From a virus (Duplodnaviria > Caudoviricetes), in the IMG/VR virus record IMGVR_UViG_3300023270_000004, positions 1 through 41,398 of that record: DNA of 41,398 nt; one strand, given 5' to 3'. Positions 1-41,398 of this stretch are shown here, piece after piece. Positions within the stretch are counted from its first letter, which is position 1, and the number at the start of each line of letters is the position of its first letter. Below the pieces are notes generated by a model. The model ran no database searches. It was not told the origin of the DNA and saw only the letters and a list, made by a program, of their open reading frames with translations. The position numbers were made by a program, and so were the translations under genes.

Positions 1-763
1 CAACCTGCTGCCGCTGCTGGACGAGCCCCTGCTGCCACCGGTTGCGCGCCAGCTCGATCGCGTCCTTCTCGGTGATCTGCAGTCCGTCCACCTTGGCGCG
101 CAGATCAGGGAACTTCTCGAGCGGGTCGATCGCGGCCGCCGCCGGCTCACCGGTCAGCAGGGCGAGCTGCTGCATCTGCTCGCGCAGCAGGCCCATCGCG
201 CCAGCGTAGTCGCCGCCGTTGATCATGCCAACGATGCTCATCGCCTGCTGGAACTGCTCCGGCTGCACTTGGTGCTCGTGGAACACTTCCTTCACGTGGC
301 TGACCTGACGCGTCAGCATGTCAGCCTGCTCGCGCAGCGGCCGGAGTTCACGCAGCTCGTTCGCCATCGACTGGAAGCGCTGCTGCGACTCCGGCTTCAG
401 GCCCTCGGGCATCTTCAGGTCGTCGGCGACCGGCTTCGCAGCAGGCACCGCGGGTGCGCCCGGCACTGCGGGCTTCGCGCCGGCCAGCGCCGCGGCGGCG
501 GCATCGGCCGCCACCTTCGCGGCGAACCGGCCGGCCTCGTCGCGCGGCTGTCCCTGCGGCGCCTCTTCGGCGCCCTTCGGGAACATCGCTTCGAGCATCG
601 TCTTCGGCGCGGGCGCCGCATCGATGGCCGGCGCATCCGGCACCACCGCGGCATCGGGCGTCACCACCTCCACCGGCACCGACGTGTCGATCGCGCCCCC
701 GCCGCCGCCCTCGTCATCGGGCTTCATCAGACAGTGCAGTCGGAACAGGCGGTGCAGTTTCAT
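1..763 (-). CDS. Putative capsid scaffolding protein, N-terminal part (continues across the origin)
   Basis: ATG at 763: MKLHRLFRLHCLMKPDDEGGGG..., Pro/Ala/Glu-rich with an RDEAGRF motif, then coiled-coil. The frame is open to base 2. Lies between portal and capsid in circular order. Not in the ORF track. Confidence 0.8.
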   Translation of the reverse strand, partial: MKLHRLFRLHCLMKPDDEGGGGGAIDTSVPVEVVTPDAAVVPDAPAIDAAPAPKTMLEAMFPKGAEEAPQGQPRDEAGRFAAKVAADAAAAALAGAKPAVPGAPAVPAAKPVADDLKMPEGLKPESQQRFQSMANELRELRPLREQADMLTRQVSHVKEVFHEHQVQPEQFQQAMSIVGMINGGDYAGAMGLLREQMQQLALLTGEPAAAAIDPLEKFPDLRAKVDGLQITEKDAIELARNRWQQGLVQQRQQV

Positions 764-794
764 GGCGGCGGTTGGTCAGTTCTGTTGTGCGGGC

Positions 795-828
795 ATCGTT
801 GCGCGTCCGGCGCGGTGTTTTCCCCGCG
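795..828 (-). promoter_or_regulatory. Putative late promoter motif copy (CGCGGGGAAAACACC-N13-AACGAT)
   Basis: Intergenic between the portal stop and scaffold start. The same motif and spacing occur at 4244-4277 and 29989-30022. Confidence 0.65.
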
Positions 829-829
829 T

Positions 830-3061
830 TTACATCGGCCCGGGCTGCATGTCGCCGCCGGGCGCGAGTTGCTCGATCGGCTCCGTCTCCAGCGGCTCGA
901 TCGGCGGCACATCGGGCAGCGGCGTCGCGGCCGGCAGCGTGTCGTTCGCCGGGGCGGCCTCGGCCTGGATGCGGGCGACGATGATCTTTGCCTCGGCCTC
1001 GATTGGCGCGGTCACCTTCGCCACCTCGATGTCGCGGCGCGCATTGATCTGCGCCACCTCCACGTCGCGCTGGGCGTTGGCCTGGCCGACGGCAACCGTG
1101 GCCTGCGCCTCGTCCGCCTTGCTCTTCAGCTGCGCCTCCAGGTCCTGCACCTGCTGAGTGAGTTCCTGGATCTGCTGCTGCATCTGCTGGCCGATCTGCT
1201 GGACGCGCGGATCCTGCATCGGGTCCGGCGCGCCCTGCCCGTCCTCTCCTTCCTTCGGCGCCGGCAGGTACTGCTCGATGTCGAGCCGCTCGTCGAAGCG
1301 CCGCAGCGTTTCTTTGACCAGCGCCACGACCGCGGAGGCCGACTGGTTGTCGCCCTTGGCGCGCAGCTCTGTGACCTGGGCCAGCGCCTTCTCGATGACC
1401 GGCAGCACCTTGGTCCACCGGTCCTGATCCTGCAGCCGGTCCGGCTTGCCCGTGCTGCCGCCCTGCACCCGCACGCTGACCTGCCGGAAGATCTGGTCGG
1501 CGGTCATCTGCGGCCACACCGCTTCCTCGCCGGCGATCTCGCGCACCTCGGCCTCGGTCATCTTGCGAAGGCACATCTCCAGCACGTAGGCGCCCACGTC
1601 CGAGAGCATGTCCTCGGTGATGTCGGTGCGCTCGCTGCTGCGGCTGCGCAGGCCCTGCGCCAGGATCTCGGCCTCGGTGGCGGTCTTCGCCTGGGTGACC
1701 GTGCCGCGGCTGGCGTCCCCGCCGCCGAGCGTCTGCTCGATGTCACCGCGCGCCGGCGCCGTGTCGTAGGCCGTCGGGTTGATGTTCCCGAGCGTGCCGC
1801 TGTAGATGTCGTCGCCGATCGGCTTGCCGCCATTGCCCTCGACGACGATCACGTCGGAGCCCTGGCGGTTGGTGATGTTCGTGACGTCGGTCGGCGTCAG
1901 TGCTCCACCCTTGCGCACCACGTTGAGCGGCAGCGCGAACTTCCGGTCGCGCACCAGGTCGTCCCGATTGGTGTTGTACTCGTTGACCAGCTGGGTGATG
2001 AGTTCCACGTCCGACTGCGGATAGAACGCCCCGTCGACCTCGTTGAACAGCATCAGAAAGAACGGATACCACTGCCGGCCGGTCCAGTCGGGGGACATCG
2101 GCGGCTTGACGAAGCCTTCCTCGCCGTCGCACACGTACAGCACGCGGTTCGACGTCTGGTCCCACACCTCGTAGACGCACAGCAGGCAGCGGTGCTGATC
2201 GCCGCCGCTCGCGTCCTGGGTCGAGCCGTCGGCGGCCTTCGGCTTGTAGCGCTTCGCCTTCTTCGCCTCGTAGCCGGCCCACGCCTTGTACTTTTGCGGC
2301 GTCATCCACACCCGGTGCGCCATCGCGTCGGCGCGCGGGTAGTCCTGCACCTCCTCGACGGACTCGTCCAGGATGATCACGTCCTCGGACTTCACGAAGT
2401 CGTAGACCGGGCCGCGCCATACGGTCACCTCGCTCTGCGACTCCAGGCCGGCGAGCGTCTGCTGCAGCTCGGCCAGCTTCAATTCGTGGTCGGTGGTCGA
2501 CGGATCGTCGAGCTCGGCTCGCAGGGCCTCCACCTTGTTGATGTTGTCCTGCGTGTCCTTCATCCGCTCGATGATTGCGGTGTCGGTCTTCGTGTCCTCC
2601 TGCCACTGGGCCTTCGTCCAGCCCACGGCAGTGGTGTAGGCGGCGGTGAGTTGGCGCTTCGTGCGCTTCTTCAGCCGCGCGTCCTCGACCAGCAGTTTCT
2701 GCAGCAGCGCCTCGGCGGTGTCGCAGAACCCCTGCACCATCTTCAGCCGGGCCTCGGGCACGCCCTTGCGCGGCTTGACGGCGAACTCCGGATCCTTCGC
2801 GTACACCTGCGGCCGCATGCTCGCGAGGTTCGAGAAGAACAGGTTCGTCCGATACGGCTTACCCTCGGCGTCAGGGTTCTTGCCCTGCAGCCGCTGGCGG
2901 TTCGTGGCGAATCGCTTCGTGGCCGCCTCGGTCCGCTTGATCGCCGCTTCGATGCGGCTCATCCACTCTTTGGCGAGCGCCTTGTCCTGGTCGGACACGA
3001 CACGCTCGCCCTGCTGTGGCTGGGCCTGCTGCGGCGATGTGGGCGGAACGAGGTCGGCCAT
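830..3061 (-). CDS. Portal protein (podovirus/P22-like, long C-terminal coiled-coil)
   Basis: 743 aa downstream of terL. Has the TATEAEI motif typical of P22-like portals and a Gln-rich barrel-like C-terminus. Confidence 0.85.
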   Translation of the reverse strand: MADLVPPTSPQQAQPQQGERVVSDQDKALAKEWMSRIEAAIKRTEAATKRFATNRQRLQGKNPDAEGKPYRTNLFFSNLASMRPQVYAKDPEFAVKPRKGVPEARLKMVQGFCDTAEALLQKLLVEDARLKKRTKRQLTAAYTTAVGWTKAQWQEDTKTDTAIIERMKDTQDNINKVEALRAELDDPSTTDHELKLAELQQTLAGLESQSEVTVWRGPVYDFVKSEDVIILDESVEEVQDYPRADAMAHRVWMTPQKYKAWAGYEAKKAKRYKPKAADGSTQDASGGDQHRCLLCVYEVWDQTSNRVLYVCDGEEGFVKPPMSPDWTGRQWYPFFLMLFNEVDGAFYPQSDVELITQLVNEYNTNRDDLVRDRKFALPLNVVRKGGALTPTDVTNITNRQGSDVIVVEGNGGKPIGDDIYSGTLGNINPTAYDTAPARGDIEQTLGGGDASRGTVTQAKTATEAEILAQGLRSRSSERTDITEDMLSDVGAYVLEMCLRKMTEAEVREIAGEEAVWPQMTADQIFRQVSVRVQGGSTGKPDRLQDQDRWTKVLPVIEKALAQVTELRAKGDNQSASAVVALVKETLRRFDERLDIEQYLPAPKEGEDGQGAPDPMQDPRVQQIGQQMQQQIQELTQQVQDLEAQLKSKADEAQATVAVGQANAQRDVEVAQINARRDIEVAKVTAPIEAEAKIIVARIQAEAAPANDTLPAATPLPDVPPIEPLETEPIEQLAPGGDMQPGPM

Positions 3062-3064
3062 CTA

Positions 3065-3676
3065 TCAACCCTGCAGGCTGATCGACACGGTGCCGGAGGT
3101 GTAGGCGCTGACCGTCGCGTGGATGTAGCGCGACAGCTTCACTTCGGCCTCCAGGCCCTGGTTCGTCGCCGCCATCACCACCGCCGACGTGGCCTTGGTC
3201 GCCGAGCTGGCCGACGTGGCGTTCACGTTGGTGACGCCCTGCAGCGAGATCGACTGGATCGGTGCGGGGACAGCGCCCAGCAGCGAGTTGTCGTTCGCGG
3301 TGAACTCGGACAGGCTGGCGAATGAGGTCAGCGTCACGGTGCCGACCAAGTTGCCGGCGACCGCCAGGCCGGCCGAGTGGCTGTTCATCAGCGGCGTGGT
3401 GTCGAACACCTGGGCGCAGCGCGGCGAGCCGCCGTAGGTGCCGTTGCCCACCGAGCCGACCAGTTGCCCGGTCGTGGCGGTCAGCATGTTCAGCGGCCAC
3501 TCGCCGTTCATGGCGGTGAGACCGGTGACGCCGGCGATGGCCACCTTGTCACCGGTCTTCAGCCCGCTGTTGGCGGCGAAGGTGGCGACGATCGGGGTGG
3601 CGTTGGTGCCGCCGGTGATCAGCAGCATGTCGACGGCAGAGCCGGCGGAGCCGAGGGACTTGGTCTTGATGGACAT
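3065..3676 (-). CDS. Putative virion structural/decoration protein (small-residue beta-rich)
   Basis: 203 aa rich in G/A/T/S. The ITGGTNATPIV...GLKTGDKVAIAGVTG..MNG pattern is common in phage structural beta-barrels. SD AAAGGA upstream. Confidence 0.55.
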   Translation of the reverse strand: MSIKTKSLGSAGSAVDMLLITGGTNATPIVATFAANSGLKTGDKVAIAGVTGLTAMNGEWPLNMLTATTGQLVGSVGNGTYGGSPRCAQVFDTTPLMNSHSAGLAVAGNLVGTVTLTSFASLSEFTANDNSLLGAVPAPIQSISLQGVTNVNATSASSATKATSAVVMAATNQGLEAEVKLSRYIHATVSAYTSGTVSISLQG

Positions 3677-3751
3677 GATTCGTTCCTTTGACGCAGAGAA
3701 CAGCCCTGCCAGCCGGGTGCACAGCGAGGGGCTGCACCGGCCCCGTGGTGA

Positions 3752-4237
3752 TCAGTGCTTCACGCCCCCGGACGCCAGCACGATGTCGTCGCCGATCAGC
3801 GGACGGATCGCATCCACGTCGTTCACGAAGGCGTCGGACTTGTCAGCCGCGGGCTTGGTGGCAAGCTCCAGGCGCTGGACCGGGTTCAGGGTGGCGAGCC
3901 GCGCGAGGGCGGCCTGCGCGTCGATGTAGCGCTCGTCCTCGGCGCCGAGCGCGTTGATCGTGTCCTCGAGCCCCATCCCGGCCAGCAGGTCCGCGTGCTC
4001 GCGGCTGTCGGCGTGGATCAGAATCGCGTCGCCGCCCACGGTGCAACCGCCGGCCAGCGTGAAGATGTTGGTTCCGTCCAGGACGCCGGCCACCGTGTAC
4101 AGGTAGGCGACAGCGCCGTCCTCGTCGACGTGCGTCCCCTCGAAGATCACGGCCGGGTCGACCAGCCGCTTGAGGTCGGCCGCGTCGATCGAGCGGCGGT
4201 GCGTGAAGTCCAGGGCGAGGTCAGGCGTCGAGTGCAT
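3752..4237 (-). CDS. Hypothetical acidic protein between terL and portal
   Basis: 161-aa ORF with typical codon usage. ATG lies 6 nt after the hexamer of the repeated promoter motif (leaderless). Confidence 0.7.
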   Translation of the reverse strand: MHSTPDLALDFTHRRSIDAADLKRLVDPAVIFEGTHVDEDGAVAYLYTVAGVLDGTNIFTLAGGCTVGGDAILIHADSREHADLLAGMGLEDTINALGAEDERYIDAQAALARLATLNPVQRLELATKPAADKSDAFVNDVDAIRPLIGDDIVLASGGVKH

Positions 4238-4243
4238 GCAGCC

Positions 4244-4277
4244 ATTGAGCCGCGACCCGACTGGCGTTTTCCCCGCG
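4244..4277 (-). promoter_or_regulatory. Putative late promoter motif copy (CGCGGGGAAAACGCC-N13-CTCAAT)
   Basis: Fills the short intergenic gap after terL. The hexamer is 6 nt from the ATG. Confidence 0.65.
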
Positions 4278-4279
4278 TT

Positions 4280-5752
4280 TCAGCCCCGCAGCAGCCGGCG
4301 CTTCTCTTCCTCGTCCCGCTTGATGATGCCGTCGAGCGACCACGCCGGCGGCCCGGTGAATACACGCGGCTTCTTGACCGTGCTCCACGGGCGCGCCATG
4401 CACATGTACCGCGTCTCGTCGCCCACGTGGTCCTCGCCCTTGGTGTCGACGTCCTCCAGCTTGTTCGGGTCGTTCTGGAGGGCCGGGAACGTGCGCAGGA
4501 AATCCCGGCAATCCTCGGTGACGTAGAGCATGGGCTTGCCGTCCTCACCGTTCAGCCGGCCGCGCACCTGCTGCCAGCCGGCCACGCGGTTGGTGTCGGC
4601 GCGCATGAAGCGCGGGCCGGTGTGCTCGTCGATCTTGACCATGCGCTCGAACAGCGACGGGCCGCTGGAGGTCGTCCACAGGTCGGTGCCGGCCGGGCTC
4701 ATCTGCTCGTTGATCGTCTCGCCCGCCTCGCGCGCCTTGATGCCGCGGGCGATGTCCTCGATGTCCATCCGGATGCCGACGTCCGGGTTCGCGTTGCCGC
4801 CGGCGTCGCGCTCTACCCCGTACCACTCGCGGTAGCGGATGAGCGCGCCGGCCGGGAACTGCCGCTCGCTCCCGTCCGACAGCTTCACCCATTCTTCCTC
4901 GGCCACGCACCACCAGCCGACCGAGAACGGGTGAGCCCCACCCCAGTCCATCGACCGGCCGCGTGTCCAGTGCTTCGGCGGCGTGAAGCGCGGGATCTTG
5001 TGCAGCGCCGAGCGCCAGTTCTCGAAGAAGGCGCCAGCCACGATGTCCCAGTCGCCCTCGAACCATGCCTTGCGCAGCGCCTCATTGCCTGCGGTGGCGG
5101 CGAGCAGCCGGTTCTTGTAGCCCGGGTCCGCCTGCATGCCGATGCGGTTGTCCGCCATCTTCGACGGCACGAACATGCGGACGAAGCCGGTCTCGGGGTC
5201 CACGTAAGGCGTCATCGGCCTGGTCACGTCGATGTAGCGGCCTTTGACCCACACGTGCCCGATGCCGCCCGGGTTGCCGGTCAGCCGCACGGTGCATGGG
5301 ATGCCGTACGGGCTGCGCAGGCAGGACAGCATCTTCAGGAAGCCGGCCGGGCTGGCGTACTCGGTCACCTCGTCGAAGCTGATCCGGCAGTATTGGTGCC
5401 CGTGGTACTTGCCGTAGTCCTTCTCCGCCTCGATGAAGCGCATCTTGACGCTGGCGCCACTCGGCCAGTACCAGCAGTTCGAGAACGGGTACTCGGCGCT
5501 GGGCTGCGTCTTGTAGGTCGCCCCCTCCTGCGGGAACACCTCCATCGCCCTGGCCTGCAGCTCCTCGAGCTCCGGGTAGGTCTTGCGGAACATGATCCCC
5601 CGATAGTGCTTGCCGAAGCGCAGCGCCCCGTCCTCCTGGTAGCCGAGCTGGAAGTCGCTCTTCCCGCCGTAGCGCTCGCCGCCGTAGAACAGCTCATCGC
5701 ACCAGTCGGCCTCGATCGCAGGGAGTTGCCCGCCGGGCTGGGGAATCCACAT
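4280..5752 (-). CDS. terL: Terminase large subunit
   Basis: Walker A YGGERYGGKS, Walker B ISFDEV, LTGNPGGIGH coupling motif, RNase H-like SMDWG and EDHVGDETRY. Confidence 0.95.
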   Translation of the reverse strand: MWIPQPGGQLPAIEADWCDELFYGGERYGGKSDFQLGYQEDGALRFGKHYRGIMFRKTYPELEELQARAMEVFPQEGATYKTQPSAEYPFSNCWYWPSGASVKMRFIEAEKDYGKYHGHQYCRISFDEVTEYASPAGFLKMLSCLRSPYGIPCTVRLTGNPGGIGHVWVKGRYIDVTRPMTPYVDPETGFVRMFVPSKMADNRIGMQADPGYKNRLLAATAGNEALRKAWFEGDWDIVAGAFFENWRSALHKIPRFTPPKHWTRGRSMDWGGAHPFSVGWWCVAEEEWVKLSDGSERQFPAGALIRYREWYGVERDAGGNANPDVGIRMDIEDIARGIKAREAGETINEQMSPAGTDLWTTSSGPSLFERMVKIDEHTGPRFMRADTNRVAGWQQVRGRLNGEDGKPMLYVTEDCRDFLRTFPALQNDPNKLEDVDTKGEDHVGDETRYMCMARPWSTVKKPRVFTGPPAWSLDGIIKRDEEEKRRLLRG

Positions 5753-6322
5753 TCAGGCGAGCCCGTGCGTCTTGAGCCACTGCTCGCGGGTCAGTTGCGG
5801 GCGCAGCGGGCCAGCCATCACGCCGGACTGCCGCTCCGCCTCCTCGGCTTTGGCCATCCGATCCTTCGTCGCGGCGATCAACCCCATGCCCATGGCGGCC
5901 GCCTCGTTCGACACCTTCGTCAGCATGGCGACGGTTCGAAGGGATGCCTCGGATGCGCCGCTTCCCGGGTTGGCATCATCGATCTTGGCCGCCTCCGTGT
6001 TGGCGAGCGCCTGGAGGCGATGCGCTGTCTTCGCGCCGAGTTCCGCAGCCTTGGCCGAACTCTTCATCACGTTGCCGATCGTCTCGGCGAGCGAGAGCGC
6101 GCTGTACTGCTGCGCGACCGGCAATTCAGCCAGCGCCGTATTGGCTTCCGCAACCTTTTGCGCAACCTCACGGACCTTTTGCGATTTTTGCGCAACTCGC
6201 CGCGTCACCTGCGATGGGTGCACCCCGTACTCGCGGGAAAGATCGCTCGCGCCCTCCCCTGCGGCCAGCCGACGCTCGACTTCTTCCCACTGGGCGGGGC
6301 TCAGCTTGGAGGGGCGGCCCAT
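5753..6322 (-). CDS. terS: Terminase small subunit (N-terminal HTH)
   Basis: MGRPSKLSPAQWEEVERRLAAGEGASDLSREYGV HTH, then helical. Directly upstream of terL. Start placed at ATG 6322, overlapping the upstream stop. Confidence 0.75.
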   Translation of the reverse strand: MGRPSKLSPAQWEEVERRLAAGEGASDLSREYGVHPSQVTRRVAQKSQKVREVAQKVAEANTALAELPVAQQYSALSLAETIGNVMKSSAKAAELGAKTAHRLQALANTEAAKIDDANPGSGASEASLRTVAMLTKVSNEAAAMGMGLIAATKDRMAKAEEAERQSGVMAGPLRPQLTREQWLKTHGLA

Positions 6323-6615
6323 CAGAGTTCGACCTCTTCGCCGACCTTGCCGGCGACGTAGGCGCGCATGGCGGCGATCAGTGGCGTGGGGCCGTAGCTG
6401 TCTTCCCGATGGTCTGCCGGCTGCCCAGCCCACCAGCCATAGCGCTTCGATGCGGCGGGGCCGACCGTGATGCGCTCCCGCTCGATGATCGGCCCACCAT
6501 GCTCCCAATTCCGAGAGGGCTGCCAGATGGCACTTGGCACACGGCCCAAGCCCATGGCTTTCGCAACTGCTGCGTCCAGCAGTTCGTCGGACAACTCTTC
6601 CGTCTTGTGCTTCAT
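6322..6615 (-). CDS. NinX/DUF2591-like phage protein
   Basis: LDAAVAKA...PSRNWEHGGPIIERERI...GPTPLIAAMRAYVA are hallmark motifs of the family. Confidence 0.8.
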   Translation of the reverse strand: MKHKTEELSDELLDAAVAKAMGLGRVPSAIWQPSRNWEHGGPIIERERITVGPAASKRYGWWAGQPADHREDSYGPTPLIAAMRAYVAGKVGEEVEL

Positions 6616-6616
6616 G

Positions 6617-6817
6617 TCAGCCCTTCAGCGCCGGGAACAGCGCCTTCAGCCCGGCCGGCGAGTTCAGGCGGTCCAGCCAGCGCTGCTCGGCGCTGACCAC
6701 CTCGAACGTCTCCAGGGTGCGGCGGTCGACCATCATCGTGCGGGAGCCCGGCGGGAGGCAACCGGCCTGATGCCAGACGGACTCCATGGAGTCGAGGATC
6801 TCCTGGGTGGTGGTCAT
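6617..6817 (-). CDS. Hypothetical protein (66 aa)
   Basis: MTTTQEILDSME...; ATGA-coupled to the upstream gene; SD GGAGG. Confidence 0.6.
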   Translation of the reverse strand: MTTTQEILDSMESVWHQAGCLPPGSRTMMVDRRTLETFEVVSAEQRWLDRLNSPAGLKALFPALKG

Positions 6818-7224
6818 CGCGGAGCCTCCGAGGCGTCGATGGCGCGCAGGATGTCCTCGTCCGAGGCGGTGCGGAGCCATGACGTTTCGAACGTGAAGTT
6901 GCCGCGGGTTCCGTCGGCCCGCCAGGTGTGCACTTGAACCCGCACCTGCGGACGGTCTTGCTGTCGGCGCGCAACCTTCACCACCACGGCGCGCCAGTCG
7001 AGAACCTCCGAGGCTTTGAAGGCCTTGCGGATCATCGCCGCATGGAACGGGCTGGCGGGCACGCTCATGCTGATGCCGCAGGTCGTGTCGGCCAACTGGT
7101 GCCGCTCCGCGATCTTGGCGCACTCCTCGGCCACCAGGGCGGCGAACGCTGTCATGTGCTCCTGAGCCGGCGGCTGAGGGAAGCGCGCTGCGAGCGTCAG
7201 ACGCTGGATCAGTTGCTTGTCCAT
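6814..7224 (-). CDS. Hypothetical phage protein (136 aa)
   Basis: MDKQLIQRL...AFAALVAEECAKIAE, a motif frequent in phage accessory proteins. Coupled on both sides. Confidence 0.65.
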   Translation of the reverse strand: MDKQLIQRLTLAARFPQPPAQEHMTAFAALVAEECAKIAERHQLADTTCGISMSVPASPFHAAMIRKAFKASEVLDWRAVVVKVARRQQDRPQVRVQVHTWRADGTRGNFTFETSWLRTASDEDILRAIDASEAPR

Positions 7225-7349
7225 CAGGTGCAAACCCCCGAGGCTGAGCAGTCCGGAGCATCGATGCTGCGGTGCGTGGTGGTTTCGGTCCCGCCCCCAC
7301 CGCATGCGGTCAGCAGCAGGGCCAGAAGGAAGGTGGCGACGGTTTTCAT
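7224..7349 (-). CDS. Small lipoprotein (41 aa), not in ORF track
   Basis: MKTVATFLLALLLTAC|GGGGTETTTHRSIDAPDCSASGVCT*. Lipobox LTAC, ATGA overlap with the upstream stop, TGATG overlap downstream, SD GGAG. Confidence 0.75.
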   Translation of the reverse strand: MKTVATFLLALLLTACGGGGTETTTHRSIDAPDCSASGVCT

Positions 7350-7669
7350 GTGGTCTCCGTGAACGGTAGCGGCAGGCTCTCGCCCACCTTGATGACCTGT
7401 TGGCGCCGGTCCATCGCTGCAATCTCCAGGGCGATGCGGAACCGGCGCTCATGGTCGATGTACTGCTTCGGGCAGTGCTTTGCGAACAGGGCCAGCACGA
7501 TTCTGGCGTCAGATTCGCGGGGTTCTCCCCCTTCCGTCCATGCGGCGACGGTTTTTTGATCCCGGCCGACCTGGCGGGCCACCTCACCCATGGAGATGCC
7601 GACGCTCATCAGACTCCGCACAATGCGGAACCAGTCGCGGCGGCGGCCATGGCTGAGGTTGTGCGACAT
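7346..7669 (-). CDS. HTH protein, candidate late-gene activator
   Basis: GISMGEVARQVGRDQKTVAAWTEGGEP HTH. Located at the end of the nin region, where Q-like regulators lie in lambdoid phages (function inferred). Confidence 0.6.
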   Translation of the reverse strand: MSHNLSHGRRRDWFRIVRSLMSVGISMGEVARQVGRDQKTVAAWTEGGEPRESDARIVLALFAKHCPKQYIDHERRFRIALEIAAMDRRQQVIKVGESLPLPFTETT

Positions 7670-7672
7670 GCT

Positions 7673-7942
7673 TCAGCCGCGATGCGCGCGGCGGTTATTG
7701 GCGCGGTTGCGGCGCTTGGCTGCCATGCGCTGCACGTGGCGGTTCGACCAGCCGGGGCCGCGGCGCTTCGTCTTGCCCCAGTAGCTGCCGGAGTCGATCA
7801 TTCGACGCTGGGCCTTGAGATCGCGCTGGGTGCGGCGCTCGATGACGGCCCTCGGCATGACGTTGAGCGGCGTTGCCGCAACAGCGCCCATACCGCCCAC
7901 CATTGCGGCAAGCGCCAGACCGAGGAATCGGTTGCTATTCAT
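7673..7942 (-). CDS. Hypothetical basic protein with hydrophobic N-terminus
   Basis: 89 aa, Arg/Lys-rich tail, SD AAAGGA, coupled to the upstream gene. Confidence 0.6.
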   Translation of the reverse strand: MNSNRFLGLALAAMVGGMGAVAATPLNVMPRAVIERRTQRDLKAQRRMIDSGSYWGKTKRRGPGWSNRHVQRMAAKRRNRANNRRAHRG

Positions 7943-8187
7943 CTCGTTCCTTTCGTTGTGCCGGGCGTCTCAGCCGCCGGCTTGCTGGCCGCGAACTTTT
8001 CGCGGGCGGTGATGGTTTCGGGCGGCGCCTGGCGGAAGTCACTGCAGATCCGCTCGTAGAGGCCGCTGAAGGTCTGGTGCTTGCCGGCGCTGCGGATCTT
8101 GCAGATCGCGAGGCCATGCCGGGCGAGGGCCTGATCCGTGTCGCGGATCGACCAGTTCACGCAGTCCTGGCAGCGGACGGGGCTCAT
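7939..8187 (-). CDS. Small Cys4 zinc-binding protein
   Basis: CQDC...C...C spacing; coupled ATGA overlaps. Confidence 0.6.
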   Translation of the reverse strand: MSPVRCQDCVNWSIRDTDQALARHGLAICKIRSAGKHQTFSGLYERICSDFRQAPPETITAREKFAASKPAAETPGTTKGTR

Positions 8188-8744
8188 CGGTTGCGCCTTT
8201 CATGCCGGCGGGCCTTCTTGTTGAAGACGCGCTGCAGGCGCTGGAGGTACTCGACGGAGTAGTCGACGACTTGGTTCTGCGCCATCAGCCAGTCGACCTT
8301 GTCGGCGCCGATGAGCGCAACGAGCCGGGGGCGGTACTCGATGATGTTGCCGCTGCGGAACTTGTTGCAGACGCTGCAGCCCTTGTGGATGTTCCAGAGG
8401 TTGAAGCGGACCGCGGAGGCGGCACCAACGCTGCGGAAGTGGGAGGCGTGCCACTGTCCATCCCAGGAGGCAGGGAGATCGCAGGAGCAGCAGCCGAGGT
8501 GGAAGTCCCGGGTGCGCACGTACCAGTTCACGGCAGCCTCGGCCTTCTTCAGCCAGTGCTGCTTCGGCTTGACGGCGTCGAGCTTGACCTTGTGCTCGCG
8601 GCGCTCCTTCAGCGCTGCCTTGGCGCGGGCCTTCTCCACCCGCTGCCTGGCGATCAGGGCGCCGTGCTCCGGGCTGCACCAGACCTCGAAGGGGCGGCGG
8701 GACTCGAAGCGCTCGGTGCAGCCGGGGGCTTTGCAGGTCTTCAT
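8184..8744 (-). CDS. ninG: NinG/Rap-like recombination endonuclease
   Basis: MKTCKAPGC...WCSPEHG; YVRTRD..LGCCSC; WHASHFRSVGAAS.VRFN.WNIHKGCSVCN..SGNIIEYR. Confidence 0.9.
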   Translation of the reverse strand: MKTCKAPGCTERFESRRPFEVWCSPEHGALIARQRVEKARAKAALKERREHKVKLDAVKPKQHWLKKAEAAVNWYVRTRDFHLGCCSCDLPASWDGQWHASHFRSVGAASAVRFNLWNIHKGCSVCNKFRSGNIIEYRPRLVALIGADKVDWLMAQNQVVDYSVEYLQRLQRVFNKKARRHERRNR

Positions 8745-9154
8745 GCCGGCACGTCCTCCGGGTATACCTCGACGCTCCGCTCGGCGGCCACCGCCTTCAG
8801 GAACTCGAGCCACTCGCTGAACCGGCGCTTGCCCATCTTGCTGGTGCGCATGCCGAGCATCACGACGCCACCATTCAGCCCGCGCGCGAGGCGCACCGTC
8901 TCGCCCTGGAATGCGGCCGTCAGCACGTCCTTCCACTCCTCGGGCTCCATCTGCACCATCTCGCCGTTGACCGGCCAGCGCAGCTGCTTGCTGAAGGCGT
9001 CGAGGTAGGGCCACTGCGCGGCGTTCTGGTCCAGCGTCCGGCCAACCTCCTGCAGCGTGAGCTTCCAGCCTGAGCCGACCAGCACTTCGGCCGCCTCGAA
9101 TGCGCGGCGCAGCACTGCCCGGTCGACCAGGAAGAACGTGCGCTTCTCGCTCAC
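8741..9154 (-). CDS. ninB: NinB/Orf-like recombination protein
   Basis: RTLDQNAAQW...EEWKDVLTAA...LGMRTSKM..FSEWLEFL. Confidence 0.9.
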   Translation of the reverse strand: MSEKRTFFLVDRAVLRRAFEAAEVLVGSGWKLTLQEVGRTLDQNAAQWPYLDAFSKQLRWPVNGEMVQMEPEEWKDVLTAAFQGETVRLARGLNGGVVMLGMRTSKMGKRRFSEWLEFLKAVAAERSVEVYPEDVPA

Positions 9155-9306
9155 AGGCAGGGCCTCCCCAGCCAGCGAACCAGCCCGACCACCGCGCGCT
9201 TGGCGATGACCAGCACCAGAATCCAGCCGAACAAGATCAGCAGCAGGATCGCCAGCAGCACGAAGCCGAGCAGCAGGCCGCCGTCGCAGAGTTCCTCGAA
9301 GGTCAC
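9151..9306 (-). CDS. Small single-TM membrane protein (51 aa)
   Basis: GTG start overlapping the upstream stop; long hydrophobic stretch LLLGFVLLAILLLILFGWILVLVIA. Confidence 0.55.
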   Translation of the reverse strand: MTFEELCDGGLLLGFVLLAILLLILFGWILVLVIAKRAVVGLVRWLGRPCL

Positions 9307-9797
9307 GCGATCACCTCGTGCCACTGCGCCGGCGCCAGGCCGGGCGGCTTTCGAGACCACGCGTCGGACGGCAGGACGCGCTGAACTGGCACCATGTCTT
9401 CGTCGAGCACCTTCGGCGCGCGCTTGCGCTGGGGCGCAGGCTTCTTCTCGACCCGCGGCGAGCGCACGTAGGGCTGCGGATCCGCGCCGCCGAACCGCGG
9501 CGAGCGCGACCGGTAGCTCCGCAGCGTCGCCCCGCCATCAGCGTCCGGGTGCGCGAACGGCGACGGCTGCCATGCGAAGCGGATCGAGTTCGGCCCCCTA
9601 CCGCTCGGCGGGCGGAGGTCTGTCGCGTCGACGTAGATCAGCCCGTGCTGGTGCATCTCCCGGATGTGGCGATACACCGTCTCGTCGCCGGTGCGGACGC
9701 CGAAGTACGCGCTGATCTCGGCGCGGGTGCGCGGGGCTTTCTGGAACATCTCGATCAACTCGCAGAGGCGAGCGACCGGCGAAATCTTGCGGGTCAT
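9303..9797 (-). CDS. Winged-HTH-like protein
   Basis: PRTRAEISAYFGV...TVYRHIREMHQHGLIYV pattern; coupled to the dnaC-like gene. Confidence 0.6.
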   Translation of the reverse strand: MTRKISPVARLCELIEMFQKAPRTRAEISAYFGVRTGDETVYRHIREMHQHGLIYVDATDLRPPSGRGPNSIRFAWQPSPFAHPDADGGATLRSYRSRSPRFGGADPQPYVRSPRVEKKPAPQRKRAPKVLDEDMVPVQRVLPSDAWSRKPPGLAPAQWHEVIA

Positions 9798-10615
9798 TGG
9801 GGTTGTCCTTCGGGTTGTGCTGCAGCCTTTCGCGCCGTCGGGCGGTAGCTCGCCCAGTCGAACGGCACCCAGCGCGTCGTTTCGGCCAGCCGGTCGAACG
9901 TCCGCTCACCGATGAAGGTCTTGAATCCGGCCTTGTCCTGGTTCGTCAGCAGCACCGTCGGCCGCACCTCGCGATACCGGCGGTCCAGCACGTCGAACAG
10001 CACCGTCTGCTCGCCGTCAGTGCCGTACTGCACGCCGACCTCGTCGATCACCAGCAGGTCCAGCTGCTCGAGGTGGCGCAGCACCTGCGTCTCGCTGCGC
10101 TCGCTGTCGCGCCGCCAGGTCTCGCGCACCGCCCGGATCACGTCCATGCAGGTCATGTAGGCGACGTTGCGCGGCAGCAGCGCCTGCAGGATCGCGGCGG
10201 CGAGGTGGCTCTTTCCGGTGCCGGGCATGCCGGCCAGCACCAGCCCGGCGCCGCGGCGCGCGTTGGCGGTGAAGTCCTCGGCGTACCCTCGAGCGACGGT
10301 GAGCGCGTGGCGCTGCGCGTCCGTCTCGGCGACGAAGTTCTCGAAGCTGCGGCCGATGAAGCGGGCCGGGATGCGCGCCGTCGTCAGCAACTGCTGGTGG
10401 CGCTGCTCGGCGCGCGCGCGGTCCTCGGCCTCGGTGGCGGCATCGCGCTGCGCGTGGCTGGCGGCCTCGCACTCCGGACAGTTCGACCAGACCCGGCCGA
10501 GGATGTTGCGACTGGTGAACGGCCCGTGCTCGGGGCACTTGGCATCGCGGTCGGGCTGCTTGGCGCCGAGCGCATCGGCGAGCGAGCGCGGCCCGGGTTC
10601 AGACGAGTGATCCAT
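9794..10615 (-). CDS. DnaC/IstB-like helicase loader ATPase
   Basis: Zn motif CPEHG...CPEC, IPARF..SFENF, Walker A GMPGTGKS, Walker B LLVIDEVG, ERTFDRL. Confidence 0.92.
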   Translation of the reverse strand: MDHSSEPGPRSLADALGAKQPDRDAKCPEHGPFTSRNILGRVWSNCPECEAASHAQRDAATEAEDRARAEQRHQQLLTTARIPARFIGRSFENFVAETDAQRHALTVARGYAEDFTANARRGAGLVLAGMPGTGKSHLAAAILQALLPRNVAYMTCMDVIRAVRETWRRDSERSETQVLRHLEQLDLLVIDEVGVQYGTDGEQTVLFDVLDRRYREVRPTVLLTNQDKAGFKTFIGERTFDRLAETTRWVPFDWASYRPTARKAAAQPEGQPQ

Positions 10616-11333
10616 CGGCTTCGACTCCGTCGCGGTAGTTTTTGGTGGAGAAGCCGGCGTGCTTGCCGGCGGCTTTGGTGCTGGCGCGCAGCACGCCCTG
10701 CAGGAATTCGACCGGCTGCAGCGCGCGCTCGTCGGCGCAGCGCTGGACCGCATCGATCACGGCTGCGTCGCCGTGGGTCTTGCGCATCAGGCCCAGCATC
10801 GAACGGGCGTTCTTCTCGCTGACGCCGGAGGCGGTGAGCATCGGCACGCCCCGACCGAAGATCAACTCGGCCGGATCGGCGTCGGCCGGCGGCTTGCCGC
10901 CCGAAGCGATAGCTTCGGAATGATTGGTGTCTGGTGTCTGGAGAGGGTTTGCTTTGGGTTCTTCAGGAAAACCACCTGGGTTATTTCCGGGTTTGCTTTG
11001 GGTTCCTGATTTCTTCGGTCGCCCGCCCAGCTTGCCAACCTCCTGGTTGTGCAGAACCTTCTTCTGGTAGCGCGCGATGTCGGCGTCGCACCGCTTCTGG
11101 TGCCAGCCGTCGGCGGCCAGCGTGAAGAACTCGCGCAGCACGCTCTCAACCGCGGCGCGCTGCTCGCGGCTCTGCGCGCGCACTAGCCGGCAGGCCTCGG
11201 GCACGTCGACCGGGATCGGCAGTTCCTTGCGGTAGTAGAGACGCATCAGGCGCGTGTAGGCCATGTCCTCCACCCACGACAGGTGCGACGTGTCCGCGTC
11301 GTAGTCGCCGATGTGGTGCTCGAAGTAGTTCAA
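10599..11333 (-). CDS. Replication initiator, YdaU/DUF1376 family
   Basis: NYFEHHIGDY..DT.HLS..E..AY.RL...YY..E N-terminus. TTG start overlaps the upstream stop. Adjacent to the DnaC-like gene and contains iterons. Confidence 0.88.
   Translation of the reverse strand: MNYFEHHIGDYDADTSHLSWVEDMAYTRLMRLYYRKELPIPVDVPEACRLVRAQSREQRAAVESVLREFFTLAADGWHQKRCDADIARYQKKVLHNQEVGKLGGRPKKSGTQSKPGNNPGGFPEEPKANPLQTPDTNHSEAIASGGKPPADADPAELIFGRGVPMLTASGVSEKNARSMLGLMRKTHGDAAVIDAVQRCADERALQPVEFLQGVLRASTKAAGKHAGFSTKNYRDGVEADGSLV
10925..11005. repeat. Putative replication origin iterons inside the initiator gene
   Basis: GGGTTTGCTTTGGGTTC at 10945-10961 and 10989-11005. GGGTT at 10945, 10956, 10978, 10989 and 11000 (11-bp phase). 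TGGTGTC tandem at 10925. Locally AT-richer. Confidence 0.75.
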
Positions 11334-11518
11334 GCCGTCTCCGATGAAGCTGCGGGCAGGATCGGGATGTACATCCGGTACTCCGGTCCGCAGTGGTCAA
11401 TGAACACCGTGCCCTCGGTCGAGTTATCGACGGCGGCGTAACGCTGGCAGGTTCCGTGGAGGTGGCAGCACGTGCCGAAGCAGGCAGTGCGGTCGGTGGG
11501 CCATGTGGCGTCGTTCAT
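11330..11518 (-). CDS. Small Cys/His-rich protein (62 aa)
   Basis: MNDATWPTDRTACFGTCCHLHGTCQRY; coupled overlaps on both sides. Confidence 0.6.
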   Translation of the reverse strand: MNDATWPTDRTACFGTCCHLHGTCQRYAAVDNSTEGTVFIDHCGPEYRMYIPILPAASSETA

Positions 11519-11727
11519 GCGGCGGCTTTCAGTGCGCGCCGTGCCGCGCGCTTCGCATTGCAGGCCGCGCAGCAGCCGACCTTCGCGCCGCCCAGGTTCA
11601 GGATCACCCAGCCGGCGGTCTGCAGCACGTGGTGCTGGCCGATGAAGCAATTCCGCGTCATCGCCAGGCCAGTGCCGGCCTGGCGGAATGCGGCCAGGCC
11701 GCGGGACAGGCTGTCGTCGCTGCTCAC
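11515..11727 (-). CDS. Small Cys-containing protein (70 aa)
   Basis: CFIGQHH...CCAAC; GTGA/ATGA coupling. Confidence 0.55.
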   Translation of the reverse strand: MSSDDSLSRGLAAFRQAGTGLAMTRNCFIGQHHVLQTAGWVILNLGGAKVGCCAACNAKRAARRALKAAA

Positions 11728-12062
11728 CGGCTGAACTCCACCTGGCGGCGCGGAGCCATGACATCGGCCTTCGGGAGCGCGTTGCGTGCCTCTTCAGTTG
11801 CGTCGAGACCAGGCAGCGGGCGCAACACCGAATCGCTGATCGAGTCACCCAGAGCGGTCAACTCTCTCCCGTTGACGCGGAACTTGATGCTGACCGGATC
11901 GATGAGCCATTCGCCATCAGCGTCAAGCTGGACGCATCGAACGATCCGGCCAACCATCGCCTTGCGCAGCTGCAACGACACTTCGTCGGGCACTGGTCGA
12001 TCGGTCTCGGCGAAGCGCGGAATCATCACGACGATCGCGAGGTCGTTGGGCTTGCAGTTCAT
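11724..12062 (-). CDS. Hypothetical phage protein (112 aa)
   Basis: MNCKPNDLAIVV...GRIVRC...DSVLRPL, a pattern seen in betaproteobacterial prophages; coupled to the cII-like gene. Confidence 0.7.
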   Translation of the reverse strand: MNCKPNDLAIVVMIPRFAETDRPVPDEVSLQLRKAMVGRIVRCVQLDADGEWLIDPVSIKFRVNGRELTALGDSISDSVLRPLPGLDATEEARNALPKADVMAPRRQVEFSR

Positions 12063-12451
12063 GCTGCAGCCCTCCCCGACAGCGCTTCGGTCAGCACGCG
12101 CTTGTCGTGCAGCAGCATCTCGTTCGCTTCCTTCAGCTCGCGGATCTGGCGCTCGAGCTCGGTCTCCTGGCGGCGCAGGCTCGCGAGGTCGTAGCCGCGC
12201 GCATGCAGCATCCAGAGCAGCGGCGCGTCGTTGCCGCATTCGTCCATCAGCGCGATGAACTTCTCCCACTTGATGCCTTCGACGTCGTCCGTCCAGCGGG
12301 AGAACTGCGCCTTGTCGGTCTTCAGGCGGCTCTGCACCTCCTTCGGCTCCAAGCCGGCGGCCTTCGCGCAGAGGCTGATTGCGCCGCCCAGCGACTTCTC
12401 GCGAGCGACCTCCTGGATGGTGATTTCAGAGGGGAAACCAAGCTGGTTCAT
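12059..12451 (-). CDS. CII-like transcriptional regulator
   Basis: HTH-like segment (GLEPKEVQSRLKTDKAQFSRW), CGNDAPLLWM motif, C-terminal coiled coil. Downstream of cro; SD GAGG. Confidence 0.65.
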   Translation of the reverse strand: MNQLGFPSEITIQEVAREKSLGGAISLCAKAAGLEPKEVQSRLKTDKAQFSRWTDDVEGIKWEKFIALMDECGNDAPLLWMLHARGYDLASLRRQETELERQIRELKEANEMLLHDKRVLTEALSGRAAA

Positions 12452-12465
12452 CAACTGGCCTCGAT

Positions 12466-12822
12466 TCATTTGAGAGCGGTTGAGCGGCTCGCGGGGGCAA
12501 AACTGCGAGGCATGACGAACAAAGATTTCGAATGGGCGCGCATCTCGGTGCGCAGGTTGCTGAAGCGGCTCATGGAGCGGCTGGCCGACGAGCACGAGCG
12601 CGCTGCAGTCGAGCTGCGCAGGGCCGCCAAATGAGGCTCACGCGCAAAAACTGCCAGCACTCCCCCATAGGGGCGAAGCCGTTGACCGGCACCGTTTACC
12701 GGCGCATGCTGGGTCTCAGGCACCACCTTGGCGCCAGGGGAGATTTCATGGGCAAGACCCATCACGGCACCGGGCAGGTGCTGCAGTTTCGGCGTGGCCG
12801 CGCGCATGCTCCGCGGCCTCAC
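12466..12822 (-). CDS. Possible hypothetical protein downstream of cro
   Basis: GTGA overlap with the cro stop and fills the gap, but composition is atypical. Confidence 0.3.
   Translation of the reverse strand: MRPRSMRAATPKLQHLPGAVMGLAHEISPGAKVVPETQHAPVNGAGQRLRPYGGVLAVFAREPHLAALRSSTAARSCSSASRSMSRFSNLRTEMRAHSKSLFVMPRSFAPASRSTALK
12512..12634 (+). CDS. Possible small antisense helical protein (40 aa)
   Basis: MTNKDFEWARISVRRLLKRLMERLADEHERAAVELRRAAK. AAAACT hexamer 7 nt upstream; amphipathic helix with normal codon usage. Confidence 0.4.
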   Translation: MTNKDFEWARISVRRLLKRLMERLADEHERAAVELRRAAK

Positions 12823-13025
12823 TCGACGGCGACCTGCGCCGCGCCGATGTGCGGAGCGAAGGCCCGCACGGTCTCGATGCCGGGCGACGCCGTCTCGCCC
12901 GACGCCACCTTGCGCAGCGTGTGGAACGGCACACCCGACAACTCGGCCAGCCGCTGCAGTTGCGAGGTGGCGAGCGGGGCAAGTGCCGCCCGGATTTCTT
13001 CAGAACTGGGCACGGTGATGTTCAT
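12819..13025 (-). CDS. cro: Cro-like HTH repressor (68 aa)
   Basis: LQRLAELSGVPFHTLRKVASGETASPG HTH; divergent from cI; first gene of the lytic promoter. Confidence 0.8.
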   Translation of the reverse strand: MNITVPSSEEIRAALAPLATSQLQRLAELSGVPFHTLRKVASGETASPGIETVRAFAPHIGAAQVAVE

Positions 13026-13033
13026 GGACACGG

Positions 13034-13077
13034 ATCGTACCGGTTCCGGTAAGCAATGTCTACCGGTTTCGGTAAAG
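13034..13077 (-). promoter_or_regulatory. PR-like promoter TAGACA-N17-TACGAT with two operators
   Basis: -35 at 13062-13057 and -10 at 13039-13034. Operators TACCGGTTCCGGTA at 13038-13051 and TACCGGTTTCGGTA at 13061-13074. Confidence 0.8.
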
Positions 13078-13086
13078 CAGTCCGCA

Positions 13087-13092
13087 TACCCT
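13087..13092 (+). promoter_or_regulatory. PRM-like -10 (TACCCT) for leaderless cI mRNA
   Basis: Hexamer 6 nt upstream of ATG 13099, no SD. The -35 position falls within operator 13061-13074. Confidence 0.55.
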
Positions 13093-13098
13093 CTCGCC

Positions 13099-13500
13099 AT
13101 GCCGAAAAGCGGAGCCAAGGCCATCCTGATGGACAACGTCAAGCTGCTGATGACCAGCCGCTATGGCGGGGTCAACATCAGCCGCTTCGGGCAGGACACC
13201 GGACTGAGCAACGGAGGGACGCAGCGCGTTCTGGATCCCGACAGCGACATCCGCGTGGAGCAGCTGAGCAAGATCGCGAACACCTTCGGGATTGAGCCGT
13301 GGCAGCTCCTGGCGCCAAACCTGGGCCAGTCCATGCTGCTGTCGCCGGCGGAGGTGGATGCAATCCGGAAGATCCGCGATCCACTGCAGCCCAAGACCGT
13401 CGGCGCCGATGCTTCGAACGGGGCCGCCAAGCCGGCGCCGAAGGTGCTGCTCGACCAGCAGATGCCGACCGCTCAGCCCGGCAAGAAGGTGGCGCGATGA
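13099..13500 (+). CDS. cI: CI-like immunity repressor (XRE HTH, no S24 peptidase domain)
   Basis: NISRFGQDTGLSNGGTQRVL...IRVEQLSKIANTFGIEPWQLL XRE fold; 133 aa; divergent from cro between operator pairs. Confidence 0.8.
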   Translation: MPKSGAKAILMDNVKLLMTSRYGGVNISRFGQDTGLSNGGTQRVLDPDSDIRVEQLSKIANTFGIEPWQLLAPNLGQSMLLSPAEVDAIRKIRDPLQPKTVGADASNGAAKPAPKVLLDQQMPTAQPGKKVAR

Positions 13501-13742
13501 AGTCGCCGTTCATCCTGGTTCCGGACACCGTGTCGACCGATACCGTCGAGTGCCTCGAGCTGCTGCTGAGCCGCGCACGCCGCGGCGAGGTGATCGGCTT
13601 GGCCTACGCCGCCATGCTGAAGAAGCGGGCCTACATCGTGAACACGGCCGGCTCAGCCCACGAGAGCCCGACCTTCGCCCGCGGGATGTTGCGAGCCCTC
13701 GACGACCAGCTGGGCCAGCGGATCACAGGCGGCAGCCCCTAG
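13497..13742 (+). CDS. Hypothetical protein co-transcribed with cI (81 aa)
   Basis: MKSPFILVPDTVSTDTVECLELLLSRARRGEVIGLAYAAM...; ATGA overlap with cI; followed by a terminator. Confidence 0.8.
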   Translation: MKSPFILVPDTVSTDTVECLELLLSRARRGEVIGLAYAAMLKKRAYIVNTAGSAHESPTFARGMLRALDDQLGQRITGGSP

Positions 13743-13768
13743 CTTCACAGGAGAATCGCCGACGGACC

Positions 13769-13792
13769 AGCCCGCCGCGCGCGGGCTTTTTC
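13769..13792 (+). terminator. Intrinsic terminator of the immunity operon
   Basis: AGCCCGC-CGCGC-GCGGGCT followed by a T-run. Confidence 0.8.
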
Positions 13793-13819
13793 TCGTCCGG
13801 CCGGAACTGTTACATCTTC

Positions 13820-13863
13820 CTTTACCGAAACCGGTAGACACACCGTACCGTATTCGGTAAAGT
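13820..13863 (+). promoter_or_regulatory. PL-like promoter TAGACA-N17-TAAAGT with two operators
   Basis: -35 at 13835-13840 and -10 at 13858-13863. Operators TACCGAAACCGGTA at 13823-13836 and TACCGTATTCGGTA at 13846-13859. Confidence 0.8.
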
Positions 13864-13904
13864 TCTCTTCACCGCAGCCCCTCACCGCTGTGAAGGAGAT
13901 GGAG

Positions 13905-14312
13905 ATGGCAAGGGCACTCGGCACCGACGACAGCGTCACCACCTGCGACTGCTGCGGCAAGGTCAACCTGAAGTTCACCGTGACGATGGAGTTGGACGAT
14001 GGCGAGATCGTCCACTACGGCTCGGTCTGCGCCGGCCGCAACACTGGCAAGACCCGGCCGCAGATCAACGCCGAGATCAAGTCCGAAGCGAAGCGCGTGC
14101 GCGACGCTGCCGATGCCGAATACCGCGCGTCCGCCGCCTTCGTCGCCTACCGCGACCGCCTCATCGAGCGCGATCGCCTGTCCTGGGATGACCCGCGCCG
14201 CATCGGCCGCAACGGCTTCGAGTTCGTGCGCGAGGCCTGCGACGCCGCTGACGCGGCCCGCGCGCTGATCGCCGCCAAGCATGGCCTGAAGGCATACGAG
14301 GTGCACGCATGA
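13905..14312 (+). CDS. Zn-binding early protein (CDCCGK...YGSVC)
   Basis: First PL gene; SD AAGGAG 6 nt before ATG 13905; Cys motif. Confidence 0.75.
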   Translation: MARALGTDDSVTTCDCCGKVNLKFTVTMELDDGEIVHYGSVCAGRNTGKTRPQINAEIKSEAKRVRDAADAEYRASAAFVAYRDRLIERDRLSWDDPRRIGRNGFEFVREACDAADAARALIAAKHGLKAYEVHA

Positions 14313-14536
14313 GCCTCCTCGACCACAAGAGCATGGACGGCCTGTCCGCCGAGCAGCAGGCCGCGAAGGCGATTAAGCACCTCCTGCAGCGCGTTAAGGC
14401 CGACGACCGCGTGTACTTCTTGATCGGCGCGGGCAGCCAGTCTTTCGACCTGCTGACCGAGGCCTACGCGACGCTGACCGGCAACGACCTCTCGGTGATC
14501 CGCAAGGAACTGATGTCGAAGGAGGCTGCATCGTGA
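14309..14536 (+). CDS. Hypothetical protein (75 aa)
   Basis: Coupled ORF with SD GAGG. Confidence 0.7.
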   Translation: MSLLDHKSMDGLSAEQQAAKAIKHLLQRVKADDRVYFLIGAGSQSFDLLTEAYATLTGNDLSVIRKELMSKEAAS

Positions 14537-14835
14537 GCACCGCCGTCCTCGAAATGCTGGAAGAGCGCATGGCCGGCCGCCCGCCGCACCTGCCGCCGCC
14601 GACGCGCCGCGAAGAAGCGCCGGAGCCGGTGCGGATGCGGACGTGGTCCGCCTACATCGCTCCGAAGTTCGGCGAGCCGGTGCTGGAGACGGTCGAGGCC
14701 ACCTGCCTCGAAGACGCGCGGACCAAGGCGCTCGCGGTGGGCAAGATGCTGTTCCGCTCGCTACCGTTCAACTTCAGCGTGCGCAGGGCGCCCACGTCTC
14801 CGCGGTTCGAGTCGGCCTTCGGTGAACTGGCATGA
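14533..14835 (+). CDS. Hypothetical protein (100 aa)
   Basis: GTGA coupling; SD AAGGAGG. Confidence 0.7.
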   Translation: MSTAVLEMLEERMAGRPPHLPPPTRREEAPEPVRMRTWSAYIAPKFGEPVLETVEATCLEDARTKALAVGKMLFRSLPFNFSVRRAPTSPRFESAFGELA

Positions 14836-15035
14836 GCACGGCACCGATCAGCGGCCGCGAGGCCAACGAGCAGGGCTTCTACCTGCGCGACTGCCCGTTC
14901 GACGAGGCCACATACGACTCAGCGTCTGCCGCCGCGCAATGGCGCTCCGACTGGAACGACGCGCAGATCGATCGCGAGATCTGGGAGGACGACAACTTCC
15001 ACCGCGCGCACGTGGCCACCGGGAGCACCTCGTGA
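14832..15035 (+). CDS. Small protein, weakly Rmf/CrpP-like
   Basis: GREANEQG...DCPF...AQWRSDW resembles the G..A..G...CP[YF]...W..GW pattern (by eye). Confidence 0.45.
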   Translation: MSTAPISGREANEQGFYLRDCPFDEATYDSASAAAQWRSDWNDAQIDREIWEDDNFHRAHVATGSTS

Positions 15036-15178
15036 GCCACACCCACGACGACGAGCAATCCCGCAGCGTCGAGCAGGCGCTCTACCAGCGCGACCTCTAC
15101 CGCTGGGCTCCAGCACCTGCACCACAACAACCACCGCGCGAGAACGCGCAACCGACCCCGAAAGGATCTGATCAATGA
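15032..15178 (+). CDS. Possible small protein (48 aa)
   Basis: GTGA and ATGA coupling fill the gap; SD GGGAG. Confidence 0.4.
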   Translation: MSHTHDDEQSRSVEQALYQRDLYRWAPAPAPQQPPRENAQPTPKGSDQ

Positions 15179-15903
15179 GCACGAAGAAGACGAAGGCTGC
15201 CGCGCCGGCCGCTGAAGCCACCCCGGTGATCGTTGCCTACAAGGGCTTCGACGCCAAGCTGCAGTGCCGTGGCATGCAGTACGCCATCGGTCAGACGGTG
15301 GTGCACGATGGTGCCGTCAAGGCCTGCTCCACCGGCCTGCATTCGTGCGAGAACCCGCTGGACGTGTTCGGCTACTACGAGCCCGGCACGAGCCGCTTTG
15401 CTCTTGTCGAAGCGTCTGGCGAGATCAGCCGCGAAGCCGGCGGCGACAGCAAGATCGCCTCGGCCAAACTGCACATCAAGGCCGAGCTGATGATCCCGGA
15501 ATTCATCCAGACGGCAATTGCGTGGGTCACTTCGCACTGCGTGCCGGCCGATGCACATCACGCGACCGGGGACAGATCAGCCAGCAGCGCGACCGGGTAC
15601 AGCTCGGCCAGCAGCGCGACCGGGGACAGCTCGGCCAGCAGCGCGACCGGGGACAGATCGGCCAGCAGCGCGACCGGGGACAGATCGGCCAGCAGCGCGA
15701 CCGGCATTGCCGCGGTCGCCATGAACATCGGTCGATTTGGCAAGTCGAAGGCCGGTGAAGGCGGCGCAATCGTGCTGTGCTACCACAACGACGATCTGTC
15801 GCTGCGCCACATCTTCAGCAGCAAGGTCGGTGACAACGGCATCAAGCCGGACGTGTTCTACACGTTGGACGAGAACGGCAAGCCTCAAGAGGTGTCCGCA
15901 TGA
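15175..15903 (+). CDS. Phage protein with 9-aa beta-solenoid repeats (DUF7666-like)
   Basis: AYKGFD..LQCRG.QY.IG...C..GLHSCENPLDVFGYY N-domain, ATGDRSASS repeats, C-terminal VGDNGIKPDVFYTL. Confidence 0.8.
   Translation: MSTKKTKAAAPAAEATPVIVAYKGFDAKLQCRGMQYAIGQTVVHDGAVKACSTGLHSCENPLDVFGYYEPGTSRFALVEASGEISREAGGDSKIASAKLHIKAELMIPEFIQTAIAWVTSHCVPADAHHATGDRSASSATGYSSASSATGDSSASSATGDRSASSATGDRSASSATGIAAVAMNIGRFGKSKAGEGGAIVLCYHNDDLSLRHIFSSKVGDNGIKPDVFYTLDENGKPQEVSA
15562..15704 (+). repeat. 27-bp coding tandem repeat, about 5.3 copies
   Basis: GCGACCGGGGACAGATCRGCCAGCAGC-like units start at 15562, 15589, 15616, 15643 and 15670, with a partial copy at 15697. Confidence 0.9.
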
Positions 15904-16181
15904 ACCAGTCCAACACCCTGCACGCGGTCAGGATCGACACGCACCGCGTCACCACGATGCCCGAGTCCTGCGCAGACGAAGGCGGCGTGCCGCACGATCC
16001 GCCGCTCGCGAAGCCGGGCCGCGTGTACCGCGACGACCCGCCGGGCAGCTTCTGGGCCGCCGCCTTTGCGTCGGTCGCCATCGTCGCGCTCTGCTGCGCT
16101 GTCGCCCTGGTCGGCTTCACCCTCGCGCTGCCGAAGCCCAAGGGCGAGCTGCCGCGCGCCACTGCGAAGGTGACCACGTGA
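15900..16181 (+). CDS. Single-TM membrane protein (93 aa)
   Basis: Hydrophobic FWAAAFASVAIVALCCAVALVGFTLAL; coupled. Confidence 0.65.
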   Translation: MNQSNTLHAVRIDTHRVTTMPESCADEGGVPHDPPLAKPGRVYRDDPPGSFWAAAFASVAIVALCCAVALVGFTLALPKPKGELPRATAKVTT

Positions 16182-16342
16182 AGCGCACCGAGCCCACCCG
16201 CAGCCTCCTGCAGGGCATGCCCTACGTCAACGCCGCCAGCACGGACATCCGTGCCCGCTTCGAGGCCATGAAGGCCGAGCAGCAGAAGGCCGCGTCCAAG
16301 AACTCCGGGGCGCTGCGCATCGCGGCGCGCCGCAACCGCTGA
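16178..16342 (+). CDS. Small phage protein (54 aa)
   Basis: GTGA coupling; YVNAASTDIRARFE motif. Confidence 0.6.
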   Translation: MKRTEPTRSLLQGMPYVNAASTDIRARFEAMKAEQQKAASKNSGALRIAARRNR

Positions 16343-16350
16343 AGGACCCC

Positions 16351-17136
16351 ATGCAACAAGCAACCGCAGAGCCGACCCGGCTCGAACTGATCGACGCCGA
16401 GCCCGCCACCGGCGGACCGCTCGCGCACCAGGCCGCCAACGCCGTCGCGTTGCCCGAGAACTCGCCGGCCGCGATGATGATGGCCGCCGTCTCGCGCGGC
16501 ATGTCGCTGGAGCAGGTCGGGCAGATGATGGACCTGCAGGACCGCTACAACAAGGCCGAGGCACAGAAGGCCTACAGCGTCGCGTTCGCCGCGTTCAAGG
16601 ACGAGGCGGTGCGGATCATCAAGAACCGCGACGTGAAGGACGGGCCGCTGAAGGGCAAGGCCTACGCCGAGCTGCACGCGGTCGTCAATGCGGTCACGCC
16701 GGCGCTGTCGAAGCATGGGCTCAGCGCGTCGTGGAAGCTGACGAAGGACGACCGCGACTGGATCGAGATCACCTGCACGCTGAAGCACACGGCCGGCCAC
16801 TCGGAATCCGTCTCGATGGGCGGCCCGCCGGACACCGGTGGCGCGAAGAACGCCATCCAGGCGCGCGCCAGCACCGTCAGCTACCTGGAGCGCTACACCC
16901 TGAAGGCGATCCTCGGCGTGGCCGAGCAGGGCCAGGACGATGACGGCAGCGGCGGCAAGGACGACCCCGCGGCGGACCCGATGCTGGATGCGTTCCGCGC
17001 GGCTGCGATGCATGGCGAGAAGGCCCTGCGCGCCCACTACGAGGCCAACAAGCCGACCGAGGACTTCTGGAAGACGCACGCCAAGAGCCTGAAGGCCGCT
17101 GCCGCCAAGGCTGACGGCCGGGAAGGTGCGCAATGA
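16351..17136 (+). CDS. erf: ERF-family single-strand annealing protein
   Basis: YAEL..V.NAV.PALSKHGL, LKHTAGHSES, IQARASTVSYLERYTLKAILGVA..QDDDG. Confidence 0.9.
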   Translation: MQQATAEPTRLELIDAEPATGGPLAHQAANAVALPENSPAAMMMAAVSRGMSLEQVGQMMDLQDRYNKAEAQKAYSVAFAAFKDEAVRIIKNRDVKDGPLKGKAYAELHAVVNAVTPALSKHGLSASWKLTKDDRDWIEITCTLKHTAGHSESVSMGGPPDTGGAKNAIQARASTVSYLERYTLKAILGVAEQGQDDDGSGGKDDPAADPMLDAFRAAAMHGEKALRAHYEANKPTEDFWKTHAKSLKAAAAKADGREGAQ

Positions 17137-18056
17137 TCGTCCTGACCCACGAGCAAGGTAGCCAGGATTGGTTGCAGGCCCGCTGCGGCGCCTGCACCGC
17201 CTCGCGCTACAGCGACGCCCGCGACAAGGTCGGCGGCCTGACGACGCAGCAGCAGATCTACGTCGAAGCGATGCTCGCCGGAAAGACCGATGCCGATGCG
17301 CTGGCCGCCGCCGGCTACAAGAAGCGCCCGACCTCCGACACCGTGGCCCGAGCGATGCGGGGCGAGAGCGTCGAGGAGCCGAGCGCGAAGGCTATCGGGT
17401 ACTCGTGGCTCATCGCCATCGAGACGATCGCCCGCGAGCCCATCGACGACACCTTCGTGACCTTCGCGATGCGCCGCGGGCGCGACCTGGAGCCGCTGGC
17501 GCGCGCCGCCTACGAGCGCCGCACCGGCCAGTGGGTCGACGAGGTGTCGCTGATCCTCACCGATGACGGGCACTTCGGCTACTCGGCCGACGGCTTCGTG
17601 GGCGACGACGGGCTGATCGAGATCAAGTGCCCCATGTCGCCCGAGAAGCTGGGCAACGTGTGGGAGAACCCCGCCGGCGCGGTGGCCGAGTACATCGACC
17701 AGATCAACGGCGGGCTGTGGATCACGGGCCGGAAGTGGTGCGACCTGGTCGTCTACTGCCCGTGGCTGTCGGCCGTCGGCAAGGATCTGTTCGTCTGGCG
17801 CGTGGTGCGCAACGAGGAAGCGATCGGCCAGCTGGAAGACGACCTGATGGCCTTCTGGTCGCTGGTCGAGCGGAACCTCGCGATCCTGCGCAACCCCACC
17901 AAGATGAACGGCCGGCCGCTCGAAGAAGCCGCCGCGCCGGCCGCCGAGCCCGCGCCCTGGGACGGCCCCACCACCCTCCCCGTCGCGCCGCCACCGGCCG
18001 ATACCACCCCGCCCAAGCAGCCGGAGGCCTATGCGCCGATGGCCCTCGACTTCTGA
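17133..18056 (+). CDS. YqaJ/lambda-exonuclease family protein
   Basis: EQGSQDWLQARCG..TAS, MRRGRDLEPLARAAYE, GYSADGFV, IEIKCP, YIDQINGGLWITGRKWCD. Confidence 0.92.
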   Translation: MIVLTHEQGSQDWLQARCGACTASRYSDARDKVGGLTTQQQIYVEAMLAGKTDADALAAAGYKKRPTSDTVARAMRGESVEEPSAKAIGYSWLIAIETIAREPIDDTFVTFAMRRGRDLEPLARAAYERRTGQWVDEVSLILTDDGHFGYSADGFVGDDGLIEIKCPMSPEKLGNVWENPAGAVAEYIDQINGGLWITGRKWCDLVVYCPWLSAVGKDLFVWRVVRNEEAIGQLEDDLMAFWSLVERNLAILRNPTKMNGRPLEEAAAPAAEPAPWDGPTTLPVAPPPADTTPPKQPEAYAPMALDF

Positions 18057-18068
18057 CCAGGAGATCAC

Positions 18069-18251
18069 ATGACCAACGCCACCCAGCCCAGTCACGACGA
18101 GCAGCGCGCCGCATTCGAAGCCGCCGCTCGCCCGCTGATTCAGTTCCTGAGCACGCTGCATCCGCATCACACCGTGCACGTCACCGCGACGGGCGCGGAA
18201 TTGCTGGAGAGCCAGCGCACGTTCATGACCGACGAATTCCTGAAGGACTGA
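18069..18251 (+). CDS. Hypothetical protein (60 aa)
   Basis: FEAAARPLIQFL...HPHHTV.VT.TGAELLE...EFLKD; SD AGGAG. Confidence 0.75.
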   Translation: MTNATQPSHDEQRAAFEAAARPLIQFLSTLHPHHTVHVTATGAELLESQRTFMTDEFLKD

Positions 18252-18254
18252 GCC

Positions 18255-19670
18255 ATGACCCTCGAATTCCCCGAGATCGTCGCCCCGACCGAAGCGCCTG
18301 CGCAAGCCCCGGCCGCCGCGGTCGCTGCCGAACTGGTCGACACCGCCGCCGTGAGCGACGGCAAGGTGCTGGTCAACTACAGCCGCACCGAGGCCGCCCT
18401 CGCCGACCTGCGCGAGCGCTACACCGGCGCGCAATTCGATCTGACCACGACGAAGGGCGACAAGGCCGCCCGCGCCGCGCGGCAGGAGCTGGTGACGCTG
18501 CGCACCGGCCTGGAGAAGAAGCGGCTCGAGCTGAAGCGGCCAGCGCTGGAGTTCGGAAGGAAGATCGACGCCGAGGCCGAGCGCATCACCGGCCAGATCC
18601 GCGCGCTGGAGAAGCCGATCGACGCGCAGATCGAGGCTGACGAGAAGCGCCGCGCGAACGAGGCGGCTGAGCGCAAGCGACTCGACGACGAGCGCCAGGC
18701 CAAGCACACGGCCAACATCGCCAAGATCGCCGCGATGCTGACCGGCGCCGAGGACAAGTCCGCCGAGCGGCTGGCCAACGGCGTGGCGCTCGTCGACAAC
18801 CTGCTCGTCGAAGGCTACGAGGAGTTCCAGCCCGAGGCCGAAGCGACCCGCACCCGGGTGCTGCTGGGCCTGAAGGCGCTGCACCAGAAGGCCGTCGACC
18901 GCGAGGCCGCCGCCAAGCTGCTCGCCGCGCAGACGCTGGCGCTGGAGATCGGCCAGCGCGTCACCGACCTGATCGGCCAGCCGGCGGACGCGATCCGCGA
19001 CGCGCTGAATCTGCTGGAGCTGACCGCCTACGCAACCGACATCGACGTGTCGGTGAATCGCGCGCACGAGGCCGCACTGAAGCAGCTGCGCACGATGCTC
19101 GCAGCGGCCGAGAAGTCCGACGCCGACGCCGCCGAGCTCGCGAAGCTCCGCGCCGCCCAGGCGCCCGCTGCACCCGCGCGTGGCACGCACAGCTTCACCG
19201 TTGCAGAGGTCACCGCCCTGATGTCGACCCTGCCGGCCGCCGCACCGGTGCCACCGGCCCCTGCCCCCGAACCCGCCCCTGCACCGGTCGAGCCTGTCGT
19301 GCAAGACCCCCCGCGGGTGTTCGATCGCTCAGCAGAGCCGGTGCTCGACGCCGCTGCAATGCCTCCCGCTGCGGAGGTCTTCACGCACGGCATGCCCGGC
19401 CTGCCGCTGGACTCCGGCGAGTTCGTGCCGGCCAGCCAGCTCAATGCGCCGAAGCCGGTCGATCTCGCGGAGCCCGCCACCCTGAAGCTCGGCACCATCT
19501 GCGAGCGCTTCGGCCCGGGCTTCAGCATCACGGCCGCCTTCGTCTCCGACACGCTGGGCATCCAGCTGGCAGGCACGGAGCGCGCTGCGAAGCTCTACCG
19601 CGCGAGCGACTTCGCCCGCATCTGCGACGCCCTGGTGGCGCACATCGACAGCATGCGGGGTGCGTCATGA
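18255..19670 (+). CDS. Coiled-coil phage protein with Pro-rich linker and small C-terminal domain
   Basis: 471 aa. RTGLEKKRLELKRPALEFGRKIDAEA.RI coiled coil; C-terminal TLKLGTICERF...AAKLY domain. Confidence 0.75.
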   Translation: MTLEFPEIVAPTEAPAQAPAAAVAAELVDTAAVSDGKVLVNYSRTEAALADLRERYTGAQFDLTTTKGDKAARAARQELVTLRTGLEKKRLELKRPALEFGRKIDAEAERITGQIRALEKPIDAQIEADEKRRANEAAERKRLDDERQAKHTANIAKIAAMLTGAEDKSAERLANGVALVDNLLVEGYEEFQPEAEATRTRVLLGLKALHQKAVDREAAAKLLAAQTLALEIGQRVTDLIGQPADAIRDALNLLELTAYATDIDVSVNRAHEAALKQLRTMLAAAEKSDADAAELAKLRAAQAPAAPARGTHSFTVAEVTALMSTLPAAAPVPPAPAPEPAPAPVEPVVQDPPRVFDRSAEPVLDAAAMPPAAEVFTHGMPGLPLDSGEFVPASQLNAPKPVDLAEPATLKLGTICERFGPGFSITAAFVSDTLGIQLAGTERAAKLYRASDFARICDALVAHIDSMRGAS

Positions 19671-20116
19671 GCCCGGCCGAGTTCGCGGCGCGCCTGAGCG
19701 GGCGCGAGTACCGCCGCGAGATCAGCAAGGCAGAGGCCGACGAGGCAAAGGCCGCCGGGCTGGTCGTGATCTTCGGCGCGTCCGACGACCTGGTCGAGTT
19801 GCGCGGTGCGATCTACGACGAGATCGGCGCCAACGACGGCACGACGTTCCGGGTCTGCGGCGATGGCCTCCTGCCTGAATGGCCGGACGACTGCGACGAG
19901 GGCTGGTCTGAAGATGAGGCCGAGCAGTACTTCAGGCGTAAGGCTGCTGGCTTTCGGAAGGTCGAGGCCATCTGGTCGCCCACCGATCCGGCGTGCTCAT
20001 GGGCCTACGCGACCGACATCCCGCACGCGACGTTCGACGTGATGGACGATGGCGAGCTGTACTGCCGCGGCATCGTGTTTCGGCTGGCCGACGTGAAGTC
20101 AGGCGGTGCCGCATGA
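19667..20116 (+). CDS. Conserved phage hypothetical protein (149 aa)
   Basis: GLVVIFGASDDLVELRGAI.DE...W.YATDIPHATFDVMDDGELYCRGIVF. Confidence 0.8.
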   Translation: MSPAEFAARLSGREYRREISKAEADEAKAAGLVVIFGASDDLVELRGAIYDEIGANDGTTFRVCGDGLLPEWPDDCDEGWSEDEAEQYFRRKAAGFRKVEAIWSPTDPACSWAYATDIPHATFDVMDDGELYCRGIVFRLADVKSGGAA

Positions 20117-20301
20117 GCACCCGCCGCCGCGACATCCGCACCGAGCGCCAGGCCCGCGACCTCGCGAAGCGGTTCGGCTGGGGCACCCCGATGCCTGGCG
20201 ACGAGCCTGACGACCAGGTCGACGACGAGCCGGCGCCGGACGAGCGCATGCCGTTCGACGCACAACGCAACGGCGCTGATGCGCAGGCAGGTGCGGCATG
20301 A
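20113..20301 (+). CDS. Hypothetical protein (62 aa)
   Basis: ATGA coupling on both sides. Confidence 0.55.
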   Translation: MSTRRRDIRTERQARDLAKRFGWGTPMPGDEPDDQVDDEPAPDERMPFDAQRNGADAQAGAA

Positions 20302-20678
20302 GGAACATGAGCTTCGCCCTCACGGTCACGCCGATCATGGAGGGCACGAAGGACGTGACACGCCGGCTGGGCTGGCTGCATCTGAAGGCCGGTGACCAAC
20401 TGCGCCCGGTCCGCAAGTGCATGGGCCTACGCCCGGGCGAGAAGCTCGACGTGCTGCGCGATCCCCTCACCGTCGTCAGCGTGCGCCGCGAGCGGCTGGA
20501 CCTGATGCTGACCGACATCGAGTACGGCTTCGAGGAAGTCCGCCGCGAGGGCTTCGAGCTGCACCCGTACTACCGCTGGCCGAGCGAGTGGGTGGCGATG
20601 TTCTGCTCCACCCACAAGGGATGCAGGCCTGACACGGTGATCACGCGCATCGAGTTCCAGTACCACCCGACCACCTGA
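20298..20678 (+). CDS. ASCH/PUA-like domain protein
   Basis: MSF....I.EGTKDVTRRLGW..LK.GD...V.SVRRERL...REGF...V.TRIEF. Confidence 0.8.
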   Translation: MRNMSFALTVTPIMEGTKDVTRRLGWLHLKAGDQLRPVRKCMGLRPGEKLDVLRDPLTVVSVRRERLDLMLTDIEYGFEEVRREGFELHPYYRWPSEWVAMFCSTHKGCRPDTVITRIEFQYHPTT

Positions 20679-20689
20679 GGACCACCACC

Positions 20690-22024
20690 ATGAGCACCGA
20701 CCTGAAGACCGAAGCGATGCAACGCCTCACAGATGCCGGCGCCGCGCTGTCGAACTGCGCGTACAACCTGGCGCAGCACGTCGGCCGCGCGCTCACCACG
20801 CGCGACACCGCAGCGCTCGATGAACTGCGCCGTGCATGGGACACCGCGCTCGCAGCTCTTGCTGCCACCAGTGCGCCGGCCGATCCGAATGCCATTGCAG
20901 ATCACATCTGCAACGACGTGGCAGAGCTGGGCGACCGCAACAGTCCCGAGGACTGGCCGGAGGCGATGCTCGTCACGCACGCCGAGTTGCGCGCCATCGT
21001 GCTCGACGCCCTCGCCACCAGTGCGCCCAGCGAGCCAAAGTATCACGACAGCACGCCGCACCTGCATGTTGGCGACTCCGCATTCGAGGACTGGTATCAA
21101 GCCTACTGCGTCAATCCACCTGCGAACCCGAAGCAAGCGGCGCGCGATGCATACGCAGCCGGCATGGGCGATCCGCTCGTCTGCGCAGCGCCTGCAGTGC
21201 GCACCTTCGACGACCGCCTGCAGTTGGCGCGGCTCGCCGAAGCAGAGGCCAAGATGCGCAACCCGCCGCCGCTGCAGTGGGAAGACGGCGAAGGGCCTGC
21301 GCAGCCCGAGCAGATGCCCTACGTGTCGGCCATCGATCCGGTGATGCAACGCCATGCGCAGCCCGAGGCGCCCGACTACTTTTCCTTGATGAGTGATTTG
21401 CGATATGGCATCGAGAGCCTGTCGACGATGTCGCCCTCGTATGACCGCAAAGAATATGCGGCTCGACTGATTCAAAAAATAGACGGCGTCTCCACCGTCG
21501 CTCCTGAACCTACATTGCTCGATGTGATGCAGAAGAGCGGATTCGTTGTCGACACCCCGAAGCCGCAGCCCGAGGTGCCGGCAGTACTGCGGAATGCGGA
21601 GTGGTGGCGCCAAGCGCCGCCTCCGGCCTACGAGCACCCCGCCGCAAAGCGTTGCCGAGAACGCTTCGAGGCCGAGCATGCCGAGCTGTCAGACGTGATG
21701 ATCGCCGCCAACTGTTGGCGCCACACGATGGAAGCGTTCCGCGACCATTTCAACAGGGATCGCGAAACACCAACGACTGAACAGGATGTTGACGCTGCTC
21801 GCAATCAACTACATGCAGCGATCCGCCGCCATGTTGCTCTCTCCATCCCTCCCGCTGCTGAAGTGGAAGAGCGCCGGGAGCTGTCGGACGAGGAGATCCA
21901 TCGCGTGTACTGGGCGGCGTATGAGCGCTCCGGCTACGGCGCAGGCGACGACGCGGCTATCAATTTTGCCGTGCTGGAAGTTGCTCGGCATTTCTTCGCG
22001 AAGTCGAAGGAGAAAGCATCGTGA
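20690..22024 (+). CDS. Mosaic accessory protein (Ea22/Ead-like patchwork)
   Basis: 444 aa of short modules joined by AP/QPE linkers (e.g. DVAELGDRNSPEDWPEAMLVT, ELSDEEI); shifts in composition along the gene. Confidence 0.65.
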   Translation: MSTDLKTEAMQRLTDAGAALSNCAYNLAQHVGRALTTRDTAALDELRRAWDTALAALAATSAPADPNAIADHICNDVAELGDRNSPEDWPEAMLVTHAELRAIVLDALATSAPSEPKYHDSTPHLHVGDSAFEDWYQAYCVNPPANPKQAARDAYAAGMGDPLVCAAPAVRTFDDRLQLARLAEAEAKMRNPPPLQWEDGEGPAQPEQMPYVSAIDPVMQRHAQPEAPDYFSLMSDLRYGIESLSTMSPSYDRKEYAARLIQKIDGVSTVAPEPTLLDVMQKSGFVVDTPKPQPEVPAVLRNAEWWRQAPPPAYEHPAAKRCRERFEAEHAELSDVMIAANCWRHTMEAFRDHFNRDRETPTTEQDVDAARNQLHAAIRRHVALSIPPAAEVEERRELSDEEIHRVYWAAYERSGYGAGDDAAINFAVLEVARHFFAKSKEKAS

Positions 22025-22233
22025 GCGCGCCAGACACGATTGTCCGGCACAACCTGCTGACACAGCGCGGCTACACGCCGTATTGCGGTGCAGATTGTTG
22101 CGTCGGCCCGCGAACGCAATTCGATGGATATCAGTTTGCATGCGGAAGGTGTGGGTGGCGTTCGTCCTTTGATAGTCAGTTCATCGCGCAGTACCGCGCA
22201 GCCATCGCCACCACCAAGCAGGAGCCCCAATGA
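22021..22233 (+). CDS. Small Zn-ribbon protein (70 aa)
   Basis: YTPYCG..C..PRT.FDG.QF.C..CGW.S.F. Confidence 0.7.
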   Translation: MSAPDTIVRHNLLTQRGYTPYCGADCCVGPRTQFDGYQFACGRCGWRSSFDSQFIAQYRAAIATTKQEPQ

Positions 22234-22556
22234 GCGATTCATACCAAGCCACCTACGACGCTGTTCGCAGCCGCATCAGCAATGGAGACATTGGATCTGC
22301 CATGGCAGACGTTGCGCGAGACGCACTCGGCAACGCATGCGAGCAGGTCAAGAGCGCAGCCCAGCAGGCAGTATGGGACATCGGCAATGCCATGACGGCG
22401 CCGAGCGTCATTTATCGCCCCACATTGAGCATTGACGGCGATCAGTGGTGCGCCCTGTACGGCGAGAACCTGCAGGACGGTGTTGCCGGCTTCGGCAAGT
22501 CCCCGGCACTTGCCATGGATGACTTCGACCGCGCATGGAAGGAGCCGCGCCCATGA
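22230..22556 (+). CDS. Hypothetical phage protein (108 aa)
   Basis: PSVIYRPTLSIDGDQWCALYGENLQDGVAGFGKSPALAMDDFD. Confidence 0.8.
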   Translation: MSDSYQATYDAVRSRISNGDIGSAMADVARDALGNACEQVKSAAQQAVWDIGNAMTAPSVIYRPTLSIDGDQWCALYGENLQDGVAGFGKSPALAMDDFDRAWKEPRP

Positions 22557-22987
22557 GCACTGATCCGAACCCATGGCGCGAACTGTTTTGGGAAACAGCG
22601 CTGGCCTTGAACTGCCTCCCATCAACATTCGTAGATGCGAATGCGCACGTGTTGCGGAAGGCCAAGAAGCTCGCGGAAGGGCCGCGCGCTGTCCTCTGCG
22701 GTGTCACTGCACAAGAGGCCGAAGAGGACGTTGCGTATCTCGCATCTCAGAACGACAAGATGCGCGCCGAAATCGCCCACCTCACTGCTGAGCTGGAGGA
22801 GGCGAGGAGGGATTCGGGGATACGCATGAGCGAGGCCGCCCTGGAGGCGGCAGCGAAGGCGATGGCTGAGGCGTTCGACTATCCGTGGGAGTACATGCCG
22901 ACGGTAGGGCGCATCAACATGCGCACGATCGCCAAGAACGTCATCGACGCAGCCATGACCAAGGAGAAGCCCAATGGGAGCTTGTAA
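22553..22987 (+). CDS. Hypothetical protein (144 aa)
   Basis: ATGA coupling; SD AAGGAG. Confidence 0.65.
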   Translation: MSTDPNPWRELFWETALALNCLPSTFVDANAHVLRKAKKLAEGPRAVLCGVTAQEAEEDVAYLASQNDKMRAEIAHLTAELEEARRDSGIRMSEAALEAAAKAMAEAFDYPWEYMPTVGRINMRTIAKNVIDAAMTKEKPNGSL

Positions 22988-23216
22988 CGCTGACGACGAC
23001 CGCACACCCGGAGAGCGGCGTGTCGGGCCGAGGATCAAGCTGTTCTACGAGCACTGGCACTGGCAGATGCCGGAGAACCCGCCCGAGTGGGACCGCATGG
23101 GGCCGCTGGAGCGCGCCGAGTGGGAGGCAGTCCGCAATGAGGTCGAGGTGCTGCGCCTGGCGACGTGTGCCTTGCAGAACCGCGGCCTGCTGGAATCCGG
23201 GCAACCGTTCTCTTGA
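22974..23216 (+). CDS. Hypothetical protein (80 aa)
   Basis: SD AAGGAG; Trp-rich. Confidence 0.6.
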   Translation: MGACNADDDRTPGERRVGPRIKLFYEHWHWQMPENPPEWDRMGPLERAEWEAVRNEVEVLRLATCALQNRGLLESGQPFS

Positions 23217-23221
23217 CAGCC

Positions 23222-23563
23222 ATGATGCTGACCGCCGCCGCCGTCGCCGAGCTGCTCGGGATCAGCGCCCGCGCCGTGTACGACCTGCATGCGGCGGGCC
23301 GGCTGCCGGCGTATCGGTTTGGACGTGCTGTACGCTTCGCACCCGAGGACGTGGAAGCCTACCGAGAATCATGCCGATCCGCTGGGACAAGAGAAACAAG
23401 CGCTGGCGCTACGAGTTCGACCGGGTCATTGAAGGTCGCCGGCAGCGAACTAGCCGCCTACTTCCGCAAGGCTGGAGTCAGGCCCAGGCCGACGCCTTCG
23501 ACCGAAAAGAAGGTGCGCGCCTCTACGCCGTTGGCACTGGTATCGAGCGCGCCGACGCGCTGA
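23222..23563 (+). CDS. xis: Excisionase-like HTH protein
   Basis: MMLTAAAVAELLGISARAVYDL..AGRLPAYRFGRAVRF..EDV; 3' end overlaps the int start. Confidence 0.85.
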   Translation: MMLTAAAVAELLGISARAVYDLHAAGRLPAYRFGRAVRFAPEDVEAYRESCRSAGTRETSAGATSSTGSLKVAGSELAAYFRKAGVRPRPTPSTEKKVRASTPLALVSSAPTR

Positions 23564-24387
23564 TCGACACCGCCGTCCTGCACTATCTGCAGGACAAGGC
23601 CCACCTGAAGAGCATCCAGTCCGCACGCGAGAACCTGGCCTCGATCGCGTGGGCCTATGAGGGCAAGTCGCTGGCCGAGCTCGCCGCGGTGGCCACGGTG
23701 GTCAACGCCACGCGGCAGGGCGTCCGGGATGGCGTGACGCTGTCCGACGCCACCGTGCACAACCGCCTGGCGCTGCTCAAGGCGGCCTGCCGGTGGGCAT
23801 GGAAGAAGCACGGCATCTGCGAGAACGACCCCACCACCAGGATGATCCTGCCGGCGGTGCGCAACGAGCGCCACGTCTACGCCGGCCGGGCCGAGCTCGG
23901 GCGCCTGCTGCGTGCTGCCGATCGCCGGGACGTGCGCGCGATGATCCTGGCCGCCTTCTACACCGGCATGCGGTTCGGTGAGCTGAGGCGCGTTGCCGTC
24001 GACGGCGGCGCCATGGTGCTGGAGGACACGAAGAACGGCGAGCGGCGCGTGGTACCGGTGCACCCGAAGCTCGAGCGGCTGGGAATCCTGGCGATGCTGC
24101 CCCTGGAGACGCCCGAGAGCACCCTGCAGCGCGGCTTCCAGCGCGCCCGTGTGCGGGCCGGGCTCCCGCACATCCGCATCCACGACCTGCGCCACAGCGC
24201 CGCCAGCGAGATGGTGAACGCCGGGGTGGACCTGTTCACTGTGGGCCGTGTGCTGGGGCACAAGGACCCGCGTAGCACCGCGCGCTACAGCCACCACCAG
24301 GCGGAGACGCTCAAGGCAGCGGTGGGCAAGATCGGGAGAAAATCCCCGCACACTGCCGACAAAAAAGGCCACCCGAAGGCGGCCTGA
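23371..24387 (+). CDS. int: Tyrosine integrase (338 aa)
   Basis: YTGMRFGEL (R), TKNG (K), HDLRHSAAS (HxxR), LGH, RYSH (Y). Start placed at MPIRWDK. Confidence 0.95.
   Translation: MPIRWDKRNKRWRYEFDRVIEGRRQRTSRLLPQGWSQAQADAFDRKEGARLYAVGTGIERADALIDTAVLHYLQDKAHLKSIQSARENLASIAWAYEGKSLAELAAVATVVNATRQGVRDGVTLSDATVHNRLALLKAACRWAWKKHGICENDPTTRMILPAVRNERHVYAGRAELGRLLRAADRRDVRAMILAAFYTGMRFGELRRVAVDGGAMVLEDTKNGERRVVPVHPKLERLGILAMLPLETPESTLQRGFQRARVRAGLPHIRIHDLRHSAASEMVNAGVDLFTVGRVLGHKDPRSTARYSHHQAETLKAAVGKIGRKSPHTADKKGHPKAA
24360..24384 (-). terminator. Intrinsic terminator for the reconstituted tRNA, embedded in the int 3' end
   Basis: Minus strand GGCCGCC-TTCG-GGTGGCC-TTTTTT, about 20 nt downstream of the tRNA CCA. 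Confidence 0.8.
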
Positions 24388-24405
24388 TTTCGTTCGATTT
24401 ACCTA

Positions 24406-24462
<57 letters not shown>

Positions 24463-24688
24463 GCGGCATGCGCGCCCCGCACATAGGTGCAACGCCCGTG
24501 CGCCGCGCGCGAAAAGCGCGTCGAACGCGCCGAGTTGGGAGGAAATCTCCGCACACATCCCCCATCATGGGGATGCCGGGCGCGCATTTCTCACGCCCAC
24601 GGCGCCATGGCAGGAGCACAATAAGCGAAGCCGGATCAACGCGACAACGCTGACCCGGCCTCTGACCACACTGCGAAAGGACCGCATC

Positions 24689-24847
24689 ATGGCTACCACA
24701 AAGTCTACTCTTCCTGCATTGCTCTTGGCTCTGCTGCTGTCCGCCTGCGGCGGTGGCACGCTGTACGACGAGCCGACCGAGCACCACCCGACGACGCTCC
24801 CGTCAGTGCCGGCGCCCGACCTCCCGGCCAGCGCCCCGACGGACTGA
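24689..24847 (+). CDS. Small lipoprotein (52 aa), moron-like
   Basis: MATTKSTLPALLLALLLSAC|GGG..., lipobox LSAC; SD AAAGGA; Pro-rich mature part. Confidence 0.75.
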   Translation: MATTKSTLPALLLALLLSACGGGTLYDEPTEHHPTTLPSVPAPDLPASAPTD

Positions 24848-25306
24848 TCAGGAAACGATCTTCAGCTGGATGTTCGAGAGCGTCCCTCCGACGCTGTAGG
24901 TCTGGATGTGCACGCGAACTTGCCACGGCCCGGGCTCGGCGACGTCGAGCGTTGCGGTTTGGTCGATGGGGATCATTTGGCCGCCTGCGGCGGTGATGGT
25001 GTAGTTCCGGTGGGCCGTGCCGCTCGAGAACAGGCCAGCGCCGCTCGGATCAAGGGACACGAGCGCCTCACCCGGGCCGTCAACCTGAAGTTGGCCGGTC
25101 ATCGTCAGCTTGTAGCGGCCAGGCTTCACGAAGTTGTGGGTGATAGGCGTTGCCCAGGCGCCGCCAGCGGACAGTTTGATGACCTGGTCGCCGGCTTTCA
25201 CCTCGACCACCGGCGCCGGCTGAACAGGCTCTTCCGTGCTGCTCTTGCCGCACGCTACCAACGCCAGCACTACCGTAGTGCACGCTGCCATCGCCTTGAT
25301 ACCCAT
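24848..25306 (-). CDS. Lipoprotein with beta-sandwich-like domain (152 aa), moron-like
   Basis: MGIKAMAACTTVVLALVAC|GKSS lipobox LVAC; beta-strand-rich mature part; G-rich SD. Confidence 0.75.
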   Translation of the reverse strand: MGIKAMAACTTVVLALVACGKSSTEEPVQPAPVVEVKAGDQVIKLSAGGAWATPITHNFVKPGRYKLTMTGQLQVDGPGEALVSLDPSGAGLFSSGTAHRNYTITAAGGQMIPIDQTATLDVAEPGPWQVRVHIQTYSVGGTLSNIQLKIVS

Positions 25307-25347
25307 CTCGCCCCCCTGATTTTGATCGGACGGGTATGGTCGCTCAG

Positions 25348-25623
25348 TTACTGGCTCGGTGCAACCTGTTGCATGCCGGCCAGGGCAGCCGCCCTGCACT
25401 TCCAGTACTGCGCCGCCACCTCCTCGAGCTTCAGCGTGGTCGCCCCGAAGGTGTCATCGGCCAGAGGCTGGAGCGGCGGGCAGCTGGCCACCACCAGCGG
25501 GCTCGGCCCCGGGTTCGGTAAGCGCGGCATTGAGCCGCTGCAGGCCTGCAGGGTCGTGGCGGCAATCGCGGTACACAGGAACCTCGCGCACCGTGGTTTC
25601 GAGCTGCTGGCGGATCTGGACAT
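25348..25623 (-). CDS. o-spanin (Rz1-like lipoprotein)
   Basis: Lipobox LQAC, Pro-rich, Cys pair. Overlaps the i-spanin 3' half in another frame. Start approximate. Confidence 0.75.
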   Translation of the reverse strand: MSRSASSSKPRCARFLCTAIAATTLQACSGSMPRLPNPGPSPLVVASCPPLQPLADDTFGATTLKLEEVAAQYWKCRAAALAGMQQVAPSQ

Positions 25624-25816
25624 GGCGAACCTCGATCTTGCTGATGGCGGATGCCGCTGCGCTGGCGGCAGCCTCGGTGGCCGCGACGCGCACGTCCTCG
25701 ACGCGCTGGCGGGAGGCGATCTCGGCGTTCTCGCCGTCGTGCCGGCCACGCACGTAGGCGGTGCCGGTCAGCGCGCTGGCCGCCAGGACGATGCCCAGGA
25801 GCGCCCAGGGATTCAT
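25454..25816 (-). CDS. i-spanin (Rz-like)
   Basis: N-terminal TM, coiled region, VYRDC..D..GL..LN.AL; follows the endolysin. Confidence 0.8.
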   Translation of the reverse strand: MNPWALLGIVLAASALTGTAYVRGRHDGENAEIASRQRVEDVRVAATEAAASAAASAISKIEVRHVQIRQQLETTVREVPVYRDCRHDPAGLQRLNAALTEPGAEPAGGGQLPAAPASGR

Positions 25817-26292
25817 TCGGTCATCTGCGCGACGCGGATCGCCGTCTCAGCCGTGGCGCCGTTGAACAGTTCGCGCTCGGCGGCGCGCCGACGGCGCAGC
25901 CCCTTCATAGACTTGCCGGCCGCCTTGTCCCAGCGCTGGAACTCGGCTGCCGCGCCGGCCACATCGCCGAGCATGAACTTGCGAAGCAGCGTCGAGCCGC
26001 GGATATTCGCCGGCCCGCAGTTGAAGCAGATCAGCACCAGCGCATCGAACTGCCCTTGCGTGCCTCGCCCTTCGGTCATCTGATCGACGACCTCCTCGAA
26101 TCGCTTCAGGTCGGCCGACAGCGCCTTGTCGACGAGGTCATCCGCCCACGCCAGGCCCTTGAAGACCTCCGGCCCAGTGTGGCCGACCCCGATGGTCCAC
26201 GGGTCACCGCCGGTCGCCGGGTCCGGGTATGCTGCGTTCTCGCGGCCCTCGAAGTACTCCAGGACGCGGCGGCCCTCGGGAGAGGTCTTCAT
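25813..26292 (-). CDS. Endolysin, GH24 phage lysozyme
   Basis: FEG....AYPDPATGGDPWTIGVGHTG, QGQFDALV...FN.G...STLLRK, WDKAAGK...GL.RRR.AE..LF. No SAR segment. Confidence 0.95.
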   Translation of the reverse strand: MKTSPEGRRVLEYFEGRENAAYPDPATGGDPWTIGVGHTGPEVFKGLAWADDLVDKALSADLKRFEEVVDQMTEGRGTQGQFDALVLICFNCGPANIRGSTLLRKFMLGDVAGAAAEFQRWDKAAGKSMKGLRRRRAAERELFNGATAETAIRVAQMTE

Positions 26293-26555
26293 CGCGCAGC
26301 CCTCCGCAACAGCCCCATGATCTGGTGCCGGCGTCCCAGCAGCACCGCCAGCAGCAGCAGGTTCACCAGCAGCACCAGGACGTTGGCCTGCGCCCAGTCG
26401 TAGAGCGTGCAGCCGAGCCACCAGCCGCACCAGAGCACGATTGCCCACACGGTGAGCCTGGCCAGCCACATGCCTCGGTGCGGCATCGCGAACGCCGCCG
26501 GGACGGTGCACATGAGGATTGCCGCGCAGATCAGCGCGTTGACGACGTCAGGCAT
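26289..26555 (-). CDS. Membrane protein, about 3 TM (holin/antiholin candidate)
   Basis: 88 aa, three hydrophobic segments, basic C-terminus; coupled to the endolysin. Confidence 0.65.
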   Translation of the reverse strand: MPDVVNALICAAILMCTVPAAFAMPHRGMWLARLTVWAIVLWCGWWLGCTLYDWAQANVLVLLVNLLLLAVLLGRRHQIMGLLRRAAR

Positions 26556-26955
26556 TGCCGGACTCCTTTGTGGATGAAGGATCGAATCGGGCCAGCAGCC
26601 ACTTCTGCAGCAGGCCGGCGATGGGCTGAGCGAAGCCGCCCAGGAAAGCGCCGACGGCGAGCCGCACCGCGCCCGGCGGCACCTCGGCGAGGGCGAAAGT
26701 GCGCACGACCCATGGCGCCATCAGTAGGGTGCCGATCGTGCTCAGTAGCGTGCTGCCGATGGCAACCAGCACCAGCTGCCGGATCGATGCATCATCCTTC
26801 GTCGGCAGCAGTGTTCGCACGATGACGCAGCCGGCGACACCGCCGACCATGCCGCCCATGAGCAGCATCGGGTCGAACCCGAATGCCGCGCAGAACGGAG
26901 CCACGACGGCCCCGGTTGCGACGCAGACGGCCGCGCTTGTCGTGGCTTCAGCCAT
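26548..26955 (-). CDS. Holin candidate (135 aa, 3-4 TM)
   Basis: MAEATTS... start with Gly/Ala-rich TMs, typical of proteobacterial phage holins; SD AGGGGGA. Confidence 0.65.
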   Translation of the reverse strand: MAEATTSAAVCVATGAVVAPFCAAFGFDPMLLMGGMVGGVAGCVIVRTLLPTKDDASIRQLVLVAIGSTLLSTIGTLLMAPWVVRTFALAEVPPGAVRLAVGAFLGGFAQPIAGLLQKWLLARFDPSSTKESGNA

Positions 26956-27319
26956 CGTTGTTCCCCCTGAAAAGCAGATACGCGGCCAGCGCCGCAGCGA
27001 GAGCCAGCCCGATGACACCGAGCGGCAGATTCAGTCGCGTGGAGCACAGCGGCTGACCGGGCTTGACGGGCCACGGATCCAGCACGTACCAGGTGTTGCA
27101 TCCGATGACCATCACCTTGAACAGGCTCAGCAGCGCGACCACGGACCACACCTCGACGCTGCCGAAGGCTAGGCCGGCCAGCACCAGCAGGCCCAGCGTC
27201 ATCAGCGCGCCGGCGATGTTCTGCACGTCAGCCGAGATCGCTGGCGACGACCATGCGTAGGCGTAGGAGCACGCGAGGCCGAACACCAGCAGGCTCAGCG
27301 CGACCACCGGGTGCCTCAC
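26948..27319 (-). CDS. 4-TM membrane protein with Cys-pair loop (123 aa)
   Basis: GTG start overlapping the peptide stop; four hydrophobic segments; GC-NTWYVLDPWPVKPGQPL-C between TM3 and TM4. Confidence 0.7.
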   Translation of the reverse strand: MRHPVVALSLLVFGLACSYAYAWSSPAISADVQNIAGALMTLGLLVLAGLAFGSVEVWSVVALLSLFKVMVIGCNTWYVLDPWPVKPGQPLCSTRLNLPLGVIGLALAAALAAYLLFRGNNDG

Positions 27320-27423
27320 TTCGGGTTCGTGGGAACCGTGCCGCCGCCGGTGTCCTGCGTGCTCACACCGCGGCCGAGGATGGCCGACCAGAGGTTCGCG
27401 AAGTAGGCTTTGACCTTCTGCAT
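27316..27423 (-). CDS. 35-aa peptide, not in ORF track
   Basis: MQKVKAYFANLWSAILGRGVSTQDTGGGTVPTNPK*. Fills the gap 9 nt after the tailspike stop, has GC3-rich codons, and has a GTGA overlap with the next gene. Confidence 0.7.
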   Translation of the reverse strand: MQKVKAYFANLWSAILGRGVSTQDTGGGTVPTNPK

Positions 27424-27432
27424 GATGTGCTT

Positions 27433-29946
27433 TCAGTTGACGCTGCGGCAGACTTCCCACCACGTCGCGCCATCGCAGGCGAGGGTGATGGTGTCGTCAG
27501 CGGTGGTGACGAAATTCCCCGCGAGAGCCAGGTTGCTGCCGTCGGTCACGGTCAGCGCGCCTGAGAAGATCAGCGTGACGACGTCGCCGGCGCGGTTTGT
27601 CGCACTGATCGACGTGATGCTCGTCGTGCCAGAGACCTTCACCACTGGCGCAGCGAATGGCAGCGTCAGCGCCGCGGCGGAGGCAACTGTGTCCACCACC
27701 CCGACCTCGGTGTAGGTGCGCGAGGCGAGGTAGGCTTGAGCGTCTTGGCGCGTCGGGAAAGATCGAGCCTGAAAGGCTGACAACTGAAAGTCGCATGTCA
27801 CCGCGGCGCTGCCAGCTGCCAAGTTCAGCGTCCCGATGCCGGAGGCCCGTCCGATCATGGCGATCGTGTAGGTCTTCCCAACCTCCGGCACGCTCATCGC
27901 CGCACCGAATTGGTTGCTGCCAAGGTCGCCGTAGTAGAAGAGTGGGCTGCCACCGGACACGCGCTGCACCTCGAACGTGCAGACGTACCAGTTCCCGGCC
28001 GCCGTCGTTATAAAAGTCCCCGGGAAATTCACGAACTGCGATGTCAGCGTGAACGGTATCGAGTATTGGTTGACAGCTTGGTACAGCTCGCCACCTGGCG
28101 TGACGACGCCAGCCACGGCGAAGGCGCCAGTTGTGGTTTGCGCAGCGGTGAATCGCTGGCTGACCGCAACAGCGCTGCGCGCATTTTTAATGATTTGCGC
28201 CCGGCGCAGCGTGTAGAACCAGCGCGCTTGTGCATCGCCGAAGGTCTGAATGTCATTGCGCTTGGTCTCGACGATGCCGGTTGTGTAGATCCTTGCGCCC
28301 CGGACCGCGCCACCGTCGGTCTCCGGCGAGTCCACAAGAATGACAGAATCAGCATCATCGACAGTGCAGGATCCGCCACCGAAGCCTGTGAACTCCTCGG
28401 ATCGGACGTTATAGGCCATCACGCGGGATCTGAGCGCCTTGAGGTAAACGTCCGCGAAGAAACCTCCGCGATGCTCCCATGTCGAATCGGCGCCGTCGTA
28501 AATGAAAGCGCGATTCGTGAATACCGAGGTGCTCAGCACCGTCCCGGCCCATTGGTCGAGCGCGAACGTTCCGCCGTGGCGTACACCACTATCCTCGCTC
28601 CAAACGCCACTCAATGTGAACGGGTCGCGTGTGGTGGTGGTGTAGCAATAGATGTTGATCCCATTCGCCTCCAGGATCGTCCCGCGAAGCTGAAACCCGC
28701 CAAATCCGTCGGCCGTGTTATGAACGTAGATGGCGCAGTCGTTGGCGCTGAATTCGCAGTCGAAGATGTATTTGTTGCCAGCATGCATTGTGGCGCCGAA
28801 CTTATTGTTCAGGGCGTAGATTGCATACTTGTTGGCCTGCGCACCGCAGCCATAGAACGAACAGCCAATATTCCCGAACGGAAATTGAACAGCCTTCTCG
28901 AAACCACTCCAATAAATTCCAAAGAACTTGGTGTTGCCAGCAAACTCGTCGTCCGTGACATAGTTTGCCGGGATGGTCTGGCCGAAAGTAATCCCGACAC
29001 CAACCTTCGTGATGCCGGGATTGGGGCCAGCCATTGTGAAGTTTCTGAACTCAGCTTGGAAAGTCCAGAAGGCATTTTTCTTGCACGTGAACGCAGCGAC
29101 AGCAGTATTGAATGCGGAAACGACGGTCTGAATTCCGTCCCCGTAAATCACGAAACGCTGCGTCAGGTCGACGTTGAATTTCCAGGTTCCTTTGTCGATG
29201 TGCAGCGTCCGACTCAGCGCGAGCGCCACATTCACAGCTGCGGAGCTGTCCGTCGCACCGGTCGGGTCGGCGCCCGGAAAGGTGCTCAACCGCGGCGCGA
29301 GTCGGTCGTAGTAGCCGATCGTGCCGACAGCATAGTTGACGGTCGGGCCGTAGGCGACAGCGCCGGCGCCATTCAGCGCGCCGGCGGGGCTGGCAAGTTG
29401 CGCGATGTACGCGGCGATGGCCGCTGACGCTGCCGCCGATAGCGTGCGGTTTTCCGTGTCGGCCTCGTCGATCGCGGCCTGCACATTGGTGGCCGCAAGC
29501 GTCGCAGTCGGCGTGAATGGAATTCCAGACGCGGCTGTTGCGGTGCCGACCTGGACAAGCACCCACCGGACGGCCGCCAAATCGGTTGCGAAGACACCAG
29601 AGGTATGCGCCACCGCGGCCGCGTAGGTGTTGCCGCTCTGCGTGACGACATCCTTGATTGCATAGGAGGTTGCCGTCAGCCACGCCCCTCGGATCGTGCC
29701 ACCGAACGCAGTCACGAACTTCAGCACGACTGGGTCGAGCGTGTGCAGCTTCACCCGCTGGTCGCGGATCTCGCCGTCGTCGCGCTGGTTCAGCTGGACG
29801 TTGGCGTTCAGCGCGTTGTGCGCCGTGGATATGGCCGAGAGCTCGTCGTCGAGCGCTTCCGTGAGGATCGTGCTGCGCCCGCCCGCGTTGTTGAGCTCGT
29901 CCTGGCTGAAGTCTTCGCTCGGGGTGTAGTTCGGGGCCTGTGCCAT
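27433..29946 (-). CDS. Tailspike/receptor-binding protein (putative beta-helix depolymerase)
   Basis: Head-binding N-terminus, CBM5/12-like W..ATSY...DVV...GNTY.A..AHTS, ATNVQAAIDE linker, GADPTGATDSSAA beta-helix start, C-terminal beta domain. Confidence 0.85.
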   Translation of the reverse strand: MAQAPNYTPSEDFSQDELNNAGGRSTILTEALDDELSAISTAHNALNANVQLNQRDDGEIRDQRVKLHTLDPVVLKFVTAFGGTIRGAWLTATSYAIKDVVTQSGNTYAAAVAHTSGVFATDLAAVRWVLVQVGTATAASGIPFTPTATLAATNVQAAIDEADTENRTLSAAASAAIAAYIAQLASPAGALNGAGAVAYGPTVNYAVGTIGYYDRLAPRLSTFPGADPTGATDSSAAVNVALALSRTLHIDKGTWKFNVDLTQRFVIYGDGIQTVVSAFNTAVAAFTCKKNAFWTFQAEFRNFTMAGPNPGITKVGVGITFGQTIPANYVTDDEFAGNTKFFGIYWSGFEKAVQFPFGNIGCSFYGCGAQANKYAIYALNNKFGATMHAGNKYIFDCEFSANDCAIYVHNTADGFGGFQLRGTILEANGINIYCYTTTTRDPFTLSGVWSEDSGVRHGGTFALDQWAGTVLSTSVFTNRAFIYDGADSTWEHRGGFFADVYLKALRSRVMAYNVRSEEFTGFGGGSCTVDDADSVILVDSPETDGGAVRGARIYTTGIVETKRNDIQTFGDAQARWFYTLRRAQIIKNARSAVAVSQRFTAAQTTTGAFAVAGVVTPGGELYQAVNQYSIPFTLTSQFVNFPGTFITTAAGNWYVCTFEVQRVSGGSPLFYYGDLGSNQFGAAMSVPEVGKTYTIAMIGRASGIGTLNLAAGSAAVTCDFQLSAFQARSFPTRQDAQAYLASRTYTEVGVVDTVASAAALTLPFAAPVVKVSGTTSITSISATNRAGDVVTLIFSGALTVTDGSNLALAGNFVTTADDTITLACDGATWWEVCRSVN

Positions 29947-29988
29947 CGGTGCGCCTCAGCGGCCGGCGGACTGCCGAGCCTCAGCGGC

Positions 29989-30022
29989 ATTGCATCGCCG
30001 ATGGAGGGGCGTTTTCCCCGCG
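29989..30022 (-). promoter_or_regulatory. Putative late promoter motif copy (CGCGGGGAAAACGCC-N13-TGCAAT)
   Basis: Intergenic, upstream of the tailspike; same spacing as the other copies. Confidence 0.65.
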
Positions 30023-30047
30023 AATGCCCTCGCGCTACACTGGCGCC

Positions 30048-30239
30048 GTGGACAACGACACCTTGCGCATCCTGCTGGCGGCCGTGCTCGGCCCGGCTTT
30101 TTGGGCCTTCGCGATCCGCCTATCGGCGCATCTGGCCCGTCGCAACGCCAGCCGCGACTGGCACCGGCGCGAACAGCGACGACAGCGCCTGTACGAGCTT
30201 GGGGTCTATCTCGGTCGGCTGTGTCGGCGCACCCGATAG
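30048..30239 (+). CDS. Small antisense single-TM protein (63 aa), leaderless
   Basis: TACACT (30036-30041) 6 nt before GTG; ILLAAVLGPAFWAFAIRL TM followed by an Arg-rich tail. Overlaps the 3' end of 30120-32348. Confidence 0.6.
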   Translation: MDNDTLRILLAAVLGPAFWAFAIRLSAHLARRNASRDWHRREQRRQRLYELGVYLGRLCRRTR

Positions 30240-32348
30240 TGCCTGCGTGACTTCGCGGCGCTGGCCGAAGCGCTCGAGCGGCTGCACGACGTAGTCGTTC
30301 ACGTAGGGCAGCCCGCGCAGGCCCTTCGTCTTGCCCAGCATCGACGTGAGCATCTGCCCGGTCCCCGATGTGTTCGGCGTTGCCCCCTCCGGCACCTGCT
30401 TGATGTATGCCAGCACCCGGCCGATCCGATACATCTCGTCCGCACCTTCTTCGCCGAGCAGCGCCACCAGCTTCGGGCGGCCAATCTTCATCAGCTCGTT
30501 GTTGAACGTCGCCTGCGCGGCCTTCCCATCGCCCGCCGCGTTGGCGCCGAAGGCCTTCTGCTGCAGGTAGGCGACCGTCTGCGCGCGCACCTGCGCCTGG
30601 CCGTCGGGCGGCAGCAGGCTCATCATGTTCTGGATCTCGTTCACCTTGCCGCCGGTGACGAACTTGCGCACGAAATCATCCGGCTGGGCGTTGTTCGTCG
30701 CAGCCCGCAGCGCCGGCGTGGCGCCGATCTGCTGGAAGCGGCTCGCCGCAGCCGCACGCGCCTCGGAGGCAAGGTGCGCCGCCTCTGCGCCGCCGGCGCT
30801 GGTGTCGGCCGACTCGGTGATCGCGCGCTGCAGCGATCCACGCAGCTCGTCGAGCCCGCCGCGCACCGCTGGGTCAGGCGAGTTGTAGTGCTTGTTGATG
30901 ACCTTCAGCAGGCGCTCGGCGTCGTCGATGCTCAGCGATTTCAGCTGCTTGCCGCCCATCAGGCCGAGCTCTTCGAACTGCCCGCGGACCGCGCCCGGAA
31001 TGGCCTGTCCGTAGTCGCGAACCGTGTTGGCATAGTCTTGCGCCAGACCCTGCAGCGGCACTTCGAGGTCTTTCCCGGTCGAGTCGCGGAATGCCTTGTA
31101 GGCGGCGCGCACGTTCGTCTTCGCCACCTCGTCCGCCTGGCGCAGCTGCCCGGCGATTTGATCGCCCGCATCGAAGGCATCGACTGCACCGCGCGCACCC
31201 TGACGGAATCGATCGCTGATGCCGCGGCTTTGCGCCGCCTGCACGGCCTGCAGTGGCTCGCCGACGCCCTCCACGCCGGCCAGGTTGAACTCGCGCTGCC
31301 ACTGCGCAGGGTTGCGCGTGAGTTGACCCTGCAGCGACGGCAGCCCCAGCGCGTTGAAGTCACCCTGCCGCAGCGCGGCGGTCGGGTCGAGCTTCCGCCC
31401 GCTGGCCAGCGCCGTACGCACGTCGGTCGTCAGCCCCTGGAACACCGTGTCGGGGATCGTGGTCGTGTCGATGCCGTCGCGCTGCAGTTGCGCCGAGATC
31501 ATCGTGCGCAGGCGCTCCGGGTCGACGTTCACCGTGTTGCGCGAGTTGCGCCACTGGTTGATGAAATTCGCGGCGGAGGTGCCGATCTTGTTGATGATCG
31601 GCGCGAGCGTGCCGCCGGCCGCGGCGCCGAGCGCCACCTGCCCGGCCTTGTCGGCCGCGAAGTTCTCGCCGGTGGACGGCTGCAGCGCGGCCCCGGCCCC
31701 TCCAGCGATGGCGCCGGTCAGCGCCTGCCGACCAACGGTCGCCCCGATCGCGGCCGCCGGGGCGACCTTCGCTGGGATCACGTTCGCCGGGCTCGCGATG
31801 TTGCCGGCCAGCCGCGCGAAGTCGAAACCGGGATCCTTCTCACCAGTGACCAGCGTCGTCAGGCTGGCCGGTGCGGTCGCCTTGCGCGCCGCCTCGTATT
31901 CGGCGTTGCTGTCGACGATGTCGCCGCGCAGCTGCTCCGAATTCGCCCCCTTCACGCCCAACACGTCGCCCAGGAACGAGCCAGGGCCGCCGATCTTGTC
32001 CGCGGCCTTGTTGACCACGTCCGAGACCGACGGGCCGCCGAAGTAGTTCGAAACGCGCGAGACCAGGTCCTTCTCGAAGACCTTCTGCATGAGCTGCGCA
32101 GCGCCGTCGATCTGGTCCTTCCCGCCCTTCGCCACGCGCATTGGCACCGAGGACAGCAACTGCTGGCGCTCGGTCGGCTGCGCGTTGAAGCTCTCGACCT
32201 TCGGGCGCAGGTGTGTGATCAGCTCGGCGTCGGTGTAGCCAGCCTTGCGCGCGCTGGCCGTGTCGAAGTTGCTGTCCTTCGCCAGGAAGTCAGCGATCTC
32301 CGAATCACCGTAGCCCGACTTGCGGGCGCCTTCGACATCGAATGGCAT
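30120..32348 (-). CDS. DNA ejection (internal virion) protein, large
   Basis: 742 aa. Twin N-terminal FD...ARK.GY.D.E repeats and Gly/Ala-rich hydrophobic segments; position after the tail genes. Confidence 0.7.
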   Translation of the reverse strand: MPFDVEGARKSGYGDSEIADFLAKDSNFDTASARKAGYTDAELITHLRPKVESFNAQPTERQQLLSSVPMRVAKGGKDQIDGAAQLMQKVFEKDLVSRVSNYFGGPSVSDVVNKAADKIGGPGSFLGDVLGVKGANSEQLRGDIVDSNAEYEAARKATAPASLTTLVTGEKDPGFDFARLAGNIASPANVIPAKVAPAAAIGATVGRQALTGAIAGGAGAALQPSTGENFAADKAGQVALGAAAGGTLAPIINKIGTSAANFINQWRNSRNTVNVDPERLRTMISAQLQRDGIDTTTIPDTVFQGLTTDVRTALASGRKLDPTAALRQGDFNALGLPSLQGQLTRNPAQWQREFNLAGVEGVGEPLQAVQAAQSRGISDRFRQGARGAVDAFDAGDQIAGQLRQADEVAKTNVRAAYKAFRDSTGKDLEVPLQGLAQDYANTVRDYGQAIPGAVRGQFEELGLMGGKQLKSLSIDDAERLLKVINKHYNSPDPAVRGGLDELRGSLQRAITESADTSAGGAEAAHLASEARAAAASRFQQIGATPALRAATNNAQPDDFVRKFVTGGKVNEIQNMMSLLPPDGQAQVRAQTVAYLQQKAFGANAAGDGKAAQATFNNELMKIGRPKLVALLGEEGADEMYRIGRVLAYIKQVPEGATPNTSGTGQMLTSMLGKTKGLRGLPYVNDYVVQPLERFGQRREVTQALSGAPTQPTEIDPKLVQALSSLFAPVPVAAGVATGQMRR

Positions 32349-32357
32349 GGCCTTCCC

Positions 32358-33713
32358 TTAGCGTTGGAACGACGACAGCGGCGGCCGTGCGCCTGCGGTT
32401 TGAGCAGGGGGCGTCCCCGGCGCCGGCGGCATCGCCTGAAGCGCTCGCCCTGCCCGCGAGCGAAGCGAACTCATGTAGACCTGCAACGCTTGACGCTTTT
32501 GTGCGATGACGCCAGGCCGATCGCCGAATTGCGGCGTCAGTTCGGCGATTTTCTGCTTCGCCTCGGACTCGTTGACGCCTGCGCCGGTGGCCGCACGCAA
32601 GGCAGCCTCCGAGAACGAACTGGCACCTTGCTCGAACCGTTGCCGAGCGTCCGAGTTGACCGAATTCTTGATCGCAGTCCCAACCCCAGGAATTGCCCCA
32701 CCCACAGAGGCGATCAATCCAGGTTTCGCCGCGTTCGGGTCATCGCGCAACGCCGCCTCCATGTTGTTGAAAGCGAACTCGGCCTGCTGCACCCATCCGG
32801 CGGCCTTGCGTTCATCTTCGGTCGGCGCGCCAGTCTTGGTCGTTGCATCAGCAGGGCCGCCGGGAATCGCCTCGAGGCCGCCACTGCCATCTGCTTTCCA
32901 GCGATACCCTTTCGGTGGCTTCGTGCCTGTGACCTCGCCGTTCTCCGAGCGGGTCTTTTCTGCGCTCGCTCGCGCGCTCTCCGCTTGGGCAAAGTTCTCA
33001 GCCGCTCCTGCGGTCGCCTGCTTGCCGAGCGCCGTTTCCTTGCCGGTTACCGCCTGCGCGCGACCGCTGGACTCGTTCAGGCCTCCACCGAACAGGTCGC
33101 CGACCAGCCCGGACGAATCGAAGTGGTAGAGCGGCTTCCCGCCGGCCGCCGCCTGCGCCGCACCCACCTGGCCCGGCGTGCGTGCGCCGTTCAGCACGTC
33201 GTTGGTGAGATCCTGGCCCTGGTACAGGCCAGCCGCCTTCGCGAAGTCCTCGACGTTCGTGTCCTTCACGTTCGTGCGCATCGGCAGCGACCGGCGCATG
33301 GCCTGCGCGATCTTGCTCTGCAGACCAGTGTCGTCGAGCACCGGCGCGACGCCGGGGCCGTTGCCAGCTTCGTCCGCCGGGCCCTGCAGCTGGCGCGTCG
33401 GCATGACACCGGTGCGGGTGTACTGCTGGAACGCGCGCACCAGGGGCAGCGTCGTGCCTGCCTCCAGCGCCACGTTCTCGTCGATCAGGTCCGGCCGGCT
33501 GCGGACGATGTTCGTCTCGCTGTTGTCCTGGTCGGCCTTCGCCTGCGACGCGGCGGCAGCAGCCATCGCCTGCGCGATCTTGCTGCGACTGCTGACCTCG
33601 CCCTCGTAGCCCTGCTGGTAGGCGCCATTGCCGCCCGCGAACGCCTGGGCCAGCTTGGACAAGCCAGGGGTCGCGCCGTTCAGGGCGTCAAGGGAGAAAG
33701 TTGCGCGGGGCAT
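32358..33713 (-). CDS. DNA ejection (internal virion) protein, middle
   Basis: 451 aa from MPRATFSL; PPKGYRW..DG..LEAIPGGPAD and ALRAATGAGV..SE motifs typical of podovirus ejection proteins. Confidence 0.7.
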   Translation of the reverse strand: MPRATFSLDALNGATPGLSKLAQAFAGGNGAYQQGYEGEVSSRSKIAQAMAAAAASQAKADQDNSETNIVRSRPDLIDENVALEAGTTLPLVRAFQQYTRTGVMPTRQLQGPADEAGNGPGVAPVLDDTGLQSKIAQAMRRSLPMRTNVKDTNVEDFAKAAGLYQGQDLTNDVLNGARTPGQVGAAQAAAGGKPLYHFDSSGLVGDLFGGGLNESSGRAQAVTGKETALGKQATAGAAENFAQAESARASAEKTRSENGEVTGTKPPKGYRWKADGSGGLEAIPGGPADATTKTGAPTEDERKAAGWVQQAEFAFNNMEAALRDDPNAAKPGLIASVGGAIPGVGTAIKNSVNSDARQRFEQGASSFSEAALRAATGAGVNESEAKQKIAELTPQFGDRPGVIAQKRQALQVYMSSLRSRAGRALQAMPPAPGTPPAQTAGARPPLSSFQR

Positions 33714-34507
33714 CAGCCACCTCCGAAGACACGGTTGTTGCGACCGCCGGACCACATCGCAGCGGCGTTGCGGATCGCCGCGGACAGGCCGCCGCCGGCC
33801 GCCGAGGAGGCGACGGGCATGCCGTAGCCGGCGCCGTAGCCCAGCGCCGTCGGGGCGCCGCTGGCTGCGGCATCGCCCAGCCCGGCGCCCACGGTCGCAC
33901 CGGACCCGGATGCTCCGGCGCCTGCACCAGCGCCCGCCCCGCCGGCCAGCCACGCGGCCCCGGCCATCTGCGCCAGGCCGCCCAGCTTGCCGTAGAGCGG
34001 CGTGTCGACGTTCTGCGCGTCCAGTTGATCGGCCTGCACGAGGTTCCGATTCGTGGATGCAGCACTACCCAGCCGCCCGGCCAGGTCGGCGCGGCGCAAG
34101 CCTTCGGTCTGCAGCAGGTCGCCCGTCCCGCGGTTGCGCGCCATCTCGCGCGCGATGTCGGTGATGCGGTTCCCCTCGCTGACCGCCTTGTCAGCCCGCG
34201 CCTTGACGAAGGCCGCCGAGTTCGCGCCCGCGCCGCCAGCGGTCGACACCAGATCGCCGCCGGCACCGGTCGCGAGGTCCCCCTGAGCGCGCTGGAACGC
34301 CGCATCCTCCTGGCCCTGCATCGCAGTGGCGCGCGCGTCTGGCGCGAACTGCTCACCTTCGGCCAGCACCTGGCGCGCCGCGTCGTCGCTCGTCTCCTTC
34401 GTGCGCTGCAGGGAGCGGTTCAGGATGTCGCGCCGCTCGCCGGCGGCCTTCTTGTCACCCCGGTCCTTGAGGTACGTACCGGCGGCGAGGAGTGCTGCTG
34501 CTGCCAT
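33713..34507 (-). CDS. DNA ejection protein, small
   Basis: 264 aa, Ala/Gly-rich with hydrophobic ends; SD AAGGA. Confidence 0.65.
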   Translation of the reverse strand: MAAAALLAAGTYLKDRGDKKAAGERRDILNRSLQRTKETSDDAARQVLAEGEQFAPDARATAMQGQEDAAFQRAQGDLATGAGGDLVSTAGGAGANSAAFVKARADKAVSEGNRITDIAREMARNRGTGDLLQTEGLRRADLAGRLGSAASTNRNLVQADQLDAQNVDTPLYGKLGGLAQMAGAAWLAGGAGAGAGAGASGSGATVGAGLGDAAASGAPTALGYGAGYGMPVASSAAGGGLSAAIRNAAAMWSGGRNNRVFGGG

Positions 34508-34517
34508 GCTTGTTCCT

Positions 34518-35189
34518 TCAGGTCTGCGTCACGATGCCGTTGCTGCCGGCGTTCTTCGGCCGCGCGCCACCGTAGTTCGATGCGAACCAGTCGCCCGCAT
34601 CCTGCTTGCCGCGCGCGAGATTGCTCTTCGTGTAGAGCAGCCCCGAGCCGGCGAACAGGTCGCCCAGCGTGGTGCCTTGCGCTTCGGCGCCGGCGCGGTC
34701 GCTGTTCGTCTTCATCTGGTTCAGCGCGGAGCTGAGCGCGCTGCCTTGATCCATGCCTGCGTCGATCGATTGCAGCAGACCAAGCCGCGTGTTCTCGTCG
34801 TTCGTCTCGAGTTCTGTGCGCGCCGCATCCGCCTTCGATCCGAGGTCGAGCAGGCCCTTGTCGTACGTGCGGCCGAGCGTGGCGCCTTGGTCGATGTCGA
34901 CCGAGCCGCCGTTGAGGCCCTGCGCGAAGAGTGCGAACTTCTGATCGCGCGCGGCGTTGTCACGGCTCTCGTCAAGGCTGCGCTTGCCGGCATCGAAGGC
35001 GTTCTTGCGCACCGTGCCGTAGAGAGCGTCCCGGGCCGCTTTGTTCTTCGCCGCGCTGTCGATGTCATCCTGGAGCCAAGTCGGATCCGAGACGCCGAAG
35101 GACAGGTTCAGATGGTTGCGGGCATCCTTCTTCCGCGTCTCGATGACGTTCTGTTGCGCACCATAGTCGTCTCCGCCACCGCCACCCAT
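34518..35189 (-). CDS. Virion/ejection-associated protein (MGGGGG start)
   Basis: 223 aa; the MGGGGG N-terminus is typical of small podovirus internal proteins; SD AAGGA. Confidence 0.65.
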   Translation of the reverse strand: MGGGGGDDYGAQQNVIETRKKDARNHLNLSFGVSDPTWLQDDIDSAAKNKAARDALYGTVRKNAFDAGKRSLDESRDNAARDQKFALFAQGLNGGSVDIDQGATLGRTYDKGLLDLGSKADAARTELETNDENTRLGLLQSIDAGMDQGSALSSALNQMKTNSDRAGAEAQGTTLGDLFAGSGLLYTKSNLARGKQDAGDWFASNYGGARPKNAGSNGIVTQT

Positions 35190-35198
35190 ATCAGTCCT

Positions 35199-35987
35199 TC
35201 ACAGGAGGGTTTCCTGCTGCTCCGTGTTGATCGTTGCCGATGCCGTTCCGCTCACCGAGCCAGACCGGATGCGCACGAACTTCCCGGCCGGGATGTCGCG
35301 GCACATGCTCCAGTTGTTGCTCTGCACCTGCTGCAGCACCACCGCGAGCGTGATGGTGTTCGAATAGGTCTGCCGGGCCTTCGTCGTCCAGTCGGCCGGG
35401 GTGGTGCTGTTGGTGTCGGCCGTCTCCAGGAAGACCGTCACCGCGGCCGCACCGCCGATCGTGCTGGTGGTGGAAAACGACCCCTCGTAGCAGGCGCGCG
35501 CATTGCGGCCCGAGCTGATCTGAAATCCGGTAGCGTTTGTGGCAGTCACCAGGGCGCGGCCGGGCGTGTCATTGATGCTCAGCGCGGTGCCGGCCGTCAC
35601 GCGCCCCTGCAGATCGGTTGTCACGCCGCTGTAGGTGCCCGGCGTTCCGATGCTCGGCATGCTGACCGTGCCGGTCGTGGTGATCACGCCGCCGCTCAGG
35701 CCGCCGCCAGCCGTGATGCTCGACACCGTGCCGCTCGCGGTCGAGCTCAGCGTCGTGCCGTCCCAGTTCAAGCCGGAGCCGACGTAGCCCATCACCGGAA
35801 GCGTGGTCGCGCCGTCGTAGATCAGCACACCGCTGGTGTTCGGCGCAGGCGTCAGCGGCGCGAAGTAGCGCTGCCACGCACCCACTCCGGACGGGGCGGT
35901 CTGGATGATGTAGAGCTCATACGGAACGCCCAGCGCATGCGCCGAGGTCGCGAAGAGTGCACACAGCAGAAGGAGGATTCGCTTCAT
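35199..35987 (-). CDS. Fibre-like beta-rich protein with Sec signal peptide (262 aa)
   Basis: MKRILLLLCALFATSAHA|LG; GTVSSITAGGGLSGG and GTYSGVTTDLQGRVTAG fibre-type repeats. Confidence 0.7.
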   Translation of the reverse strand: MKRILLLLCALFATSAHALGVPYELYIIQTAPSGVGAWQRYFAPLTPAPNTSGVLIYDGATTLPVMGYVGSGLNWDGTTLSSTASGTVSSITAGGGLSGGVITTTGTVSMPSIGTPGTYSGVTTDLQGRVTAGTALSINDTPGRALVTATNATGFQISSGRNARACYEGSFSTTSTIGGAAAVTVFLETADTNSTTPADWTTKARQTYSNTITLAVVLQQVQSNNWSMCRDIPAGKFVRIRSGSVSGTASATINTEQQETLL

Positions 35988-35998
35988 GGCCGGCTCGC

Positions 35999-36202
35999 TC
36001 AGAAGGTGGTGACGCCCACTCGCACCCAGGTGTTCACCGCGATGCAGTAGTAGAAGAATGTGGCATCGCAGGCCACCTGATTCGGCTGGCCTGGCGAGCT
36101 GGCCGTCGCCGGCACGGGCACGGGCTTCACGAAGCCGCCCTGCGCGGGCACGTCGGCCTCGACGAGGTAGTTGCTGTTCGGGCCTTGCCGTCCGGTTGCC
36201 AT
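35999..36202 (-). CDS. Small fibre/decoration-like protein (67 aa)
   Basis: PATASSPGQPNQVACDATFFYYCIAVNTWVR, a motif typical of trimeric fibre domains. Confidence 0.7.
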   Translation of the reverse strand: MATGRQGPNSNYLVEADVPAQGGFVKPVPVPATASSPGQPNQVACDATFFYYCIAVNTWVRVGVTTF

Positions 36203-36204
36203 AC

Positions 36205-36690
36205 CTACCCCTTTGCCGGGCCTGTGATGGCCCACGTGTTGATGTCCTCGCCGCCGGAGCCGGCTGCGCGCCGAGTACCCTCCAGCGCGAAACCGAGCCG
36301 CTCGACAAGCCGCTCAGCACCGCCCCACCCACCGAGCGTGTACGCCTCGATGCGGTGCCGGTAGTGCTCGTGTGCCGGATTGCTGGCGTTGGCGATGACT
36401 GTGCGCGTGTGCCGCAGGAGTTTTCCCCACGTTTGGCCAGCCATCCGGTCAGTCGCGAGGAACCAGAACACGCCGGTCCATGCGTTCACGAACTGCAGCC
36501 CGCCGATCGCGACCTGCTCGCCGGCCTGATGCACCGTCCAGGCTGGGCCATCCGTGCTCCAGCGAGACGCGGCAAAGTCTTCCTCGCCGATGGCGCCGAG
36601 CAGCGCCCGCACCGCGCACCGATCCCACTCGCGCATACCGCGGACCACTTCAAGCGCCTCGGCCAGCGTCAGCACCGTGAAGGTGCTCAC
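36205..36690 (-). CDS. GNAT-fold tail assembly protein (T7 gp13/P22 gp14-like position)
   Basis: MREWD..., WFLATD, RIEAY......ERLVERLGF.LEG. Confidence 0.7.
   Translation of the reverse strand: MSTFTVLTLAEALEVVRGMREWDRCAVRALLGAIGEEDFAASRWSTDGPAWTVHQAGEQVAIGGLQFVNAWTGVFWFLATDRMAGQTWGKLLRHTRTVIANASNPAHEHYRHRIEAYTLGGWGGAERLVERLGFALEGTRRAAGSGGEDINTWAITGPAKG
36398..36431 (-). promoter_or_regulatory. Degenerate late-motif copy (CGTGGGGAAAACTCC-N13-CACAGT), intragenic
   Basis: 13/15 match to the motif with identical spacing to a TANNNT-like hexamer. Confidence 0.45.
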
Positions 36691-38174
36691 CTGGTGAGCC
36701 CGAGCGAGTTGTAGTAGAGGCTCATGGCCGACAGGCTGAAGTCCTCGTCGGCCGCGTGCCGGAACACCGGCGCGATGGACGAGCAGACCATCTCGACGCC
36801 CTGCACCTCCCCTGGTCGCGTGTCGCCCGGGATCGTCATCGAGACGCCCTCTTTGTCCAGATCACGCGGGTCGTACTTGAACGACACCGACGGCGAGCCC
36901 TGAACGACATAGTCGGCCCCGAAGAACTGCTTCGCGACCCCTGGCTGCTTCGCGTCCTGGAACGCCATCTGAATTTCGACCGGAATCGGCGTGTCGCCAG
37001 AACCGGACTGCAGCTGATCGACGAAGACCTCCGCAGTCAGCTTGTACAGCTCGCCGGCCGTGCGGACGTAGACGGCGCCGCGCAGCGTCGTGGCCGCCGT
37101 AATGATGACCGGGAAGGTGTACTCGGACCAGCAGGCGATCTTCGAGGAGCGCGAGTAGGTGTAGACCCACGCCTTCGAGTAGGCACCCATGTTGAAGATC
37201 GCCCAATACTGCCCGAGCTGCGGGATCCACTGCCCGAACACCTGGGTGGCCACACCCGCTGCCGGCAGTGCCGCGTTGATGTCCGGCACGACCAGCTTGT
37301 CGATCGCCACGCCGACGTCGTTGTCGTCGATGCGGTCGGTCTGAGCCTGCTGCGTCATCGAGCGGAAGCCGAACGGCGACAGGAACATCAGGTCATTCGC
37401 GAAGTTCGCGAGCGACTGCGGAAGCTCACAGCCGACACCATCGATCCGCTTCACGAAGGTGTTCGCGCTCGGGTCGACCGCCACGGTCCAGATCTGCGCG
37501 TTCTCGGCGAAGAACACGACCAGTTTGTCCGCGTAGCCGCCCACCGCTCGAGCGCCCGTGCTGGTGTCCTGCTGCAGCGAGGTCGGCAGGAACCCTGCAT
37601 CGCTCGCCGTTGTCCAGTCGCGCGCGGCGCCGGCGGCGCAGTACCGAACCACCTCGTCGGCGATGGAGAATATGCGGCTCGCTGCCTTGGTGACGGATCC
37701 GGTGTGCGGGCAGTTCGAATCGGTGATCAGCGTGCTGGGGCTGCCGTCGACGTAGCTGTGGCGATAGACGTAGCCATCGCGAGGTATGCCAAATGCACCC
37801 GTGAACTTGGTGAAGTAGTAGCCGACGACGTACGGGAAGCCCTGGAACTGCTCCGCGTAGACCACGTCCGTCAGCTGCGCATAGCCGATTCCGTACGGGT
37901 TGTACAGGTCGAGCTCGATCTTGCTGACGCCGGGCGGTGGGGTAAATCCGCTCGCCTTGGCGGTGAACACCGTCAGCCGGTCGTTGACCACCTTCAGGCC
38001 GACCGAGCCGGTCAGCGAGTTGCTCACGATGTCGATCGCCGGCCGCTTCTGCACGCGCTTGCCGAGCGTGATGTAGGCGTTCCGCAGCACCCACAGCCGC
38101 GAGGCCTCCTGCACGTTGATCGGCAGCCGCCGGTCGAGTCCGCCGGAGAAATCTGCGTACGTGATTGCCGGCAT
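36687..38174 (-). CDS. Tail nozzle/stabilisation protein (P22 gp10-like position)
   Basis: 495 aa from MPAITYADFSGGLD; beta-rich, GVGC...S and FLSPFGFRS motifs. Confidence 0.75.
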   Translation of the reverse strand: MPAITYADFSGGLDRRLPINVQEASRLWVLRNAYITLGKRVQKRPAIDIVSNSLTGSVGLKVVNDRLTVFTAKASGFTPPPGVSKIELDLYNPYGIGYAQLTDVVYAEQFQGFPYVVGYYFTKFTGAFGIPRDGYVYRHSYVDGSPSTLITDSNCPHTGSVTKAASRIFSIADEVVRYCAAGAARDWTTASDAGFLPTSLQQDTSTGARAVGGYADKLVVFFAENAQIWTVAVDPSANTFVKRIDGVGCELPQSLANFANDLMFLSPFGFRSMTQQAQTDRIDDNDVGVAIDKLVVPDINAALPAAGVATQVFGQWIPQLGQYWAIFNMGAYSKAWVYTYSRSSKIACWSEYTFPVIITAATTLRGAVYVRTAGELYKLTAEVFVDQLQSGSGDTPIPVEIQMAFQDAKQPGVAKQFFGADYVVQGSPSVSFKYDPRDLDKEGVSMTIPGDTRPGEVQGVEMVCSSIAPVFRHAADEDFSLSAMSLYYNSLGLTR

Positions 38175-38836
38175 CAGGGCACATCCCGGCCGACCACGGC
38201 GGGCCGGCGCTCGTAGTCGCACGGCATCTCGCGGCGATAGACGCCCTGGTTCACGAATGACTGCCCGCGCAGTTGGCCGAGCAGCGTGTTCAGCTGACCC
38301 TGGTACAGCTGGGCGTCCGGCTGCCGGTAGTGCGCCTTCGCATTCGCCACGGCGTGCAGCAGCACCATCTCGTCGTCGAGCGACGCAGCGTCGCCCTCCT
38401 CGGTGAAGCGCCCGAGGTCGCCGACGAACCACACCCGCAAGGTGTAGATCTGGTCCGCCTTCGGGTAGACGAGGATCTGCGCGTACCGGTCGTACCGGAT
38501 CGGCGAGCCCTGCGTGTCCATGTTGGACCAGTCCTCGGTTCGGATGCCCTCCGGCATGCGGATGTACTGGCCGTTGTAGAGGCTCTCGATGCGCATCACC
38601 CGGCGATCGCGCGTGCAGGCGGTCGGGTAGTCGATGAGGTTCTGCGTGACGCCGAGCGTCTTGTCTTCATAGGCGATCAGGTGCTTCCAGTCCTGCAGGC
38701 GGTAGAGCTGGTCCTGCCCGTTGCGCAGGAAGCTGTTGATCAGCACCTGGTTGGCACCGCCGGACGCGCCCATGCCTGCCATGCCCAGCCGGGCGAGGAC
38801 TTCGGCGCGCAGCGCGCCCAGCGTGCGGTAGGCCAT
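38174..38836 (-). CDS. Head-tail adaptor protein
   Basis: RTLGALRAEVLARLG...INSFL, G.P.RY, VYPKAD, LHAVANAKAHY. Confidence 0.75.
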   Translation of the reverse strand: MAYRTLGALRAEVLARLGMAGMGASGGANQVLINSFLRNGQDQLYRLQDWKHLIAYEDKTLGVTQNLIDYPTACTRDRRVMRIESLYNGQYIRMPEGIRTEDWSNMDTQGSPIRYDRYAQILVYPKADQIYTLRVWFVGDLGRFTEEGDAASLDDEMVLLHAVANAKAHYRQPDAQLYQGQLNTLLGQLRGQSFVNQGVYRREMPCDYERRPAVVGRDVP

Positions 38837-38839
38837 GGC

Positions 38840-39085
38840 TCAGCGCTTCTTCTTCGCCGCGGCCTTCTTGGCGGGAGCGGCCTTCGCCGCGGCCGTCTGG
38901 CTCGAAGCCGGAGCCGGCACGGGCACTTCCGCCCGCGCATCGGCCGGCAGCGGCGACGTCGTGCCGTCTTCGTTCTGCAGGTGCACCGAGAAGCCCATCG
39001 ACTCGTAGGCGCGCGCCGCAGCCAGGTCTTCGACCTCCTTCGGGACGCGCGTCGCCGCGTCGCGCTCGATCAGGATCTTGAGCAT
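38840..39085 (-). CDS. Small protein with Ala/Lys-rich tail (81 aa)
   Basis: MLKILIERDAATRVP...AAPAKKAAAKKKR; SD GGAG. Confidence 0.65.
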   Translation of the reverse strand: MLKILIERDAATRVPKEVEDLAAARAYESMGFSVHLQNEDGTTSPLPADARAEVPVPAPASSQTAAAKAAPAKKAAAKKKR

Positions 39086-39107
39086 GCTGGTCTCCGGTGG
39101 TTGAGGG

Positions 39108-39710
39108 TCAGGCCGGCTCGAGCGCACGCTCGGTGGCGATCTTCAGCAGCTGGTCGGCCGGCAAGGCGCGCAGCTGCTTCTCCCGCTCGGCCACCGCCAT
39201 GCGCTCCTCGCGCGGCGCGTCGTGGGCGACGTGGTCGATGTAGCCGGTGCTGAGGATGATCTCGACCAGCTGGGCCGGCGGCAGGTCCGACAGCTCGGGC
39301 TTGCCCAGCAGCGGCGCGAAACGGCGCTCCTGGAACCGGCCGTAGACGAAGCGCGCCATCGGAGTCTTCGCGTCCTCGGCCGAGTTGCCGTAGGCGTCGA
39401 TCAGCCGGTTGTATTCGGCCTCGGGGTCGCCGATGAAGACGAAGCCGATGCACTGGCTGTCGGACGGCTTGACCGGATTGTCCTGCTGCTTGTTGTAGGG
39501 CAGCAGAGCGGACGAGGTCTTCGCGCTGTAGCCCTCGTCGAGGGTGGAGGGGTCGAGCACCTGCACCTCGTCCTCGCCGTGGATGGCCTGGAGGATGGGG
39601 ATCTCGTGCTCCCACACCACGCGGGGCGACACGGTGTTCTGGTCGCGCTTGATGCTGACCAGGGTGCGGCGGGAGAGCTGTTTGCTCGGGGCGGTAGACG
39701 GTCGGGCCAT
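39108..39710 (-). CDS. Hypothetical protein after capsid (200 aa)
   Basis: SD AAGGA; VWEHEIPILQAIHG, EAEYNRL..AYG. Confidence 0.75.
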   Translation of the reverse strand: MARPSTAPSKQLSRRTLVSIKRDQNTVSPRVVWEHEIPILQAIHGEDEVQVLDPSTLDEGYSAKTSSALLPYNKQQDNPVKPSDSQCIGFVFIGDPEAEYNRLIDAYGNSAEDAKTPMARFVYGRFQERRFAPLLGKPELSDLPPAQLVEIILSTGYIDHVAHDAPREERMAVAEREKQLRALPADQLLKIATERALEPA

Positions 39711-39744
39711 GGTGATTTCCTTCTGTGAGGGTTGCGGCGGCTTC

Positions 39745-39774
39745 AAAAACGGGCCGGGAGGACTCCCCCGGCCC
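39745..39774 (-). terminator. Intrinsic terminator downstream of the capsid gene
   Basis: Minus strand GGGCCGGGGG-AGTC-CTCCCGGCCC-GTTTTT. Confidence 0.85.
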
Positions 39775-39830
39775 AAAGGCCCCTGTCACGCCGCCGTCGA
39801 CAGGATGGCAACTGCTTCAGCAGCAGTGGT

Positions 39831-40886
39831 TCAGACCAGGGCGAGCACCGAATTGGCGTTCGAACGGTTCATGGTGAGCGCGCCCTTCCAGGTCATCGCC
39901 CAGTAGTACTCGTACCGGTCGTACGCGCGCGGCGGCTTGCGGCTGATCATGTCGTGGCCGGCCAGCGGGCGCAGACGGATCGTGTTGGTGTTGAGGAAGT
40001 AGCAGCGCTTCTCCCACAGCGTGGCCGGCGCGAAGCGGGCGTCGAGTTCCTGGAACTCCGGCGACCACTGCACATCCACGCCCTGGAAGCGCAACACCGA
40101 CGTGCCGCCTTCCACCACCTTCGTGTTCGACGGGCCGAAGTCCATCCGGCCGAAGGTGTTCAGCACGAAGTTGCGGTAGCCGTCGATGAACTGCGAGCCG
40201 GCGATGATCAGGTCCGGCCGACCGCCGTTGCGCGAGCACTGACGGAAGTTCACTTCCATCTGGTTCAGGATCGTGCCCGTGCTGGTCGTGGTCGTCAGGC
40301 CGGTCGAGAAGTTGTTGCGCCAATAGGCGTTCGAGCTCGACGCGCGGTCGATGCCGCCCACGACGCCCGAGGTCGGCGCCAGCGACACCAGCTGATCCAG
40401 GCCGCCGATCGCGTCGGTCGACTGCGTGCCGTCCAGGTGCAGCTGGTAGCTGAACTGCTCCTGGAAGCCAAGCTTCAGCGATGCGGCCTGTTCTTCGATC
40501 AGGCTGGTGAACTGGATCTTCTCGGCGTCGGTCGCGTTGCTCGGGCCCGAGCTGTCGGTGATCGTGATGCCGTTCTGCGCCAGGCGGTCCTCGTCGAGCG
40601 CGAAGCCGTCATGGCACGAGCGCCAGGCGTATTGCGCCTGCTCGATGGTCTGCCGGCGGTTGTAGGTGACGATCGACGAACCGTTGTACCACTGGAAGTT
40701 CGCCGCGTACGTCTTGCGCAGCTGCTCGACGACGAACTGCTTGGCGCCGGGCGCGGTCTTCTTCTTCGCCTGCAGCGCCTTCAGCAGAGGGCGCTCCAGG
40801 GCGATCTGATCGACCGGGTCGTTCGCGAGGAAGTAGTCGAGGCCGATCTTGCCGGCGTCGATGAGGTCTTGTGCGGAAAAAGGCAT
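39831..40886 (-). CDS. Major capsid protein (351 aa)
   Basis: MPFSAQDL... with SD GGAGAG; GGIDRA...YWRN, PDLIIAG and YFLNT motifs. Lies after the scaffold and before a terminator. Confidence 0.88.
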   Translation of the reverse strand: MPFSAQDLIDAGKIGLDYFLANDPVDQIALERPLLKALQAKKKTAPGAKQFVVEQLRKTYAANFQWYNGSSIVTYNRRQTIEQAQYAWRSCHDGFALDEDRLAQNGITITDSSGPSNATDAEKIQFTSLIEEQAASLKLGFQEQFSYQLHLDGTQSTDAIGGLDQLVSLAPTSGVVGGIDRASSSNAYWRNNFSTGLTTTTSTGTILNQMEVNFRQCSRNGGRPDLIIAGSQFIDGYRNFVLNTFGRMDFGPSNTKVVEGGTSVLRFQGVDVQWSPEFQELDARFAPATLWEKRCYFLNTNTIRLRPLAGHDMISRKPPRAYDRYEYYWAMTWKGALTMNRSNANSVLALV

Positions 40887-41044
40887 GGTGCTCTCCGATG
40901 CATGTGATGAATCGCGCCGCCCAACGGGCAGCACTCCGGGTCACGGGCGACGAAGCCGCAATACGTCTCACATGCCTGCGGTGAACCAGGCTCACACCTG
41001 CCGCATTGGGGCTGCGGCGGGCCCTTCCAGTGCGCGAGGCTGGG

Positions 41045-41398
41045 TTACGCGCCGGCGGGGCGGGATTGACCCCACATCGCCTCGAAGCCGTCACGAGGAT
41101 CTGCTTTCGCAGACGACGCGCCGCTCGGTCGCAGCAGGTTTCCGGTCGCCGCTGCCGGGGGCGGTTGGCGGCTTCGGCCTGCTGTGGCCTTGATCGTGTG
41201 ATACATGGTCTCGATGAGCCCGCGCCACTGCTGCGGCTGGGCGTTCGCGATGACCCGCGGGATCTGCTGACCGAGGATTTCCTCGATCACCGGGTAGTCG
41301 ATGTCCGTGCCCGCCATCTGCTTGACGAACTTGTCGATGTCGTTGATGGCCGCCTGCTTGGCAACCTCTTCCTGCTGCGCGGATTGCTGGCGCTGGTC
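41045..41398 (-). CDS. Putative scaffolding protein, C-terminal part
   Basis: Frame open from 41398 (DQRQQSAQQEEVAK...) to the stop at 41045; continues the 1-763 ORF. Confidence 0.8.
   Translation of the reverse strand, partial: DQRQQSAQQEEVAKQAAINDIDKFVKQMAGTDIDYPVIEEILGQQIPRVIANAQPQQWRGLIETMYHTIKATAGRSRQPPPAAATGNLLRPSGASSAKADPRDGFEAMWGQSRPAGA

What the first reader, a model, noticed from the sequence alone, without database searches (positions are those of the whole stretch)
26948..27423. Top candidate: peptide plus 4-TM sensor-like pair heading the lysis cassette
Seen: an unannotated 35-aa ORF, MQKVKAYFANLWSAILGRG-VSTQD-TGGGTVPTNPK. It has a basic amphipathic N-terminal helix and a polar Gly/Pro tail, i.e. 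a leader-plus-core layout like a signalling propeptide. It is GTGA-coupled to a 123-aa 4-TM protein with a C-x17-C loop (GCNTWYVLDPWPVKPGQPLC), which is in turn coupled to the holin candidates. Known analogies are T4 lysis inhibition, arbitrium and AgrD propeptides, but this pair does not resemble those proteins by eye. Inference: the peptide or its processed tail, released at lysis or exported, is sensed by the TM protein and tunes holin triggering. That would be a peptide-based lysis-timing or communication module in a Gram-negative phage. An intracellular antiholin or toxin-antitoxin-like pair is an alternative.
Basis: partly seen in the sequence, partly recalled or inferred. Interest (0 to 1): 0.8.

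Follow-up and report, generated by a model that had tools for sequence, protein, structure and literature searches.

The report
Phage peptide tag and membrane sensor
Many uncultured phages carry, beside their cell-bursting genes, a short glycine/proline peptide tag that travels with a small four-helix membrane protein of no known family; the protein likely senses the tag once infected cells burst and would then adjust when the next cell bursts.

Summary
The pair is real and conserved. The 123-aa protein belongs to an unnamed 4-helix family (186 representatives, C-x17-C loop, no Pfam, PHROG or fold match). All 43 loci found by its motif alone carry an upstream ORF ending in a Gly-run/Pro tail; the background is 16 of 6,953. 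Of 45 tail-motif hits, 39 lead straight into the gene. Only the tail is conserved. It rides on amphipathic helices, membrane anchors, soluble proteins or an endolysin fusion, and is repeated up to four times with mostly silent differences. Tail type follows the membrane protein's tree; carrier type does not. Lysis genes follow in 28 of 36 clusters, and one natural fusion joins the protein to the next membrane gene. Charge rules place the tail inside the cell and the protein's conserved face outside. Best model (0.45): a rupture-released peptide is sensed at the periplasmic face and tunes the holin. Binding, release and any lysis effect are untested. One complete phage has the tail without the protein, and the charge pairing rests on two independent contrasts.

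The parts
27316..27423 (-). 35-aa tag-bearing ORF: basic, moderately amphipathic N-terminal helix plus conserved C-terminal tail
   Evidence: homologous position in 43 clusters
27316..27360 (-). the conserved tag (residues 22-35, TQDTGGGTVPTNPK, and the stop); the only conserved part of the ORF
   Evidence: near-identical tails on unrelated carriers in L002 (102-aa soluble protein), L091 and L134 (membrane anchors)
27370..27423 (-). interchangeable carrier (amphipathic helix here; membrane anchor or soluble protein elsewhere)
   Evidence: (16 changes on the tree against 16.7 shuffled)
26948..27319 (-). 123-aa four-helix inner-membrane protein of an unnamed family, candidate sensor; GTG start overlaps the peptide's stop
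27044..27100 (-). C74-x7-PW-x8-C92 loop, predicted periplasmic and probably disulfide-closed
   Evidence: C74 118/124, W83 122/124, C92 117/124; spacing kept in 103 of 128
26548..26955 (-). 135-aa three-helix membrane protein, holin/antiholin candidate coupled to the sensor gene
   Evidence: positional counterparts hit holin families weakly (L107 phrog_198 E 1e-6; L114 PF16931 E 0.004)
26289..26555 (-). 88-aa membrane protein, holin candidate directly before the endolysin
   Evidence: position only
25813..26292 (-). endolysin (phage lysozyme) with no hydrophobic anchor, so it needs a hole-forming holin
   Evidence: PF00959 E 6e-35, phrog_7 E 3e-44; no TM segment
25454..25816 (-). Rz-like inner spanin; a lipoprotein-like frame overlaps it (within ORF 25749..25348, start not fixed)
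   Evidence: phrog_1152 E 6e-4
27433..29946 (-). 837-aa tail-spike-like gene 9 nt upstream; places the pair in the late operon
   Evidence: weak PF02839 and PF25692 hits; no promoter-like site found in 24300-30200

Best explanation
The two genes are a conserved pair in which a Gly/Pro C-terminal tag is likely the ligand of the four-helix protein, which would bind it at its predicted periplasmic face once infected cells rupture and would then likely tune the holin-type protein encoded next door. SHOWN: both genes are conserved together; only the tag is conserved, at the protein level, on freely exchanged carriers; tag type follows the membrane protein's tree; a small membrane gene and usually lysis genes follow. 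INFERRED step 1 (about 0.7): the tag binds this protein. INFERRED step 2 (from charge rules): late in infection the tag is made on the cytoplasmic side and the conserved pocket (positions 17-21, 33-34, 67-68, the Cys loop) faces the periplasm, so an intact cell cannot trigger itself. INFERRED step 3 (about 0.6 given step 1): lysis of neighbours spills the tag, non-specific proteases trim it to a Pro-protected piece of about 6-10 residues (about 620-950 Da), and it crosses the outer membrane of other infected cells. INFERRED step 4 (about 0.65): the protein has no cytoplasmic domain, so it signals by helix contacts to the adjacent holin/antiholin, most likely delaying lysis when many kin infections have just burst. 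That is lysis inhibition with a peptide in place of a superinfecting virion.
For: Two-way linkage: 43 of 43 membrane genes have the tag, against a background of 16/6,953; 39 of 45 tags lead into the gene, including 15 of 21 contigs not found before. Protein-level selection: all four Pro codons, GAG/GAA 11:11 and all three stops occur; internal repeat copies differ at 33-37 silent against 4-7 replacement codon pairs. Action at a distance from the gene: in three clusters (L082, L115, L120) the tag lies 0.6-0.7 kb further upstream on three different carriers, one an endolysin-membrane fusion. Specificity: tail class needs 6 changes on the tree against 17.4 shuffled, while carrier needs 16 against 16.7; Lys34 goes with a P-x-E tail in 23 of 23 against 0 of 20; Lys68 occurs only in the four clusters with a TQD(T/S)GGG tail. 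Topology: Lys+Arg total 4.7 on the termini and loop 2 against 1.8 on loops 1 and 3; outer helix halves are more conserved (entropy 2.1-2.4 against 2.5-3.1); 19 of 21 anchors are N-out/C-in. Penultimate Pro in 36 of 43; by general knowledge this blocks carboxypeptidases. Output: a natural in-frame fusion to the next coiled-coil/TM gene (P0164; halves 80% and 57% identical to the separate L006 proteins); lysis-family hits near 28 of 36 clusters, with at least six endolysin families.
Against: No experiment and no expression data. The charge pairing rests on only 2 independent contrasts (sign test p 0.5), and physical adjacency alone would also co-inherit tail and gene. The type of the next gene tracks the tree as tightly as the tail does (6 against 15.5). 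G403 (L064; 100% complete) has the tag before a holin-like gene but no family member, which fits a tag acting on something else. L150 has no Gly run. L028 and L114 are frameshifted and L072 has lost two helices. Eight of 36 clusters show no lysis-family hit nearby; in L003 and L006 the pair sits among virion genes. Peptides of this size are at or above the usual porin limit (recalled), and no release protease or uptake gene was seen. Topology comes from charge rules only. The holin identity of the window's neighbours is positional.
Confidence: 0.45

Rival explanations
1. Same-cell checkpoint. The tag and sensor meet only when the cell's own holin opens the inner membrane, which gives feedback that makes triggering all-or-none or hands on to the next lysis step. 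No communication between cells.
For: Uses the same topology and needs no outer-membrane passage. The tag is usually tethered to the membrane, and once sits on an endolysin-membrane fusion (L120).
Against: Lineage-specific tag and sensor variants and up-to-fourfold repeats suggest specificity and dose, which a one-cell switch needs less.
Confidence: 0.2
2. Intracellular lysis-regulator complex. The four-helix protein is a P2 LysA-type antiholin or holin partner, and the tag is a cytoplasmic docking or degradation motif that binds its inner face, the holin or a host protease.
For: All carriers put the tag in the cytoplasm. G403 has the tag plus a holin-like gene without the four-helix gene. Four-helix antiholins exist (PMC3091744, passages).
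Against: The residues that change with the tail (17, 34, 68) and the invariant Cys/PW loop are on the predicted outer side, and the inner halves are the most variable. No antiholin or holin family matches (1 of 124 members, E 0.004).
Confidence: 0.15
3. AgrB/AgrD-like export. The four-helix protein processes or exports the tag, and the receptor lies elsewhere in the phage or host.
For: An amphipathic leader plus core coupled to a membrane gene. Repeated cores are each preceded by Leu-Arg in one lineage.
Against: No conserved cleavage residue before the Gly run (10 different residues). No invariant His, Asp or Glu. No AgrB match. The tag also occurs on soluble proteins and away from the gene.
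Confidence: 0.1
4. Cis-acting translation element. The Gly/Pro tail pauses the ribosome, or its G-rich codons aid re-initiation, and so set the dose of the next gene.
For: The tag's stop overlaps or abuts the next start in most loci. The carrier is irrelevant. Pro near a stop is known to slow termination (recalled).
Against: Internal copies far from any stop or start are kept at the amino-acid level. Tail class follows the membrane protein even when the two are separated by two genes. Codons vary freely. No Rfam match in the pair.
Confidence: 0.07

Closest known systems
T4 lysis inhibition (antiholin RI / holin T); also ICP1 ArrA/TeaA, N4 LIN, BSPM4 ORF52
   Same: Proposed outcome: a periplasm-side sensor restrains a holin when kin phage are dense (PMC6116005, PMC6832632 and PMC7182436 passages; PMC11657625 and bioRxiv 10.1101/2025.11.12.688109 abstracts).
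   Different: There the signal is a superinfecting virion and RI is a secreted periplasmic protein. Here the candidate signal is an encoded peptide tag and the sensor a four-helix membrane protein with no sequence or fold match.
Arbitrium (AimP-AimR-AimX) and other RRNPP systems
   Same: An adjacent small-peptide gene and putative receptor, lineage-specific peptide variants and repeated cores.
   Different: RRNPP receptors are intracellular and the systems are of Firmicutes and their elements (PMC10075063, abstract start and passages); arbitrium steers lysis against lysogeny. Here the partner is integral to the membrane, the carriers look non-secreted, the named host is a proteobacterium, and most complete carriers lack a tyrosine integrase.
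P2 LysA and the separate multi-helix antiholins of Burkholderia P2-like phages
   Same: A small four-helix membrane protein inside a lysis cassette. The antiholin-holin-endolysin order described in PMC3091744 (passages) resembles the genes downstream here.
   Different: No family match. The protein is an extra gene ahead of that pair and has a Cys-closed outer loop and an obligatory-looking peptide tag; the passages read describe neither for LysA.
agr (AgrD/AgrB/AgrC), from recall
   Same: Amphipathic membrane-targeting leader plus core, next to a membrane gene.
   Different: No Cys in the tag, no AgrB or kinase domain, exchangeable leader, lysis-cassette context.
Kin-lysis danger sensing in Pseudomonas aeruginosa (RetS/Gac; PMC4348357 and PMC9992862, search listing and abstract start only)
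   Same: A Gram-negative cell responds to material released by lysed kin.
   Different: Those are host systems that use host molecules. Here both the signal and the sensor would be phage genes.

Membership tests
Arbitrium / RRNPP | adjacent intracellular TPR-type receptor | tested here: not met
   the adjacent gene is a four-helix membrane protein with no such domain in 124 members; whole genomes were not scanned for AimR
Arbitrium / RRNPP | secreted propeptide with an export signal | tested here: inconclusive
   no signal-peptide predictor on hand; charge pattern is N-out/C-in in 19 of 21 anchors, and other carriers are amphipathic or soluble
Arbitrium / RRNPP | confined to temperate phages, controls lysis-lysogeny | tested here: inconclusive
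   tyrosine integrase in the window but in only 4 of 15 near-complete relatives; serine integrases and plasmid prophages not tested
agr (AgrD/AgrB/AgrC) | conserved Cys (or Ser) in the core for ring closure | tested here: not met
   no Cys in any of 43 tails, and no conserved Ser
agr (AgrD/AgrB/AgrC) | AgrB protease or AgrC kinase as the membrane partner | tested here: not met
   no Pfam match in 124 members; no NCBIfam match in 4 members; no longer fused forms among the candidates scored (weak)
T4-type lysis inhibition | RI-like secreted antiholin and T-like holin with a periplasmic domain | tested here: not met
   no PHROG or Pfam match for the pair or the window's neighbours
T4-type lysis inhibition | lysis delay at high phage density | not testable with these tools
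   needs infection experiments
P2 LysA-type antiholin | four membrane helices, separate gene in the lysis cassette | tested here: met
   LysA's four helices from PMC3091744
P2 LysA-type antiholin | sequence membership of a known holin or antiholin family | tested here: not met
   1 of 124 members touches a holin PHROG at E 0.004, none in Pfam
P2 LysA-type antiholin | delays holin triggering | not testable with these tools
   needs co-expression
Any solved membrane fold | structural match | tested here: inconclusive
   best VIA Z 8.0 (rmsd 3.5, 84 aligned), which is ordinary for helical bundles

The most novel reading that the evidence does not exclude
Phages of Gram-negative bacteria have their own peptide language. 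A portable Gly/Pro tag, kept inside the cell until it bursts, is read by a lineage-specific membrane receptor wired directly to the holin, so kin infections coordinate lysis timing without secretion machinery or transcription. Phages with the tag but no receptor (G403) would be senders or jammers.
Probability: 0.35. Interest if true: 0.93.

Novelty: categorically new. Interest (0 to 1): 0.8.

Why it matters
In the papers searched, phage peptide signalling is known from Firmicutes (arbitrium, RRNPP), and lysis inhibition from a few phages where the signal is a superinfecting virion. This module names a candidate ligand of about 6-14 residues that can be synthesised, a 123-aa candidate receptor, natural cognate and non-cognate variants for specificity swaps, and a cultured lysogen (Rhizobacter sp. 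SG703). The question of whether phages of Gram-negative hosts signal by peptide, and whether lysis timing can be set by a diffusible signal, becomes directly testable. Even under the rival readings it is an undescribed lysis-cassette module spread over many unrelated cassettes.

Tried and rejected
Complex prediction of A2 with peptide alignment A6 gave 'no answer' (score 0.00) and is not used either way. Fold searches of the sensor model found no Foldseek match at E<=0.001 in PDB or BFVD and a best VIA Z of 8.0. The ESM Atlas gave only unnamed clusters at 0.86-0.90. Pfam, PHROGs, NCBIfam and PADLOC gave no family. tblastn of three members in 50,697 GenBank phages and one in plasmids found nothing. 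The search for longer fused forms found none, which is weak evidence. No RNA holder was listed; contigs of run X9 were probably DNA. The metagenome scan for the window-type tail returned only a contig of the window's own length (L137). A second tail scan gave 8 hits, 7 already known and 1 chance (L140). Three weak genome hits (L146-L148) were unrelated membrane proteins and were dropped. The 171-aa upstream extension of the membrane ORF was rejected: close homologues start at the GTG/ATG that overlaps the tag's stop. The accessory gene of the rearranged loci folds as a membrane anchor plus a generic Ig-like sandwich, which was not informative. Double-glycine leader and arrest-peptide analogies (recalled) were dropped: the residue before the Gly run is not conserved, and internal copies are kept. 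Literature searches showed no description of this pair; most subscription papers and all supplements were not seen.

Full report
1. Observation. The window is a 41,398-base virus record with portal, terminase, replication genes and a tyrosine integrase. On the minus strand an 837-aa tail-spike-like gene ends 9 nt before a 35-aa ORF (27423..27316). Its stop overlaps the GTG of a 123-aa gene (27319..26948), followed by 135-aa and 88-aa membrane genes, an endolysin and a spanin. Both genes of the pair show coding-type GC3 (0.89 and 0.87). A contig from a second study is identical over 26500-27536. The peptide's helix is only moderately amphipathic (p 0.038 or 0.33, depending on scale).

2. The membrane protein is a real, unnamed family. 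Four close homologues seeded a profile that found 186 representatives at E<=0.001, of which 150 were listed. Of these 154 proteins I kept the 127 of 90-175 aa; the 27 dropped were mostly long repetitive proteins. Alignment A2 has 124 rows: the query and 123 others, leaving out one near-copy and three partial rows. C74 (118/124), P82 (112), W83 (122) and C92 (117) are near-invariant, and the C-x17-C spacing holds in 103 of 128. No library names it. AlphaFold gives four helices at pLDDT 96 with no telling fold match. No GenBank phage matched three members tried. The one named host is Rhizobacter sp. SG703. In genome samples around it, matches were 3 of 401, 4 of 401 of which 3 were false, and 4 of 58; those I read lie beside phage tail or lysis-type genes.

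3. The tag always comes with it. In the Rhizobacter prophage the upstream gene is an unrelated 102-aa protein, yet it ends in almost the same tail (TQDTGGGTKPTIPK against TQDTGGGTVPTNPK). All 29 viral loci found with a subfamily alignment have an overlapping upstream ORF ending in a Gly-run/Pro tail, mostly GGGGPxEPx. A DNA scan for the Cys loop alone gave 55 hits, 43 of them family members and 12 chance. All 43 have a tail, 36 adjacent and 7 about 0.6-0.7 kb further up. The same pattern ends 16 of 6,953 other reading segments; I wrote the pattern after seeing the tails. The reverse scan, for the tail alone, gave 45 hits, 39 with the gene starting at the tail's stop (15 of 21 among contigs not seen before). 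Of the six others, four look like chance, L060 is cut by the contig end, and L064 lies in a complete genome with no family member. Distant prophage homologues have the tails SGGTAEE (L149), GGGGPGPK (L151) and, without a Gly run, RPIWRPNK (L150).

4. What is conserved is the tail, as peptide. Across 43 clusters at 80% identity, the carrier is a membrane anchor (21), a helix or other short leader (18) or a larger protein (4). The larger ones include a soluble 118-aa protein whose counterpart in L003 is a separate gene, and a 376-aa endolysin with two C-terminal hydrophobic segments (L120). Pro, Glu and stop codons vary synonymously. In one lineage the core is repeated two or four times, and the fourfold copies differ at 33-37 silent against 4-7 replacement codon pairs; start-site or stop-context effects cannot explain the internal copies. 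The penultimate residue is Pro in 36 of 43, while the residue before the Gly run takes ten forms. The tail therefore reads as a flexible linker plus a Pro-rich end, not a leader with a defined cut site.

5. Tag and protein change together. On a tree of 42 proteins (L114 left out as frameshifted), tail class needs 6 changes against 17.4 in shuffles. The carrier in the same ORF needs 16 against 16.7 (I reassigned two carrier labels by eye). Lys34 accompanies a P-x-E tail in 23 of 23 clusters and in 0 of 20 others. Lys68 marks the four clusters with the window's TQD(T/S)GGG tail. Against over-reading this: there are only 2 independent contrasts (p 0.5), the next gene's type tracks the tree equally well (6 against 15.5), and adjacency alone would co-inherit these parts. 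Partly in its favour, the separated loci L082, L115 and L120 keep the tail class of their neighbours on the tree, though they probably share one rearrangement.

6. Topology and output. Lys+Arg average 4.7 over the termini and loop 2 against 1.8 over loops 1 and 3, which puts both ends in the cytoplasm and the Cys loop in the periplasm. Outer helix halves are more conserved than inner ones, and the co-varying residues lie there. Anchors have the more positive flank after the helix in 19 of 21 cases, so the tail would be cytoplasmic. The protein has no cytoplasmic domain. The next gene is a multi-helix holin/antiholin-like gene in 18 clusters, a coiled-coil with one C-terminal helix in 19, and a 44-aa helix in 3 (40 of 42 scored). 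P0164, seen on 6 contigs, fuses the sensor to the coiled-coil type in frame; a single lost stop could also explain it. I scanned 120 neighbouring proteins: most of the 145 called downstream, minus duplicates and evident shadow frames, plus some upstream genes. By my count 28 of the 36 clusters with enough flank have an endolysin, holin or spanin hit, 8 have none, and 7 were too short. At least six endolysin families occur, so the module moves between cassettes. A tyrosine integrase was found in 11 of 46 records and 4 of 15 near-complete ones, which points to lysis timing rather than lysogeny.

7. Mechanism. I commit to a rupture-gated ligand-sensor pair (0.45): the tag is hidden inside until cells burst, is read at the outer face of the four-helix protein in other infected cells, and is relayed to the coupled holin-type protein, most likely as a delay. 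Binding, release, outer-membrane passage and the sign of the effect are all inferred. The rivals are a same-cell checkpoint (0.2), an intracellular antiholin complex (0.15), AgrB-like export (0.1) and a cis translation element (0.07). The tag-only genome G403 and the size of the peptide are the main loose ends.

8. Relation to known systems. It would work like T4 lysis inhibition, where secreted RI binds the periplasmic domain of holin T on superinfection (PMC6116005, passages; PMC6832632, passages). It is laid out like a peptide-receptor pair such as arbitrium (PMC10075063, passages; PMC13389391, passages, in which 'Gram-negative' does not occur). It fails the defining features tested for arbitrium, agr and RI/T, and shares only helix number and place with P2 LysA (PMC3091744, passages). 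ICP1 ArrA (PMC7182436, passages), N4 (bioRxiv, abstract) and BSPM4 ORF52 (PMC11657625, abstract) show lysis delay in other phages without a peptide in what I read. Nine literature searches showed no description of the pair; supplements were not examined. This scan's earlier notes hold no look-alike by sequence. Two word matches describe analogous peptide-plus-membrane pairs in other phages; I could not test them.

9. Verdict. The signalling reading is supported by linkage, selection, co-variation and topology, but not shown. Interest 0.8.

Noticed in passing
L064 (G403, 50,988 bases, 100% complete): GGGGGPVEPT tail on an 85-aa coiled-coil-like protein directly before a holin-like gene, with no family member in the genome: an orphan, a sender only, or a hint that the tag has another target.
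   Followed up: partly
L082 84-1421, L115 1344-2811, L120; probably L060: Rearranged module: tag, short membrane ORF, ~150-aa anchored Ig-like protein with two conserved Cys, four-helix gene, 44-aa helix. The Ig-like fold is generic.
   Followed up: partly
L120:3393-4520 (-), protein P0155: 376-aa fusion of an endolysin (phrog_90) with a two-helix C-terminal part (weak phrog_1544), ending in the tag.
   Followed up: partly
P0164: Natural 235-aa fusion of the four-helix protein with the downstream coiled-coil/TM protein.
   Followed up: partly
L003:3383-3727, L006:3421-3750 and 17 more clusters: Unnamed family of 95-125-aa coiled-coil proteins with a C-terminal helix and an 'LDxHL...MATK.DI' pattern, in the holin position; no Pfam or PHROG name.
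   Followed up: partly
G137 (L034, L035, L036): One bacterial genome holds three divergent copies of the pair with two different tails.
   Followed up: no
L017:2661-2897, L022:2627-2866, L029:2580-2840: An ~80-aa membrane protein with a DK..H..G motif often sits just before the tag gene; no family hit.
   Followed up: no
L028, L114, L072: Frameshifted (L028, L114) or internally deleted two-helix (L072) versions of the membrane gene beside an intact tag; decay or sequencing error.
   Followed up: no
window 24385-24490: Just after the integrase: a terminator-like hairpin and a stretch with a weak structured-RNA hit at 24409-24458 that looks like a tRNA-end attachment site; ARAGORN finds no whole tRNA.
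   Followed up: no
window 24848-25399 (-) and 24565-24759 (-): Two lipoprotein-like ORFs after the spanins, with no family hit for the stretches scanned.
   Followed up: no
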